NCBI GenBank assembly: GCA_026770705.1
Contig: JANJGN010000018.1
Coordinates: 95,232,001-95,296,000, forward strand
Length of the DNA: 64,000 nucleotides
Source of the DNA: Isurus oxyrinchus
Lineage: Eukaryota
Direction: 5' to 3'
The notes under the pieces are model-generated. The model did no database searches. It was not told the DNA's origin and was given only the letters and a program-made list of their open reading frames with translations. Position numbers and translations under genes: made by a program. Each line of letters starts with the position of its first letter. Within the stretch, counting starts at the first letter, position 1. Below are positions 1 through 64,000 of this stretch, in pieces.

Positions 1-984
1 CAGTCTTACATTCATCTGCAGGTGCCATAGATGAATGAGTTAGTCTCCTCCGATCTACACAAACTTATCAGCATTGACAAGATACAGTTGGCTTTAGCAT
101 TTCTAAACTAAGGAAGGGAGAAACGGCTGGATTTACTTCCACTCATTGCTATTTAATGTGCATACACTGATAATCAAATTTATCAGTTCTGCCTGTGATT
201 TACCAAAACATAAAAACTCTTAAAACATTTTTTCACTTGTGTCCAAATGTTTATTTTTTTAAGAATCGAGAAGACATCACTACTCATGCAACCTATACTG
301 CCTTCATCACAAAATCCACGAAGGGAAATTTAGAAAATAAAATCTCTTAAAATTGATTCCTTATCTAGCAGATTGTACCATAATGGGTTGTTAACCCTAA
401 CCTCTTCCTCAACATTGATAAACTCACTACAGAAATATTGTAATGTATCAGACATTTAAATTACAAGGTACATGGCTGGCATCCTACTCACTCATATCCA
501 CAAATGTTACCAGTGCTAAGTGATGCAAAGAGCAAGACATTACATGCACTGGCATATCACAATTATACATTAAAAATTAGTTAATTATAGAAAAATGAGG
601 AACCAACAATCATCTCAGGGTTTGTTGACATAATATTTTAAAATCACAAAATGTACATTATGTGTAGCATAAATCATTGGTAGAGCAGGAGGGACAACAG
701 TAGGATTGTTCTTATTCTTTTACAGTTATTGTGCAATGTTCTTTATTGATGTAAAATCAAAGCTCACTGTTCAATCAGGCATTCTCCAAAATGAAGATGG
801 ATGAGTCCAACCACAGTGCAAGCAGACAGTTCAGGTCGTTTTCAACAAATGATTACACAACTTTCTGGCTATATTGAAATTTTGCAACTTCTGTCATTGG
901 GACTGCTAATTTTATGTCATCAATGAATTTCCAACTTAACCTGGAATTCTATTTCCAGTCATTTCTCCAATAATGAAGCAGCCC

Positions 985-1645
985 ATGTCAGCCACAGCAG
1001 GACCTGGATAACATGCAGGCTATGACTGTCAAATGGCAGGTAGCATTTATGCAACATAGTGACTAGGTAATGATAACCTTGAATAGAAAGCACAGCCATC
1101 TGTGATCTTCAACATTCTGAGGGTCACCAGTGACCAGAAGCTTAACTAGATCAGTCATACCAACTCTGACTCCAAGAGTAGAGGAGGCTGGATACGTGGC
1201 TAGATCCTGACCCCTCAAAGCTTATCTCCATCGATCAAGATTCAAGTTTGTCCAAAGGTGTTACCAAAGGGTGGAACTACAACATTCAACCATCCTAGAC
1301 CCATTAGTGGTCTCATTATCCACCCACTCCACTATCAGTGTACAATAGCTGCAGTGCATATGATCTACCGGAAGTAGTGCAGCAAATCACCAATATTATT
1401 CCAATAGCTATGTCTTCCCATGCAGCTTCTACCATCACATATAACAATGTTGTGGAAATACTATGATCTCTATGTTTCCTTCCAAGTTACAAATCATTTT
1501 TCCTGGACATACATCACCATTGTTTCATAATCAATAGGGAAGTCCAAAGAAATATGGGGCACCATTGTGTGAGGCCTAACACGAGCACCTTTCTCAATGG
1601 CAAGCAGAGATGGACAACAGGTGTGGCCAAGTCAGTGTCACTTAT
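985..1645 (+). mobile_element. Decayed 3' fragment of a CR1/L2-group non-LTR retrotransposon (same family as 8570-9690, 43835-44605, 60488-61265)
   Basis: cagcaggacctggataacatgcaggc encodes QQDLDNMQA, matching MQPDLDNIKAWADKWQ in the ORF at 44467-44751; the rest of the region aligns by eye with the family's 3' body. Boundaries approximate. Confidence 0.7.
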
Positions 1646-1934
1646 GTCCCAATAACTAAAAGAGTAACATAAGCTTTCAAAAGGCTTGGACATTTAACAA
1701 CCACAATAAATGTATAGCTTACACAAAGAGTGGTTTCTATCTTTTCAAAGATATAACAATTAATTCTTGGTGTATAACAAAACTTTTCACAGTATACAGC
1801 ATTAATTTGTACTGAATGAACAGGTGATGGGTTAAATATTAAAATAAACAAGTGACAAGAACCAGAGGACACTATTTTAAAAGGAGGATAGCAAAAGAAC
1901 AGGCAACACAAGGAAAAAAATTATTTTACAAAAC

Positions 1935-2145
1935 AACCGGTTAGGATCTGGAATGCTGAGAGTGTGGAGGAGGTAGATTCAATCATGGCTTTCAAGGGAG
2001 TATTTGATAAGCACCTGAGGCAAATAAACTGCAGGACTAAGGGGAAACGGCAAGGGAGTGGAACTGAATAGTTCTGGCATAATTCTGAATGAACAGGATA
2101 AGCCAAATGGCCACCTTCTGTGCTGTAACTCTTCTTGATTCTATT
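1935..2145 (+). mobile_element. CR1 LINE 3' end fragment
   Basis: ggttaggatctggaatg...gtagattcaatcatggctttcaagggagtatttgataagcacctg...ccaaatggccaccttctgtgctgtaac resembles the 3' end of the CR1 at 49740-49960. Confidence 0.7.
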
Positions 2146-3719
2146 CTTTAAGTTATTTTCTTTTCTAATTGAAAGTTGCAAGTTATATTTGGAATATCCA
2201 AGTAAGAGACTCAAACTTCAGAAAAATGGGAGGAGATATTTAATGGATATCAATATGGAGGAAACAAATATATAGCATATATGATTGAAAACTCACCACC
2301 CTTAGGAAGTTTTAGACAAAACTCTTGAGACTACAATGTAGAGTCCCAATAGCTGCAATGAACAGGATCAGTATTCAACTGATACATTATGCAAACACCA
2401 AAAAAAATTTGTTTACCAACAAAAAAATCCTGGATATGGTTTTAAACTGTTTTGTACAGATGCATCATAATATGGTTGGGGGAAAAGCAGATGGCATAAT
2501 TCGTGGGTTTTTCCCTTTATACAATTACCATTACACTACGCTCTTACCAATCAAAATTAATGCATTTAAAGCATTCTGAAAATAAGCAGCTGTTCTATTT
2601 GCTTTTAAAAATGTTTTTTTCGTTAAAATACTCTTGCTACTCGTTACATTTGCACATTGAATCCACAGTTCTTAACTCAAAAATTAGCAATTATGTTCCA
2701 TTGCAGTGGAGACATTTTATTGGACTGAAAAAAGTGGTTTCGGAAAAATTCCATTGTAAAACAGAACATGGTTAGATTCCTCTATAGCAGGTAAAATAAA
2801 CCCCATATACTTAAGAGTGCTACTAATTGGCTTGAGTTAGTGATACCAATAATCCTATTAACATCTTTGTCAAAATAATTTATAATAAAGCATTCAAAAG
2901 GGGCAGTGTGGGAAATTAGTAATATATTGCACACCGCAAATAACATGCTTTTCACCCCTTCATGCCAGACCCATTGTTTCAATTGTCCATTCTCCAAATA
3001 AAGGGGCCCAGAGGCACCCTGCCAGAATCTGCTCAATATACAAAAAAAAAATCAAAGACCTACAAACAAATTTCTAAAAATCAAAGCGACTCTGTCCTTT
3101 GCAACCAATCCTTTGCTCCAACATCTTCCATACTCAGGCACCTCCTCCTGAATGGGACAATTTTGTGCAACTGTGCCTACATCCCCCTCGCAGCAGCATG
3201 TTTCTTCAAACAGTCCAGGTCTCTGACAACAATGGCTCCATTACATTTCTGGTAGGATCAGCAACTCCTGTTAGACCAGACACCTCAAAATACCTAATCC
3301 CTTAGTGCTCCAGTTCCCCAAAAGAACCTCATTCTGCAATTTCACTTACACAGCTCCATCAGCAAGTCAAATTGTGCTGCACTTGTATTTTAACACAAAA
3401 GTACCACCAGCGGAATATTGATGTTCTAATCCTGATTGCAACCAGTAGAACTACTTCATATTACTTGATTGAGGAGTTGAGCTCAGTTGCAGTTTTAAAT
3501 TCATACAATATTCTAGCCCAATATGCTTCAGTTTATTTTTGTTTTAAGCTGTTTTAAGGTGTTACTAAATTTGTTAAAAAAGAACCCCAATTAAGCTTTG
3601 ATTTGTTCCACAATTGTTATAGTGTGGGACAGTATTGCTCAGTAAATAGGACATAAGAAATGACTGACTCAGACAGCCAATAACATCCTGAGCTTAGAAT
3701 GAGTAATTTAATCAAACAA

Positions 3720-4130
3720 CACAGAAGCACCCATTAAGCCTCTTGTGCCTGTGCCAGTTCTTTGAAAGAGCTACCCAATAGTTACTCTCACCACCTCTTC
3801 CCACATTTGCAAGTTACTATTGGATCTGCTTCCATTACTCTTCCAAGCAGTGCATTTCAGATCGTAAACAGGTACACAGGAATGCTCTCATCTCTGGCTT
3901 TAATCATTTTGCCAAACAACTTAAATCAGTGTCCACTGGTTACCTACCCCAAAGCATCAGAAACAATTTTGCCCTATCTTCTCTATCAAAATCCTTTATA
4001 GTTTGAACATCTTTGTTAAACTTCCCCTTAACCTTCTCTGCTGAGCATAGCAACTTCTCTACTCTCACCACATAACTGAAGTCCAGGAGGTCATTTGAGT
4101 AAATCTCATATTAAGCCTCTCCAATGCCTT
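3720..4130 (-). mobile_element. Decayed CR1 LINE 3' fragment
   Basis: Reverse-complement CR1 3' pattern (acagaagcacccattaagcc...ttccaagcagtgcatttcagatc...cttcccttaaccttctctg), similar to 45225-45570. Confidence 0.6.
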
Positions 4131-4343
4131 TCATTCATTCTATAAAATGAATCTACATTTTTCAACAGCGCCAAATGAAGAATTAGTTAGTATATGAACT
4201 CTGATTTTACTGGGCACAAGTCCATTTGATGTTAAGAAAGTAACTTAGCAAGTAGAAAAACAAGAGAAGATTTTGCAGATTCAAGTTCCTTCCTGGTACT
4301 TGCCTTTGATCAAAATCCCAGAATATCATAAAGGTGAAAATAC

Positions 4344-4416
4344 CTGTGTGCATTGTCTTCTTCTGTCGAGTCTCATATCATTCTTGGTGGAGGATCCAGC
4401 TGCAAAATCATACGCT
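4344..4416 (-). other. Probable 73-nt spliced exon (likely 5'UTR) of the minus-strand gene
   Basis: On the minus strand: acceptor tgtttttgtttttgtag|AGCGTATG and donor CACACAG|gtattt; unique, non-repeat sequence. Contains a short uORF (MILQLDPPPRMI*) and a second ATG whose frame runs through the donor (MRLDRRRQCTQ). Confidence 0.7.
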
Positions 4417-5819
4417 CTACAAAAACAAAAACAGTTAATAAGTGAGAGAGGGAAATGTAGAAGTTATTTTAAAACATCAAAATCTGACAAAAAATATTGA
4501 CTACATGCTAATTAGTTATTACTGTCACACCAGGCTGACATTAAAAAGGACAAGGTCACAGTGAACTACAATTTATTTTAAGTGTTGCATCAAGCTCTTA
4601 AATTTGAGGGAGAGAAATGGATGTGCATAATTTTAAACTTGTACCCATCCATATAGGGCTGCCTGCAGCACCTCAATATTTTAAGCTACAAATCAATAGC
4701 AACATTGAAAAATAAGACTAATAAGCAAATTTGCTCTTATACAACTTTGTGATTGAAAAAATCTGGAACGTCTGCATGTTTAGCAATGAAGAAAAACAAA
4801 TAACTCAATTCGACAACTGTTTCTACATTCGTTCCTATGTGAAGGTACTCACTTGATTATTTTGTTGTGCTTTGCTAAATTTAACATTTTCAAATCTTTC
4901 CACTTGAACAGGCCAATGCAATTATCAAGTTATATTAAATTTACTCTCATTTCTATTTTTGAAATTATCCAAGGTTATCGGCGGTAGGCAGAATGTGGAA
5001 TCGAGGCCACAGTCAGATCAGCCATGATCTTATTGAATGGCCAAAAGGCCTACTCCTAATCCATATGTTTATGTATTTGTATGATAGGTCAGAGGTCAAT
5101 ATAGATATATATGCCAGAAATGCACCTGTTAAAAAAAGTAAAAGCTTCACAATGCCTCAAATAAGGACTGCCCTTCCACATACAGAAATCTTGTACTAAG
5201 TTATTTTTACCAAATGCCTTTATGACATGCATGCATTGGCCAGTTTTAGTTTTGGAGGACGGGTGTTATTTTTACGCATGTAATCAAAAGAAAATTCAAA
5301 TAGTTGCGAAAATTCTCAACATTCATCTGATTACAGCAAACCCTCAGATTTTGCTGAATATACTTGAAACTGCTAGCACAATGTAGTCTGAACGATCCAC
5401 TGTCAGAGGAAACCACAACATAATTGGTAGATATGTGATTGCAAGTTCGTCAGGCAATCTGTACATCATTCAATCCTGTTTTTCTTCCTTGTGCTAAATC
5501 ATAAAGTAAATAAAATTTGACACACTCTGGGAGCCCACAAGAAAAGCACAAATGCTAATTTTGAGGAGCAACTACCCATATCACCAACACTGAAAAATTC
5601 CTGAACTGTTCATTGAGCCACTCAGTTAAGGCAGAAATTGATACGCATTTAAATTGTCCTTCCCCCAAAACTTGCCTGAGGACATAGTTCAACACCCTTA
5701 CAAGAATGTTCCACTCTCAGAACATTAAAAAGATTTTAAAAGGCCACTTAATTTTGAATAACACGAAGGGCTTTTTTTGATCCTTGATCAATTTTCCCAA
5801 AACTCCAAATTCATTTCTG

Positions 5820-6480
5820 AGCTACCGATTCCATCCTTCTTCAAGACAACAGTCCAAGACTAAGCCAGTGTGTTCACAATCTTGCTGTCATAATTGATCG
5901 CAAGATGAGCTTCCAACCACATATTTGCACCGTCAGACCACCTATTTCAACCTCCATAGCTTCACTTGGCTTTGCCCATCTCAGCTCCTCTGCTGCAGAA
6001 ACCCTCATCCATGCCTTTGTTACCTCTGAACTCTATTATCCAACAAGCACCTGGCTGGTCTTTCACATTCTATCCTTTGGAAATGGAGGTCATTCAAAAC
6101 TCTGCTACCCATGTCTTAACTTGCACCAAGTCCCATTCACCTATCACTCGTGTTCACAGGCTTGCACAAGTAAGATCTTCATTTTAAAATCTCCAATGCC
6201 TCCATGATCTTTGCCCCTCCCTCTCTGTAATCTCCTCCAGCCCCACAATTCCCAGATATATCCACGCTCCTCTAATTCTGGGTTGAGTATCCTCTTATTT
6301 TAATCACTCAATGATTGGTACTAATGCCTTCAGCTATGTAGGCCTTAAGCTCTCGAATGCCCTCCCTACGCTACTCCGCCCCTCTACCTCACTTTCCTCT
6401 TTTCAGACACTCTTTAAAGCCTACCTCATTGGCCGGTTTTTGGTCATCTGATCATATATCACCTTCAGTTGTTCAGTATC
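5820..6480 (+). mobile_element. L2-type LINE 3' fragment
   Basis: ORF 5905-6207 contains HLSSSAAETLIHAFVTS, the typical L2 C-terminal motif; it is followed by an L2-like 3' region. Confidence 0.8.
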
Positions 6481-8569
6481 AAAAGTCTATCAAATCCAGT
6501 CTTGAAAATGTCAACTGAGCCATCATCCATAGCTTTTTGCTGAGCAAGCTTTCCAGACATCAACTAAAAACTTTTCTGAAATGTTTCCTCATTTCACTCC
6601 TGAATGGCCTGAAAAAGCTCTATTTTAAAGACCCATGTTCCAGATACTTGTCTATTTTAAAAACTTGAATTTGAACACTCCACATTCTAGACTCCAACCT
6701 GTTCCCTCAGTTTAATTCTTTTATCCTCAGTATCATTTATTTTGTAGATAGATTCAGGTATGTCTTTTTAATTTCTTCTAACCAATTTGACATTGGAACA
6801 AAATGAATATTAAAGTTTTTAATAATGTCCAATTAAAAGAATGACAAATTCTGAGGAAGACCATGTACTACAGACATGCCAGTTGAGTGGGCAGATAAAT
6901 AACAGATGTAGCTCAATGCAGAGAACTATGAAATTGCACATTTTTGCAAAAACAATGAAATGGTAGGATTCTTAACAGGGAAAAGAAATCTAAAAGGTAC
7001 AAACACATTTCTGCCTTTGAGATTTAATGTATTTTATATAAAAGACTTCAATATAAAAAGAAACTTTATTGAATTTGTACAGGACAGCTTGAATTGTGAT
7101 CAAACTGTCTAATTCCTGTAACACATTTCCTGTAATTTAGCAAAGTGATGGAAAGTTGATAAATTCTCTAGAATATCAAGAAAGGTTAGTTGTGGAGAGA
7201 TTTGAAAACTGTGTTTTATTTTAACCCCTGCACACTAGAGCAGATAGACAAAGCAAACCAAACATTTTCAGAGTACACAATGCAATCATTTCAACTGGCT
7301 GACAAATTGGTAACAAAGATGCAATTGACTGAGAATCATAAAAAGATCAAAAGGCGCAAGTTAAAAGAACTCGACACAGAAAAACAAAAGAATTCTTTAC
7401 CATAAGTGGATTCTAAGGCAGTTACAAAATTATCTCAGGTCTCTTTTGCATCTGCCAAATCTTTTCACCCGATTCAATGATTTCCTACAGTCACCACCAA
7501 TTCACTCTTCTACCTCACCTTCCCATGTACAGTCTATTACTTTATTATTCTATTTTTGTTGCCTATTCACAAAAATTCAAAATAAATGTGTCATAAGTGA
7601 CCATTCCCAATGCCACCACTACTTGTTAATTTGGATGGTACCCTGGTCACTCAATAAAACGTCAAGGTATATTACTCCAAGTAGGTATTATAACACACAG
7701 GGTGCTTAACTACTTCCCGACAACATTTGCTGATACTTATTCTGCCTCACTTTCATTTGGACATTAATTTAATTGGATTAATTGAATCACTCATCATTAC
7801 AAATATCTTGTCTGTACATGTGCTTGTGCACTTATTCCTGATTTGTAAAATAGACTCTATGCAACATAGTTATAATATTTAGCTGCTAACCCACCCTGCC
7901 CAAGGCAGAGTGTCACGAATGGGAACAAATAGTAATTTTTCCTAGTTTGCCTAAAATAGCAGTATCCGGTTGTTAACCTCGTTTCCCATTCACTTGTTAA
8001 TTTGAACCAAATTATTTTGTTTTGCATGTTCTTAGGTTGATTCAACATACTCTGCTTCAACTTTTTCTGACCATTGAAAGCTTTCTACTCTCCCATCTTT
8101 TCCATCATTCTCCAAAGAACCCATGCTCCTTCAAATTGCATCTTTACCATATGAGGGGAAAACCATGAGTTTAGGATTGCAATCATAATTGCTTACCACT
8201 AGATAGACTTCTAACTCAAACATCTTATTCCAAATGCTTCTCGCAGTGTGGCAAGTATTTGATTGCCTTTTTCGCTTTAATCATGGTAGTGTTTACTTTC
8301 AACATGGAATTCCGCACATTTTGACAAAATTCAATAGTGCTCTCAAAGTTTTGAATTTTCAGGTCGAAGTATTCTCTAAGCATCATTTACAAATTATCCT
8401 ACTTAGCATGTGTTTAAAATAAATATGTAAATCTGGCCAATACTCTTCAAATTATAATTTAGTGATGCTATTTTAACTGCACATATACAGACAGGCTATG
8501 TGTAAAATTATCCTGGATGCATATCAATATGAAAGTTGCAGCATAACTTCAGACAGATGATCTGACTTT

Positions 8570-9690
8570 TCTTTTTATTCTTTCATGGGGTGTGGGCGTC
8601 GCTGGCAAGGCCAGCATTGTTGCCCTCCCTAAATGCCCTTAGAAGGTGAGTGTTGAGCCACCTTCTTGAACCACTGCTGTCCACATAATGAATGCAAACC
8701 CAACATGTAGCTAAGAAGGGAGCTCTGGGATTTGGATCTAGGAACAGTCGAACAGCAGCAGTATAACTCCAAGTCAGGAGCTTGGCCTAAGTTGGTGGTG
8801 TTCTCATTCATCTGCTGGCTTTATTCTTTGAGGCAGTAGAGGCCACAGTTTTGTTAAGTGCTGTTGAAAGAGGCTTGAGTTGCTGCAGTGCATCTTTTAG
8901 ATGATACAAAAATCTGCTTTTGTGTCATTCATGGAGCAAGTGCATGTTTAAGATGGTGCACTGGACATCAATCAAGCAGGCTTTGTCCAGGATGGTATCA
9001 AACTTCTTCAGTGTTGTTGAAGCTGCACTCATCCAAGCAAGTGGAGAAAATTCCACTACACACCTCACTTGTGTCCTGTAAATGGTGAACATAGTTTGGG
9101 GACTCATGAAGTGAGTTACTTGCTGCAGAATCTCGTCTCTCATCTGCTATTGTAGCCACAGTATTTGTATGGCTAGTCCAGTTAGGTTTCTAGTCAATGA
9201 TAAACATCCCCACGCCCATGTCCTGGGGCTGAGATGATTGTCCTCCAACAACCACAACCAGCTTCCAATGTGCAAGATGTGACTTCCAACCAGTGGAGAG
9301 CTTTTCTCCAATTCCCACTGATTCCAATTTTGCTAGGAATCCTTGATGGCATACTTGGTCAAATGCTGCCTTGATGTCAAAGTCAGTCACTCTCACCTCA
9401 TCTCCTGAATTCAGCATTTTTTTAAATCCACGTTTGGACCAAGCCTATAATGAGATCTGAAATGGAGGAGTCTTAGCAGAATCCAAACTGAGCATTGCTG
9501 AGCAAGTTGTTGCTGAGTAAATGCCACCTGATAGCACTTTTGTTGACATCTTCCATCACTTTGCTGATAATTGCGAGTAATCTGATGGGGCATTAATTGG
9601 CAGTATTGGACTAGTCCTGTTTTTTGTGGACAGGACAGACCTCAATAATTTTGCACATTGTTGGGTAGATTCCAGCGTTGGAAGTGCACT
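8570..9690 (-). mobile_element. CR1/L2-group LINE fragment (RT to 3' tail)
   Basis: ORF 9190-9417 has DFDIKAAFDQVCHQG (RT motif); ORF 8925-9143 has VVEFSPLAWMSAASTTLKKFDTI; 3' tail ...caatgctggccttgccagcgacgcccacaccccatgaaagaataaa at 8575-8620. Confidence 0.85.
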
Positions 9691-10577
9691 AACTCCAGAA
9701 TGCAATAAGATGAAGACAAACTGCACACCAATTGAGCAAGGCAGTCTGTGGAATATAACTCACTGCAGTGAGTAACCAGATTCAATAATGTTCAGGCTGT
9801 TCATTGGACCTTCAAGGCAATTTATGAAATGACTGGACAGTATCAGACTTTTTCAAGTGCAGTCTACCAACATTACAAGATAAATCTGTACATTCGCTTT
9901 ACTAGCTGAGCTAGCTCTCCATAGGTGAAGCTCTCAGGCTGGTGTAAAGGTAGCTACAGAGTGAAGTCATTATGGCACAGGCTTAAAGACGACGTCAATT
10001 TATTGATGCAGTCTAATTTAACAAGAGAACACCTCCACATATAACCACAACCACAGATTTTAATCGTCTGAAATTTCAGGGGAAAAACTTATTTTATACT
10101 AGAACTATGGGAGGTTATACTTTTCATTTAGGTTCATTTACATTGTTATTGAAACAGCAAAAGCAGTTAGCACTGGAATTTAAGCTTTTGTTAGAAATGC
10201 ATTTATCACTGTTGGAATAAAAGGCGATTGTGCAAATATTTTAAAAACTTACCCACCATCTACTAAATTCCACATTATTTTACCAACCCAAGCAAAAACC
10301 CAAAAGACTAAAAACAAAAAGGATCATTAGCAAATATAGGCAGTACAAATAAAAAATTATCCCAGCTTTTGTTCCAAATTTCTAGCATATTGCATTTTCT
10401 TTCAAATCAAAAGTTGTTCATCCACGTAACTTCCACCTTCATCACATCCCCCTCCCCAAAAGCTATAAAATTTCATTCTAGAAGCTTCCAACCACTTTAT
10501 ATTCGTTTTGATAATGTGATCAACTTACCTTGCCTTTAAAGTCACTATTAGATTTTACAGAGATAAAAAGAACCAAG

Positions 10578-11075
10578 ATTTTACATCTGTCTTTACAAAG
10601 GAAGGTGATGCTACCCAGGCCAAGGTGAGAGAGGAGGTAACTGGTACGCTAGAAGAATTTACAATTGAGAAGGAGTTAGTGTTAGAAAGGCTATCTTTAC
10701 TTAAAATAGCTAAGGTACTACGACCAGATGTGATGCATCCAAGGGTGCCGAGGGAAGGGAGTGGAAATTGCAGAGATACGAGTGATAATCTTCAGTCTTT
10801 CTTAGACACTAGGGATGGTGCCAGAAGACTGGAAAATTGCAGTGGGGAAATTTTTTTCACCCAGAGGTTGGTTGGAGTCTGGTACAAACTTCCTGAGAGG
10901 CTAATGGAGGCAGATTCGATTGAGGTATTCAAAAAGAAATTGGATTGATATCTGAAAAATAAGAATGTGCAAGTTATGGGGATAAGGCAGGGGAATAGGA
11001 CTGTGTGGAACGCTCTTTTAGAAAGCCAGTGCAGACTCGCTGGGTCAAATGGCCTCCTTCTGCACTATAAAGATT
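10578..11075 (+). mobile_element. Internally deleted CR1 ORF2 fragment with 3' tail
   Basis: ORF 10625-10948 joins a pre-RT segment (PDVMHPRV) directly to the C-terminal FFTQRLVGVWYKLPE...FKKKLD; CR1-type tail follows. Confidence 0.8.
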
Positions 11076-11792
11076 GTGAAGATACTCAAATTATCAGTCC
11101 AATAACTTTGAAATCTGCAATTTTGTGGAAAGCATGTCTTCTCTCGCTCGATAAAGAATGATTTTATTAAAATATTGCAGATTACACTGCAGATTGCAGA
11201 GTATATGAGTAGTAGCAAATGCAAAACCAAAATATTAATTGTCTAGAGAAAGAGCAGGTGCTGCAAAACCAATTAAACTATGTACCTTCTGAAAAACTGA
11301 TCAGGAATTATGTAATTACAGATTTCAAAAGCATTAGAAGTGAAATTTCACTTAGTTAGCCCAGTTAATCCAAACTTTTTGCATTAAGTGAAACATCAGG
11401 AGCCTTAACTAAAAATAATTTACATTAAGATATTTTGGCCTAAAAGTCATATTGGTCAATTTGAATTTAAAAAATAGTAAGTAAATGGTTAAAATCTTCA
11501 GTTAGAAAATGTTCTTGTCCTGTTTTGAAATTGGATTCAGTTACAGAAAAAGCTCATAGACTTCAAGGCTGAATATAAACTACAATCTTCATAAACTCAA
11601 ATTTGAGACAGATCTAGCAAGGGTCTCACATTTCAGCATTCTGGAGCACTCAAGTCGAATACAAGTTAAACTATCACTTTTACACCAATGTCCACTCAAG
11701 ACCACTTTCACTTTTGCAAAAGTTGAAATTTAGCACATGTAGCACAAAAGATTTTAGATCCATCTTGTAACAACATGGTCTATCATCTTGAA

Positions 11793-12076
11793 CAAAAACA
11801 GAATTACCAGGAAAAACTCAGCAGGTCTGGCAGCATCGGCGGAGAAGAAAAGAGTTGACGTTTCGAGTCCTCATGACCCTTCGACAGAACTTGATTTCGA
11901 GTCCAAGAAAGAGTTGAAATATATAAGCTGGTTTAAGGTGTGTGTGTGGGGCGGAGAGATAGGGGGAGAGAGAGAGGTGCTTGTGTAGACAAACAAGCAG
12001 TGATAGAAGCAGATCATCAAAAGATGTCAGCAACAATGGTACAAAAGAACACATAGGTGTTAAAGTTAAAGTATTT
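11793..12076 (-). mobile_element. Young Penelope-like pLTR-derived insertion carrying a hammerhead ribozyme motif
   Basis: Perfect 17-bp flanking duplication tggtctatcatcttgaa (11776-11792 and 12077-12093). Minus strand reads AGTT-CTGTCGA-A-GGGTC-ATGAG-GACTC-GAAA-CG-TC-AACT. Confidence 0.8.
11852..11892 (-). ncRNA. Minimal type I hammerhead ribozyme motif (variant core CUGUCGA)
   Basis: Stem I AGTT/AACT, core CUG(U)CGA, stem II GGGTC/GACTC, GAAA, a vestigial stem III containing the palindrome ACGT, and a GUC cleavage triplet; this is the layout of minimal hammerheads in Penelope-like elements. Confidence 0.6.
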
Positions 12077-15000
12077 TGGTCTATCATCTTGAATGGTTTA
12101 GACCAGTGTCTGCAACAACGGCATACAGGAATATCCCAAGTGATTAACGAATTGGCAAATGGAAATAGAAAGGTTTAACCAAGCCTGTTGTCTATGATAA
12201 AAGGGTGAGCCAAAAGCTTGGTCAGGGAAGCATTTCAGCAGGTTTTTAAAATATGAAGAAAGTGAAGAGATGAGGAAGAGCTGGATATTGGTGAGGGAAG
12301 GGGTGATGCAAATTAAGATCAGAGCATATAATAAAAAATATATAGTAAGATAGATAAACATATTATAGAAAAAAGAAGGGATATGCTGAGAGGGCTACTT
12401 GAGGATAGACAAGAGGCTCCACTGGAACATAACCGCTGGCATGAACTAGTTGGCCTGTTTCTGTGCTATATTTCTGTATAATCTTACGTAATATGTAAAA
12501 ATATTCAGGAAGGAATACAGGATTGGTAGCAATTGCAGAAATAAGGCGTAGCAAACCTATTTAGAAATATATACTCAAGGGCTATACAGGATTTAATGCT
12601 TTAGAGGAAGGGGAGCTAATGTAGATCAATGAGGGCAGGGATGAAGGCAAGCTATACTTTGATCTTGACAAAAATACATACAAGCTGGAACTTATGGATG
12701 ACTGAAGGTCAAGCAAGAGCTTCATTGAAGTAGTTGAGCCTGGAGGTGACAAAAGCACGCAATGACTGTTCTGCAGTGGAAGGTTCAGGTTGGGATAGAA
12801 ACAGACCATGTTGCAGAGGAAGCAAGCTTACATCGTGATGGATATGATAGGATGCTCCAAGTTCAGCTGAGGGTACAATAAACCTAGATTACCAGTCATC
12901 AGTTTCTGCCCAAAGAGCAGAATGGCAGCAATATCAACAAAAGAGCGAGCTCTTCAATTCTGTAATTTGTGGCTCCGAGAAAATGAGGCAATAGCTGGTT
13001 TTATTTCATGCTAACTCGTGTGCTTGGGCTGCCAACTTACATTGCATGATTCTCTCACAGCTGTCAGCAACTCCAGAGTATATCTGCCAGATTCTTTTAG
13101 GGCTGCTGCCAAAAAAGCCTGGTTAAAAATTCTGCCATTGTTGTTGGCAGAGTAAAACCTGCGCATCAGAAGCCAATCACCAAAGCACCCAACAAATGCA
13201 ATATAAAAAGTTAAAATTAAACTCCATTTATCCTGTGAGTGTAAATGAACGTAATTTCCTCAAAGGTTTATTTGTTCAAAATCAACTTCTGTTGCTGCCA
13301 GAGGATAAGGGCAAGTTTTTACAATCAGTTCAAATACAAAAATACTAAAAATAGCAAAACAACATATTAAACCAAAAACAAATTACTTATTCTTAAAAAT
13401 AGCACCAAAAAGCAAAAAAAAGTTAAAGTGCAGGCAAAAATTCACCCAACAGCATCGCAGCTAACAGTGCCACCATCGATTTACCAAGCAGTCATAACTT
13501 CCTCGAGATTGTGTATCACTTAAACAACTGCCCTGTGTTTTATGCAGGAAATCTTCCAAATGCCTCTTTCCAAATGCGGCCGCACTCCTGGCAGGAAGAG
13601 GAGGATCAAGGGTTGTACTCAATTGACCTCCTTGGGATTCATGACAAAGTAGCTGCTGCTCAACCCATGCAGGTGTACTTGTTTCCGAAGGCTTGTTCAG
13701 CCCTACGGCACTATGCTGGTGAATGATTATAACATTGCTGTAGTGAAGCCAGAGAAGCTTTCAGTCTTATGTCAACAATGTTTTTAAATGAGCCACATCA
13801 CCCAAGGAACACGTATTTCCTCCCCAGGAGATCTTGCTTATGATGGTTCCCTCAGCATCTATAGTCTTTTGGTACCACATGTCAGGCCCATTTACCAAGT
13901 CTAGAAGAACTGAATCACAGCAAGTTAATCAACCACTGTAGAAATAGGGGAAATGATAGCTTAATCAAAGCCAACAACAGCCCCTATTATATCCTCAACC
14001 AACATATACACATATTCACCAGTGATTATTGAACAGCTATCAGCAATGAAATTTCTCACTGTATTTCTCTCTTTCAGGCAAGTTTAGATCAAGCTAGGAA
14101 CAGAGGGCCAATAAGTCATCCAAAACTGGGCCATAATTTTCATGTTAGGAACAAGATATCAGCTCACTCCGAGTACAGCATCATGCAGTCATAATTCTGC
14201 TGGATTTCACTGTTCAAAAGGTTTTGAGAGCCAGTTTTTAGGCACTTTTAAAAAATAATCTAGAATGTGCCCATTCCTAAAATGGATAGTGAATGCAAGC
14301 AAGATTAGCATTTTTGGGAAGTGTCCGTAAAATTCCAACTTAAAGGTGAACTTGAAATAAAAACAAAAAAACAACTGGTAGAATTAGAAACTGTGACATC
14401 AACCCTAATTAAATGTTAGCAGCCACTGTGCTTGGGAAAATGAAAAAATAACTATAGAATTAATTAACATTATTCCTAATCAATCTAAAGTTCAGTATGG
14501 AAACTCCATATCAGCATCGTTTCTTTACGTTAAAAAAGAGTGACATCTGAATTTGTTTGATTTTTCACATTTAACCAAGCTGCTAATTACACCATTTGAG
14601 GTGACTGAGGGACTACACTATGAAAGGTACTGAAGTTAAATGAACTGTTAAGTTCAGTTCCCTCAGTTTTACTCAGTACCTGCCACTTCCTCCCCACAAT
14701 AAAGTCATCAGCACTTAAGTGGAAAACAAATGCTTAAAGGAAAAGTATTTTTAAACGTTCAAAATTTTATCATACTGAAGATGACACTCTACCAGCAACA
14801 TTTTTTTCAAAAATGGACAACTTGGTGCTCATTGGCTTCACATTTGAAAAGCAATGACATATTTCCTTTTTGAAAAGCTGATAGTGGGATCAACGAGATA
14901 ACAAACCTCAAACCAAGGATATGCTTAGGTCAAACAATCCAGGTCACATTCAACTAGGCAGACAGATAGTCATTTACACATCACATGACAGAAAAATATT

Positions 15001-16139
15001 CTAATTAAGACTCTAAAAATACATGGTCTGGTGTCCAAAAACAAAGGGATGCTCAGAAACAACAACAATTCTCCAGCATACTTTTTTAAAATAAAGCTTA
15101 AATACAGGTACCTCTTTGTTAAAATAATTTAGATACCATATTCATGTGATATTTAAACTTTCAGTGTGGATAGCCCTGCTCCAAGTACCAATTACATGGA
15201 CCACAGAACACCAGAAATCAAGATTTATAATTAAAAGATGCCAACATGTTTAGGATTCCAAATTAAACTGTTGTAAATCAAAAAAAATTCCAAGGTTTAA
15301 AGCCTGGTGCATAAGGACAACTCTCGAACTTTTAAATGACCTGCAAACATGCAGACTCTCATACAAAAGCGACTGTGGTTGGTGAGGTGCATCAAACATG
15401 CAAGTATCACGTTACTGTGTCATTTGGAGCTTGGCTTCATTTCTGCAGCATTTACTTCAGTATGGTTTATTCCGAGTCTAAGCCAGTGACTGCTTCATTG
15501 AAAAAAGCATTATGTAGTACCATGCTAAAATCCCACTAGAATGTTTTTCCTGAAAAAAGAGCTGTTCAAATACTGAAATCAAACATTTAAATACAATTCT
15601 CAATCATTCCAATTTCTTATCTTATCTCTTTGCTAAAAAATGGTTTTCCTAATTTGTGTGCCTTCTCTCCAGCTGGAGGTGCTCCAGTTCATTGTAATGC
15701 TTTGAAAATAAATATCAACTTTGCTGCTTTGACCATAATATTAAAATGATGTAACTGCGTATCATTCCGAAATCGAGCATGTTTCAAGAAACAGTTGCAA
15801 AGATCTGCAATTTAAAATTATACATTAAATCAGCTTAGCTCGGTTGGTAGCACTCTAGCTTTAGTCATGTCATAAATTCAAGCCCCTTTATGGATACTGA
15901 TAACATTCTCACTTAATTGGGAAGATATCCCTGAATTTGCTGGGACTTTTTTCGCTTATTTTGGCTTCTTTTAGCTTGATTGGACTATATGATCTTTCTC
16001 GTATAAATGGTGGTCTAAAAGGAGCACTTGCCAAGATAAACTGACCCTAGGGCAACCCAGTGTCACCCTTATTCATCTGCCAAGAAAGACCCACCACCAG
16101 GACTCGGGTATAAGTGCAAGGAGCTCATGGACTTATCAC

Positions 16140-17530
16140 TAACAGAATCTGATCAACTGCTTCTGCTTCTTCCCTCTCTTCCCCTATGTCAAACTTGCTT
16201 GAAAGGCTCTCCACGCCCCCTTGTCCTGAACTCATCTTTCCCTAGTTTCTCACCTCATTCTCTCAGAATTTATCTTGGTTATGAGATCCACCTCCTGTTC
16301 CTTCAGCACTATTCCCACTGAACTGTCGACCACCTAACTAACTTCCTGGCTTCTTTGTTAACTATTGTTAATGTTTCTCTTTGTTCAAGTGCTGCTCCCC
16401 CCACCTTAAAATCTGCTAACATTCCTCTTCTCTTCAAAATATAGCAACCCTTCATCCCTCTATTATTGTCCCATCTCCAACCACCTCTCCTCTCTCTAGT
16501 CTTTTAATGGATTGTTGAATCCCAAATCTGTACCTATGTTTTCTACAACCCAATGCTTGAATCCCTCCAACCAAATTTCCACTGCAATCACTATATCAAA
16601 ACCCTTCTCAAAAGTCACAAACATATTTTCTCAACCAGTCTGCAGACTTTGAAAAGGTTGACTTCCATCGTGTCTCCACTGTTGTCCAGCTGGGTGGACC
16701 GAACTCACCTGGTCCCATTTTATCTATCCAATCATAGCCAGAGAATCACCTGAAATGGATTTGCATGCCACTCCCACCCTTATCTCTGGTCTCTCCCAAG
16801 GATCTCTCCTTGGGCCCCTATTATTTCTCACCTCCATGCTGCCCTTCAGCAACATCACCCGAAAACTCAGCGTAGGTTCCCACATGTATGCCAACGACAA
16901 CCAGCTCTACCATACTGTCTCTTGCGACCCCTCCAGTGATGAGCAGCAATTTCCTCCAACTAAATATTAGGAAGACCAAAGCTATTGTCTACTCTGCCAC
17001 AACGTCCATTCCCTCGCCAACAACGCCATCATTCTCCCTGGTAACTATACAAAGTTGCTGCAGGCAGTTTGCAACTGGGTGGCATATCTGGCCCCAAGTA
17101 GGGTTTTCCTCCTTATATGGTCACTAAGACCACATATTTCTACCTCCTTTACATTATTCAAGTCTAGAGGTAACAAAAGGTATATATAATGGTTTCAGGA
17201 GTACTCAAATACAATCCTAGCCTGCCTCTCACATTATACTCACTGAAAACTTGAAGCCATCAAATCACTGCTGCCTGTGTCCTAATTCATATCAACACCT
17301 GCATTCGTTGACCTATAATGGCTCCCGATTATACAATGTCTCAAAAAATCCAGAGTTTTCAAACATCTCCATGGTCTTAACCTCTCCCTGTCCAGAATCT
17401 GCTTTAGCCCTCCAGGATATCAGCATTCCTCTAACTTTGGCCTCCTGCACCATTTTGTTTGATAACAATCCTGTGAAGCGCCTAGGGAAATTTTACTGCG
17501 TTAAGGACATTAATGTAAATGCAAGCTGGT
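16140..17530 (+). mobile_element. Decayed L2 LINE RT region to 3' end
   Basis: ORF 16755-16970 has SGLSQGSLLGPLLFL...HMYANDNQLY (RT motifs QGSxLGP and YADD); next frame NFLQLNIRKTKAI. Confidence 0.85.
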
Positions 17531-20500
17531 GTTGTATTCCAAATTACCACTTCAGTGGAGTATTGAAAGAATGCTGCAGTATCAGAGATGCTACTTTTCA
17601 AGAAAAGATATTCAATGGAGGCACTATATGCCTACTTAAATGTAAAAAAAATCCTTCATATCACCTGGAGGGTGTCACAAGTCTCCAGATATTCCAGCCC
17701 ACATTCATCTCTTCATCAAAATCACCACTTAACTGGTCATTAAACACATTTGTGTTGTGTTTGCCTACATTACTCTAAGTCAAGCTTTAGAAATTTTATT
17801 ACAAGTTTGCAAATTGAAGAAGCTCTTGTTTACCCATTTATATTTCTTAAAATTATAAAACCAAAGATTAGTCCTTTTCACTTCACAAAAGCTCCATTAC
17901 ATTGCTACCCATACTGATTTCAATAGTCTCAGGCCGGGAACCAGCTATTTACAGCAGTGCAAACATGGAAATATTTTATTACCAATACTGCTATCACACG
18001 AATATGAAGACATTGCCAGAGCATTGAGCTTCCATGTTGATGTAGGGGCTTCAAACCAATGTAGATACTTATCAAGTCACAAAGCGTAAACAGAGCATTC
18101 ATGATGTAGTTATTTACTTTGGATGGGGATGTCGAGAGAAACAACAAACCAACACGTGTCCAAAGTACACGGTGATCCTTACGTTCAACTGTGATAGCTT
18201 AGATAGGGGCTTTAAACCTAACATGGTTCACACATTCTTGCCAATTGTTTTTTGAAAATCAGACAACCCACATCAGCATGGTTAGTAATAAGGACAACTA
18301 TGTCAAGAATGAGGGGAAGAGACATGGCAAAGCTTAAAAACACTAGTCATTATTAGCTCTTGCTGCGTATTTACTACCATCCCAAAAGGTCCATAAACAT
18401 TAATTTGTTACCATTATTTACAAAAGAACTCTTTAGTGAAGTTTACAACTGTCATCAAAGCTATTAAAATAAATTAATAGTTATTAGAGCTTATGCTCAA
18501 GTGTGATGGTCAACCACACCATTACAATTTAAATTGAGGTATCATCATATAGGTCTTATTACATATCATTAGGCCAGCAACTTTCTGCGGTTAGGAGAAA
18601 TAAATAGTAACTTATGCTTTATTACGACAGTATTTAATATTGAAATACAGGTCAAATAGAGCAATCAATATTAAAACATGGATCAAAGCAAACGATTCTA
18701 ATAACATGGGTCATAAGTTCACTTATCCTGGTTTCACAGTGTTCCCTGGCAAGTTTAAAAATAAGTCATGAACTAAGCATTTGGCAAAAGGTGCTGCTGA
18801 AACAACGTGTTAAAGTAAACTTAGAATCATGAAGCTTCTCCATATAAATGAATGTACATCTGACAATGCAAGATGCATCTCATTGAAGATTAACTTTTTG
18901 ACTAATGCCTGACTTCGCATTGTACCTAATATTTCATACCAGTTGTTTCTGTTGCTACTTTGATCCGAAATACTTTCCCAGTCATTTAAGGTGCCTTCTG
19001 TTTTTCGGCAACTAGTTTTTGTTGCACAATTATGTACTTCCTATGGCCACATAAAAACAAAACGTGTCAGATTGCAGTCCAGGAGCGAGGAATGTACATT
19101 TTCCATTGGATCTTCCTAGTTGCTACTGGTCTAACAAAAGCTAATAAACAGAATGCAGGTTTCATTGATGGTTGTGAAGTCACCAGGCACAAAAGATATC
19201 TTACTACTTGCCTGCAGACATTAATTATGATGTCAATTTTCTGCATGCGCACACTTGCAAAAACATCATGGTACAACTGGTGGCAAAGGCTTATTGTAAG
19301 AGTAAATTTAGCAGAGTGATTGTTCTTATTCAATCCCTCAAGAACTGGAAAAGAAGTTTTTGTCTCCAAGCCATGGAAAGAACAGTCAATGGTAGTGATG
19401 GCTTTTTCTTGGTGTAGGAAAACCTTTCTGGTATAATAAACCATTAGATTGAAATTCTTTGAAATATAGTGGCCCAAAGAAAACTCCTCTCATTCATTTC
19501 ACTCATTTTCAAAAGTGAATCAAAGTACACAAACTGTATTTCAAGACAAACCCATGAACAATGCTAAACCAATAATGGCTTCCTCAATTCGTCAAACAAA
19601 TATTTATCACCATATGTAGCTAAACTAAAATGACTATGCTTGGCAGGGAGATTTTTTTTTTCTTCATTTCTACAACTAGGAAGTGATAAATATCGGGATA
19701 CTTTTGAGAAAATATCAGAAGTTAACCACAGATGTTACTCAAAAACAGATCCAAGTGCCCTTTAGCAGCAATTAGGTTGTCGGCATTATCAAGTCACGCA
19801 TTTCAATGTGAAATTTAAAATCCTGTATAGGATAACTATGGGATATCATAGTCCATCATTAATATGGCCAACATTTTACAGCTGGCACTATGCTACAAAT
19901 GGGCTAACACAAACAGATGCACGTAAAAGCTCAAGCTAAAATTTCCGATTTCTGACACTGAGCCATCCAGGCCAAAAAGTGAGCTGAAGTTTCATCCTTA
20001 AACTCATGTGTGGACATGACAAATAAGACAGGATCAGGCTTGACTGTGAAGGCCCCCAACAATTGTTAATGTTTACAATAAGGCATAATGGAAAAATCCT
20101 GACCTAGAGAAGCCATCATCATGTGTATCCATAGCCCAGTACCTCAAAGAAGCAATCATATCAGGAGAAAAGCTGATAAAGGAACAAAAAATTGTGAAAG
20201 GAAATAAATCCTCCTTTTGCATATATTTAGGCACACGAAACATCTGTATTGATTCCACATGCCCAAGAATAATTTATACACACATTACACACGCCAGCCA
20301 ATTCCAGCCACATTAAAATCTAATCACCATAGACAAACATAACATCAATCTGTAACTGCCATGACAACCACACTAGGAAACAATTAACATTTTGTACCAT
20401 AGTGAATCACCAATCAACCAAATATGAAAAATTACAGTATTAACTGCTTTATTTACATACATTCCCTAGGTTTTTTTTTAAATACAGGCTACTCACATGT

Positions 20501-22295
20501 TTAGGTTGAATTAAACTCAATTCATAAAAGCACATACACTGAAGCCTCTTGGCTTCTCCCTGTCCTTACAATAACCTTACACCCATTAACCTGTTGCCTG
20601 CATGATTTTTCTCTTTAAATCACCAAGAAGCACATTCAAATAAAAAGCATTCGTGACATGATAAAGGTTACTTTCTATATTTTAATTAGTTACATCTCTC
20701 AACTAGCTCCAAAAAAGGCTAAGTGACAAGTTTGAATAACGCACACCAATGCATACATTCCTCCAACTAATGAAAATATACAATAACCAATGGAAAATTT
20801 TGCATGAAAATGGACGATAAAGTGTACTTGGTAATAACACTGTTGACTATAGCCAAGTAGATGAAAGTCAATATAAGCGATATTCATTTCTTCCTACAAT
20901 GTGAGGAAGAAAAAAGGCTTGCACATATATAGTGACTTTCATGATCACCAGACATCCCAAAGCACTTTCCAGCCAATGAATTACTTCTGAAGTGTAGTCA
21001 CTGCTAGAAAGTAGGTGGCATTGGAAGCCATCAGGTAAATAAGAAGCAGCCATTCAACTGATTATTGGGCAAGGTACGTTTGTCTACAATGGCATTCTAC
21101 CCCAAATGTTACTGATAAGGAATGCAATATTGTATTACATGGTTGTTCTTTATAACAGTCTGTACCTGAATTCAGAAAAGGTGATAGCTCACTATTGTAT
21201 CTCTACACACCCATCATGTCCAAGGGAAATAAGAATAACACAAAGATCAAAGGCAAAGTTCATATTTAAGTATTTTCAGATTCATACAGGACACTGATTT
21301 ATCAGATGATTAACTGAGAAGTACAAGCAATTCTAAAAGTTGTGTTCACAAATTTTCCCTCAACAACAATCCAAATACATTTTACTCCAAATCTAAAATC
21401 AGGGAAAATGAAATGAACTACATATAAATGAATGCAAAGTACAACTATCCCCAAGTGCAATTGATAAGACAAATTATTCATGTCATTAAATTTCATATGG
21501 AAGGCACTCAGTTCACATATATCACTTCTATAGATGCTATTGGCCTACTGGAAAAATAAGTTATATGCAGATTTGCTTTCAGTTTTTGTTGGGTGCATTT
21601 CCTCACTAAACACAGGAATATTCTCGTTCTGGATATCTGGAACTGAACTGTCAAATAAAAAAGTCAATAATATAATGGCTGTTATATCAAATATTGCCGA
21701 GGTTAATTAGTGCACTGCATTTTAAAATCAATTTTAAGCAAGTGCTCCCACCATTAAATCAATATAAGTGAGGAGCCACTGACGGCAAGATAAGAGTGAG
21801 CTATCGAGAGCAAAAGGCAAGCAGTAAATTGGAAAATGAAGATAGGGATACAAGAGACATTGCAGCCTTAAGATGAGCTTTATTGCTACTATTGATCTAA
21901 ATCAAAGCTTTGAAAGTTTTTTTTAAATCAATTACATAATATTCCATAACAAATATATGTGTTACTCGGTACAACTGACTGTTCCATTTCTTGACTCAAT
22001 AAAACTTTAACAAGGTTACACTGACTAAGTCTGTATATCAGCTCAGTGCAACATAAATTTAAGCTTGATTGACACAATTACAGCAATTTAAGCAAACTCT
22101 TCATCTGACTTACCCTCATCTTACTGACCACAACCACATTCTGATAATTTCAAACCCTTCTTCTAGATTTAACATACATCCCCTTTTACCACACCACCCC
22201 CTCCAAGAATAAATTACGGGGGGAAAACAGTAGAACTTCTAATCCATGCAGCTTTATTTCTTTCTGGCAGGAGCTAATCAACACGTTTAAAAACT

Positions 22296-22430
22296 ATAAA
22301 AACAAAGAAAACTGCGGATGCTGGAAATCCAAAACAAAAACAGAATTACCTGGAAAAACTCAGCAGGTCCGGCAGCATCGGCGGAGAAGAAAAGAGCCGA
22401 CGCTTCGAGTCCTCACGACCCTTCGACAGA
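22296..22430 (-). mobile_element. Young short Penelope-like pLTR-derived copy with hammerhead motif
   Basis: Nearly identical to 11793-11891; flanked by duplication acgtttaaaaact (22283-22295 and 22431-22443). Same CTGTCGA core, but GAAA is changed to GAAG. Confidence 0.8.
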
Positions 22431-22889
22431 ACGTTTAAAAACTGTTGGATTGTTGGCCTCTTTGACCTTAATCCAAGAAGTCATCAGTTTTCTGAAGGTT
22501 TAAGTTTCAGAACCACAGCATTCCCATCTGCCCAAATGCAAAATAAGCCTATGAATCCCAAAAATATACCTTTTATGACTAGAGTAAAAAAATCTGTACT
22601 GTCTTTTAAGGAATTTTTTGCTTTTCTATTGTGACATGCTTCCCAATCACTAACTGCCAAGACCACCACTAACACACGGGCTATTAGAATTGATGCTTTT
22701 GACAATATACAGATGCAATGAAGTACAAGCATGGCTGTAATGAAGCTTTGTCATTTCAATAACATAGCAAAGATATTGTTCTGTTTGAAGTAGGACTACA
22801 ACAAAGCTTCATTATTACATTGTTAACACAACTTCATAGGGTCTGAAAACATACAAACTTCCACAATTACTTTAAGTTCTTGAGAATGC

Positions 22890-23780
22890 TTTTTCACTTT
22901 TACACTGACAACACCCAGCTCTACCTCACCACCATCTCTCTGGACTCCTCTACTGTAGGTATTCTTCAGATTGTTTACCAGTATTGGGTGAGCAGAGATT
23001 TCTTCCAATTAAATGCTGGAAAGACTGAAGCCATCATTTTCAGTCCCTGCTTCAAACTCAACCAACTCCATTCCTCTCTGTAGGAACAGAACAAGAAAAA
23101 ACCTTGCTCACAACCTTCGTGTCACATTTGACCCAAAGATGAGCTTCCAACTATATATTCATGCTATCGCTAAGGCAGTCTATACCTGGATAACATTGCC
23201 AGACTTCACTCCTGCCTCAGCTCATCTGCTGCTGAAACCATCAATAATGCTTTTTGTTACGTCTAGCCTTGACAATTTCAAAGTACTCCTAGCTGGTCTC
23301 CGAAATTCTCCCCTCAATAAACTGAAGCACTCCAAATCTCCGCTGCCAGTGTCTTAGCTGGTGGCAAGTACTGTTCATCTTTCACCCCTATGCTTGTTGA
23401 GCTACACCGGCTCCAAGTCAAGCAACACCTTTAATTTTAAAATTCTCATCCTTGGTTTTCAAATTCCCCCAATGGCTTTGCCTCTCCCCATCTCCTCCAG
23501 CCTCACAACCTTCAGATGACTGCACTCCTCTAATTTTGGCTTCTTGAGCTTCCTTCATTTTAATTGCTCCACCATTTTTGGCTATGCTCTTAGTTGTCAG
23601 GCCCTAAGGTCTGGAATTCCTCCCTTACTTTCCTTCCTTTAGACATTCATCAAAACCTACCTTTTTAACCAAGGTTTTGGTAATCTGACCCAGCATCTCC
23701 TTACATCACTCTCCTATGAAGCACCTTGGGACATTTCATTACATTGAAGGTAACTGTACAAATATAAGTTGTTGTTGAAG
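22890..23780 (+). mobile_element. L2 LINE 3' fragment
   Basis: ORF 22880-23083 has FHFYTDNTQLYL...FFQLNAGKTEAIIF; L2-type tail with aatataagttgttgttg. Confidence 0.85.
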
Positions 23781-23850
23781 TTCCATTCTTAATCTCATCA
23801 GTAACTGTGTCCAAATCTTCATTTCTGGACCCAAGTACAAATCTCTTTAC

Positions 23851-23975
23851 CTGTGCTTCCTCAAGCAAGTGGGTTTGGATCTAAATAAACTGACAGCTGA
23901 AATCCAAATAGCTTAGACATAATTCCAATGTGGAGGACAGGGGATTCCTCATTTGTCCTGATTTGATCTTCTACA
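23851..23975 (-). other. Candidate alternative 5'UTR exon (125 nt)
   Basis: Minus-strand acceptor tagtttttatttcag|TGTAG and strong donor GCACAG|gtaaag; contains two short ATG-initiated ORFs that stop within the exon. Confidence 0.5.
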
Positions 23976-24681
23976 CTGAAATAAAAACTAGTTGATGCAT
24001 TTTGTACCATGTTAATGACTATCCTTACAAAAAAAACCTGCATATTATTTAAAATGAACTAACAGTGTCAGATCTTCTCATGTGATCGAGAAAGTGACAG
24101 ACCTAATCTAGTCTTACACAATGTTGACCTGCGAGGTTCTAAACAAGGCCCTAACATACACAAGCGAGTTGCTGAACGGCTTTTTCTCATTCTTAAAAAG
24201 AATTAAGGGCAAGAGCACTTAAAAAAAACCCACTACTGCCTTAAAAACACACCTAAATTAACAATGATTAGCCAGATAGCTTGATTTTCCACAAAAACTT
24301 GGTACAATTTATCTATTTTAAAAATATATTGTAGGATTCGACATGACTTAGACATGACTTCACAGAAGTAAATCCAACTTTTAAAAAGAGAGCCTGCAAC
24401 ACAACCAAAGTTGCATTCAAATTTGGAATTGAATTATCAATGGATTATTGGAAAAAAGCATAAAAAAATGAAAGAATGATATTGCACTGTTTCACAATTA
24501 CATATAACCTGGAATGAATCTACCATTTAAGTTTTTAAGTAATTTTTAAACATGATGTGCATTGTAAAGGAGTGAAAATAATTTATTTTTAGATTTTCTG
24601 TCAGCCTGAACGTAAACCAGGAAATGTCTGAATGTTCTTAAATTACAAGACAAAATTAATAATCTTGCAGGTGTATGTGTG

Positions 24682-24687
<6 letters not shown>

Positions 24688-24718
<31 letters not shown>
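24688..24718. repeat. (TA)n microsatellite
   Basis: Direct read: run of tatata... Confidence 0.95.
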
Positions 24719-24722
<4 letters not shown>

Positions 24723-24789
24723 CAAATAAATTTCAATGTAAGCAATTATGAGGTAGTGCATACTCCTCCAAAAATTAAACAGGGTAAGC

Positions 24790-25470
24790 AATGGGATCTA
24801 GGGGTACAGATGCATAAATCAGTAAAGCTGTGACACAGATTAATAAAGCCACTATGAAAGCAAAGCACCAGGTCCACTTGTGGAGGGAAAGAATTGAAAA
24901 GAAACAAGTTATATCAAACTTGCAGAGAACCGAGATTAGACGACAGAGTATGAAGCCGTTTTGGTCTCCATATTATAAAAAGGATATAGCAGCACTGGAA
25001 AAGGTATCAAAAAAAATCACAAGAAAATCCAAGAACAGAGATTCTAACTTTCAGGGAAAGTTGAAAGGAACTCTGTTCTCTCCAATGCAGAATGCTAAGG
25101 AAAGACCTGAAAGAGATCATTAAAATTATGAATGTGCTTGATAGGTAGGCACAAATAAGATGCTTCCACTTGTGTGGGGGAATACCAAAGCTAAGGACCA
25201 TAAAAATAAAAGATGGGCACTAAATCCAACAGGGAATTCAGGAGAAAGTGCTTTGCCCATAGAATGGTGAGAATGTGGAATTTGCTACATAAGGAATACT
25301 CAAGGTAAATGATACAGTTGTGTTGAAGGGTTAGTTAGATGAGCACAGGATGGAGAAAGGAATAGAAGGTTTGATGAAGAGGGGTGGGAGCAGGTTTATC
25401 TGGAACATAAACACCAGTAGAGCTGGGTTGAATGGTCTGTTCTTGTGCTGTGCATTCTATGCAATTCTCT
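24790..25470 (+). mobile_element. Decayed CR1 LINE 3' portion
   Basis: ORF 24830-25123 has FWSPYYKKDIAALEKV; downstream ttcaggagaaagtgctttgcccatagaatggtgagaatgtggaat and a CR1-type tail. Confidence 0.8.
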
Positions 25471-25899
25471 ATAAAATTTAGACAACCAATAGCATAATCA
25501 TCTTCAACAGTGGCTTTCAAAATGGTCAACTCGGCAATATAAAAAGTGGGTTACAAATGCTTGCGATTTCTAAGAATGCCAGCAAGCTCAGTATCCTAGT
25601 GCAACACTAAGATATTAAATACCATTAGCTTACTTGGGGTTCACATTTTTGCAAAATCAATAATCAAAAGATCGAACTAGATGAGCACTTAATGCCATAT
25701 TAAGTCCACAGCTGACTGTTTGATATCAAAGCAGTTACCAAACTAGTTATTAAACTCATACAAACATCAAATAGAAATAATGAACGTGCATTTATATCCT
25801 ACAAATCTGAAGTATAACAGCTGATGATACCAACAGACTAAGTAATTTCAAACTGATGAATCACTAAAAAAAAAGGATGGAAAAGGATATTTTATAAAG

Positions 25900-26350
25900 A
25901 GTGAAAAGGTAGAAACAGCAGAGGCCCATAAAGACTTGGTGGTCAAGTCACTGACAGGTACAGAAAATAATCAGCAAGGCTAATGGAGTACTGGTCTTTT
26001 CTCTAGAAGACAAGAACACAAGGGGGATAAAGTCATGTTTCTGCTATACAAGGCCCTGGTTAGACCACACCTGGAGTAGTGAGCATTCTGGGTACCACAC
26101 CTTTGAAAGGATATAATGACCTTGGAGGAAGCGTAGGATAGATTTATCTGATTAACACCTTGACTCCCAAGTTAAAATTAAAAGAGATCACACAAATAAG
26201 AGGTCCATTCCCTGGAATTTAGAAGATAATGGCAGATTTATTTGAAATTTTCAAAAAATTAAGGGGAACAGATCAGACAGAAACTATTTAAACTAGTTGG
26301 GGAGTCTTTGGCTAGGGGATGTAAAAAATTAGTGCCAAACTTATAAGCAG
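25900..26350 (+). mobile_element. Decayed CR1 fragment
   Basis: ctatacaaggccctggttagaccacacctggag encodes LYKALVRPHLE. Confidence 0.75.
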
Positions 26351-26362
26351 TAAAATTAGTGC

Positions 26363-27060
26363 ATCATGGAATGGATACAGCACAGGAGGCCATTTGGCCC
26401 TACGTTCATGCCAGCTCTCTGGATATGGAACTCAGCGAGTCCTACTCCCCTGCAGTTGCCTTGTCGCCGTGCTATTTCCTCTTCTGATAACTATCAAAGC
26501 CACAATCTTTCTGCCTCCACCACCTTTTCAGGTAGTCCATTCCAGATCTTAACCACTCAACTGAAAAAAGCTTTTCCTCATGCTGTCTTTGGTTCTTTTG
26601 CAATTCACCTCATCTGTGTTCTCTAATCTTCAACCTTTCCACCAATGGGAACAGTTTCACTCCATATACTCTTTCCAGATGCCTCGATTTTGAGCACCTC
26701 TATCAAATCTCCTTTCAATCTCCTCTTTTCCAAGGAGAACAGGCCCAACTTCTCCAATCTATCCACATAACTGAAGTTTCTCATCCTTGGAACCATTCTC
26801 ATAAACCTTTTGTGCACCCTCTCCAATGTCCTCACATCTTTCCAAAAATGTGCTACCCAGAACTAAACACAACACTTCAATTGAGGGCACACCAGTGTTT
26901 TATAAAGGTTCAACATAACATGATTTTGTGTTCTTTGCCTCAATCCCAAGCATATGCCTCACTAACCACTCCCAACCTGCCCTGCCACATTTAACAATTT
27001 AGCCACACACAGCCCCAGGTCCCTCTGCTCCTGCACCCATTTTTTAGAATTCAATCCTTT
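26363..27060 (-). mobile_element. CR1 LINE 3' fragment
   Basis: ORF 26623-26835: LERVHKRFMRMVPRMRNFSYVDRLEKLGLFSLEKRRLKGDLIEV. Confidence 0.85.
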
Positions 27061-27064
27061 ATTT

Positions 27065-27904
27065 CAGAGGTTCCCAAATTGTTGGGTTGTGACCCCAATG
27101 TGGTAGGAGAAGTCACATTTGGGGTCACAAGCTGCCCCTTCTCCAAAGCAGCAACGCTGACTGTGGAGAGGAAACTGCCCCATTTGGAAACTCTGTGGGG
27201 CAGCCCTGGACCAATGCTGCCAAACAACAAGGGGCGGACAGAGAGCCCAAAGCACCCTTGAACATCAGAGACCACATTTAACAGAGAGTTCAAGTGGGCC
27301 CGAGATGTCTGTGTGCTGCACTGGAGCAGACAAAGGCAAGCAAGTGTAACTCAGTCACAGACTGAGTGCAGGAAAAACAGGGAGGTCATGCAACTGAGCC
27401 AGGAAGGTTCAAGGTGGCTTCAAACTTTCCTGTGTTTCTGCTTTTTGTCAGTCTGTTGTACAGGCTCCTTACCCGAGGATATAGTGACTGCTTTGCAAGC
27501 ACCAGCAACCATATCAAAAGGGTGGAAGGGGAGAGGGGCTGATATGTATGTGTGCGCGCATATGGATGTGGAGAGGAACAATGTGTGCGCGTGTGGCCAG
27601 AAAAGAGGGGGTTGGGACAAAGGGCATGCATGAGGTGTTGGGAGTGGGTGTGGGTGGTCAGGGGGCTCAGAGTTTTCTGTCACAAGGGAATTGGCTGGAA
27701 TCTACATGAATACACAAAACAATATTTTATAAAGTACTTGAAAAAAATCAAAGATTTTCAAATTTATGTGATGTATTGTTATATGTTGATCTGTAATAGA
27801 TAAACTAATAATAGTGAATACTACTATGCTGCTTTGTTTTGCTGGTGTCTGAGGTCACATTCATTTTCGTGTTAAAATGGGGTAACATTGGTAAATAGCC
27901 TCTG
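27065..27904. mobile_element. Possible non-autonomous hAT-like DNA transposon
   Basis: Starts cagaggttcccaaa (similar to hAT/Charlie-type termini CAGGGGTTCCCAAAC) and ends ...agcctctg (short degenerate TIR); GC-richer interior. No TSD seen. Confidence 0.4.
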
Positions 27905-27949
27905 AACTTTTTGTATTCAGCGTGGTTTTCGGTTGTATTATTCAACCTG

Positions 27950-29150
27950 GTATCTGTCATAAACCACTTTCATCTGCTACATGGTGCTCTCCAACCTTTT
28001 TGTCATCCAGAGCTCTCTAGCTTTTTTTGTCCTTTCTTTTCTCCTTCATGGAAATGTACCTCAACTGTATATGAACCATATTCTCTTTAAAGGCATCCCA
28101 TTGTTTTGTCAAGATTGTCAGCCAATTTTTTATTCCAATTCACCTGGGCCAGATATGTTCTTATCCCACTGAAACTGGTCCACCACCAATTAATTACATT
28201 CTTCTCTGGATTGCTCATCTTTTTTCCCTAGTTAACCTAAACTTTATGATACTATGACCACTTTCCCATAAAATGTTTCCCTCTTGCCACTCGTCCCACC
28301 TTACTTTCCTCAGATCCAGATTCAGCAATGCCTCCTTCACTGAGCCAGAAATATACTGACCCAGAAAACTCTCCTGAACAAACTTCAAAAACTCCCCCTG
28401 TGTTCTCTACAACAATAGATACCGGCACAGCACAGGGCTCCATTCTAACTACTCTATTGTTTCTGCATCTGTCTGAAAGTTCCTTGCAAATTTGTTCCTC
28501 TATATTTTCCCCTCTAGTCGGTGGGCTATAGAATTCACTGGATAGTGTAACGATACCTCTAGTTTCTTAAAGTAACCAAACAGATTCTGTCCTTCTGAAA
28601 AAGTCATAAGAACTCAAAACGTTAACTCTGTCTTTCTCTCCACAGATGCTGTCAGACCTGAGTTTTTCCAGAACTTTTTGTTTTTATTTCAGATTTCCAG
28701 CATCTGCAATATTTTACCTTTATCTTAAGATTCTGTCCTTGATCCCTCTCACCAGCACTACGATATTCTCCTTGATCAATACTGTCACACCACCTCCTTC
28801 CTTTCCTTCCCTATCAGTCTTGAACACCCTGTATCCAGGATTATTTAATATTTAAGTCTTGCTCTTCTGTGAGCCAGGTCACCATTATCACCAGAACCTC
28901 ACCTTCTGTGTGCTTATTTGTGCTTGTAGTGCACAAATCTTACTTAACACTCTCCATGCATTTTCACATAAATGAACAAACTTAATTTAGACCATACTGG
29001 GTTCGGTCACAGTCTGGCCTCACACGATCCCTTATTATTTCTCACTTTAGTGCTATCAATCTCTCCCAATCCTTTATACACCTTGATTATCCTTTATAAT
29101 GTTGCACCCTGGTTTCCATTTCCCTAAATTAGTTTGGACCCCCTCCTACC
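27950..29150 (-). mobile_element. Old CR1 fragment (endonuclease region), interrupted by a Penelope-derived copy
   Basis: Reverse complement resembles the CR1 endonuclease region (cf. 47190-47300 and 47690-47900), e.g. tgaacaccctgtatccagg...atttaagtcttgctcttctgtgagccaggtc. Confidence 0.6.
28595..28727 (+). mobile_element. Short Penelope-like pLTR-derived copy with degenerate hammerhead
   Basis: ctgaaaaagtcataagaactcaaaacgttaactc...agatgctgtcagacc...atttcagatttccagcatctgc; 13-bp flanking duplication agattctgtcctt (28582-28594 and 28728-28740). Confidence 0.75.
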
Positions 29151-30572
29151 CTTCTAGACACAGAGAGTGATTTAAGTTTGGAACTCTCTTCTGCAAACGC
29201 TACATCAATTCTTAATCATAAAACTGAGACTGAAAGATTCCTGTCCCCCAAAAGTGTTAAGGGATGTAGGGCAAGGTCAAAGCTCAGCCATGCCTCCATG
29301 AATGGGGGAACAAGCGTGAGGGGAAACAATGGCATGCTCCTGTTCCTACATTCTTTCCTAATTAAAAAGGTAGAATCTCATATCAAACAACAAAAATTTG
29401 CATTTATCTAACTGGTTTAGATTAATTTATATACTCAATTCATAGCTCTATTTTATAAACATATACAGTTGGCATAATTGCAACTTCAAAAGTTTCAGTA
29501 TCACTCTGGGGCCAAATAGTAGTCAGTTTCAAACTGCACTAAATTCTCCAGAACTATGGAATTTTTTTTTCCCTCCAAACAAAAAATATAGGCCGTACAT
29601 GTATTGTCATGTTCTATCAAATCTACAGTAAACAGCTCAAGCCAGTAAATATAAAATTAATTGCATCTACCTTGTTCCTAGTACAAGTCCAAATGCCTCC
29701 TGAGGACCAAACTAGCACCAATGTTAATATGTGCACAGCAAGCAGAAGCAAGTTAATACTCACAGCACTCTGGCTTATCCCAATCAGGCTGCACATGCTT
29801 TGCTTCAGGTGGTATATTGGCCCTGCAAGATTCAGACTAAGCTGAAAGGGCATTAAATGTGACATGTCAGATTTAAATTTCATGTTGCAATTTCAATGAT
29901 TCAAATGCCACCTCATTAAATAATACTGGGTTATGAGCATTATAGAGAGGCATCTCTTAAGATCAGGTGAAATGCTGGAAATGGAAATATTTCTGTGGAA
30001 GATTTTTGGACATCACCAGAGTAGTGTACAGGTACTTCATATTATGTAAGAGTACCATTTCTTTGCAAAAAGAATAAAAATGAGATAATGGCTAGACTTC
30101 TTAAAAGAAAGTCAAAACATAGCATTGCAAATGAACTCTTGAAAATCTCCTGACATCTGAAGGAAACGTATATTTATCTAGTGCCTATAACATAATACAA
30201 TGTCCCAAGGCACTTGACAGGGGCATTATAAAACAAAATATAGCAAGCCACATATGCAAGAGCTGCAATTATCAGTCACCCATACTTAATACAAGCTAAT
30301 ACATTCCATCACCAACTATTACCTGCTCCTCCAGATGCAAGTCTCTTTATAATAATGCCAGGATTCTGTACTTTTCCACAGATCTAACAGGAGCCGATAA
30401 AGGCTGGGATAACATTATGTGCCCAACTGGCAGATTACAATGACAATTTTTAAACCGTTAAGTTTTAGTAAACAGATCTTTTGTCTTACATATTAACAGA
30501 CCATACCAACAGATAAATGATTTCTTTCCACAGTTACAGATGAGAATTTTATAGTATCGCTATAAAAATATA

Positions 30573-30880
30573 CTGGCTCAGTTGGTGGAACTCTTCCAAC
30601 TCAGATGGTTGTGGATTCACCCCCTCACTCCAGAGATTTGTGCAAAAAATTCAAACTGACACTAAAGCACTGCTGAGTTTGCTGCACTGTTGGAGGTATT
30701 GCCTTGCAGATAAGATTTTAAACCGAGGTCCTGTTTGCTTTCTCAGGTGGATATAAAAGATTTCATTTTTTTCAAACTGGTCATTTACCTGATTTGCTGT
30801 TTGCATGCCTTGTGTGCAAATTGGTTGTTGAGCTTGTCTGTGTAGCAGTATGCACTTCAAAAATAACTCATTGATTAGAA
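30573..30880 (+). mobile_element. tRNA-headed Deu-domain SINE (SacSINE1/AmnSINE-like)
   Basis: A box tggctcagttgg, then gctgcactgttggaggtattgccttgcagataagattttaaaccgaggtcctgtttgctttctcaggtggatataaaagat, matching the Deu-domain consensus as I recall it. Confidence 0.7.
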
Positions 30881-32689
30881 GTATTTCCCAAAGGTTTACA
30901 AAGGTGACACAGAAATTTGTTAATTTAATATACTTTTTTGAGAATGATTGCAGTGTCGGGAGGGAAGAACAAGAGAATCAAAAATCACAAGGCATTGTGA
31001 TTGTGCAATATACTTTATACAATAATACAAAGTGTTCTGGCCACTACTGAAAAACCTATAATCAACATACTTAACCCAGTCTTACACAGTTCAAAATGCA
31101 CTGTCCACATAAAATAGAAGTTTGGAACACTGTATCCAAATCCATCATTGCAATCTTGCAGATTTTCCACAAATAAAAATTGCTCATGATTAAACATAAG
31201 TGACATCCTACCCTCACCAATCCTAACATCAGGAGATAAATGTTAAAAATTCATTATTTGCCTTACAACAAGGAGCCATTTGCTGGAGTAACCGAAAAAA
31301 TCGGTCTTGCTGTTTTATACAATTGCTAAATGTCTCACCTCCGTTGATATATAATTTTATTCAATTCCCAAAAACAAAGTCAATACAGGCACTTTTTAGT
31401 TTTACGCAATAAAGTATTAAATTAACTGGTTGTGACTAAACAATGCATTAATAGGCTTCATTTTAGTCAGAAATACTGGTGACATGGGAATTTAAAAATA
31501 GGATTAAAAAGATTAATAGAAATTTTCTTATATCTAGTATGAGTCTACAAGTTCTCCAAACAGTGAGGCAATTAGCCAGTATCATAGATCAACATCAACT
31601 ATTAGTCAGTTGTCGCTCTAGAAACAGGATTTTTATGAAAACTGACAGATAAGCATTACACACTAAATCACAGGAGGAACAAATCACAAGATAGTCATCT
31701 AACAGAAGGGTATGGGTTACATCCAATTGTCAACAAAATTCTAAATGGGGTGAACGCAAGATTCGATTTCAGTTTTGAAGTCCTCCCTGAAACAGTCTGG
31801 ACCTTTTTTTGGCTGTATATGCGGCTTAGTGAGACAAAGCTGTTGTGCACAAGTTTCCTGTGCTTTATAAAAGCTCATTATGCTTCTCTTGGTTGATCAA
31901 AAGCACAGGATTACTAATAATGTGATTGGCGCAAGCAGCATTTCATTTTCTTGTCTTAAATTATTATAAGAGTAACTCAAGTAACTTCCTATCTGGCAAT
32001 AGTTTAAGAGCATATAATTTACACATATTGAAAGAAATCTGTGATGTGAGTGTGACAAGTTCAGTGAAATAAAAATTTATTCATTAAACAAAATTATACA
32101 TTAAATGCAGCCAGAAAGGTGGTTTGTTTCTGATCACCTGTTACAATTACCAAAGTAATCAAGTAAAAGCTACTTTAAAAGTTAGGCATTTTATGGCAAC
32201 TACGGCCACTAATAGGCAGAAATAATATAGCCAGCTTTTGCACTTTATCTAAACATGTTCAGAGGAAAAATCTTCAGGTTGATAATTTACCATTGCATTA
32301 TAAAATGAATAATTCATACAAGAATGATGTCTCCTAAAGATGCAGTGGATGAGATACAGTGTTATTAAAAGTTAAGATGCTAACATAGCCCCTTACTAGT
32401 ATGGGTGTCAAATTAGGGCATTTTGCTTACTGAAGTAAAGCACTCAACATTATGCAATTTAAGTGGATGACAACTGTTAAGAAGTGGTATTTCTACTGGT
32501 TGTTTTCTAAATCAATCCCAAAATTGTATATTTTCTTGTTTTCAAAAAAAGTACAAACTTAACGAAATGTGCATAACTTTATTTCATGCAACATATTTTG
32601 CAAGTAGAATTTGTGAAATCCTGATAACCATACTTGTGTCCTAAACTGTCCTGAAACTTTAAGTGCAATGGCGAGCATCGACACCAAGT

Positions 32690-33260
32690 GAAAAAAAATT
32701 CAAACTTTCCACCAAAAAAATTGCTCCTCACTTCAATCCCAAATGGCCAACCCTTTATTTTGAGACAGTGGTTCCTAGTTCTAGATCCAACCAGCCAAAG
32801 GAAACATACTCAGAGCATCTCTCGTCAAGCTCATGGTTCAATTAGATTACACTTCATTCTCCTACATTCCAGAGAATATAAACCAAGTGTGCTTAATTTC
32901 TCCTAACAGGGCAACTCTCTCATCTTAGGAACAGTCTCATGAGCCTTCCTTGTACTCCCTCCATGGTAACTATGTTCTTCCTTTAGTAAAGATACCAGAG
33001 CTGTCCACAGTACTCAAGGTGTGGCCTCTCCAAGGCCCTATAGTCAACTGCAGTAAGACTTCTTTATTGTTCTATGTCGATCTCTTCGTACTAACAGCTT
33101 ACATGCCATTTCCTTTTCTAATTACTCGCTGTACACCTGCATGTTAACTTTGCTACCTCTGAATACCAACCTTTCCCAGTCTCATACCATGTAAAAAATC
33201 TTGTGCTTTTCATATTTCCTAGCAAAGTGGATAATTTCACATTGGCCAAACTATATATCC
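32690..33260 (-). mobile_element. Decayed CR1 3' fragment
   Basis: Reverse-complement CR1 ORF2 C-terminal pattern (taccagagctgtccacagtactcaaggtgtggcctctccaaggccctata = LYRALERPHLEYCGQLW on the minus strand, approximately). Confidence 0.7.
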
Positions 33261-35339
33261 ATGCTTGTTTTGTGGCATAAAATAAGATCTACAACAATGT
33301 TAAGATAGAAATAATTCCATTTGAAAAAAATGAAGCTGGGTTAAATCATCTTCAGTGAGATGAGTGAGAAACTGAACCTTCTAATTTGTAACAGTGCTAA
33401 CGATGCAATAAAAATTAACAATTTAACATTGCCTTATTACTAAATGGGGTTGCCCCGAAGAAGCAGCAGCAAGAACATTTGAGAAGTAAAATACTTAGAG
33501 GAGAAATATCTTCAGAGTTGGCAGGATTTGGAAAGCTCTAATTGAAAAGGCAGTGGAAGGTGAATCCATAAATAGTTTTAAAAGGGAGTTGGATAGGTAC
33601 TTGAGGATGAGGAGCCTACAGAGTTACATGCAAAAAGCAGGGGTATGGAACTTAGCACGGCTGCTCTTTTGAAGAGCCAGTGCAGCTATGAGCCAAACGG
33701 CCTCTTTCTGTGAGATAAGTTCCTATGATTCAAAGATGAAAAAGAAGAAAAAAAGATCTTAAACATGATTAGGTCAAATGAAGTATCTATACTTGTTCAT
33801 GATGTGTCTCATTCACATCCCCTCACGTCATATCTTTGTGACGTAATCAGTACTGCTGACTCACTTAAGGGAAACATACCTATATGAACATAACAGGCCA
33901 GAATATCCTGCAGGCTTCAGCTTTTTTATGACAGACGATATTTTAGTACAATTATGTCTACATCATTCTAACATTGTATCTTAGTACTTCATATGTTTTA
34001 TTTTATATATAACAAACTTTTGTAATGAACATGGACCATGTTCAGAGATTGGATTGCCCAGGTGCAAAGCAATAATATTTTTGTCAGAAAGCGAGCACTG
34101 CACATAACTGTTTTACAGATGCTGTATGTGTCCAGAGACAAGAGAAATTTTATTCCTCGAAATACTACAAGCAATTTTATAGTTTTAAAAGTGCGTTGGT
34201 CAGGTCATTGATATCAGGTTATTGATATCTGTAAGTAAGTTATTTCATCTTAATAATTTCAACAGGGAAAAATAGCAGTAATACTACAGTAAAACATATA
34301 TACAAATTGCACAAACTAATATGCTGACACCTTTCTGAAAATAGTATTGCAGTCAATTGTGCTTTTAAAAGTACCTTTTTATGGAGGCCTGCATATTTCT
34401 CATGAGAGATATCTGCACAAGTGCTTTTGCAATTTCACAGCTAAACTATTACTGTGAAAATAGTATATCCTACAAATGGAGATTAATTAACAAATCATGA
34501 CAGGGCTACTGCAAAAGAATAAAGTAAACTTCTCCTGAACACAGCCACTGTAAGCAACACTTTTTCAACTACTCATACTGATTACGGACTAATCTCCACC
34601 AATAATTCACCACACTGTAGCTGCAGGATCAGCACTAGAATAATTTATGTTCTAAAGTACATCACTCAAGTGAAAATAACAGTGAGAAATGCAGGGTGAA
34701 GATCAAAGTGGTAGAGGTTTTGAGAATGGGTTTGAAAGGGGGGGGGAAGGAGTTAGGAAAGGCAGAGGGGTGTAACAATGTTCCAGATTGTGGAACCAAA
34801 ATAGCTGTAGGCATTTCATCCAAACTTAGAGATGGGAGAATACAAGGTCAGAACTGGATTTGCAGAGGACGAGAACTGAATGAGGTTGTTGGGCTAGGAA
34901 GGAGCACACTCATGAGGGGACTTGACAAGGAAAAGGTTTTTGAAATTCATGTGTAGATGAACAGGGAATTAAGTTTGGAGAGAACACCAATACAGAAGTA
35001 GAGCACAGGACACAGATAACGCAAGGGGAAGTTAAAATTCCATTAAGTGGGTACAAGCTGCAATATTATCTTCATATTCATCAACATTTGAAACCAGATG
35101 AATCTCACCTGTAGCATCTTATAATCAGAACAATCCCAATCATTTAGAAAACTAGATTTTTTTTAAACCAGCCTACATTTTTGAAATGCTTAAAAATCAA
35201 ATTATATTGTGATCTCAATTAGCAATCCACACTTCAATTTACAGGCTTAAAGACTTGTTGCAGCAGAGTTTATTGTGGTGCATTTATGAACACATTAATT
35301 ACAACAATGCATTAAGCCATACTTGTGCACAAAAATAAA

Positions 35340-35745
35340 ACAACTTGTACTTATGTAGCACCTTTCACTAACTTGGGGTGTCCCACTTTTTTGAAGTGGA
35401 GTCAGTGTTGAAGGGAAATGCGACAGCCAATTTACACAGAGTAAGATCCCACAATCGACAATGAAATAAACAAACAATTAAACTGTGAGAGATATTGGTT
35501 GACAGATAAATGTTGGTCAGGACACCAGGGAGAACTCCCCTGCTCTTCTTCGAGCCATGGAATCTTTCACATCCATTTGAGAGAATAAATAGGGCCTTGA
35601 TTTAACATCTCATCCGAAAGGTGGCACCTCCAACCAAGCAGCTGCACTGGACTGTCAGCCTATACTTCCTGCTTAAGTCTTTGGAGTTGTGCTGGAACAC
35701 ACAAACTTTTGACTTGTGGGAGTGTGTTACTGCTGGCTAACAGCT
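35340..35745 (-). mobile_element. Near full-length Deu-domain SINE (SacSINE1-like)
   Basis: ggacaccagggagaactcccctgctcttcttcg...ggccttgatttaacatctcatccgaaaggtggcacctccaac is the reverse complement of the Deu domain. Confidence 0.8.
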
Positions 35746-37244
35746 AGCACAATCAAATATAAAAATAAAAGTCAGATAGCCAACTTGCATAGTATCTCAA
35801 TATACAGTACACAGAGCCAGAAACAGATTTTTGCTTGACTTATTTTGATGCTGGATGAAGACAGCAAGAATTCTACCAACAATGCTTTTTTTGCTAGCCA
35901 GATGTTGTCACAAAGACAACTTTTCCCTACTATTTCAACTCTACAAGTGTTGAAATCACGTGACTGACAATCCAATTCCAATCACAACAAACTGATATTT
36001 TGTGGTGCTGAAGTGAAAGTATCAGTTCTGTATAGAATATCTTTTTCACCAGAGGTCTAAGCATAGAAAGCAAAGTAATGTTAAAAGATATTTTTAGAAG
36101 GGCTGCTTTATTGAGACCAACCAAAATTAGTCTGAGATTTGGTTCTGAACCTGCCTTAGGACACCAAAAGTTAATCCCAAAAGGTAATTATGGACAGTTT
36201 TCATTTGACTTATTGAAAATAACACTGGCAATACACCCAAAAGAAAATCTATGTTTCCTTAGTCAAATAAGTTAGTTGGCATTGAGAAACTCTTGAATAA
36301 ACATTCAACCATTAAAACAAGTTTCATTAAATGTTTACTGACATTATAGTTTGCTGTTTGCAGGTGTACCAGATCTCAACATACTACAAATTAGTGCACT
36401 GTCATAATTCGTAAAGTTTAACAATTTGCCATAGGACGTTGCACCTGCACACATCAGGTTAATTTTAACACCTGTACACGCTTTGCATATTGAAAAGGTT
36501 TTTTTTAAATGTTTAACATGTTAAGTGGCTTGCCCTTGTCTTGTATTACAATCCAACAGGTAACGAGCATTTTTGGCAGGCATCACTCCAATCATGGTTT
36601 TACAAAAGAACAATCTTCTGTTAAATGGACATGACTATGGCAAAGGAAAATTTAAAAAAAAACAATGCACAACTATAGGCTGGGTGTCAATACTGACTTA
36701 AACTGTACATCAACTGTGCACACTGGCCAAATAAGCCTTAACCAAACACAAGCCAAATGTCTCAGATTCAAATTTCTCCAGATCACTGAAATAACACAAC
36801 TGTCATATGCATATGAAAATAACGTGAATATTTCTAATTCATGACTTGATTGCTGTGCCCTGTGCTAACACTCGGGTACACAACATTTACTGTAACACTT
36901 CCAGTACAGTAGCACTGTCAAAAAGAGTCCATCTTCTTCCTCTCTCACTCTGAGCTAACATATGAATTAACAACCGTCGCTTTAAAAAAGATAATCCAAC
37001 CAAACCAAAAAAAAAAGAAATGCCTTTAAAAAGCGTCAGGCCGTTTTGGCGTAAAACGACAAGGGGGGAAAAAAAACTGAAACACAGAATAAACTGGGCG
37101 AGGAATCAGAATGAAACAGACAAACCTCTTCCCGTTTTCTCTTCTATCCCTCTCCCTCCCTCTGGTCTGTCTGTCTGCCTGTCGCCAGGCCGCTCTCGTT
37201 GCTGAGAAGCCGCCACCTGGGTTTACAGTCCCCTCCTTTCTAAA

Positions 37245-37356
37245 GGGGAGGGAAGGAGGGGGGGGGGAGGGAAGGAGGGGGGGGTGGGGGTGGTAAAGGA
37301 AGATTTAGGGGTTGGAGGGTTGGGGGGTCTGGGGAGGGAGGGAGGGAGGGGGGGGA
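37245..37356 (+). other. G-run cluster, potential G-quadruplex at start of intron 1
   Basis: More than ten runs of 3 or more G with short loops (ggggagggaaggaggggggggggagggaaggagggggggtgggggtgg...). Confidence 0.7.
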
Positions 37357-37422
37357 AGAGTGTAGAAAAATAATACACAAATTTCCAGTGCGGGAATTCA
37401 GGATCGTCTCATCCCCACCTAC

Positions 37423-37900
37423 CCCAGGTTGTCTCCCGTCCCCTCGGAGCCAATTCTTATTTGGGTTTAAATTGTGCCTCTGCTCTTCTTTCCCACCCCC
37501 CTCCCCCCCTCTCTCTCTTTCTATTTTCCCCTCTCTCTTTTTTTATTTCACAAAATGGCGCGCACTACAAACCTGCGCAACAGCAAACACCTCCTCGGCG
37601 CCGCCTTTTTTCAAACCCGCTTTACACCTCCTTGCGCTGCTCGCCAGCCCGACTTCTCCGGCCGCTCCGACCATTCAACTTTCTCCTCCCGCTCTCCCGA
37701 ATCTCCCGATCTGGCCTTCGAAATTTTTCAGAATGCAGGGGAGGGAGGGAGGGGGGGGGGGAAGGAAAGGTGGAGTTTGAAAAAAAATTATTTTCCCCCC
37801 CCCGCGGAAGAAAAAAATATTCCGAGGCGGGAAAGCCCTGAAAAAAAAATTTTTCTCTCTCTCTTCTCTCTCCGCTTAACAACAAAATGGCGACAGACGG
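37423..37900 (-). other. Probable non-coding first exon of the minus-strand gene (TSS approximate)
   Basis: Donor CCTGGG|gtaggt at 37423/37422 inside the CpG island; sense-strand GCCATTTTG (YY1) just downstream of the upstream motif cluster; downstream exon candidates are on the same strand. Confidence 0.6.
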
Positions 37901-40210
37901 AGCGCGTTGCTATGGAGACTGTCAATCACAGCGGATGCCCCGGATGAGGCGCTGACGTCAGCAAGCGGGAGAGGGGGGGGGAAAGGTGGGGCCTCGAGCC
38001 GGCGGAGGACGTTGCCAGCCGGCCTCAGTGCCCCGGATGCCGCACTGATTAACAGGGCGGGGCCTGTTGCCATGGGAAACCGTCAATCAGACCCGGCCCA
38101 AAGAAAAAAGCCACAGAAGGCTTGTTGCAAGGCTGTGGAACCTGCTGGGCGGTGTTTTTATTTAACATGGTTGCTCTGTGCCAAGGTTACCCAACTGTGT
38201 GTATGTTTTTTTTTCCTTGTTGTTGCCCTTAAAACAATCATCGTCTTAATTCTATTCGCCTTTTGCTCGGCAAAAATTGATGCAAAACTTTTCTATAAGA
38301 CTTAATAAGTCTTCATTACTTTATAATTACCCGCTCACCCAAAACAATAAAATATTAACATTGCATCCGTGAACGTTGACCCATATTGGTGCATTTTTTT
38401 TGGACCTGGGCTGAAATATTTAAAATTGTGCCAGTGAAGGTTAATTTTTTTTTAAATTGCAGGCGCTTGTTTTATTTTCACATCTTCCCGAAATAAATTT
38501 CTCGAATGAAGATGACCTACAAACACACAAATATAAACGATGTGACAGAATGGACTTCCCTCCCATTGAGCACGGTTGTCGGGCTGCAGGTTTAGTTAAA
38601 CGATGAAAAGTATTTGAATGATTGAAGTTAAACGCTCAAAAGCCACTTCTGTAGCCGGAGGGACATCAATTTATCTTATAGAACCGCCCCCCCCCCATCA
38701 AAAAAACGCAACGAATAATATTAGAACGTGTACTTGGCTTTAAAGGTATCCTCTTTTTATGCATATCTTTTTATATTCTGGCAAGAATAGTGAAAACGTG
38801 CTTTCATTCCCAGCACCTTTAGTTACAAAAGGACGATTTCATGTGTCGTGTATCAGGCAAGCGACCGGCTCTTCGCTCCATTCTCATCAGCTGGCGTGAC
38901 ATTCACAGTTTTAATGAGTTATGTGTCTGGCACACACTGCGTAGGGGGACGGGCTCAAGCTGTAGGTGAGCAGGAATGCAAAGCTTCAGACTTTGCACAG
39001 CCTTGCTTGTATTTTGAATGGTGACAGTGGCAAGGTAACACTGCTTCATTGTTAATTTGCTCGTGCTGGCATTGAAATATTATATCTATGACCTGCAATT
39101 CTGATTAAGACATGTCACTCCGTTAAATTATCTTTTTTGGGTGGGAGGGGGCTGGAAAAAAGGTGAATAAAGGTAAACTGGATCGCCCATTTGTAATAAA
39201 AATCACAGTGCAGATGCTGAATGAATGACGCATACCTGTACAGTCCCAGGTTCACTCCCCAGATTCTGGTGTTGTCCAGCCTCAGCTCGGACAGCAATAG
39301 AAGTCATTGTAAATATTTTCAGCATTCCTACCTGAGCGTGGAACAGAGACAGATTCAGCCGCAATACAACTTAGAATCAAATGGATGACTGACATCTGCC
39401 ATCCATGCTCGCACTTGAGGCGACTTGAACAAGGGAAATTAAAGACCTTCTGGAAACTCGACATGTCACAGACAAGCAGGTATCTTAGATCTTTCTCAAT
39501 CTTAGTTTAGTGTATGTAACGGCGCAACAGATTAATTTATGTTAACGCAGATAACCTTTCCTGCCTCTATCCACCCAGATACAGTCACGATACTGGAATT
39601 TGTCACCTGAATGCTCCCCTTTTGAAGAGGATCTCAGGAGTACTCCCCTGAGTTATCCCCACGGGTGAGGCGTTTGTCGCTTGCTGACCTTGCAAGGAAC
39701 AGCGCGCATGTCATCTGCCTGCAGCACAATGCTCCATAGCAGCAAACCCGCGTGTTTGTCGGGGATTGAATTCAAACAAACCATTGGATTGTGATCCGAA
39801 TATATAGTGAAACGCATGCATGGGGATACAGTGCATTATCTGCCATGCCCACACTATGTATGCGAATACGATCTTTTTCAATCACTGGCAATGCCAAGAC
39901 GCAGTGGAATATCTTGCAGCTCAGATAAAAAGAACAAGCTGTTCCTTCCCATGACCACTGATCCAGCTCAGCTCCTATCAGACATATACATGTGGATTAC
40001 AAACTCCCCAATGCATTGACTGGGAGAGGATTTGCGCAAAGCGTTCCTTTCAGCTGGTTAAAGGTATCCTTACTTAAACTTACTGATCAGCCCATCTGAT
40101 TTAAATGCTGTTCCCAGGTTAGATCTTTTAAAGATGTAGCTGTGTTGTTATAATTTAGAATGAAGCTCCGGTAATACTGCTTTCAAAAATTAAAGAAGAA
40201 ACAATAAAAA

Positions 40211-40350
40211 GAGTTCCGAAGAAAAGTCATGTTGAACTTGAAACGTTGACTCGGTTTCTCTCTCCAGAGGTTGCCAGACTTGCTGTGTTTTTCTAGCACT
40301 TTCTGTTTTTATTTCAGATTTCCAGCATCTGCAGTGTTTTTCTTTCATTT
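40211..40350 (+). mobile_element. Penelope-like pLTR-derived copy (degenerate hammerhead)
   Basis: gagttccgaagaaaagtcatgttgaacttgaaacgttgactc...atttcagatttccagcatctgcag. Confidence 0.75.
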
Positions 40351-40583
40351 TACTGTTTTCAGAAATGGTTGAACATTTTGTTCTAGCAAAATAGCAATGC
40401 TGTCTACTTTCACCTTGCTAAGTCTGAAACTCTCCCAGTCTGCCCACTCAGATCCCAGACTGGCCTTTCTGTGACACTGAGTACACTCTTCATTGTGTTG
40501 TGTGACATTGCCACTCTGTTTATTAAATTGGATAGATTCAGAAATGTGACAGCTCAAAACTGAACAGTCTTGAGGTGCAGGCA

Positions 40584-40720
40584 TAAAGGCAAAATATTGC
40601 AGATGCTGGAAATCTGAAACAAAAACAAAAAATGCTGGAAAAACTCAACAGGTCTGACAGCATCTGTGGAGAAAAATACAGAGTTAACGTTTTGAGTCCG
40701 TATGACTCTTCTTCAGAGTC
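40584..40720 (-). mobile_element. Penelope-like pLTR-derived copy (CUGAAGA core intact)
   Basis: Minus strand: CTGAAGA-A-GAGTC-ATACG-GACTC-AAAA-CGTTAACTC..., followed by the same tail as the other copies. Confidence 0.75.
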
Positions 40721-42410
40721 ATGAAGTGCTGTGAGGCCAGAGGCAGCAGAATTGTGCTCAACCACAATCTGCAACCCCATGGCCCAGCATATCCCTCACT
40801 CTACCATTATTACCAAGTCAGGAGATCAATTCTGGTTCAATGATGATTTTAGGAGAGCATGCCAAGAGCAGCACCAGGCATACCCAAAAGGAGATATCAA
40901 CCTGTTGAAGCTACAATACAGGATGCCACTAATGTTAAACTGTCGAGGCAGAGCTAAGCGCCCACAACCAATGAATTAGATCAAAGTTTTTCAGTCCTGC
41001 TTTGTTCAGCCATGAATGTAGGTGGACACTTAAACCATGAACAAGAGGGGGAGGAACCATGAACATCCCCATTCTCAGCGATAGCAGAGCTCAGTACCTG
41101 ACTGCAAAAGACAAGGCTGAAATGATTATGACCATCTTTAGCCAAGTGGATAAGCTTCTTCTGGAGGTTATTGTGAGGATGTGCTTTTATTTAAAGAATC
41201 AATTTATAATTGTTCTTTTTATGACTGGATTAAAAAAACTGTAATAGTATTAAAAAATGGAGGACTGCCAGCCAGCTACAATATATAAACTTGCATTCCA
41301 CTAAGCGGGATGAAAAGGAACAGAGACTCAAACCCCCTGGGGAGCTTGAAAGACCCCATCGCTTGTTGGCTTTTACACTAACCTGAAGCTTTTCAAAAGT
41401 TTCTGAGATGAGACATCAAAATGCAATTACCTGTTCCAAAAACAATGACAGCAGCAGACATGGATTAATTGAATTCCTCTGGAATATACAGCTAACAGGA
41501 CTTTAAGAACTGTTTCCCAACCCAGAGATATCAGAGATCAGAATGCTGTACTGAAAGGCTGCAAAGAAGTTGTTCCCTTTCTCTCTTTCTCTATTGAAAG
41601 TATTGTGCCCAGCTTTATAAAGTAACCATCCTTCTGCAGCCGAGATCTTTTGGGGATAAAACATAGAAATCTGCTCCTTACGACTACACTCAGGAAGGTA
41701 ACCAAATAAAATGGCCGGAACATGGAATCACTGCATCAAGACCAGCCAAAGATAGTTAGAGGTATATTCCTTGGTTTCATCTTCCTCACGAACTGGAAAA
41801 ATCATGAAGCCTATCCTCTTATTTTACCATCTGTAATACTGTGAATGTGGGCCCAGGGAATGTGTATGATGTATAAATGGTGGTCATGATTTACCTAGTT
41901 TTGTTTTAATTCAGGAAGCAGTTTCAATAAACACCTTTTTCTTTGTTTAAATTCAGAAAACCTGCCTGGCTAATTCTTTATAATTTGAAAGCATAAATAC
42001 TCCTGTAGTATTGACAAAGCACTTCCTCTCTAACTTCACAAAAAACCCTGCTATGTTTTTTTTTATTCGTTCATGGGATGTGGATGTTGTTGACTGGGCG
42101 AGCATTTATTGCCCATCCCTAATTGTCCCTTGAACTGAGTGCCTTGCTAGGCCATACATGGAGCGTAGAATGGAGGATTATTTTTACCTCTCCTCACATG
42201 GTTGCAACAAGGCCCCACAAAATAGAAGCCTCTTTTGAGCCAATTCACTTTACTTCACATTTTATCAAGAAACAGCTCACTGCTTGAATACAATAAAGGC
42301 TATGGGTCCTGACAACATCCTAGTTAGTACTAAGGTCTTGTGCTTCGAGACTAGCCACACCCCTCAAGCCACATTGTTGTAGAACAGCTACAACATTATA
42401 GCAACAGCAC
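40720..42410 (+). mobile_element. CR1/L2-group LINE ORF2 fragment split by a solo LTR
   Basis: ORFs 40731-40979 (GDQFWFNDDFRRACQEQHQAY) and 41059-41244 (MNIPILSD...AKDKAE); the LINE resumes after 42210 (...aaaggctatgggtcctgacaacatcc = KAMGPDNI). Confidence 0.75.
41169..42209 (+). mobile_element. Putative solo LTR (~1 kb)
   Basis: Interrupts the LINE at gaggt|cccc; termini tattgtg (degenerate TGTTG)...gcaaca; imperfect 4-bp TSD aggt/aggc; internal TATA-like tatataaa (~41283) and aataaa (~41926); carries a SINE tail at ~42055-42155. Confidence 0.55.
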
Positions 42411-43835
42411 ACAATTAGTAAAAAGGTGGCAAAATGAGAAGTAGGGCCAACTAAGGACCAAAATGGGGATTTATGTTTGGAAGCAGAGGGCATAGCTGAG
42501 GTATTAAATGAATACTTTGCATTTGTCTTTCCCAAGGAATAAGATGCTACCCAGGCCATGGTGAAAGAGGAGGTAATTCAGAAACTAGAAGGGTTTAAAC
42601 TTAATAAGGAGAAAATATTGGATTGGCTGTCTGTAATTAATTGATAAGGGACCAGGGGCAGATGAGATGCATCCAAGGATACTGAGAGAAGTGAGAGTGG
42701 AAATTGCAGAGGCACTAGCCATAATTTTTCAGTCTTCCTTAGGCTCAGGGGTTGTGCCAGAGGACTGAAGAACTGCAGATGTTCAAAAAAGGGTGTTAAG
42801 ATAAGGCCAGTGATAACTTCAGTGGTGGGGAAACATCTGGAAACAATAATCTGGGACAAAATTAATAGTTACATGGAAAAATGTGGGTTAATTAAGGAAA
42901 GCCAGCATGGATTTCTTAAGGGGAAATTGTGTTTAACTAAGTTGCTGTAGTTTTTTGAAGAGGTAATGGAGAGGGTTGATGAGGGCAATGCTGTTGATAC
43001 AGCAACACACAACAGACTTGTGAGTAAAATTGTAGTTCATAGGATAAAAGGGACAGTAGCAACATGGATTCAGAATTGGTTGAGTGACAGGAAACAGAAA
43101 ATAGTTGTTTAATGGATGTTTTTCGAGTTGGAGGAAGATTTGTAGTGGAGTTCTCCAGGGGTCATTGTTGGATCCCTTGCTTTTCCTGAGATAAAATGAC
43201 CTAGACCTTGGTGTACAGGGAACAATTTCAAAATTTGTGGATGATAAGAAACTTGGAGGCATTGTAAACTCTGAGAGGATAGTGTAGAACTTCAAAAGGA
43301 CATAAGACAAGTTGGTGAAATGGGCGGATTGGAAGCAGATGATGTTCAATGCAGAGAAATGTGAGGTGATTCATTTTGGTGGGAAGAACATGGAGAGACG
43401 GTATAAAATGATAAGTTCTAAAGAGGTGCAGGAGCAGAGGGATCTGTATGTATATGTGCATAAGGCATTCAAGGTTGCAGGATAGGTTGACAGAACAGTT
43501 AATATAGCACGCAGTATCTTAGGCTTTATTAATAGGGGCAGAGAGCCCAAGAGCAAGGAAGATATGTTGAACTTGTACAAGACACTAGTTCAGCTGGATT
43601 ATTGCATTCAGTTCCGGCGCTGCATTTTAACAGGATGTGAAGGCATTGGAGAGAGTGCAGAAAAGATTCAATGGTTCCAAGGATGAGGAACTTCAATTAT
43701 GAAGATAGATTGGAGAAGTTAGGACTGTTTTCCTTGGAGAAAGGAAGGCTAAAAGGATATTTGATAGAGGTATTCAAAATAATGAGGGTGTGGGACAGAG
43801 TAGACAGAGAGAAACTGTTCCCATTGGTGGAAGGC
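42410..43835 (+). mobile_element. Decayed CR1 ORF2 RT region
   Basis: ESQHGFLKGK and SGVLQGSLLDPLLF motifs, aaatttgtggatgat (KFVDD); ORF 43671-43913 NFNYEDRLEKLGLFSLEKGRLKGYLIEVFKIM. Confidence 0.85.
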
Positions 43836-44606
43836 CAGTATTATTGCACATCCATAATTGTCCTTGAGAAGGTGCTGGTGAGCTGCCTTCTTGAGTTGCT
43901 GCAGTCCATGTGATGTAGGCACGCCCACAATGCTGTTAGGAAGGGAAATCCAGGATTTTGACCCAATGACAATGAAGGAATGGCAATATAGTTCCAAGTC
44001 AGGATGGTGTGTGACTTGAGGGGGACTTGCGGGTGCTGGTGTTGCCATGCATCTGTTGTCCTTGTCCTTCTAGGTCACAGGAGGTGCGATTGAAGCAGCA
44101 TTGGTGAGTTGCAGAGTGCATCTTGTCGATGGTACACACTGCTATCACTGTGCGACAGTGGTGGAGGGAGTGAATGTTGAAAGTGGTGGTGGAGTGCCAA
44201 TCAAGCTTTATCCTGCATGGTGTCAAGCTACTTCAGTGTTGTTGGAGCTGAAATCATCCAGGCAAGTGGAGAGTATTCCATCACACTCCTGACTTGTGTA
44301 TTGTAGATGGTGGACAGGTTTTGGGGAGTTTGGAGGTGAGTTACTCACCACAGAATTCCCTCTGACCTGCTCTTGTAGCCACTGTACTTATATGGCTGTT
44401 CCGGCTCAGTTTCTGATCAATGACAACCCACATTGGGTGATTCAGTGATGATAATGCCATTCAATGTCAAGGAGGGTTAGATGCTCTCTTGTTGGAGATG
44501 GTCATTGCCTGGTACTTATGTAGCATGAATGTTGCTTGCCACTTATCAGCCCAAGCCTTAATGTTGTCTAAGTCTGGTTGCATATGAACATGGACTGCTT
44601 CATGTC
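43836..44606 (-). mobile_element. CR1/L2-group LINE 3' fragment
   Basis: ORF 44467-44751 ends QPDLDNIKAWADKWQATFMLHKYQAMTISNKR; ORF 43749-44048 SKSWISLPNSIVGVPTSHGLQQLKKAAHQHLLK. Confidence 0.85.
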
Positions 44607-44607
44607 T

Positions 44608-45045
44608 ATAAAGGGAGGGGGGGCCAGGTGGAACAAAAGGGAATGTCAGGCATAGGTCAGAGGATGGGGGAGATGAAATACAAAAGGTGTCATGGAACAA
44701 AAGGCAAAGGGGGTGGTAATGGTAGTGGTAAAGAAGCAAAGCATTAGTCATAGTAAAGAAACAAAGCTAAATACTGGATCGATGCTTAGTTTCTTTACCA
44801 TCATTACCACTCCCTTTGCATTTGGTTCCATGAAATCTTTGGTATTTAATCTCCTATAAATTATGCCTGACCTTCACCTTTACCCCACCTAACCCTGCCT
44901 CTTTTTCGACATCATAAAACCCATCACATTTCTACCTCTCTTCTGTTCCAAAAAAGAGTCATATTGGACTCAAAATGTTAACTCTGTTTCTCTCTCCACA
45001 GCTGCCAGACCTGCCAAGTTTTTACAACACTTTTTGTTTTTATTA
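44608..45045 (+). mobile_element. Penelope-like element end with inverted plus direct pLTR segments
   Basis: 44689-44746 is the reverse complement of 44781-44837; the direct arm ends in the hammerhead-bearing module gagtcatattggactcaaaatgttaactc...gctgccagacctgcc. Confidence 0.7.
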
Positions 45046-45084
45046 TTGTGCTGGAATATTCTCCACTTAACTAGATGAGTGCAG

Positions 45085-45175
45085 TGTTAATGGTATGTTA
45101 ATTGTATTATTAAGGTTAAGGATACGTCGGTGGAGGGCATTGCTTGATTACGTACCTTGAGCACATATAAAGAGA
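45085..45175 (+). repeat. Copia 5' LTR, left part
   Basis: tgttaatggtatgttaattgtattattaaggttaagg matches the 3' LTR start tgttaattgtattttaattgtattattaaagctaagg (60264). Confidence 0.85.
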
Positions 45176-45189
45176 GCACTACATGTGCG

Positions 45190-45575
45190 AATCATAGTCT
45201 CATAGATAGACTCATAGATGTCGACAGCACAGAAGGAGGCCATTTGGCCTATTGTGTACACTCTGGACAACAAAGATCTGATTACACTAATCCCATTTTC
45301 CAGTGCTTGACCCATCGCCTTGGAGGCTATGGCAATGCAAGTGAATATCTAAATACTTCTTAAATGTTATGAGAGTTTATGACTCAACCATCCTTTGAGG
45401 CAGTGAGTTCCAGACTCCCACCACCCTCTGGGTGAAAAAAATTCTCCTCAACTTCCCTCTTAGCCGTCTACCTCTTACCTTAAATCTATGCCCCCTGGTT
45501 ATTGACCCCTCTTCTAATGGAAAAAAATGCCTCCCTATCCACCCTATCTATGCCCCTCATAATCTTATACATCTG
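45190..45575 (-). mobile_element. CR1 (minus strand) 3' end; continues at 49967-50925
   Basis: (catag)-type tail repeats at 45191-45218 and reverse-complement CR1 3' sequence; interrupted by the plus-strand CR1. Confidence 0.8.
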
Positions 45576-45863
45576 TTTCCATCCATCCCTCCCTACTCCT
45601 CAAACCTAAATAAAAAGAGAGAGGAAGAGGCAGTGCCTTCAGGAGCGCACCAGACCTGCGAGGGACAGTGTTCTGAAAGTGGATTTTAAAGAAAAAGCAG
45701 CTGATTGGTGAGTAAATCCTGGGAGCAGGCTCGGAGGGAGGAGCACTGGAGTGGTGAGTATAAATCTAGCTTACCTCAGGGATTCGCGGCCTTGTCTCCA
45801 GGGAGTAGACTCTGAGGGAGGAGCACTGCAAAGCTAATTAATAAATTAATGATCGAAGTAGAG

Positions 45864-46820
45864 ATGGCTGGGCAGGTGATGTGCTGTAGCTGTATGATGT
45901 GGGAGCTGACAGATACCATTGAGAGCCGCAGTGACTAGATCTGCAGCAAGTGTTGGTTGCTGGAGGAACTCCAGCTCAGAATTGATGAGCTGGATTCCGA
46001 GCTCCTTACGCTGTGGCACATCTGGGAGGGGGACCGTTACCTGGATGCTTTGTATCAGGAGGCGGTCACACCCGGTAGATTAAGTACCTCAAGTCCGGTC
46101 AGTGGTCAGGGTCAGCAGAGTGTGACTGCAAGTGAGGCAGGTAGAGGGATCCTGTGTTCAGGATCAGAGGAACCTCAGCTCTTGACCTCATCCAGCAGGT
46201 ACGAGGTACTTGCTCCCTATGTAGATGAGGAAGAGGGCTGTAGGGAGAATGAGCCAGCTGACCATGGCACCTTGGCACAGGAGGCCATTCAAGAGGGGGA
46301 AGCAAAAAGACAAGTAGTAGTTGTAGGGGATTCTATAATTAGGGGAATTGATAGCTTCCTTTCTAAGCAGGATTGAGAATCCTGCATGGTATGTTGCCTC
46401 CCTGGTGCCAGGGTGAGGGACATCTCTGACTGGCTTGAAAGGATATTGGAGAGGGAGGGGGAGGATCCAGTTGTTGTGGTCCACGTCAGGACAAATAACA
46501 TAGGTAAGACTAGAATAAAGGACCTGTTTGGGGATTATCAGGAACTAGGAACTAAATTAAAGAACAGGTCCTCAAGGGTTATAACCTCCGGATTACTACC
46601 CAAGCCACGTGCAAATTGGCATAGGGATGCGAGAATAAGGGAAGTAAACATGTGGCTAAAGGAGTGGTGCGGGAAAGAGGGATTCCATTTCGTGGGGCAC
46701 TGGCGTCAGTATTGGAACAGGAGGGATCTGTACCATTGGGACGATCTCCACCTGAACTGATCTGGGATCAATGTTCTAGCGAGAAGGGTAAATAGGGTGG
46801 TCAACAGGACTTTAAACTAG
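45864..46820 (+). pseudogene. CR1 ORF1 (zinc finger/coiled coil plus SGNH esterase-like domain), disrupted
   Basis: MAGQVMCCSCMMWE...*ICSKCWLLEELQLRIDEL; VVVVGDSIIRG; CCLPGARVRD; VVVHVRTNN; WDDLHLN; several in-frame stops. Confidence 0.9.
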
Positions 46821-47049
46821 AAAGTTGGTGGTGGGGATGGAAGGGTAAAACTCCAAGAAGCATGACTAATGGGAAACAAAGCAGCAGGTTAGCGTGTGGG
46901 GGGTGGACTCAACTTCATGGAAAATTATGAAAAAACTGAAAAGAAAGGAGAGCCCAGGAGAGGCTATTAAAGTCTCCAGAACACAAAATAGCACAGAGTG
47001 TTTGGAAAGGGCTAGGAATCTAACTTCAAGCACATCAGATAAAGGGACG

Positions 47050-49878
47050 ACAATGAGAAAGGGGACGGGAAATACAGGACTGAAGGTGTTGTATCTGAAT
47101 GCACGCAGTATACGAAATAAGGTAAATGAGCTTGTGGCGCAGATTGAAATTAGCAGGTATGATGTGATGGGCATCATGGAGACATGGCTGCAAGGGGATC
47201 GGGACTGGGAGCTAAATATCCAAGGATATATATCCTAACGAAAAGATAGGCAGGTTGGCAGAGGGGATGGGGTTGCTTTGTTAGTAAGAAATGAAATTAA
47301 ATCGATATCAAAAAATGACGTAGGGTCAGATGATGTAGAATCTCTGTGGGTAGAGTTGAGGAACCGCAAAGGTAAAAAAAAACCATAATTGGAGTTATGT
47401 CCAGGCCTCCGAACAGTAGTCAAGATGTGGGGCACAAGATACACCAGGAGATAGAAAAGTTGTCTAAGAAAGGCAAAGTTACAGTGATCATGGGGGATTT
47501 CAATATGCAGGTAGACTGGGAAAATCACATTGGTAGTGGATCCCAAGAAAGGGAATTTGTGGAATGTCTATGAGATGGTTGTTGGAGCAGCTTGTGGTGG
47601 AGCCCACTAGGGAACAGGCAATTCTAGATTTAGTGATGTGTAATTAGGCAGATTTGATAAGGGAGCTTAAGGTGAAAGAACCCTTAGGAGGAAGTGACCA
47701 TAATATGATAGAATTTACCCTGCAATTTGAGAGGAAAAAGCTAGAATCAGATGTAACAATGTTACAGTTGAATAAAGGCAACTATAGAGGCATGAGGGAG
47801 GCGCTGGCCAGAATTGACTGGGAGATGAGCCTAGCAGGAAAGACAGTGGAACAGCAATGGCAGGAGTTTCTGGGAGTAATTTGGGAGATACAGCAAAAAT
47901 TCATCCCTAGGAAGAAGAAGCATACTAAAGGGAGGACGAGGCAACAATGGCTGACAAAGGAAGTCAGGGAAAGCATAAAAGCTAAAGAGAAAGTATACAA
48001 TGCGGCGAAAAGCAGTGGGAAACCAGGGGATTGGGAAGCCTTCAAAGACCAACAGAGGACAACTAAAAAAGAAACAAGGAGGGAGAAGATTAAATATGAG
48101 GGTAAACTAGCCAGTAATATAAAAGAAGATTGCAAGAGTTTTCTTTTAGATATATAAAGGGTAAGAGAGAGGCAAAAGTGGACATTGGGCTGTTGGAAAA
48201 TGACGCTGGAGAAGTAGTAGTGGGGAACAAAGAAATGGCGGAGGAACTGAATAGGTACTTTGCGTTAGTCTTCACAGTGGAAGACACGAGTGACATCCCC
48301 AAAGTTCAAGAGAGTCAGGGGGCAGAGGTGAGTATGATGGCCATTACCAAGGAGAAGGTGCTAGGAAAACTGAAAGGTCTGAAGGTGGATAAATCACCTG
48401 GACCAGATGGATGACACCCCAGAGTTCTGAAGGAGATAGCTGAAGAGATAGTGGAGGCGTTAGTGGTGATCTTTCAGGAATGACTGGAGTCAGGGAGGGT
48501 CCCAGAGGACTGGAAAATCGCTAGTGTAACCCCCCCTGTTTAAGAAGGGAGTGAGGCAAAAGACTGGAAATTACAGGCCGATTAGCCTGACCTCGGTCGT
48601 TGCTAAGATTTAAAGTCCATTATTAAGGATGAGATTTCAGGATACTTGGAAGTGCATAGTAAAATAGGGCAAAGTCAGCATGGTTTCATCAAGGGGAGGT
48701 CATGCCTGACAAATCTGTTAGAATTCTTTGAGGAGGTAACGAGTAGGTTAGACAAAGGAGAGCCAATGGATGTTATCTACTTGGACTTACAGAAGGCCTT
48801 TGAAAATGTGCTGCACAGGAGGCTGCTCAATAAGATAAGAGTCCATGGTGTTAGAGGCAAGGTACTAGCATGGATAGAAGATTGGCTGTCTGGCAGGAGG
48901 CAGAGAGTGGGGATAAGGGGGTCCTTCTCAGGATGGCAGCCGGTGACTAGTGGAGCTCCGCAGGGGTCAGTGCTGGAACCACAACTTTTCACTTTATACA
49001 TTAATGATCGAGATGAAGGAACTGAGGGCATCCTGGCTAAGTTTGGAGATGATACAAAGATAGGTGGAGGGACAGGTGGTATTGAGGAGGTGGGGAGGCT
49101 GCAGAAGGATTTGGACAGGTTAGGAGAATGGGCAAAGAAGTGGCAGATGGAATACAACGTGGGGAAGTGTGAGGTCATGCACTTTGGTAGAAAGAATAGA
49201 GGCAAGACTATTTTCTAAATGGGGAGAGAATTCAGAAATCTGGAGTGCAAAGGGACTGGGAGTCCTAGTCCAGGATTCTCTTAAGGTTAACTTGCAGGTT
49301 GAGTCGGTAGTTAGGAAGGCAAATGCAATGTTGGCATTTATTTTGAGAGGACTAGAATATAAAAGCAGGGATGTGCTGCTGAGGCTTTATAAAGCTCTGG
49401 TCAGACCATATTTAGAATATTGTGAGCAATTTTGGGCCTCATCTCAGGAGGGATGTGCTGGCCCTGGAAAGTGTCCAGAGGAGGTTCACGAGAACGATCC
49501 CAGGAATGAAAGGCTTAACATATGAGGAACGTTTGAGGACTTTGGATCTATACTTGATGGAGTTTAAAAGGATGAGGGGGGATTGGAATGAAACTTACAG
49601 AATACTGAAAGGCCTGGATAGAGTGAACGTGGGGAAGATGTTTCCATTAGTAGGAGAGACGAGGACCCGAGGGCACAGCCTCAGACCTAAAGGGAAGACC
49701 TTTTAGGACAGAGATGAGGAGAAACTTCTTTAGCCAGAGAGTGGTGAATCTATGGAATTTATTGCCAGAGAAGGCTATGGACCCCAGGTCATTGAGTGTA
49801 TTTAAGACCGAGATAGATAGGTTCTTGATTGCTAAGGGGATCAAAGGTTACGGGGAGAAGGCGGGAGAATGGGGTTGA
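47050..49878 (+). pseudogene. CR1 ORF2 (AP endonuclease plus reverse transcriptase), disrupted
   Basis: LYLNARSIRNK, GIMETWL, GDFN, GSDHN, KSPGPDG, QHGFIKGRSCLTNL, YLDLQKAF, PQGSVLEPQLF, KFGDDTK, LYKALVRPYLEYC across ORFs 46894-49706. Confidence 0.95.
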
Positions 49879-49966
49879 GAAACTTATCAGCCATGATTGA
49901 ATGGTGGAGCAGACTCGATTGGCCGAAAGGCCTAATTTCTGCTCCTATGTCTTATGGTCTTATGGT

Positions 49967-50925
49967 CCCTTCTCAACATTCGTTGCTCCAAGGGAAACAA
50001 CCCCAGCCTATCCAATCTTTCCTAATAGCTCAGACCCTCCAGCCCAGGCAGCATCCTGGTACATCTCCTCTGCACCCTCTCCAGTGCAATCACATCCTTC
50101 CTGTAATGTGGTGACTAGAACTGCACACAGTTGTGGCCTAACCAGTGTTTTATACAGTTCCAGCATATTCTCCCTGCTCTCGTATTCTATGCCTCGACTA
50201 ATAAAGGGAAGTATCGAATATGCCTTCTTAACCACCTTATCCACGTGCCCTGCTACCTTCAGGGATGTATGGGTATGAACACCAAGGTCCCTCTGATCTT
50301 CAGTACTTTCTAGTGTCCTACCATTCATAGTGTAATCCCTTGCCTTGTCAGCCGTCCCGAAATGCATTACCTCAATTTTTTCTGTGTTGCATTCCATTTG
50401 CCACTGCTTTGCCCACCTGACCAGTCCATTGATATCTTCCTGCAGTTTATGGCCATCATCCTCACTATTAACTGCCCTACCAATTTTCGTGTTATCTGCG
50501 TACTTCTTGATCATACCCCCTACATTTAAGTCCATATCATTTATCTACACCACAAACAGCAAGGGCTCAGCACCAAGCCCTTCGGAACCCCCTGGAAACA
50601 GACTTCCAGTCACAGAAACATCCCTCTACCATCATCCTCTGTTTCCTGCCTCTCAGCCAATTTTGCATCCAACATTCCACTTTGCCTTGGATCCCATGGG
50701 CTCTTACTTTCTTGACCAGTCTGCCATGAGGGACCTTATCAAAAGCCTTGCTAAAGTCCATGTAGACCTCATCAAATGCATTACCCTCATTACTACTCCT
50801 GATTACCTTCTCAAAAAATGTAATTAAATTTGTCAAACACAATCTTCCCTTAACAGATCCTTGCTGACCAGCCTTGATTGATCCGTGTCTCTCCAAGTGC
50901 AGATATATTCTGTCCCTCAGGGTTC
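49967..50925 (-). mobile_element. CR1 RT fragment (5' continuation of 45190-45575)
   Basis: ORF 50567-50938 YMDFSKAFDKVPHGRLV; ORF 50008-50535 KYADNTKIG...LYKTLVRPQL. Confidence 0.9.
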
Positions 50926-50929
50926 TCCC

Positions 50930-51555
50930 CTTTACCAACAGAGATTTGTCTTGGAGGATGTTGCATACAACAGTCTCAGGTTAAGATGGTTCACAGACTT
51001 GAAGTGGACCTGTATTTTCTGCAGCCTTGAGGAGTCCATGTTCCATGTACATGTAGATTGTGTGAGGTTGCATGGGACTGCTATTCAACTATTTGAGGGG
51101 GCTGGTTCTCAAATTTTGGCTGCGTTTCAGCCCCATGCTCCAGATCTTTGGCCACCTGGTGTAGGAGTGGTGGGGGAGGGAGTGGTGCAGGAAGGGCAGA
51201 ATACCTCCTTGTTAGCCTGTTCCCAGGACAGTCCAAAGTGGCCAACAACAGATCAGGCAGTGGGCCATGGAGCGGGTTGTTACACCCCATGGTTTGCCCC
51301 AATTCTGCAGCTACATTTGTGCCCGGGTGTCCCTGGAGAGAGAGCCTGTGGTGTCGACTGGTATGCTTGAAGCCTTCCATGACCAGTGGCCACTGCAAGG
51401 CTGGAGTGCATCATCAGCCCCCAAAATGACATTTTAATTTGATTTAAGTTTCCTTTCAGAGTTTGTTTTTTTGTTACAGTGCCCCTTTAAGGGGCTGTCA
51501 CCTTTGTTAATTTGTTAATTAGTTTAATTTACTTGTTTATGCTTTTGCAAAAGGG
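50930..51555 (+). mobile_element. Tx1/L1-clade LINE 3' fragment
   Basis: ORF 50885-51370 contains CIFCSLEESMFHVHVDC, a C-terminal CCHC knuckle typical of L1/Tx1 ORF2, followed by a T-rich 3'UTR; 12-bp duplication catataaagaga at 45164-45175 and 51556-51567 brackets the insertion block. Confidence 0.7.
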
Positions 51556-51686
51556 CATATAAAGAGACACTGAGTGTGGGTTAGGCAGAAGGCAGACATT
51601 TGTAATGTTGCATTATGTTAAAAAATCTAATATTAAGTAAAAAATTGGTGTTTGGTTTCCCACTTTAGGATGTCACAAGTTTAACA
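51556..51686 (+). repeat. Copia 5' LTR, right part
   Basis: ttaagtaaaaaattggtgtttggtttcc...tgtcacaagtttaaca matches ttaagtaaaagattggtgtctggtttcc...tgtcacaagtttaaca (60428-60487). Confidence 0.9.
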
Positions 51687-51702
51687 TAGTAGCAGAGAAT
51701 TG
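51687..51702 (+). promoter_or_regulatory. Primer-binding site complementary to initiator tRNA-Met 3' end
   Basis: tagtagcagagaattg versus TGGTAGCAGAGGATGG: 13 of 16 positions match, directly after the LTR terminal CA. Confidence 0.8.
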
Positions 51703-51793
51703 TTACCTAAAGGTGAAAGTTGGAAACAATATTTTTTAAACAAAAAAAAAATTTTTGAACAGAATATTGTATTCTGAATTACTTCTGTGAAGA

Positions 51794-52460
51794 ATGGCTG
51801 AAGGCAAGTGCAAATTATCAAGGGATGATTACCCATCAATTTTCTCCAATTCTGAACATTTTGATTAGTGGAAAAGTGAAGTGGATATGTGGATACGGTT
51901 TATGTCCATACCAAAGAGAAAACAAGGTATGGTCTTAATTGGCATTGTCACTTCCTAACAGAAGTGAAATTAGAAGCATTTTGTGAGCTGGATACCCATC
52001 TGTTGGATACTGACAAAGATTTGGGTCTTCTATTAAGCTTCACGGATGAAATTTACAAGAAAGACCTACAAGGCATGGACAGACTTTGATAGATTTCGAG
52101 AGGTGGATGGACAGTCATTCCATTGATAAATATAACGTGGACTTTAACAGACTGTATAAAAGATTGCAGAAATTCAATTTGGAGATTCTTTATTCAGTGC
52201 CCACTCTTAAATTGCTGGATTGTGCTACAGATGTCACATATGGATAGGTTCCTGGTCTTAACTGGCATTTGGTTCTCAGAAAAAGGCATCCTTTTGGATC
52301 AAATGTCTGCTGCTTTAAAAAAAGTCCTGGGGAAGCAGTCATTTCCAGCAGCCTTGATGGAGCAAATGGACAATCCATGGTGTCACAAAGAATGGAGGAC
52401 TCAATGATTATGGCCTTTTGAGCTTGTTCAAATACAATGTGCTGCGACAGTATAACAGAA
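51794..52460 (+). pseudogene. Copia gag remnant
   Basis: ATG at 51794: MAEGKCKLSRDDYPSIFSNSEHFD*WKSEVDMWIR...; later LLDQMSAALKKVLG; lies right after the PBS. Confidence 0.7.
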
Positions 52461-52464
52461 GAAG

Positions 52465-52600
52465 GGGGAGCTGGTGGCATAGTGGTAATATCACTGGACT
52501 AGTAATCGAGAGGCCCAGGCTAATACTCTGGAGATATGGATTCAAATTCCACCATGGCAGCTGGTGGAATATAATTCAATTAAAAAGTCTATAAAGCTAG
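52465..52600 (+). mobile_element. tRNA-derived SINE 5' half
   Basis: A box tggcatagtgg, B box gattcaaattcc; truncated where the Gypsy LTR starts. Confidence 0.75.
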
Positions 52601-55080
52601 TGTCCTGCCAAGAAAGCAGGCAGAAGGAAAAAACTAAAAGAAATTTGTTTCTCTTCCATATTCTCCTGTTTAAATTCTGTATTTTTTAAATGGACAAATG
52701 GTTGGACTGTTGAAATGGTCACCACTGACCACATGATGGTATTTCTGGAAATTTCTGAGCACTTTAAAAATGGACATCAAACCACTGCAATGTAAAATTC
52801 CTTGCATTGTATAAACATTCCAGCCAAGCCAACACAAAGAATAGTAAATGAGACATCTACACCAGCCAGCTATGGTCAAAGGCAGAGCTATTTGTGTCAC
52901 CTCATCTCCAAAGTTGTACTAATGATTCTACAGTTACCTGCTCAAAACACAATGGGCTTTAACAAGGGCCTCATTAGCTGAACAGCTCCACCCAAAACTG
53001 TCAGATGACCCAGACTTGAGCTGTTTACATTTCTTTAAATATACAGTTTTTGGAATTTATCTTCAGCCACTGTTTAACCTCAGAAGGCTAGTAGCCTGCC
53101 TCTGTCTGCCATTTACCACTTAACAGAGCAGCTGTGGAACTAGTGCTCTGTCCAGGTTTTAAATTACCTGGCTTTCATCTACACTGTGTACTACTGGAAC
53201 ATCTGAACTTCTGTATCTGTGCCTAGAAGACTAATTCATCTCCACGTGTCTCCTTCCATCATGCAAGTCATCGCTTCTGGATAAGCGGATCACCCTGCAA
53301 CAGTTTCAGCCTGCTAACCCTTGAAGGAATGCACCACTGGACTTTTTGATTCTGGACTCTGGATGAAACCAAAATTCTTATTTTTATCCTGGTCTTTGTC
53401 CTGAATCCATTTCTTTCCCTTATCCCTCTTTTATTGTATGAATGCATAAAGGGTTAGATGTTTCCATGTTTTGCGTGTGTGTAAAATAAACTACTCCTCT
53501 TATTTTACCTTATTGCGAGCTTGCTGTGGGTTTATGAGTAGAGAATTCAGTCACTCTAAAACTGAAGGGTTAGGGGAAAATGCACCCCCACTTACAAAGG
53601 GGGAAATCTGTTTACGGACAGGTAGTGAGTAGAGAAATCAGGGCTGTTCTAAATTAAACCCCCTCCTGTCCAATACAGAAATTGAGAGCTCAAGTCCGAC
53701 AAAAACATAATTTGAATTTGACCGGAGTTCAAGTTAAGAGACAAGCCAAGTTAGAGATAAGAATCAATTGGAAGCCAGAAGAGTGAAACTTGGTGGCTGG
53801 AACAAATCTAAAAACACAAGTAACTTACCACAGCAAATTCCTTTTCCCTAACATTTAGAAAATGGCAAAACTTGATGCCCAGATGTTTGTTCAGCAAAGG
53901 AATTTAATTGGTGAATCTTTGGCAGCCCTTAGCACAGAACAATTGAAAGCCATAGCTAGGAAGTACACTTAAAATTGCCCAGCAAGATCAAACAAAGTGA
54001 ACTGATCCAGGCATTGGTAAAACGTTTGGATCTCATGTTAACAATGGAGCAGTTAGATGAAGAGCTTAATCATGACTCCAAATCCCCTCCCCTAGCTAAT
54101 TTTGAGCTGGAAAAGCTTAAATTGCAGCTAGAATTTCAGCAGAGGGAAAGAGAGAGAGGGTGGGAAGAGCGCCAAGGGAACAAGAAAAGGAAAGAGAATT
54201 CTAGCTCCAAAAATTGAAAATGGAGCTAGCAGGTCAAAGGAAGAGAGAGAGAGAGCAGACAGCTAGCTACTGAAAGGAAATCTCTCTCTCTACCCAGTAG
54301 CACCCATTCTCCCCCTAACTCTGAGGCCCTCAAGTATGTGAGATTCATTCCCAAATTTGAAGAGAGTGATGTGGAGTCATTTTTTACCACCTTTGAGAAA
54401 ATGTCCCTCAGAGATCTGGACATTTTTAATTCAAGGGCAGCTATCAGGGAGAGCCCAAGAGGTCTACTTCATGCTGCCTTCTGATGCGTCTGTGAATTAT
54501 TACAAGACTAAGGCTGCCATCTGAAGTGCCTATGAGTAAGAAGCCAGCCCAAACCTACATCAAGTTTGAACGGCTGAAACAACAGATAAGATCCTTAAAA
54601 ATCCCATGCACCAATAAGGGTACTGTTGGAGGAATTCATAAATTGCATACCCTCCAACCCGCAAACACACCTAGTGGAGCAGAGAATTCTCACAGCCAGA
54701 GGAGCAGGAGTCACAAGAGACAGCTACGACCTCACCCATAGGCCTGGAAAACTCAAGTAGGTACTTTACAAAGTATTCCCATGAATTTTGGAAAGATAAG
54801 CGGGGCAACTTAAATAGGAAAGGGCCCCAACCCAGAAAAAAAGAACTCAAAAAAGGGTGTCAGAAGCCCCAAGACAGCCCAAAAGGAGAACTCCCACAGG
54901 CTGGTGTGTTCTCATTGCAACAAAATAGGCCATTCCAGAGCTGAATGCTGGAGATTGTGAAGCAAGCCAGTTGGCCTAGTAGGGCCTCACATGAGTAGTC
55001 CCCCCGAAGAATGCCCCGTTGGGTAGTGCAGTAGAGCCTCTTGCTACAGAAAGCTATCCTTTGGAGGGCATGGCAGATCT
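52601..55080 (+). mobile_element. Ty3/Gypsy (Gmr1-like) fragment: 5' LTR plus gag
   Basis: LTR-like TG...ACA 52601-53677 with aataaa (~53486); degenerate tRNA-Pro-like PBS attgagagctcaagtccg (53681-53698); gag motifs ELEKLKLQLEFQQRERE, IPKFEESDVESFFTTFEK, LSGRAQEVY and knuckle CSHCNKIGHSRAECW (~54907-54951). Truncated before pol. Confidence 0.75.
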
Positions 55081-55119
55081 GCATGTCACAGCAGGTGACA
55101 GGATTGGACTAGCAATAAT

Positions 55120-55615
55120 AAACAAATGAAACCCACAAATGGCTGGGGAACAGTTAACAGGTGCTTCAGATGTGCCTTAGAAACTGCTCAAAGTGGAACT
55201 GTGGGGTTTTCGAAGCAATGCATAACACAGAGAATTCAGAAGATGATGATATTGATCAGCCTGAGGGAAATGTATGAGTCACAAGAAGCTTTAGCCTGGT
55301 AATGAGGGTATTAGTTGTGGACTCATTTAATTGTACCATGTTAGATAGTGGTTGTACCTCGGCAGTGTGTGGAACACATTGTTTAAAATGTTATTTCGAT
55401 TTACTCAGTAGTAAGCATTGAAACAAGATCAGAGAGTATGAAAATTCTACTTTTTTCAGGAACAGGGATGACAACATATTGAGGTCCCTAAAAAAAGTGG
55501 TGATTCCATGCAAAATAGCCAGAGTAAGCCACTTTATCAGTGCTGAATTAGTCTGCAGTGAGATATTCTTGCTGCTGAGCCAGCCTTATGAAAAAGACAT
55601 AAATGATAATGGACT
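55120..55615 (+). pseudogene. Copia gag end and aspartic protease remnant
   Basis: GTVNRCFRC (truncated knuckle), then MLDSGCTSAVCG at 55338-55373 and KVVIPCKIA. Confidence 0.75.
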
Positions 55616-55617
55616 TG

Positions 55618-55680
55618 TGTGAGAATGGATGTTTTTTAAAAATATTTTTGGGAAATATTATGTTATTCTATGAGGAAGGC

Positions 55681-55720
<40 letters not shown>

Positions 55721-56677
55721 ATTTGATTAAGTTGGGGAAAGGTTACAAGAGAAAGGTTGTCTGGAGGGTTTAAGACATAAAAAGATAGAAGTGTTAGGTT
55801 TGTGCATTTGTAATGAGATACTATAGTGATTTGAGGTACAAGTAAATAGGTTGGATCTAACATTTGCATTTTTAGATAAGTTGAGAGTTCAGTTGAATAT
55901 CAAAGGGAAGTCAGAGGTTACAAGAAACTATTTAGCATGTTACAGGAGTTCCATGGCTTAATAGAAGAGAGTATATTACATTTTATTGATCCTAAAAAAG
56001 AAACAAAATAGAACAATGAAGGATTTTATATTTGGCAGGATTTGAGTTTCAAAGAGGTGTGAGAACAATGGAACCTGAGATGAAAGGGCGGGTAAAGGTA
56101 CTTTAGAGTTACTGTGGAGAGCTTAGTCGTTAGCTCTTGGCTATGTACGGAAGAGATCCAGGAAACAGCTTTAGGCTGGGAGAAGATGCAGTTTGAATCA
56201 GCCACCCAGTCAAGCTAGAAATGTCTTGGGCTGCAAAAAGCAGTCTTGTTCTGAAGTCTTGGATTTCCACAGCAGAATGGAAGAGAGTTTAAGAGGTCAT
56301 GTGGTATGCCTTTATTAAAGCTACAGCAGTTTGCCTTGGTAATATTATTGGATTTTTATAGTGAAACATCTATAAAAGAGTATTGCTTGAAAGGTGTTTA
56401 CTTGTGGGTCTCACCAGGTAGGGAGTATTTTGGGGGAATGTTTTGTAAGACTAATTTTAACTATGTAACTGTAATCTTGTGTACTTAAGCTTTATATTCT
56501 TCTTGTTAATTAAACTTTTACTTTTAATTTTTAAAATCACAGAAGTGTCACTGGACTCTTGCTGCTGAGATCAGTATGTTTTCTTCTCATTTTCAGAATA
56601 CAAAAAAGAAAGGTATGGCCCAGAAACCAAGTTTCCCTTAGTTTACTCAGCAATTAACATCTGCTATGGTCAAAACA
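55618..56677 (+). mobile_element. Putative solo LTR inserted in copia pol
   Basis: Non-coding 1.06 kb block interrupting the protease region; TG...ACA termini; imperfect 4-bp flanks cttg/catt; tataaaa (~56371) and attaaa (~56509). Confidence 0.55.
55683..55715. repeat. (TG)n microsatellite
   Basis: Direct read. Confidence 0.95.
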
Positions 56678-56740
56678 CATTAAGCATGGAAAAACAATTG
56701 TTTTTGGAAAGTCAATGGGTCTGCAGCTTACCCAGATGGG

Positions 56741-56967
56741 AGCTTGGCTTAAATAGCCAAGTGGTTATGATACTGGGTTTGTAACCCCAAGATCAAGAGT
56801 TCAAATCTCACAATGGCAAAACTATGAAACAATGTAACTTCATCTGAAACAGATGGAAATGGGTTTGTACTTGAAAAAGTATCAAGAGTTCAAATCTCAT
56901 AATGGCAAACTATGAAACAATGTAACTTCATCTGAAACAGATGGAAACGGGTTTGTACTCGAAAGAG
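56741..56967 (+). mobile_element. Young tRNA-Thr(UGU)-derived SINE with tandemly duplicated 3' part
   Basis: TSD ttacccagatggg (56728-56740 and 56968-56980); A box tagccaagtgg, anticodon loop tttgtaa, B box gagttcaaatc; ~89-bp duplicated unit 56792-56880 / 56881-56968. Confidence 0.8.
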
Positions 56968-56980
56968 TTACCCAGATGGG

Positions 56981-59900
56981 GCACTTATTGCATACCCTGA
57001 ACAAAACCTAATGTTTCTAATCAGAATGTTAAAGAAGTGTCAATGGCATCAGGTGATAAGAATCAGAGGGGGAAAAAAAAACAAATTGTCTTTAAATTAC
57101 ACTCTCCCTTCTTGTTCCAAATTAAACATCCTACTAAAGGATGCAGGTGTGGTTGGTGATGAGTATACAAGGCTCCTCAAAGAAATTAGTGCAAGATGTG
57201 AAATTTGTAAAAAGTATTGGATGATGCTGCCACATCCCATTTAAGTCTTCCATTTTCATGAGACTTTAATCAAGTAGTAGCCATTGTTTAAAAAGGTGTG
57301 GGACAAACATGGAAAGATTTTTCTTTTACACATTGTAGACATGGCAACCAGATTCAGTCTTTCTGCAGTAATACATGGTAAGGACAAAAGGGTGATTGTA
57401 CATAAAGTCATGGGAAAATGGATAGGGACTGGATTTGGTTCACTGGCTAAATTTCTGACTAACAATGGGGGAGGGGGGCGTAGTTTGCTAATGACATGTT
57501 TAGCAACATGTAAAAATATGAACTTATGGTCATGAACACTGCAGCTGAAAGCCCTTTCAGCAATGGATTCTGTGAAAGAAATCACACAGTGATCAATGAG
57601 ATGCTCCATAAGATCTTATATGATCAACCAAACTGCAAGATAATGACTGCCATAGCATGGGCAGTCCATGCAAAGAATTTGCTTCAGATGGTTGGGGGTT
57701 GGGGGGTGGGGTGGGTGATGGGCAGTGGCATTATAGACCTTATCAGTTGGTCTCTGGACTCCCAAATTACCTTCTGTGCAGTGTGATAGTCCCCCTGCCC
57801 TAGCAGGGATCACAATTTTTTCTGCTCACTTGAATGCTTTATGTGCAGACAGAAGGGGATTCATCAGGGCTAAAGTCTCAGAGAAAATTCAGAGACATCT
57901 ATGGCATCGTATAAGACCTTCTGAAATAAACTTAAATCCTGGGGTTTGGTATAGTGTAAAAGAGGGGGCCATGAACAGTGGAAAGGTCCGGCTAAGGTGA
58001 TAGGGTGCGATGCTAAGACAGTAGTTCTCCAACATGGTAGTCAAACTATTAGGTTCCATTCATTATGGTCAACTGGGATTTATTACAAACTTTCAGAATC
58101 TGAGCAGTTAATAGAAGGCAATAATGGACCCTGTACCTCCATATACTCATGTGTTTGACAGTTAAGAGGACCAGAATATGGTATGTCTAGTGCCAGATGG
58201 CGATAGGCAGAATGATGCACAAGACGGGGCCATCACATCCAAAGGACAACTGCCTGGATGTGATGTACATACCAGAAGGGAACAGTGAATGGAGGGATGC
58301 CACTATTGTACGAGGACCAGGGTAAGCTACCAGCAAGTTCAAACATTGGCTTAATGTCCAAGATGATGGCCATGAAGTAAGGTCTTATCAACTGCAGCAT
58401 GGGGGAAAGAGTAGAAAGCAAGAAAATGAAATGCAAGTCCCCATAGTGGATCTGGGAGTGCCTCATGCACTAGAAAATGATCACATACCAGCGATAGAAC
58501 GTCTGATCATGGGAGGGAGAAATCCTGCATTAGTAATCTAGAAAGACATTGAATTGCATGTAGAGGCCATAGCTGATGAGATTATGTAATAGAACAAGGA
58601 CTACAGAACAATCTAGAAGTGCTACCAGAAGTAGAAGCCCTTATGATCAGAAAGTTTTGGTGGCTGCCAACAAATTAGAAGCTAAATTAATAAGAAAGGC
58701 AAAACAAAAATATTTAGATAGTTGGAAGGAATTTGGTGTCTACTCTGAAGTGTTAGTTTGGGGACAGCCAGCCTCATCACATAGATGGATTCGAATGGAA
58801 AAAGTTCTCCCAGATGAGTCTTATAAGAGCAAAGCCATAGTGGCTCAGGGTTTTGAAGACCTACTTGGAGATCAAGAAATTAAAGTGGACGAGCCTACAG
58901 TGGGAAAAGTAAGCCTGAAAATTTTCTTGGCTCTGTTGGCCACATATTTGTAGGAACGTAGGTCAATGATAAAAAAGCTACATTTTTCAGGGAGAAAAAT
59001 TTCAGAGAGAAATATGTTTGAAACAGATTAAAGATGCAAACGATGTAAAAGGGAAGCTATGGAAATTAAACAAATACATATATCGATTGAATGATGCATC
59101 AAGAGTATTTCTTTGTTAGATCTGTCTTGCTGAAAGTAGGCTGCACTCAACTGAAAGCAGATCCAGCAATGCTCTCTGGTACCACAAAGGGAAACTCTCA
59201 GGCATCTTCATGATGGATGTTGATGATTTTCAATGGGGAAGTTCTGTGGAATTTAAGCAATTTGTTATAAATAAGATTGAAGGGGAATTTAGGATTGGAA
59301 GCCAGGCTTTGTGGCCTTAAATATTTAGATCTAGACATTAAACAGAATAGGACTTGAGTAACCTTGAACCAACAACCTTATCTAGTTTTCCAATAAATTG
59401 TGCTTTGTCATCACAGACAGATAATGTTACATATAAAGAAGAAACAGAACCAGTTACGAAGTTTGATTGCACAGTTAAATTGGCTATGCACTCAGACCAA
59501 GACCGAATGCTAGTTTCGATGTATTGGAACTAACTCCTGTGACGAAACATGCTACAGTGGAGGATTTTTTAAGGGCAAATAAAACATTGGAAAATTTAAA
59601 TATGGAGAAATGTGTATTCAGGTTTCCAGCCTTCGGAGACCTGAAGGGCATGAAATTCATCAATTTAGTGATTCTTCTCATGCCAATCTTCTGGATTGGC
59701 ATTCGAGTACAGCTGGTTTCAAAATATTCTCAGTGAGTGAAAATGAAAAATGTTGCCCCTTGGCCTGGGAAGCTAAGAAAACAAAAATGGTGGCTCAAAG
59801 TACGTTAGCTGCAGAAACGCTGGCTCTTGTTGAAGCAATAGAGAGGGGGTTTTACTTGTCAAATATTTTAGGGGAAATGCTATACAGGGGCATTCTGAGA

Positions 59901-60150
59901 ATAGTTTTCCTATTGAATGTTATAAAGATAATTGTTCCCTGTGGGATACGTACATTATGACAAAATGTGTGACTGAAAAAGAAGGTTAAGAATTGACTTT
60001 GCAAATGTGAAAGAGATGCTAGAAAGAAAAGAAATCTTCAAGATCAAATTGGTTGATGCAAGTCATCAAATTGGTGGATTGCTTTACAAAAAGGAATGCT
60101 TGCAGAAAGAGATTGTGGCAGGTCCTTGGAGAAGGAGGTCTTGCATTATG
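56981..60150 (+). pseudogene. Copia pol remnant: integrase, reverse transcriptase, RNase H
   Basis: IN: CEIC, LHIVDMATRFS, FLTNNGG (from DNGGEF), TAAESPFSNGFCERNH. RT: KAIVAQGFED, LWKLNKYIYRLNDASR (59057-59104), MDVDDF (~59213-59230). RH: FSDSSHANL, QSTLAAETLALVEAIE, RLRIDFANVKEML, LVDCFTK. Confidence 0.9.
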
Positions 60151-60247
60151 TTGTGGTGTACAAAATATGGAAGATCATTTTTCTTTCCCCTTCCCTTTTC
60201 TTACATTTGTTTTGAAATATTGTTTGTGTGTTATGAAGTTTTGATTT

Positions 60248-60261
60248 AAAGAAGGGGGGAA
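60248..60261 (+). promoter_or_regulatory. Polypurine tract of the copia element
   Basis: aaagaaggggggaa, 2 nt upstream of the 3' LTR. Confidence 0.85.
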
Positions 60262-60263
60262 TC

Positions 60264-60487
60264 TGTTAATTGTATTTTAATTGTATTATTAAAGCTAAGG
60301 TTATATAGGCATTGATTGGTTAAATATGTATAAAAATGGTTTCATAAAAAGAGACTTCTGGGATGCTGTGTGTTGGTAAGGGAAGACCAGCAATTTGTAA
60401 TTTTGCATTCTGTAAATAAATCTATTGTTAAGTAAAAGATTGGTGTCTGGTTTCCTACTTCACCATCTGGCTGTCACAAGTTTAACA
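60264..60487 (+). repeat. Copia 3' LTR (224 bp, uninterrupted)
   Basis: TGTTAA...TTAACA 6-bp terminal inverted repeat; aataaa at ~60415; homologous to the split 5' LTR. Confidence 0.9.
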
Positions 60488-60865
60488 TGCAGCTTCAATA
60501 GCACTCAGGAAGCTTGACACCATCCCGGCCAAAGCAGCCCACTTAATCTGCATCTCATTCGCCAACATGTTCATTTCCTTTATCACTGGTGCACGGTGGC
60601 TGCAGTGTGTACCATTGGCAAGATGCACTGCAGCAATTTGCCATGGCTTCTTTGATACCACCTCCCAAAATCTATGATTTTTACCACATAGGAGGACAAG
60701 GGAAGCAAGCACTTGGAAACATCACCACCCTTAGGTTCCCCTTCAAGTTACACACCATCCTGGCTGAAAATATATCTTCATTCCTTCATCATCGCGAGGT
60801 CAAACTCTTGAAATTCTCTACAACAGCACAGTGAAAGTACCTTTACCACACAGACTGCAGTGGTC
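60488..60865 (+). mobile_element. Host LINE 3' fragment (continuation of 45048-45084)
   Basis: Joining gctggaatattctccacttaactagatgagTGCAG to cttcaatagcactcaggaagcttgacaccatc restores LEYSPLN*MSAASIALRKLDTI, matching VEFSPLAWMSAASTTLKKFDTI at 8925-9143. Confidence 0.85.
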
Positions 60866-61262
60866 CTTTTCTTTCTTATTCTTTCATGGTATGTGGCATT
60901 GCTGGCTGGGTCAGCATTTGTTACTCATCCCTAATTGCATTTGAGAAGGTGATGGTGAGCCACCTTCATGAACCACTGCAGTCCATCAGGTGTAGGTGCA
61001 CAAACAGTGCTGTTAGGGAGGGAGTTCCAGTATTTTGATCAGCGACAGTGAAGGAATGACATTGTAGTTCCAAATCAGGATGGTATGTGTCTTGGAGGGG
61101 AATTTGCAGGTGGTCGTGTTCCCATGCATCTGCTGCCCTTGTCCTTATAGGTAGTATAGGTTGCAGGTTTGGAAGGTGCTGTTGAAGAAGGCTTGACAAG
61201 TTGCTGCAGTGCATCTTCTGCATCGTTCGCACTGCTGACTCTCTTCTGGTGGAGGGAGTGAA
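60866..61262 (-). mobile_element. Same LINE family, 3' fragment in opposite orientation
   Basis: ORF 60966-61232 KMHCSNLSSLLQQHLPNLQPILPIRTRAADAWEH; 3' tail at 60870-60945. Confidence 0.85.
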
Positions 61263-64000
61263 TATTTAAGAAATGAGCAATAAATGTTGGCCTTTAAAAA
61301 AAGCTATTCCCACAAAGCCTTTTTCTGCTTTCACTATAAACTGCCTTCTGGAGTCGAGCCAGTACATATTCAATGTAGAGGTGTTCATCCCAATTTTAGT
61401 GAAATATTACTCTGCTGATTTTGTGCACGAACTCATGTTAACATGGAATCTACCAACTGTTGGAATGTGATTGATGTATTCTTTATCCCAGAAAGCATAA
61501 CCACAAACTGATACAGTCCTGTAGATGTTGCAAAAATGAAACAGAATATGGCTTCCTCACTTTGTAAAACCTGCCAATAAAACTTGGCCGGGTACCTTGC
61601 AGCCTCTGGTTTCACAAGGATATCCTCTGTGCAGGAAATAAAATATACATCAGCTGCTTAATCTCCTATAACCTACACAGAACCATGCCATTTTACCCTT
61701 CTTTGACATGATCAGCATTGACACAGTCCAGGGGACAATGTTCAATAGCTCCCACCTCTCACATTTCTTGCCGTCTTTTTCTCTTTTGTGTTCCTGTATG
61801 CTATATTGAACTGACACGCATGTTGTTGCATTGGTATCCTGTTAGCTGCAACCTGTCAGCACAACCTGCTGCTCACTGACAAGATGACCAAATAACAAAG
61901 GCTACAAACTCCAATAAGTTTTCCATTCAGATGACAAGCAAAAAGATGCAATTGACATTCCCCACTGGACACCTAACTTCTGCTCTCCATTGCCAAATTA
62001 ATTCTGCCATTGTTCTTGACATCCTCCAAGGTGGACAGGACATATAAAGCTATACAGGGCCTCAGCTTTGTGGTTGAGCTAAACTTTCAGCACACTTATA
62101 TGATGCAGTCAGTGTTGATACTACTGGGATGGTATCTCCACCATGGGATTTACATTGCTGCAATTTTCTACCATGGTACAGGCCTTCAAAGTGAGCCCAG
62201 AGCTTGTTCTGTGTCAATGTCGCTAACCCAATATTTTCCTGAAATTTTGCTCTACCAGGGTTACACGTAGCTTAGTGCAGGCTCCAGATTCTCCTGAGTG
62301 ATCAAGTCCTATCTCTATCAGAGGAGATAATCCAAAACACACTTCTTGGCCAGGGGATTTTCCTATAACACATCCTTTACATTGCTATTAGTGGGCCACA
62401 AACCCTGTGCTTGTACATCAGCTCAAAAGGGGAGAATTTTGTCTACTCTTATGGGACTTCCCACTGTGCCATTTGACCTTTTCACTAATCCATTTGGCTA
62501 TGTTAATCTGGAGTGGTTCAAAGCTACTTAACAATGGCATTACTCTGGAAAACCAACCAGTGAAAGCTTTTTCAGCAGAGTACTAGCTTCAATATCTGTC
62601 TCAATGGACTTGTGCCCATTGGCACCTACATACTTGGATTTATAGTCAATTAAAAGTGAAGTAATGGAAGGAGTCATCAATAATATCATACAACAGCACA
62701 AACTGAGCAGTGCTCACTTCAGATTTTGCCAGGGCCATTTGACTTCAACCGCACCATCACCATTGCTTTCTGAGGGCAACGAGGAATGGGCAATAATTGT
62801 ACACTGTGAGCATCACTCAGATCTCAAGAACAAATATACAAAAATCCCACTGCTTTTACCAAATGTCATGGTACCTCTTGCATCTCACTGCCACCAGCGT
62901 GTATAAATTAAACGCATTTTAGTTAACTCTTCCCTCTTCCTGTGGCCCATCCATAATTATTACAATGGGACTTTGCACTCCATGTGAACTGGAAGCAACA
63001 GCGTTGTGGTGATCTGCTGCTGCAAGATCTCATATTGTTTAGGACTCATATTGCACAATGCTGGATAGTTAGCAGCCATTGCATTTTTATTTCTCTCCAA
63101 GTCACTCTGAAATAATATTATCTACATACAATACATGGGCTGGGCTCCCATGCCAATTTAACCAACCATATTTATGTGTAGAAATTCAACAAGTAGAACA
63201 ATGACACCAGAAACTACCTCAAATCTACCATCCTGCTTCATGAACAATCAATGCCGAGGTTTGCTTTATCAACAGTTGGTAACTTGGTCAGCCCTGCTTT
63301 CATCCAGGACCACTCTGGTTCCCATGCGTTGTGGTTCATTCTTTCTCTCTTTCCCATTTTGTCTGCACGTCAGAGATCTAAATATCCCACTTGTCTTTGA
63401 ACTGCCTGGAAAGCATTTCAAATTCCAGGTAGACACACAAAATCTGGATATTGATAGCTTAATGCTTCCTCCATTATCCCCATCTCTGGATTGAATGATC
63501 TGGAGGATGTTGTTCGCAATAACCAGAAGACTTTCCCCAATTTAACTAACACAATAATGTTGCATAGAAATTGAAGATGAAGGCTACCTCTGGAAACTGG
63601 ACATGCTGAAGCCAGGTGACCATCTTACATTTTCCTGAGTCTTTGCTTTACAGTTGTATTGATCATGACACATTTTATTTACACATATTTACATATACAA
63701 GTTCTGCTTCTGTCTATATACAGCGTCAATACTGTTGAATTTGTCACAAGGCAGTTCAGGTGACATCACAATTTGAAAGAACAATGCCTAAATAGTTTAT
63801 CCTACCCCAACTCCATGGTTAATTATGTTCCCTGTAATCACGCACAATCATTTTTATTTAACACACATCATAGTGTTATACCAACTCAAATATATCTATG
63901 AGATGATAAATGATGCATCATGATCTCAAGCATCATGATCAACATCAAAAGTCAGGGTAGCTCATTGACTGATGTGCAATGACGTCCTCACTAAAAGACT

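Follow-up and report, generated by a model that had tools for sequence, protein, structure and literature searches.

What occupies the roughly 15 kb between positions 45080 and 60492 of the window (i.e., the whole 64,000-nt stretch of DNA analyzed here), where pieces of several mobile elements lie within one another, and does it represent a retrotransposon lineage new to sharks? We are highly confident that it is a single coding-dead Ty1/copia insertion, likely of the GalEa clade, which duplicated 5 bp on entering an older repeat, is common to two related species, and has since been interrupted by at least seven mobile-element pieces. The outer limits, together with the long terminal repeats (LTRs) and priming sites just inside them, are as follows.

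45080..45084 (+): left TGCAG of the target-site duplication, lying in a LINE-like host repeat; empty site 9027-9023
45085..45175 (+): first piece of the 5' LTR, with the TGTTAA start; LTR match and 12-bp duplication
51568..51686 (+): second piece of the 5' LTR, with the TTAACA end; LTR match and 12-bp duplication
51687..51698 (+): primer-binding site (PBS) TAGTAGCAGAGA, 10 of 12 letters of the GalEa Met-tRNA site TGGTAGCAGAGC
60248..60261 (+): polypurine tract AAAGAAGGGGGGAA, 14 bases, two bases upstream of the 3' LTR
60264..60487 (+): 3' LTR, 224 bp, TGTTAA…TTAACA, unbroken
60488..60492 (+): right target-site duplication TGCAG; 3' junction bridged in organism B

The TGCAG duplication was read directly from the window on both sides, and a second copy of the host repeat (9055-8980, minus strand) has both element flanks overlapping on a single TGCAG; because of this empty site, we regard the duplication as real rather than as a chance 5-mer. 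Host-repeat copies are 76-85% identical to one another. Comparing the 3' LTR with the window by BLAST returned two significant partners, 45085-45124 (87.5% identity, 40 nt, E 1e-8) and 51570-51686 (79%, 124 nt, E 2e-24), which, judging from these alignments, make up a single 5' LTR interrupted by 6.4 kb. In 4 of 4 sequencing runs, contigs join 45124 to 51590 (seen as joint coordinates only), as expected of uninterrupted LTR copies. Window reading, BLAST, and the empty site together uphold the ends, LTR pair, and duplication that had been proposed from the letters alone, and two TG…CA LTRs with a target-site duplication are the termini of a Ty1/copia element. Another TGTTAA, near 51504, was rejected as a second LTR start, being without a matching duplication and within the insert bounded by the 12-bp duplication.

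Directly after the 5' LTR comes TAGTAGCAGAGA. Counting both strands, the window has seven sites that differ from the GalEa 12-mer at no more than two positions, but this one abuts the LTR. The tRNA-iMet PBS named in the original prediction stands as to its position after the LTR, while its letters agree with the published TGGTAGCAGAGC at only 10 of 12, a level of mismatch that fits the decay of the copia element. Among 48 metagenome loci, many of them short or distant, none had the GalEa PBS after CA, a point against the GalEa reading. ARAGORN found no tRNA genes in the window.

The distance between these ends is due to other mobile elements: the copia element, once ~5 kb long, now spans ~15 kb, with at least seven LINE, SINE, and LTR pieces (~10.3 kb) nested in it. 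Its own length is ~5,083 bp, i.e., the 15,403-bp span minus four inserted blocks totaling 10,320 bp, some ends of which are approximate. That nested insertions account for the 15-kb span, as first proposed, was borne out by duplications, Pfam matches, contig joints, and gaps in the alignment to an intact homologue, P0002 (1472 aa, single ORF).

45176..51567 (no strand): 6.4-kb nest splitting the 5' LTR; 12-bp duplication CATATAAAGAGA at 45164-45175 and 51556-51567
45191..50921 (-): CR1-like LINE, 5'-truncated, with RT fragment; ends approximate; split by the 45572..49963 LINE; Pfam RVT_1, E 6e-7
45572..49963 (+): CR1-like LINE, near full-length, with GDSL-esterase ORF1, endonuclease, and RT; Pfam Lipase_GDSL_2, Exo_endo_phos, and RVT_1
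50922..51555 (+): probable Tx1/L1-type LINE 3' end, first insert into the LTR; 12-bp duplication
52463..52600 (+): SINE-like insert, high-copy; ends approximate; depth peak in bin 52176-52759
52601..55090 (+): second LTR element, truncated, probably gypsy-type; ends approximate; CCHC knuckle at ~54901-54948; raised depth
55617..56676 (no strand): 1.06-kb high-copy insert, possibly a solo LTR; P0002 colinearity gap and depth
56741..56967 (+): SINE-like insert with internal 88-bp tandem copy; 13-bp duplication TTACCCAGATGGG; depth

Of the LINEs in the 5' LTR nest, two are CR1-like and the 50922..51555 piece is probably Tx1-type; the 52463..52600 insert is SINE-like and the second LTR element (52601..55090) probably gypsy-type. 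The ends of the 4.4-kb plus-strand LINE are marked by the joint 45571>49964 in 4 of 4 runs, Pfam finds a GDSL esterase domain in its ORF1 (E 3e-10), and we regard this LINE as the youngest layer because it holds few stops. The Tx1-like piece (50922..51555) gave a weak zf-RVT lead in the ESM Atlas (score 0.87) and no Pfam match. From the nesting, the order of events at the 5' LTR would be host repeat, copia, Tx1-like LINE, minus-strand CR1-like LINE, and plus-strand CR1-like LINE. The entry site of the Tx1-like LINE, duplicated at 45164-45175 and 51556-51567, is the LTR's TATA-like ATATAAAGAG stretch, perhaps because that LINE family prefers such targets; Tx1 LINEs have been described as target-specific (PMC3747384).

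Farther downstream, the first SINE-like insert and the second LTR element sit within the copia gag; the latter comprises an LTR-like part, a PBS-like stretch near 53678, and gag, without pol. The 1.06-kb insert (55617..56676), around which no clean duplication was found, and the last SINE-like insert separate protease from integrase; the tandem duplication in the latter spans 56792-56968 with 94% identity between copies. An Rfam match to SCARNA7 (55580-55726) was rejected, as it scored below gathering and overlies a TG repeat. Summed contig depth lay in the hundreds for the copia pol and in the thousands for the Tx1-like and second-LTR pieces, and climbed as high as about a million in the LINE and SINE bins. 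This fits a low-copy copia family broken up by high-copy repeats, but depth is no copy number. Depth over the copia pol is ~7-20 times that of single contigs, which hints at other family copies and again gives no copy number.

What remains of the element's own genes was mapped by tblastn with P0002.

51795..52460 (+): gag, 5' part; several frame changes; tblastn to P0002 residues 8-180
55091..55301 (+): gag, 3' end, with decayed zinc knuckle; tblastn to P0007 from residue 300 on
55302..55616 (+): protease; DSGC motif at 55344-55355; tblastn E 5e-20
56980..58062 (+): integrase; seven frame changes; tblastn
58651..59500 (+): reverse transcriptase (RT), broken; tblastn; RVT_2 below cut-off
59501..60148 (+): RT connection and RNase H (RH), broken; STLAAETLAL intact; E 9e-24

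The order gag, protease, integrase, RT, RNase H is colinear with P0002 residues 8-1472 (E down to 2e-51), whose blocks fall at 51833-52341 (gag), 55302-55595 (protease), 56980-58062 (integrase), from 58651 (RT), and to 60148 (RNase H). Integrase upstream of RT/RNase H, as in Ty1/copia, is found here, and an RVT_2-family RT comes by way of colinear P0002, in which Pfam places rve upstream of RVT_2 (E 2e-30) and for which the ESM Atlas returned RVT_2 clusters only; the window's own pol pieces stay below the Pfam cut-off (RVT_2 E 0.07-0.1, rve E 0.07). Gmr1-type gypsy elements also have the integrase-first order (PMC3587641), yet we still read it as copia because the relatives carry RVT_2. Hence, the original assignment to Ty1/copia is upheld by the LTRs, the position of the integrase before RT, and RVT_2 in P0002. 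The accompanying description as "structurally complete" is correct as a parts list, but the copy is coding-dead and lacks a long ORF. More than a dozen frame changes separate the matched pieces and in-frame stops add to them, so this copy cannot make proteins. Most GalEa members have a single gag-pol ORF, as do P0002 and P0007; here, the breaks are too many for the original frame to be read off. When active, the element would have been ~5.1 kb long, transcribed from the 5' LTR, and probably read in one gag-pol frame like its intact relatives; family knowledge suggests that its own RT copied it, using a Met-tRNA as primer at the PBS together with the purine tract, and that its own integrase inserted it.

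How old the insertion is can be approached through other genomes and through its LTRs. Parts of the stretch are contained in 20 of 24 listed sequencing runs: four runs of organism A (0.79-0.88 of words), 15 runs of organism B (0.41-0.46), and a further organism B run (0.08). No RNA run is among them, which says nothing about expression. The pieces from organism A hardly differ from the window and give no independent support. In 3 of 3 organism B runs, a single-depth contig (60449-60951) crosses the junction between 3' LTR and flank and differs at 7 of ~500 bases; this junction evidence concerns the right side. In organism B run X6, contig 51493-52049 crosses the insert tail, LTR, and PBS, and eight X6 pieces differ from the window at 76 of 4,070 bases (1.9%). 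The same copia insertion is present in a second species, organism B. Between the LTRs, 24 of 158 confidently aligned bases differ (15%; K2P 0.17 ± 0.04), and the insertion probably predates the A/B split several times over: 15-17% against 1.9% would make it roughly nine times as old if the LTRs were identical at insertion, a ratio that is soft given the transversion excess and the small LTR sample. A published epaulette-shark pedigree rate of 7e-10 per generation (PMC10587355) would imply ~1.2e8 generations, which is implausibly old, so we rejected absolute dating and give no date in years.

The LTR differences themselves (15 transversions against 9 transitions, and several indels of 6-9 bp) are odd for plain neutral decay. 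They raise the alternative that the element is a mosaic, its LTRs drawn from different family members by recombination or gene conversion, in which case the LTR distance overstates the age. The implausible pedigree-rate age (PMC10587355) would also suit such a history, whereas a duplication that matches on both sides and unbroken host-repeat flanks speak for a single integration, and the heavy internal decay and the 76-85% identity among host-repeat copies agree with a similar depth in time. We consider a mosaic unlikely, and it alters the date, not the identity, of the element. As a separate observation, the LTR differences (45085-45127 and 51570-51686 vs 60264-60487) are transversion-rich, unlike the transition-rich differences in sequencing-run contigs. 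On the preferred reading of one old insertion, the copy would now be passive, neutrally decaying DNA.

To which copia clade does it belong? With the RNase H frame as query, 8 of 345 candidates proved to be relatives (best E 9e-24), and a mixed-frame query found 255 (E up to 0.001; matches listed for 150 of the 255); among the matches listed, those with named hosts come from krill, Petrolisthes, Nymphon, and Clytia. With the mid-RT frame as homologue query, 0 of 444 candidates passed; a relative was encoded in 0 of 51 pattern matches on viral contigs; and cluster look-ups for 20 proteins returned krill and one "Retrovirus-related Pol" only, with no shark or fish name. For phylogenetic placement, 249 sequences covering RT/RH, with L026 added by hand, were reduced to 210 by removing near-duplicates at 80%, and six single-frame RT/RH pieces of the element were placed, one per tree, with metagenome copia L047 as root and L026 as second outgroup. 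L047 is a contig whose copia polyprotein, 1469 aa long, is intact and has YGLKQ-type RT motifs. A second run used 60 of the 210 sequences (the 26-member clade of the first run, chosen others, and 17 random ones). All six pieces fell in the ingroup of GalEa-motif proteins, which contains no labeled GalEa reference, and five of the six fell in a 26-reference clade (support 1.0) with krill-cluster and Petrolisthes proteins; the RT N-terminal piece lay outside this core clade in both runs, with weak local support (0.64-0.69). Best identity per piece was 49-71% to relatives vs 7-26% to the two outgroup copias. The ingroup was collected by searching with the copia element and its best match, without labeled GalEa1, Zeco1, Hydra, or CoDi sequences; because of these unlabeled references and the biased ingroup, the trees support but do not prove GalEa membership.

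Structure and motifs point the same way. Against GalEa LTRs of 130-310 bp running TGT…CA, a 5-bp duplication, and a length of ~5 kb, we found 224 bp, TGCAG, and ~5083 bp. From the published GalEa motif set (C2C4H4C, D(T/S)(G/A)C, DD35E, KARLVA, D(V/I)K(A/S/T)A(Y/F), (Y/H)VDD, TRPDI, SDAS, and ADCLTK), DSGC is exact in the window; the rest have decayed there but keep their register, and the closest intact relatives have nearly all of them, with integrase spacing D(57)D(35)E. Motifs cited in the original prediction fared unevenly: PFSNGxCERxH and STLAAETLAL are present and YGLNDASR matches at 7 of 8 positions, but DNGGEF is unreadable. Its GalEa-type call is nonetheless upheld by the LTR start, size, DSGC, the PBS at 10 of 12 letters, and the trees (without labeled references), and on this comparative evidence the element likely belongs to the GalEa clade.

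A question nested in this placement is how the lineage reached sharks. Recent horizontal transfer was rejected, the closest relatives being just 49-71% identical. Ancient horizontal transfer from a crustacean-associated (krill/crab) subclade, rather than descent with teleost Zeco1/Olco1, might be considered, given the 49-71% identity of the nearest named relatives and a relative set without labeled fish elements, and we hold it to be quite improbable. If true, the locus would be among the oldest vertebrate copia insertions retaining both LTRs and target-site duplication, and could be used as a marker of orthology between shark families or orders.

That the element belongs to another branch-1 copia lineage, CoDi-like or unnamed, and merely looks like GalEa is, in our estimate, very unlikely. 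Trees without labeled references leave room for one, as does the D(57)D(35)E of the relatives, compared with D(49-54)D(35)E in the six metazoan GalEa elements tabulated in PMC5445492 (Additional file 5). Yet GalEa is described as the branch-1 clade of metazoans and is recorded for Nymphon and Clytia (PMC11889832), both among the named hosts of our relatives alongside krill and Petrolisthes, and the GalEa table (PMC5445492) has the same LTR start and protease motif and a PBS that agrees at 10 of 12 letters.

At 37100-38300, ~7 kb from the element, lies a GC-rich, CpG-rich island (54% GC in 37001-38000) that looks like a housekeeping-gene promoter and holds AAAATGGCG, which we take to be YY1-like, twice (~37553 and ~37885). 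Several short-repeat copies in both orientations occupy 40255-40676 and 44945-45044, with a 94-nt inverted pair 234 nt apart. That the copia sequence was kept for a host function, as a domesticated gene or a regulatory element near the promoter-like 37.1-38.3 kb, is scarcely credible: it is kept in two species ~7 kb from the island, but its genes are all broken by stops, frame changes, and inserts, its 5' LTR is split, and sharing at 1.9% divergence is expected without selection.

With a dead GalEa-type insertion as the preferred reading, the remaining question is novelty. The suggestion that a GalEa lineage of cartilaginous fish was uncharacterized fails because a 2025 survey reports GalEa clusters from two sharks, seven in Scyliorhinus canicula (719 copia copies) and three in Carcharodon carcharias (210 copia copies; PMC11889832 Additional file 3); our column reading of that file sums to the paper's own "13 species, 46 sequences". 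The same paper found copia in five chondrichthyan genomes, and its sequences may include this very family. A detailed description of a shark GalEa element was not found in the open papers searched (subscription papers, Repbase, and Dfam lay outside this coverage). The element is ordinary, one more dead member of a clade that sharks were already known to carry. LTRharvest-type surveys favor little-damaged copies (PMC11889832, section 13), so a nested copy such as this would plausibly be missed by LTR finders. Its modest value is stratigraphic: five insertion events can be put in order at a single locus that predates a species split and that could serve as a presence/absence marker. The element also exemplifies old nested copies that LTR-finder surveys probably undercount.

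Compared with known systems, the S. canicula and C. carcharias clusters share the clade call and probably the host group, and are little-damaged LTRharvest copies vs an old nested one here (PMC11889832). In the whale shark, Copia and Tx1 repeats are recorded in a CR1-rich genome (PMC8455134), with which the CR1-rich setting and Tx1-like repeats here agree; on this repeat landscape, a shark is a plausible host. The best-scoring, whole-length colinear relatives are P0002, P0007, P0001, and the krill (Meganyctiphanes norvegica) P0004 cluster, sharing YGLxDAxR, STLAAE, and xDCFTK; at 49-71% identity per piece, we regard them as different families. Like GalEa1, CoRex1-2, Cico1, Zeco1, and Olco1, the element measures ~5 kb with ~220-bp LTRs ending in CA, a 5-bp duplication, a Met-tRNA-type PBS, the order PR-IN-RT-RH, and recognizable RT/RH motifs (PMC3587641; PMC5445492). 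CoRex1 is 4949 bp with a 217-bp LTR vs ~5083 and 224 bp here (PMC3587641), the LTR start TGTtaa recurs in Zeco1, Olco1, and Cico1, and the protease DSGC in GalEa1 (PMC5445492 Additional file 5); the LTR end is taaCA here vs ttaCA in Zeco1 and caaCA in Cico1. What sets this copy apart from the known GalEa elements is a PBS at 10 of 12 letters, the decay of most catalytic motifs, and the 10.3 kb of nested inserts that it carries.
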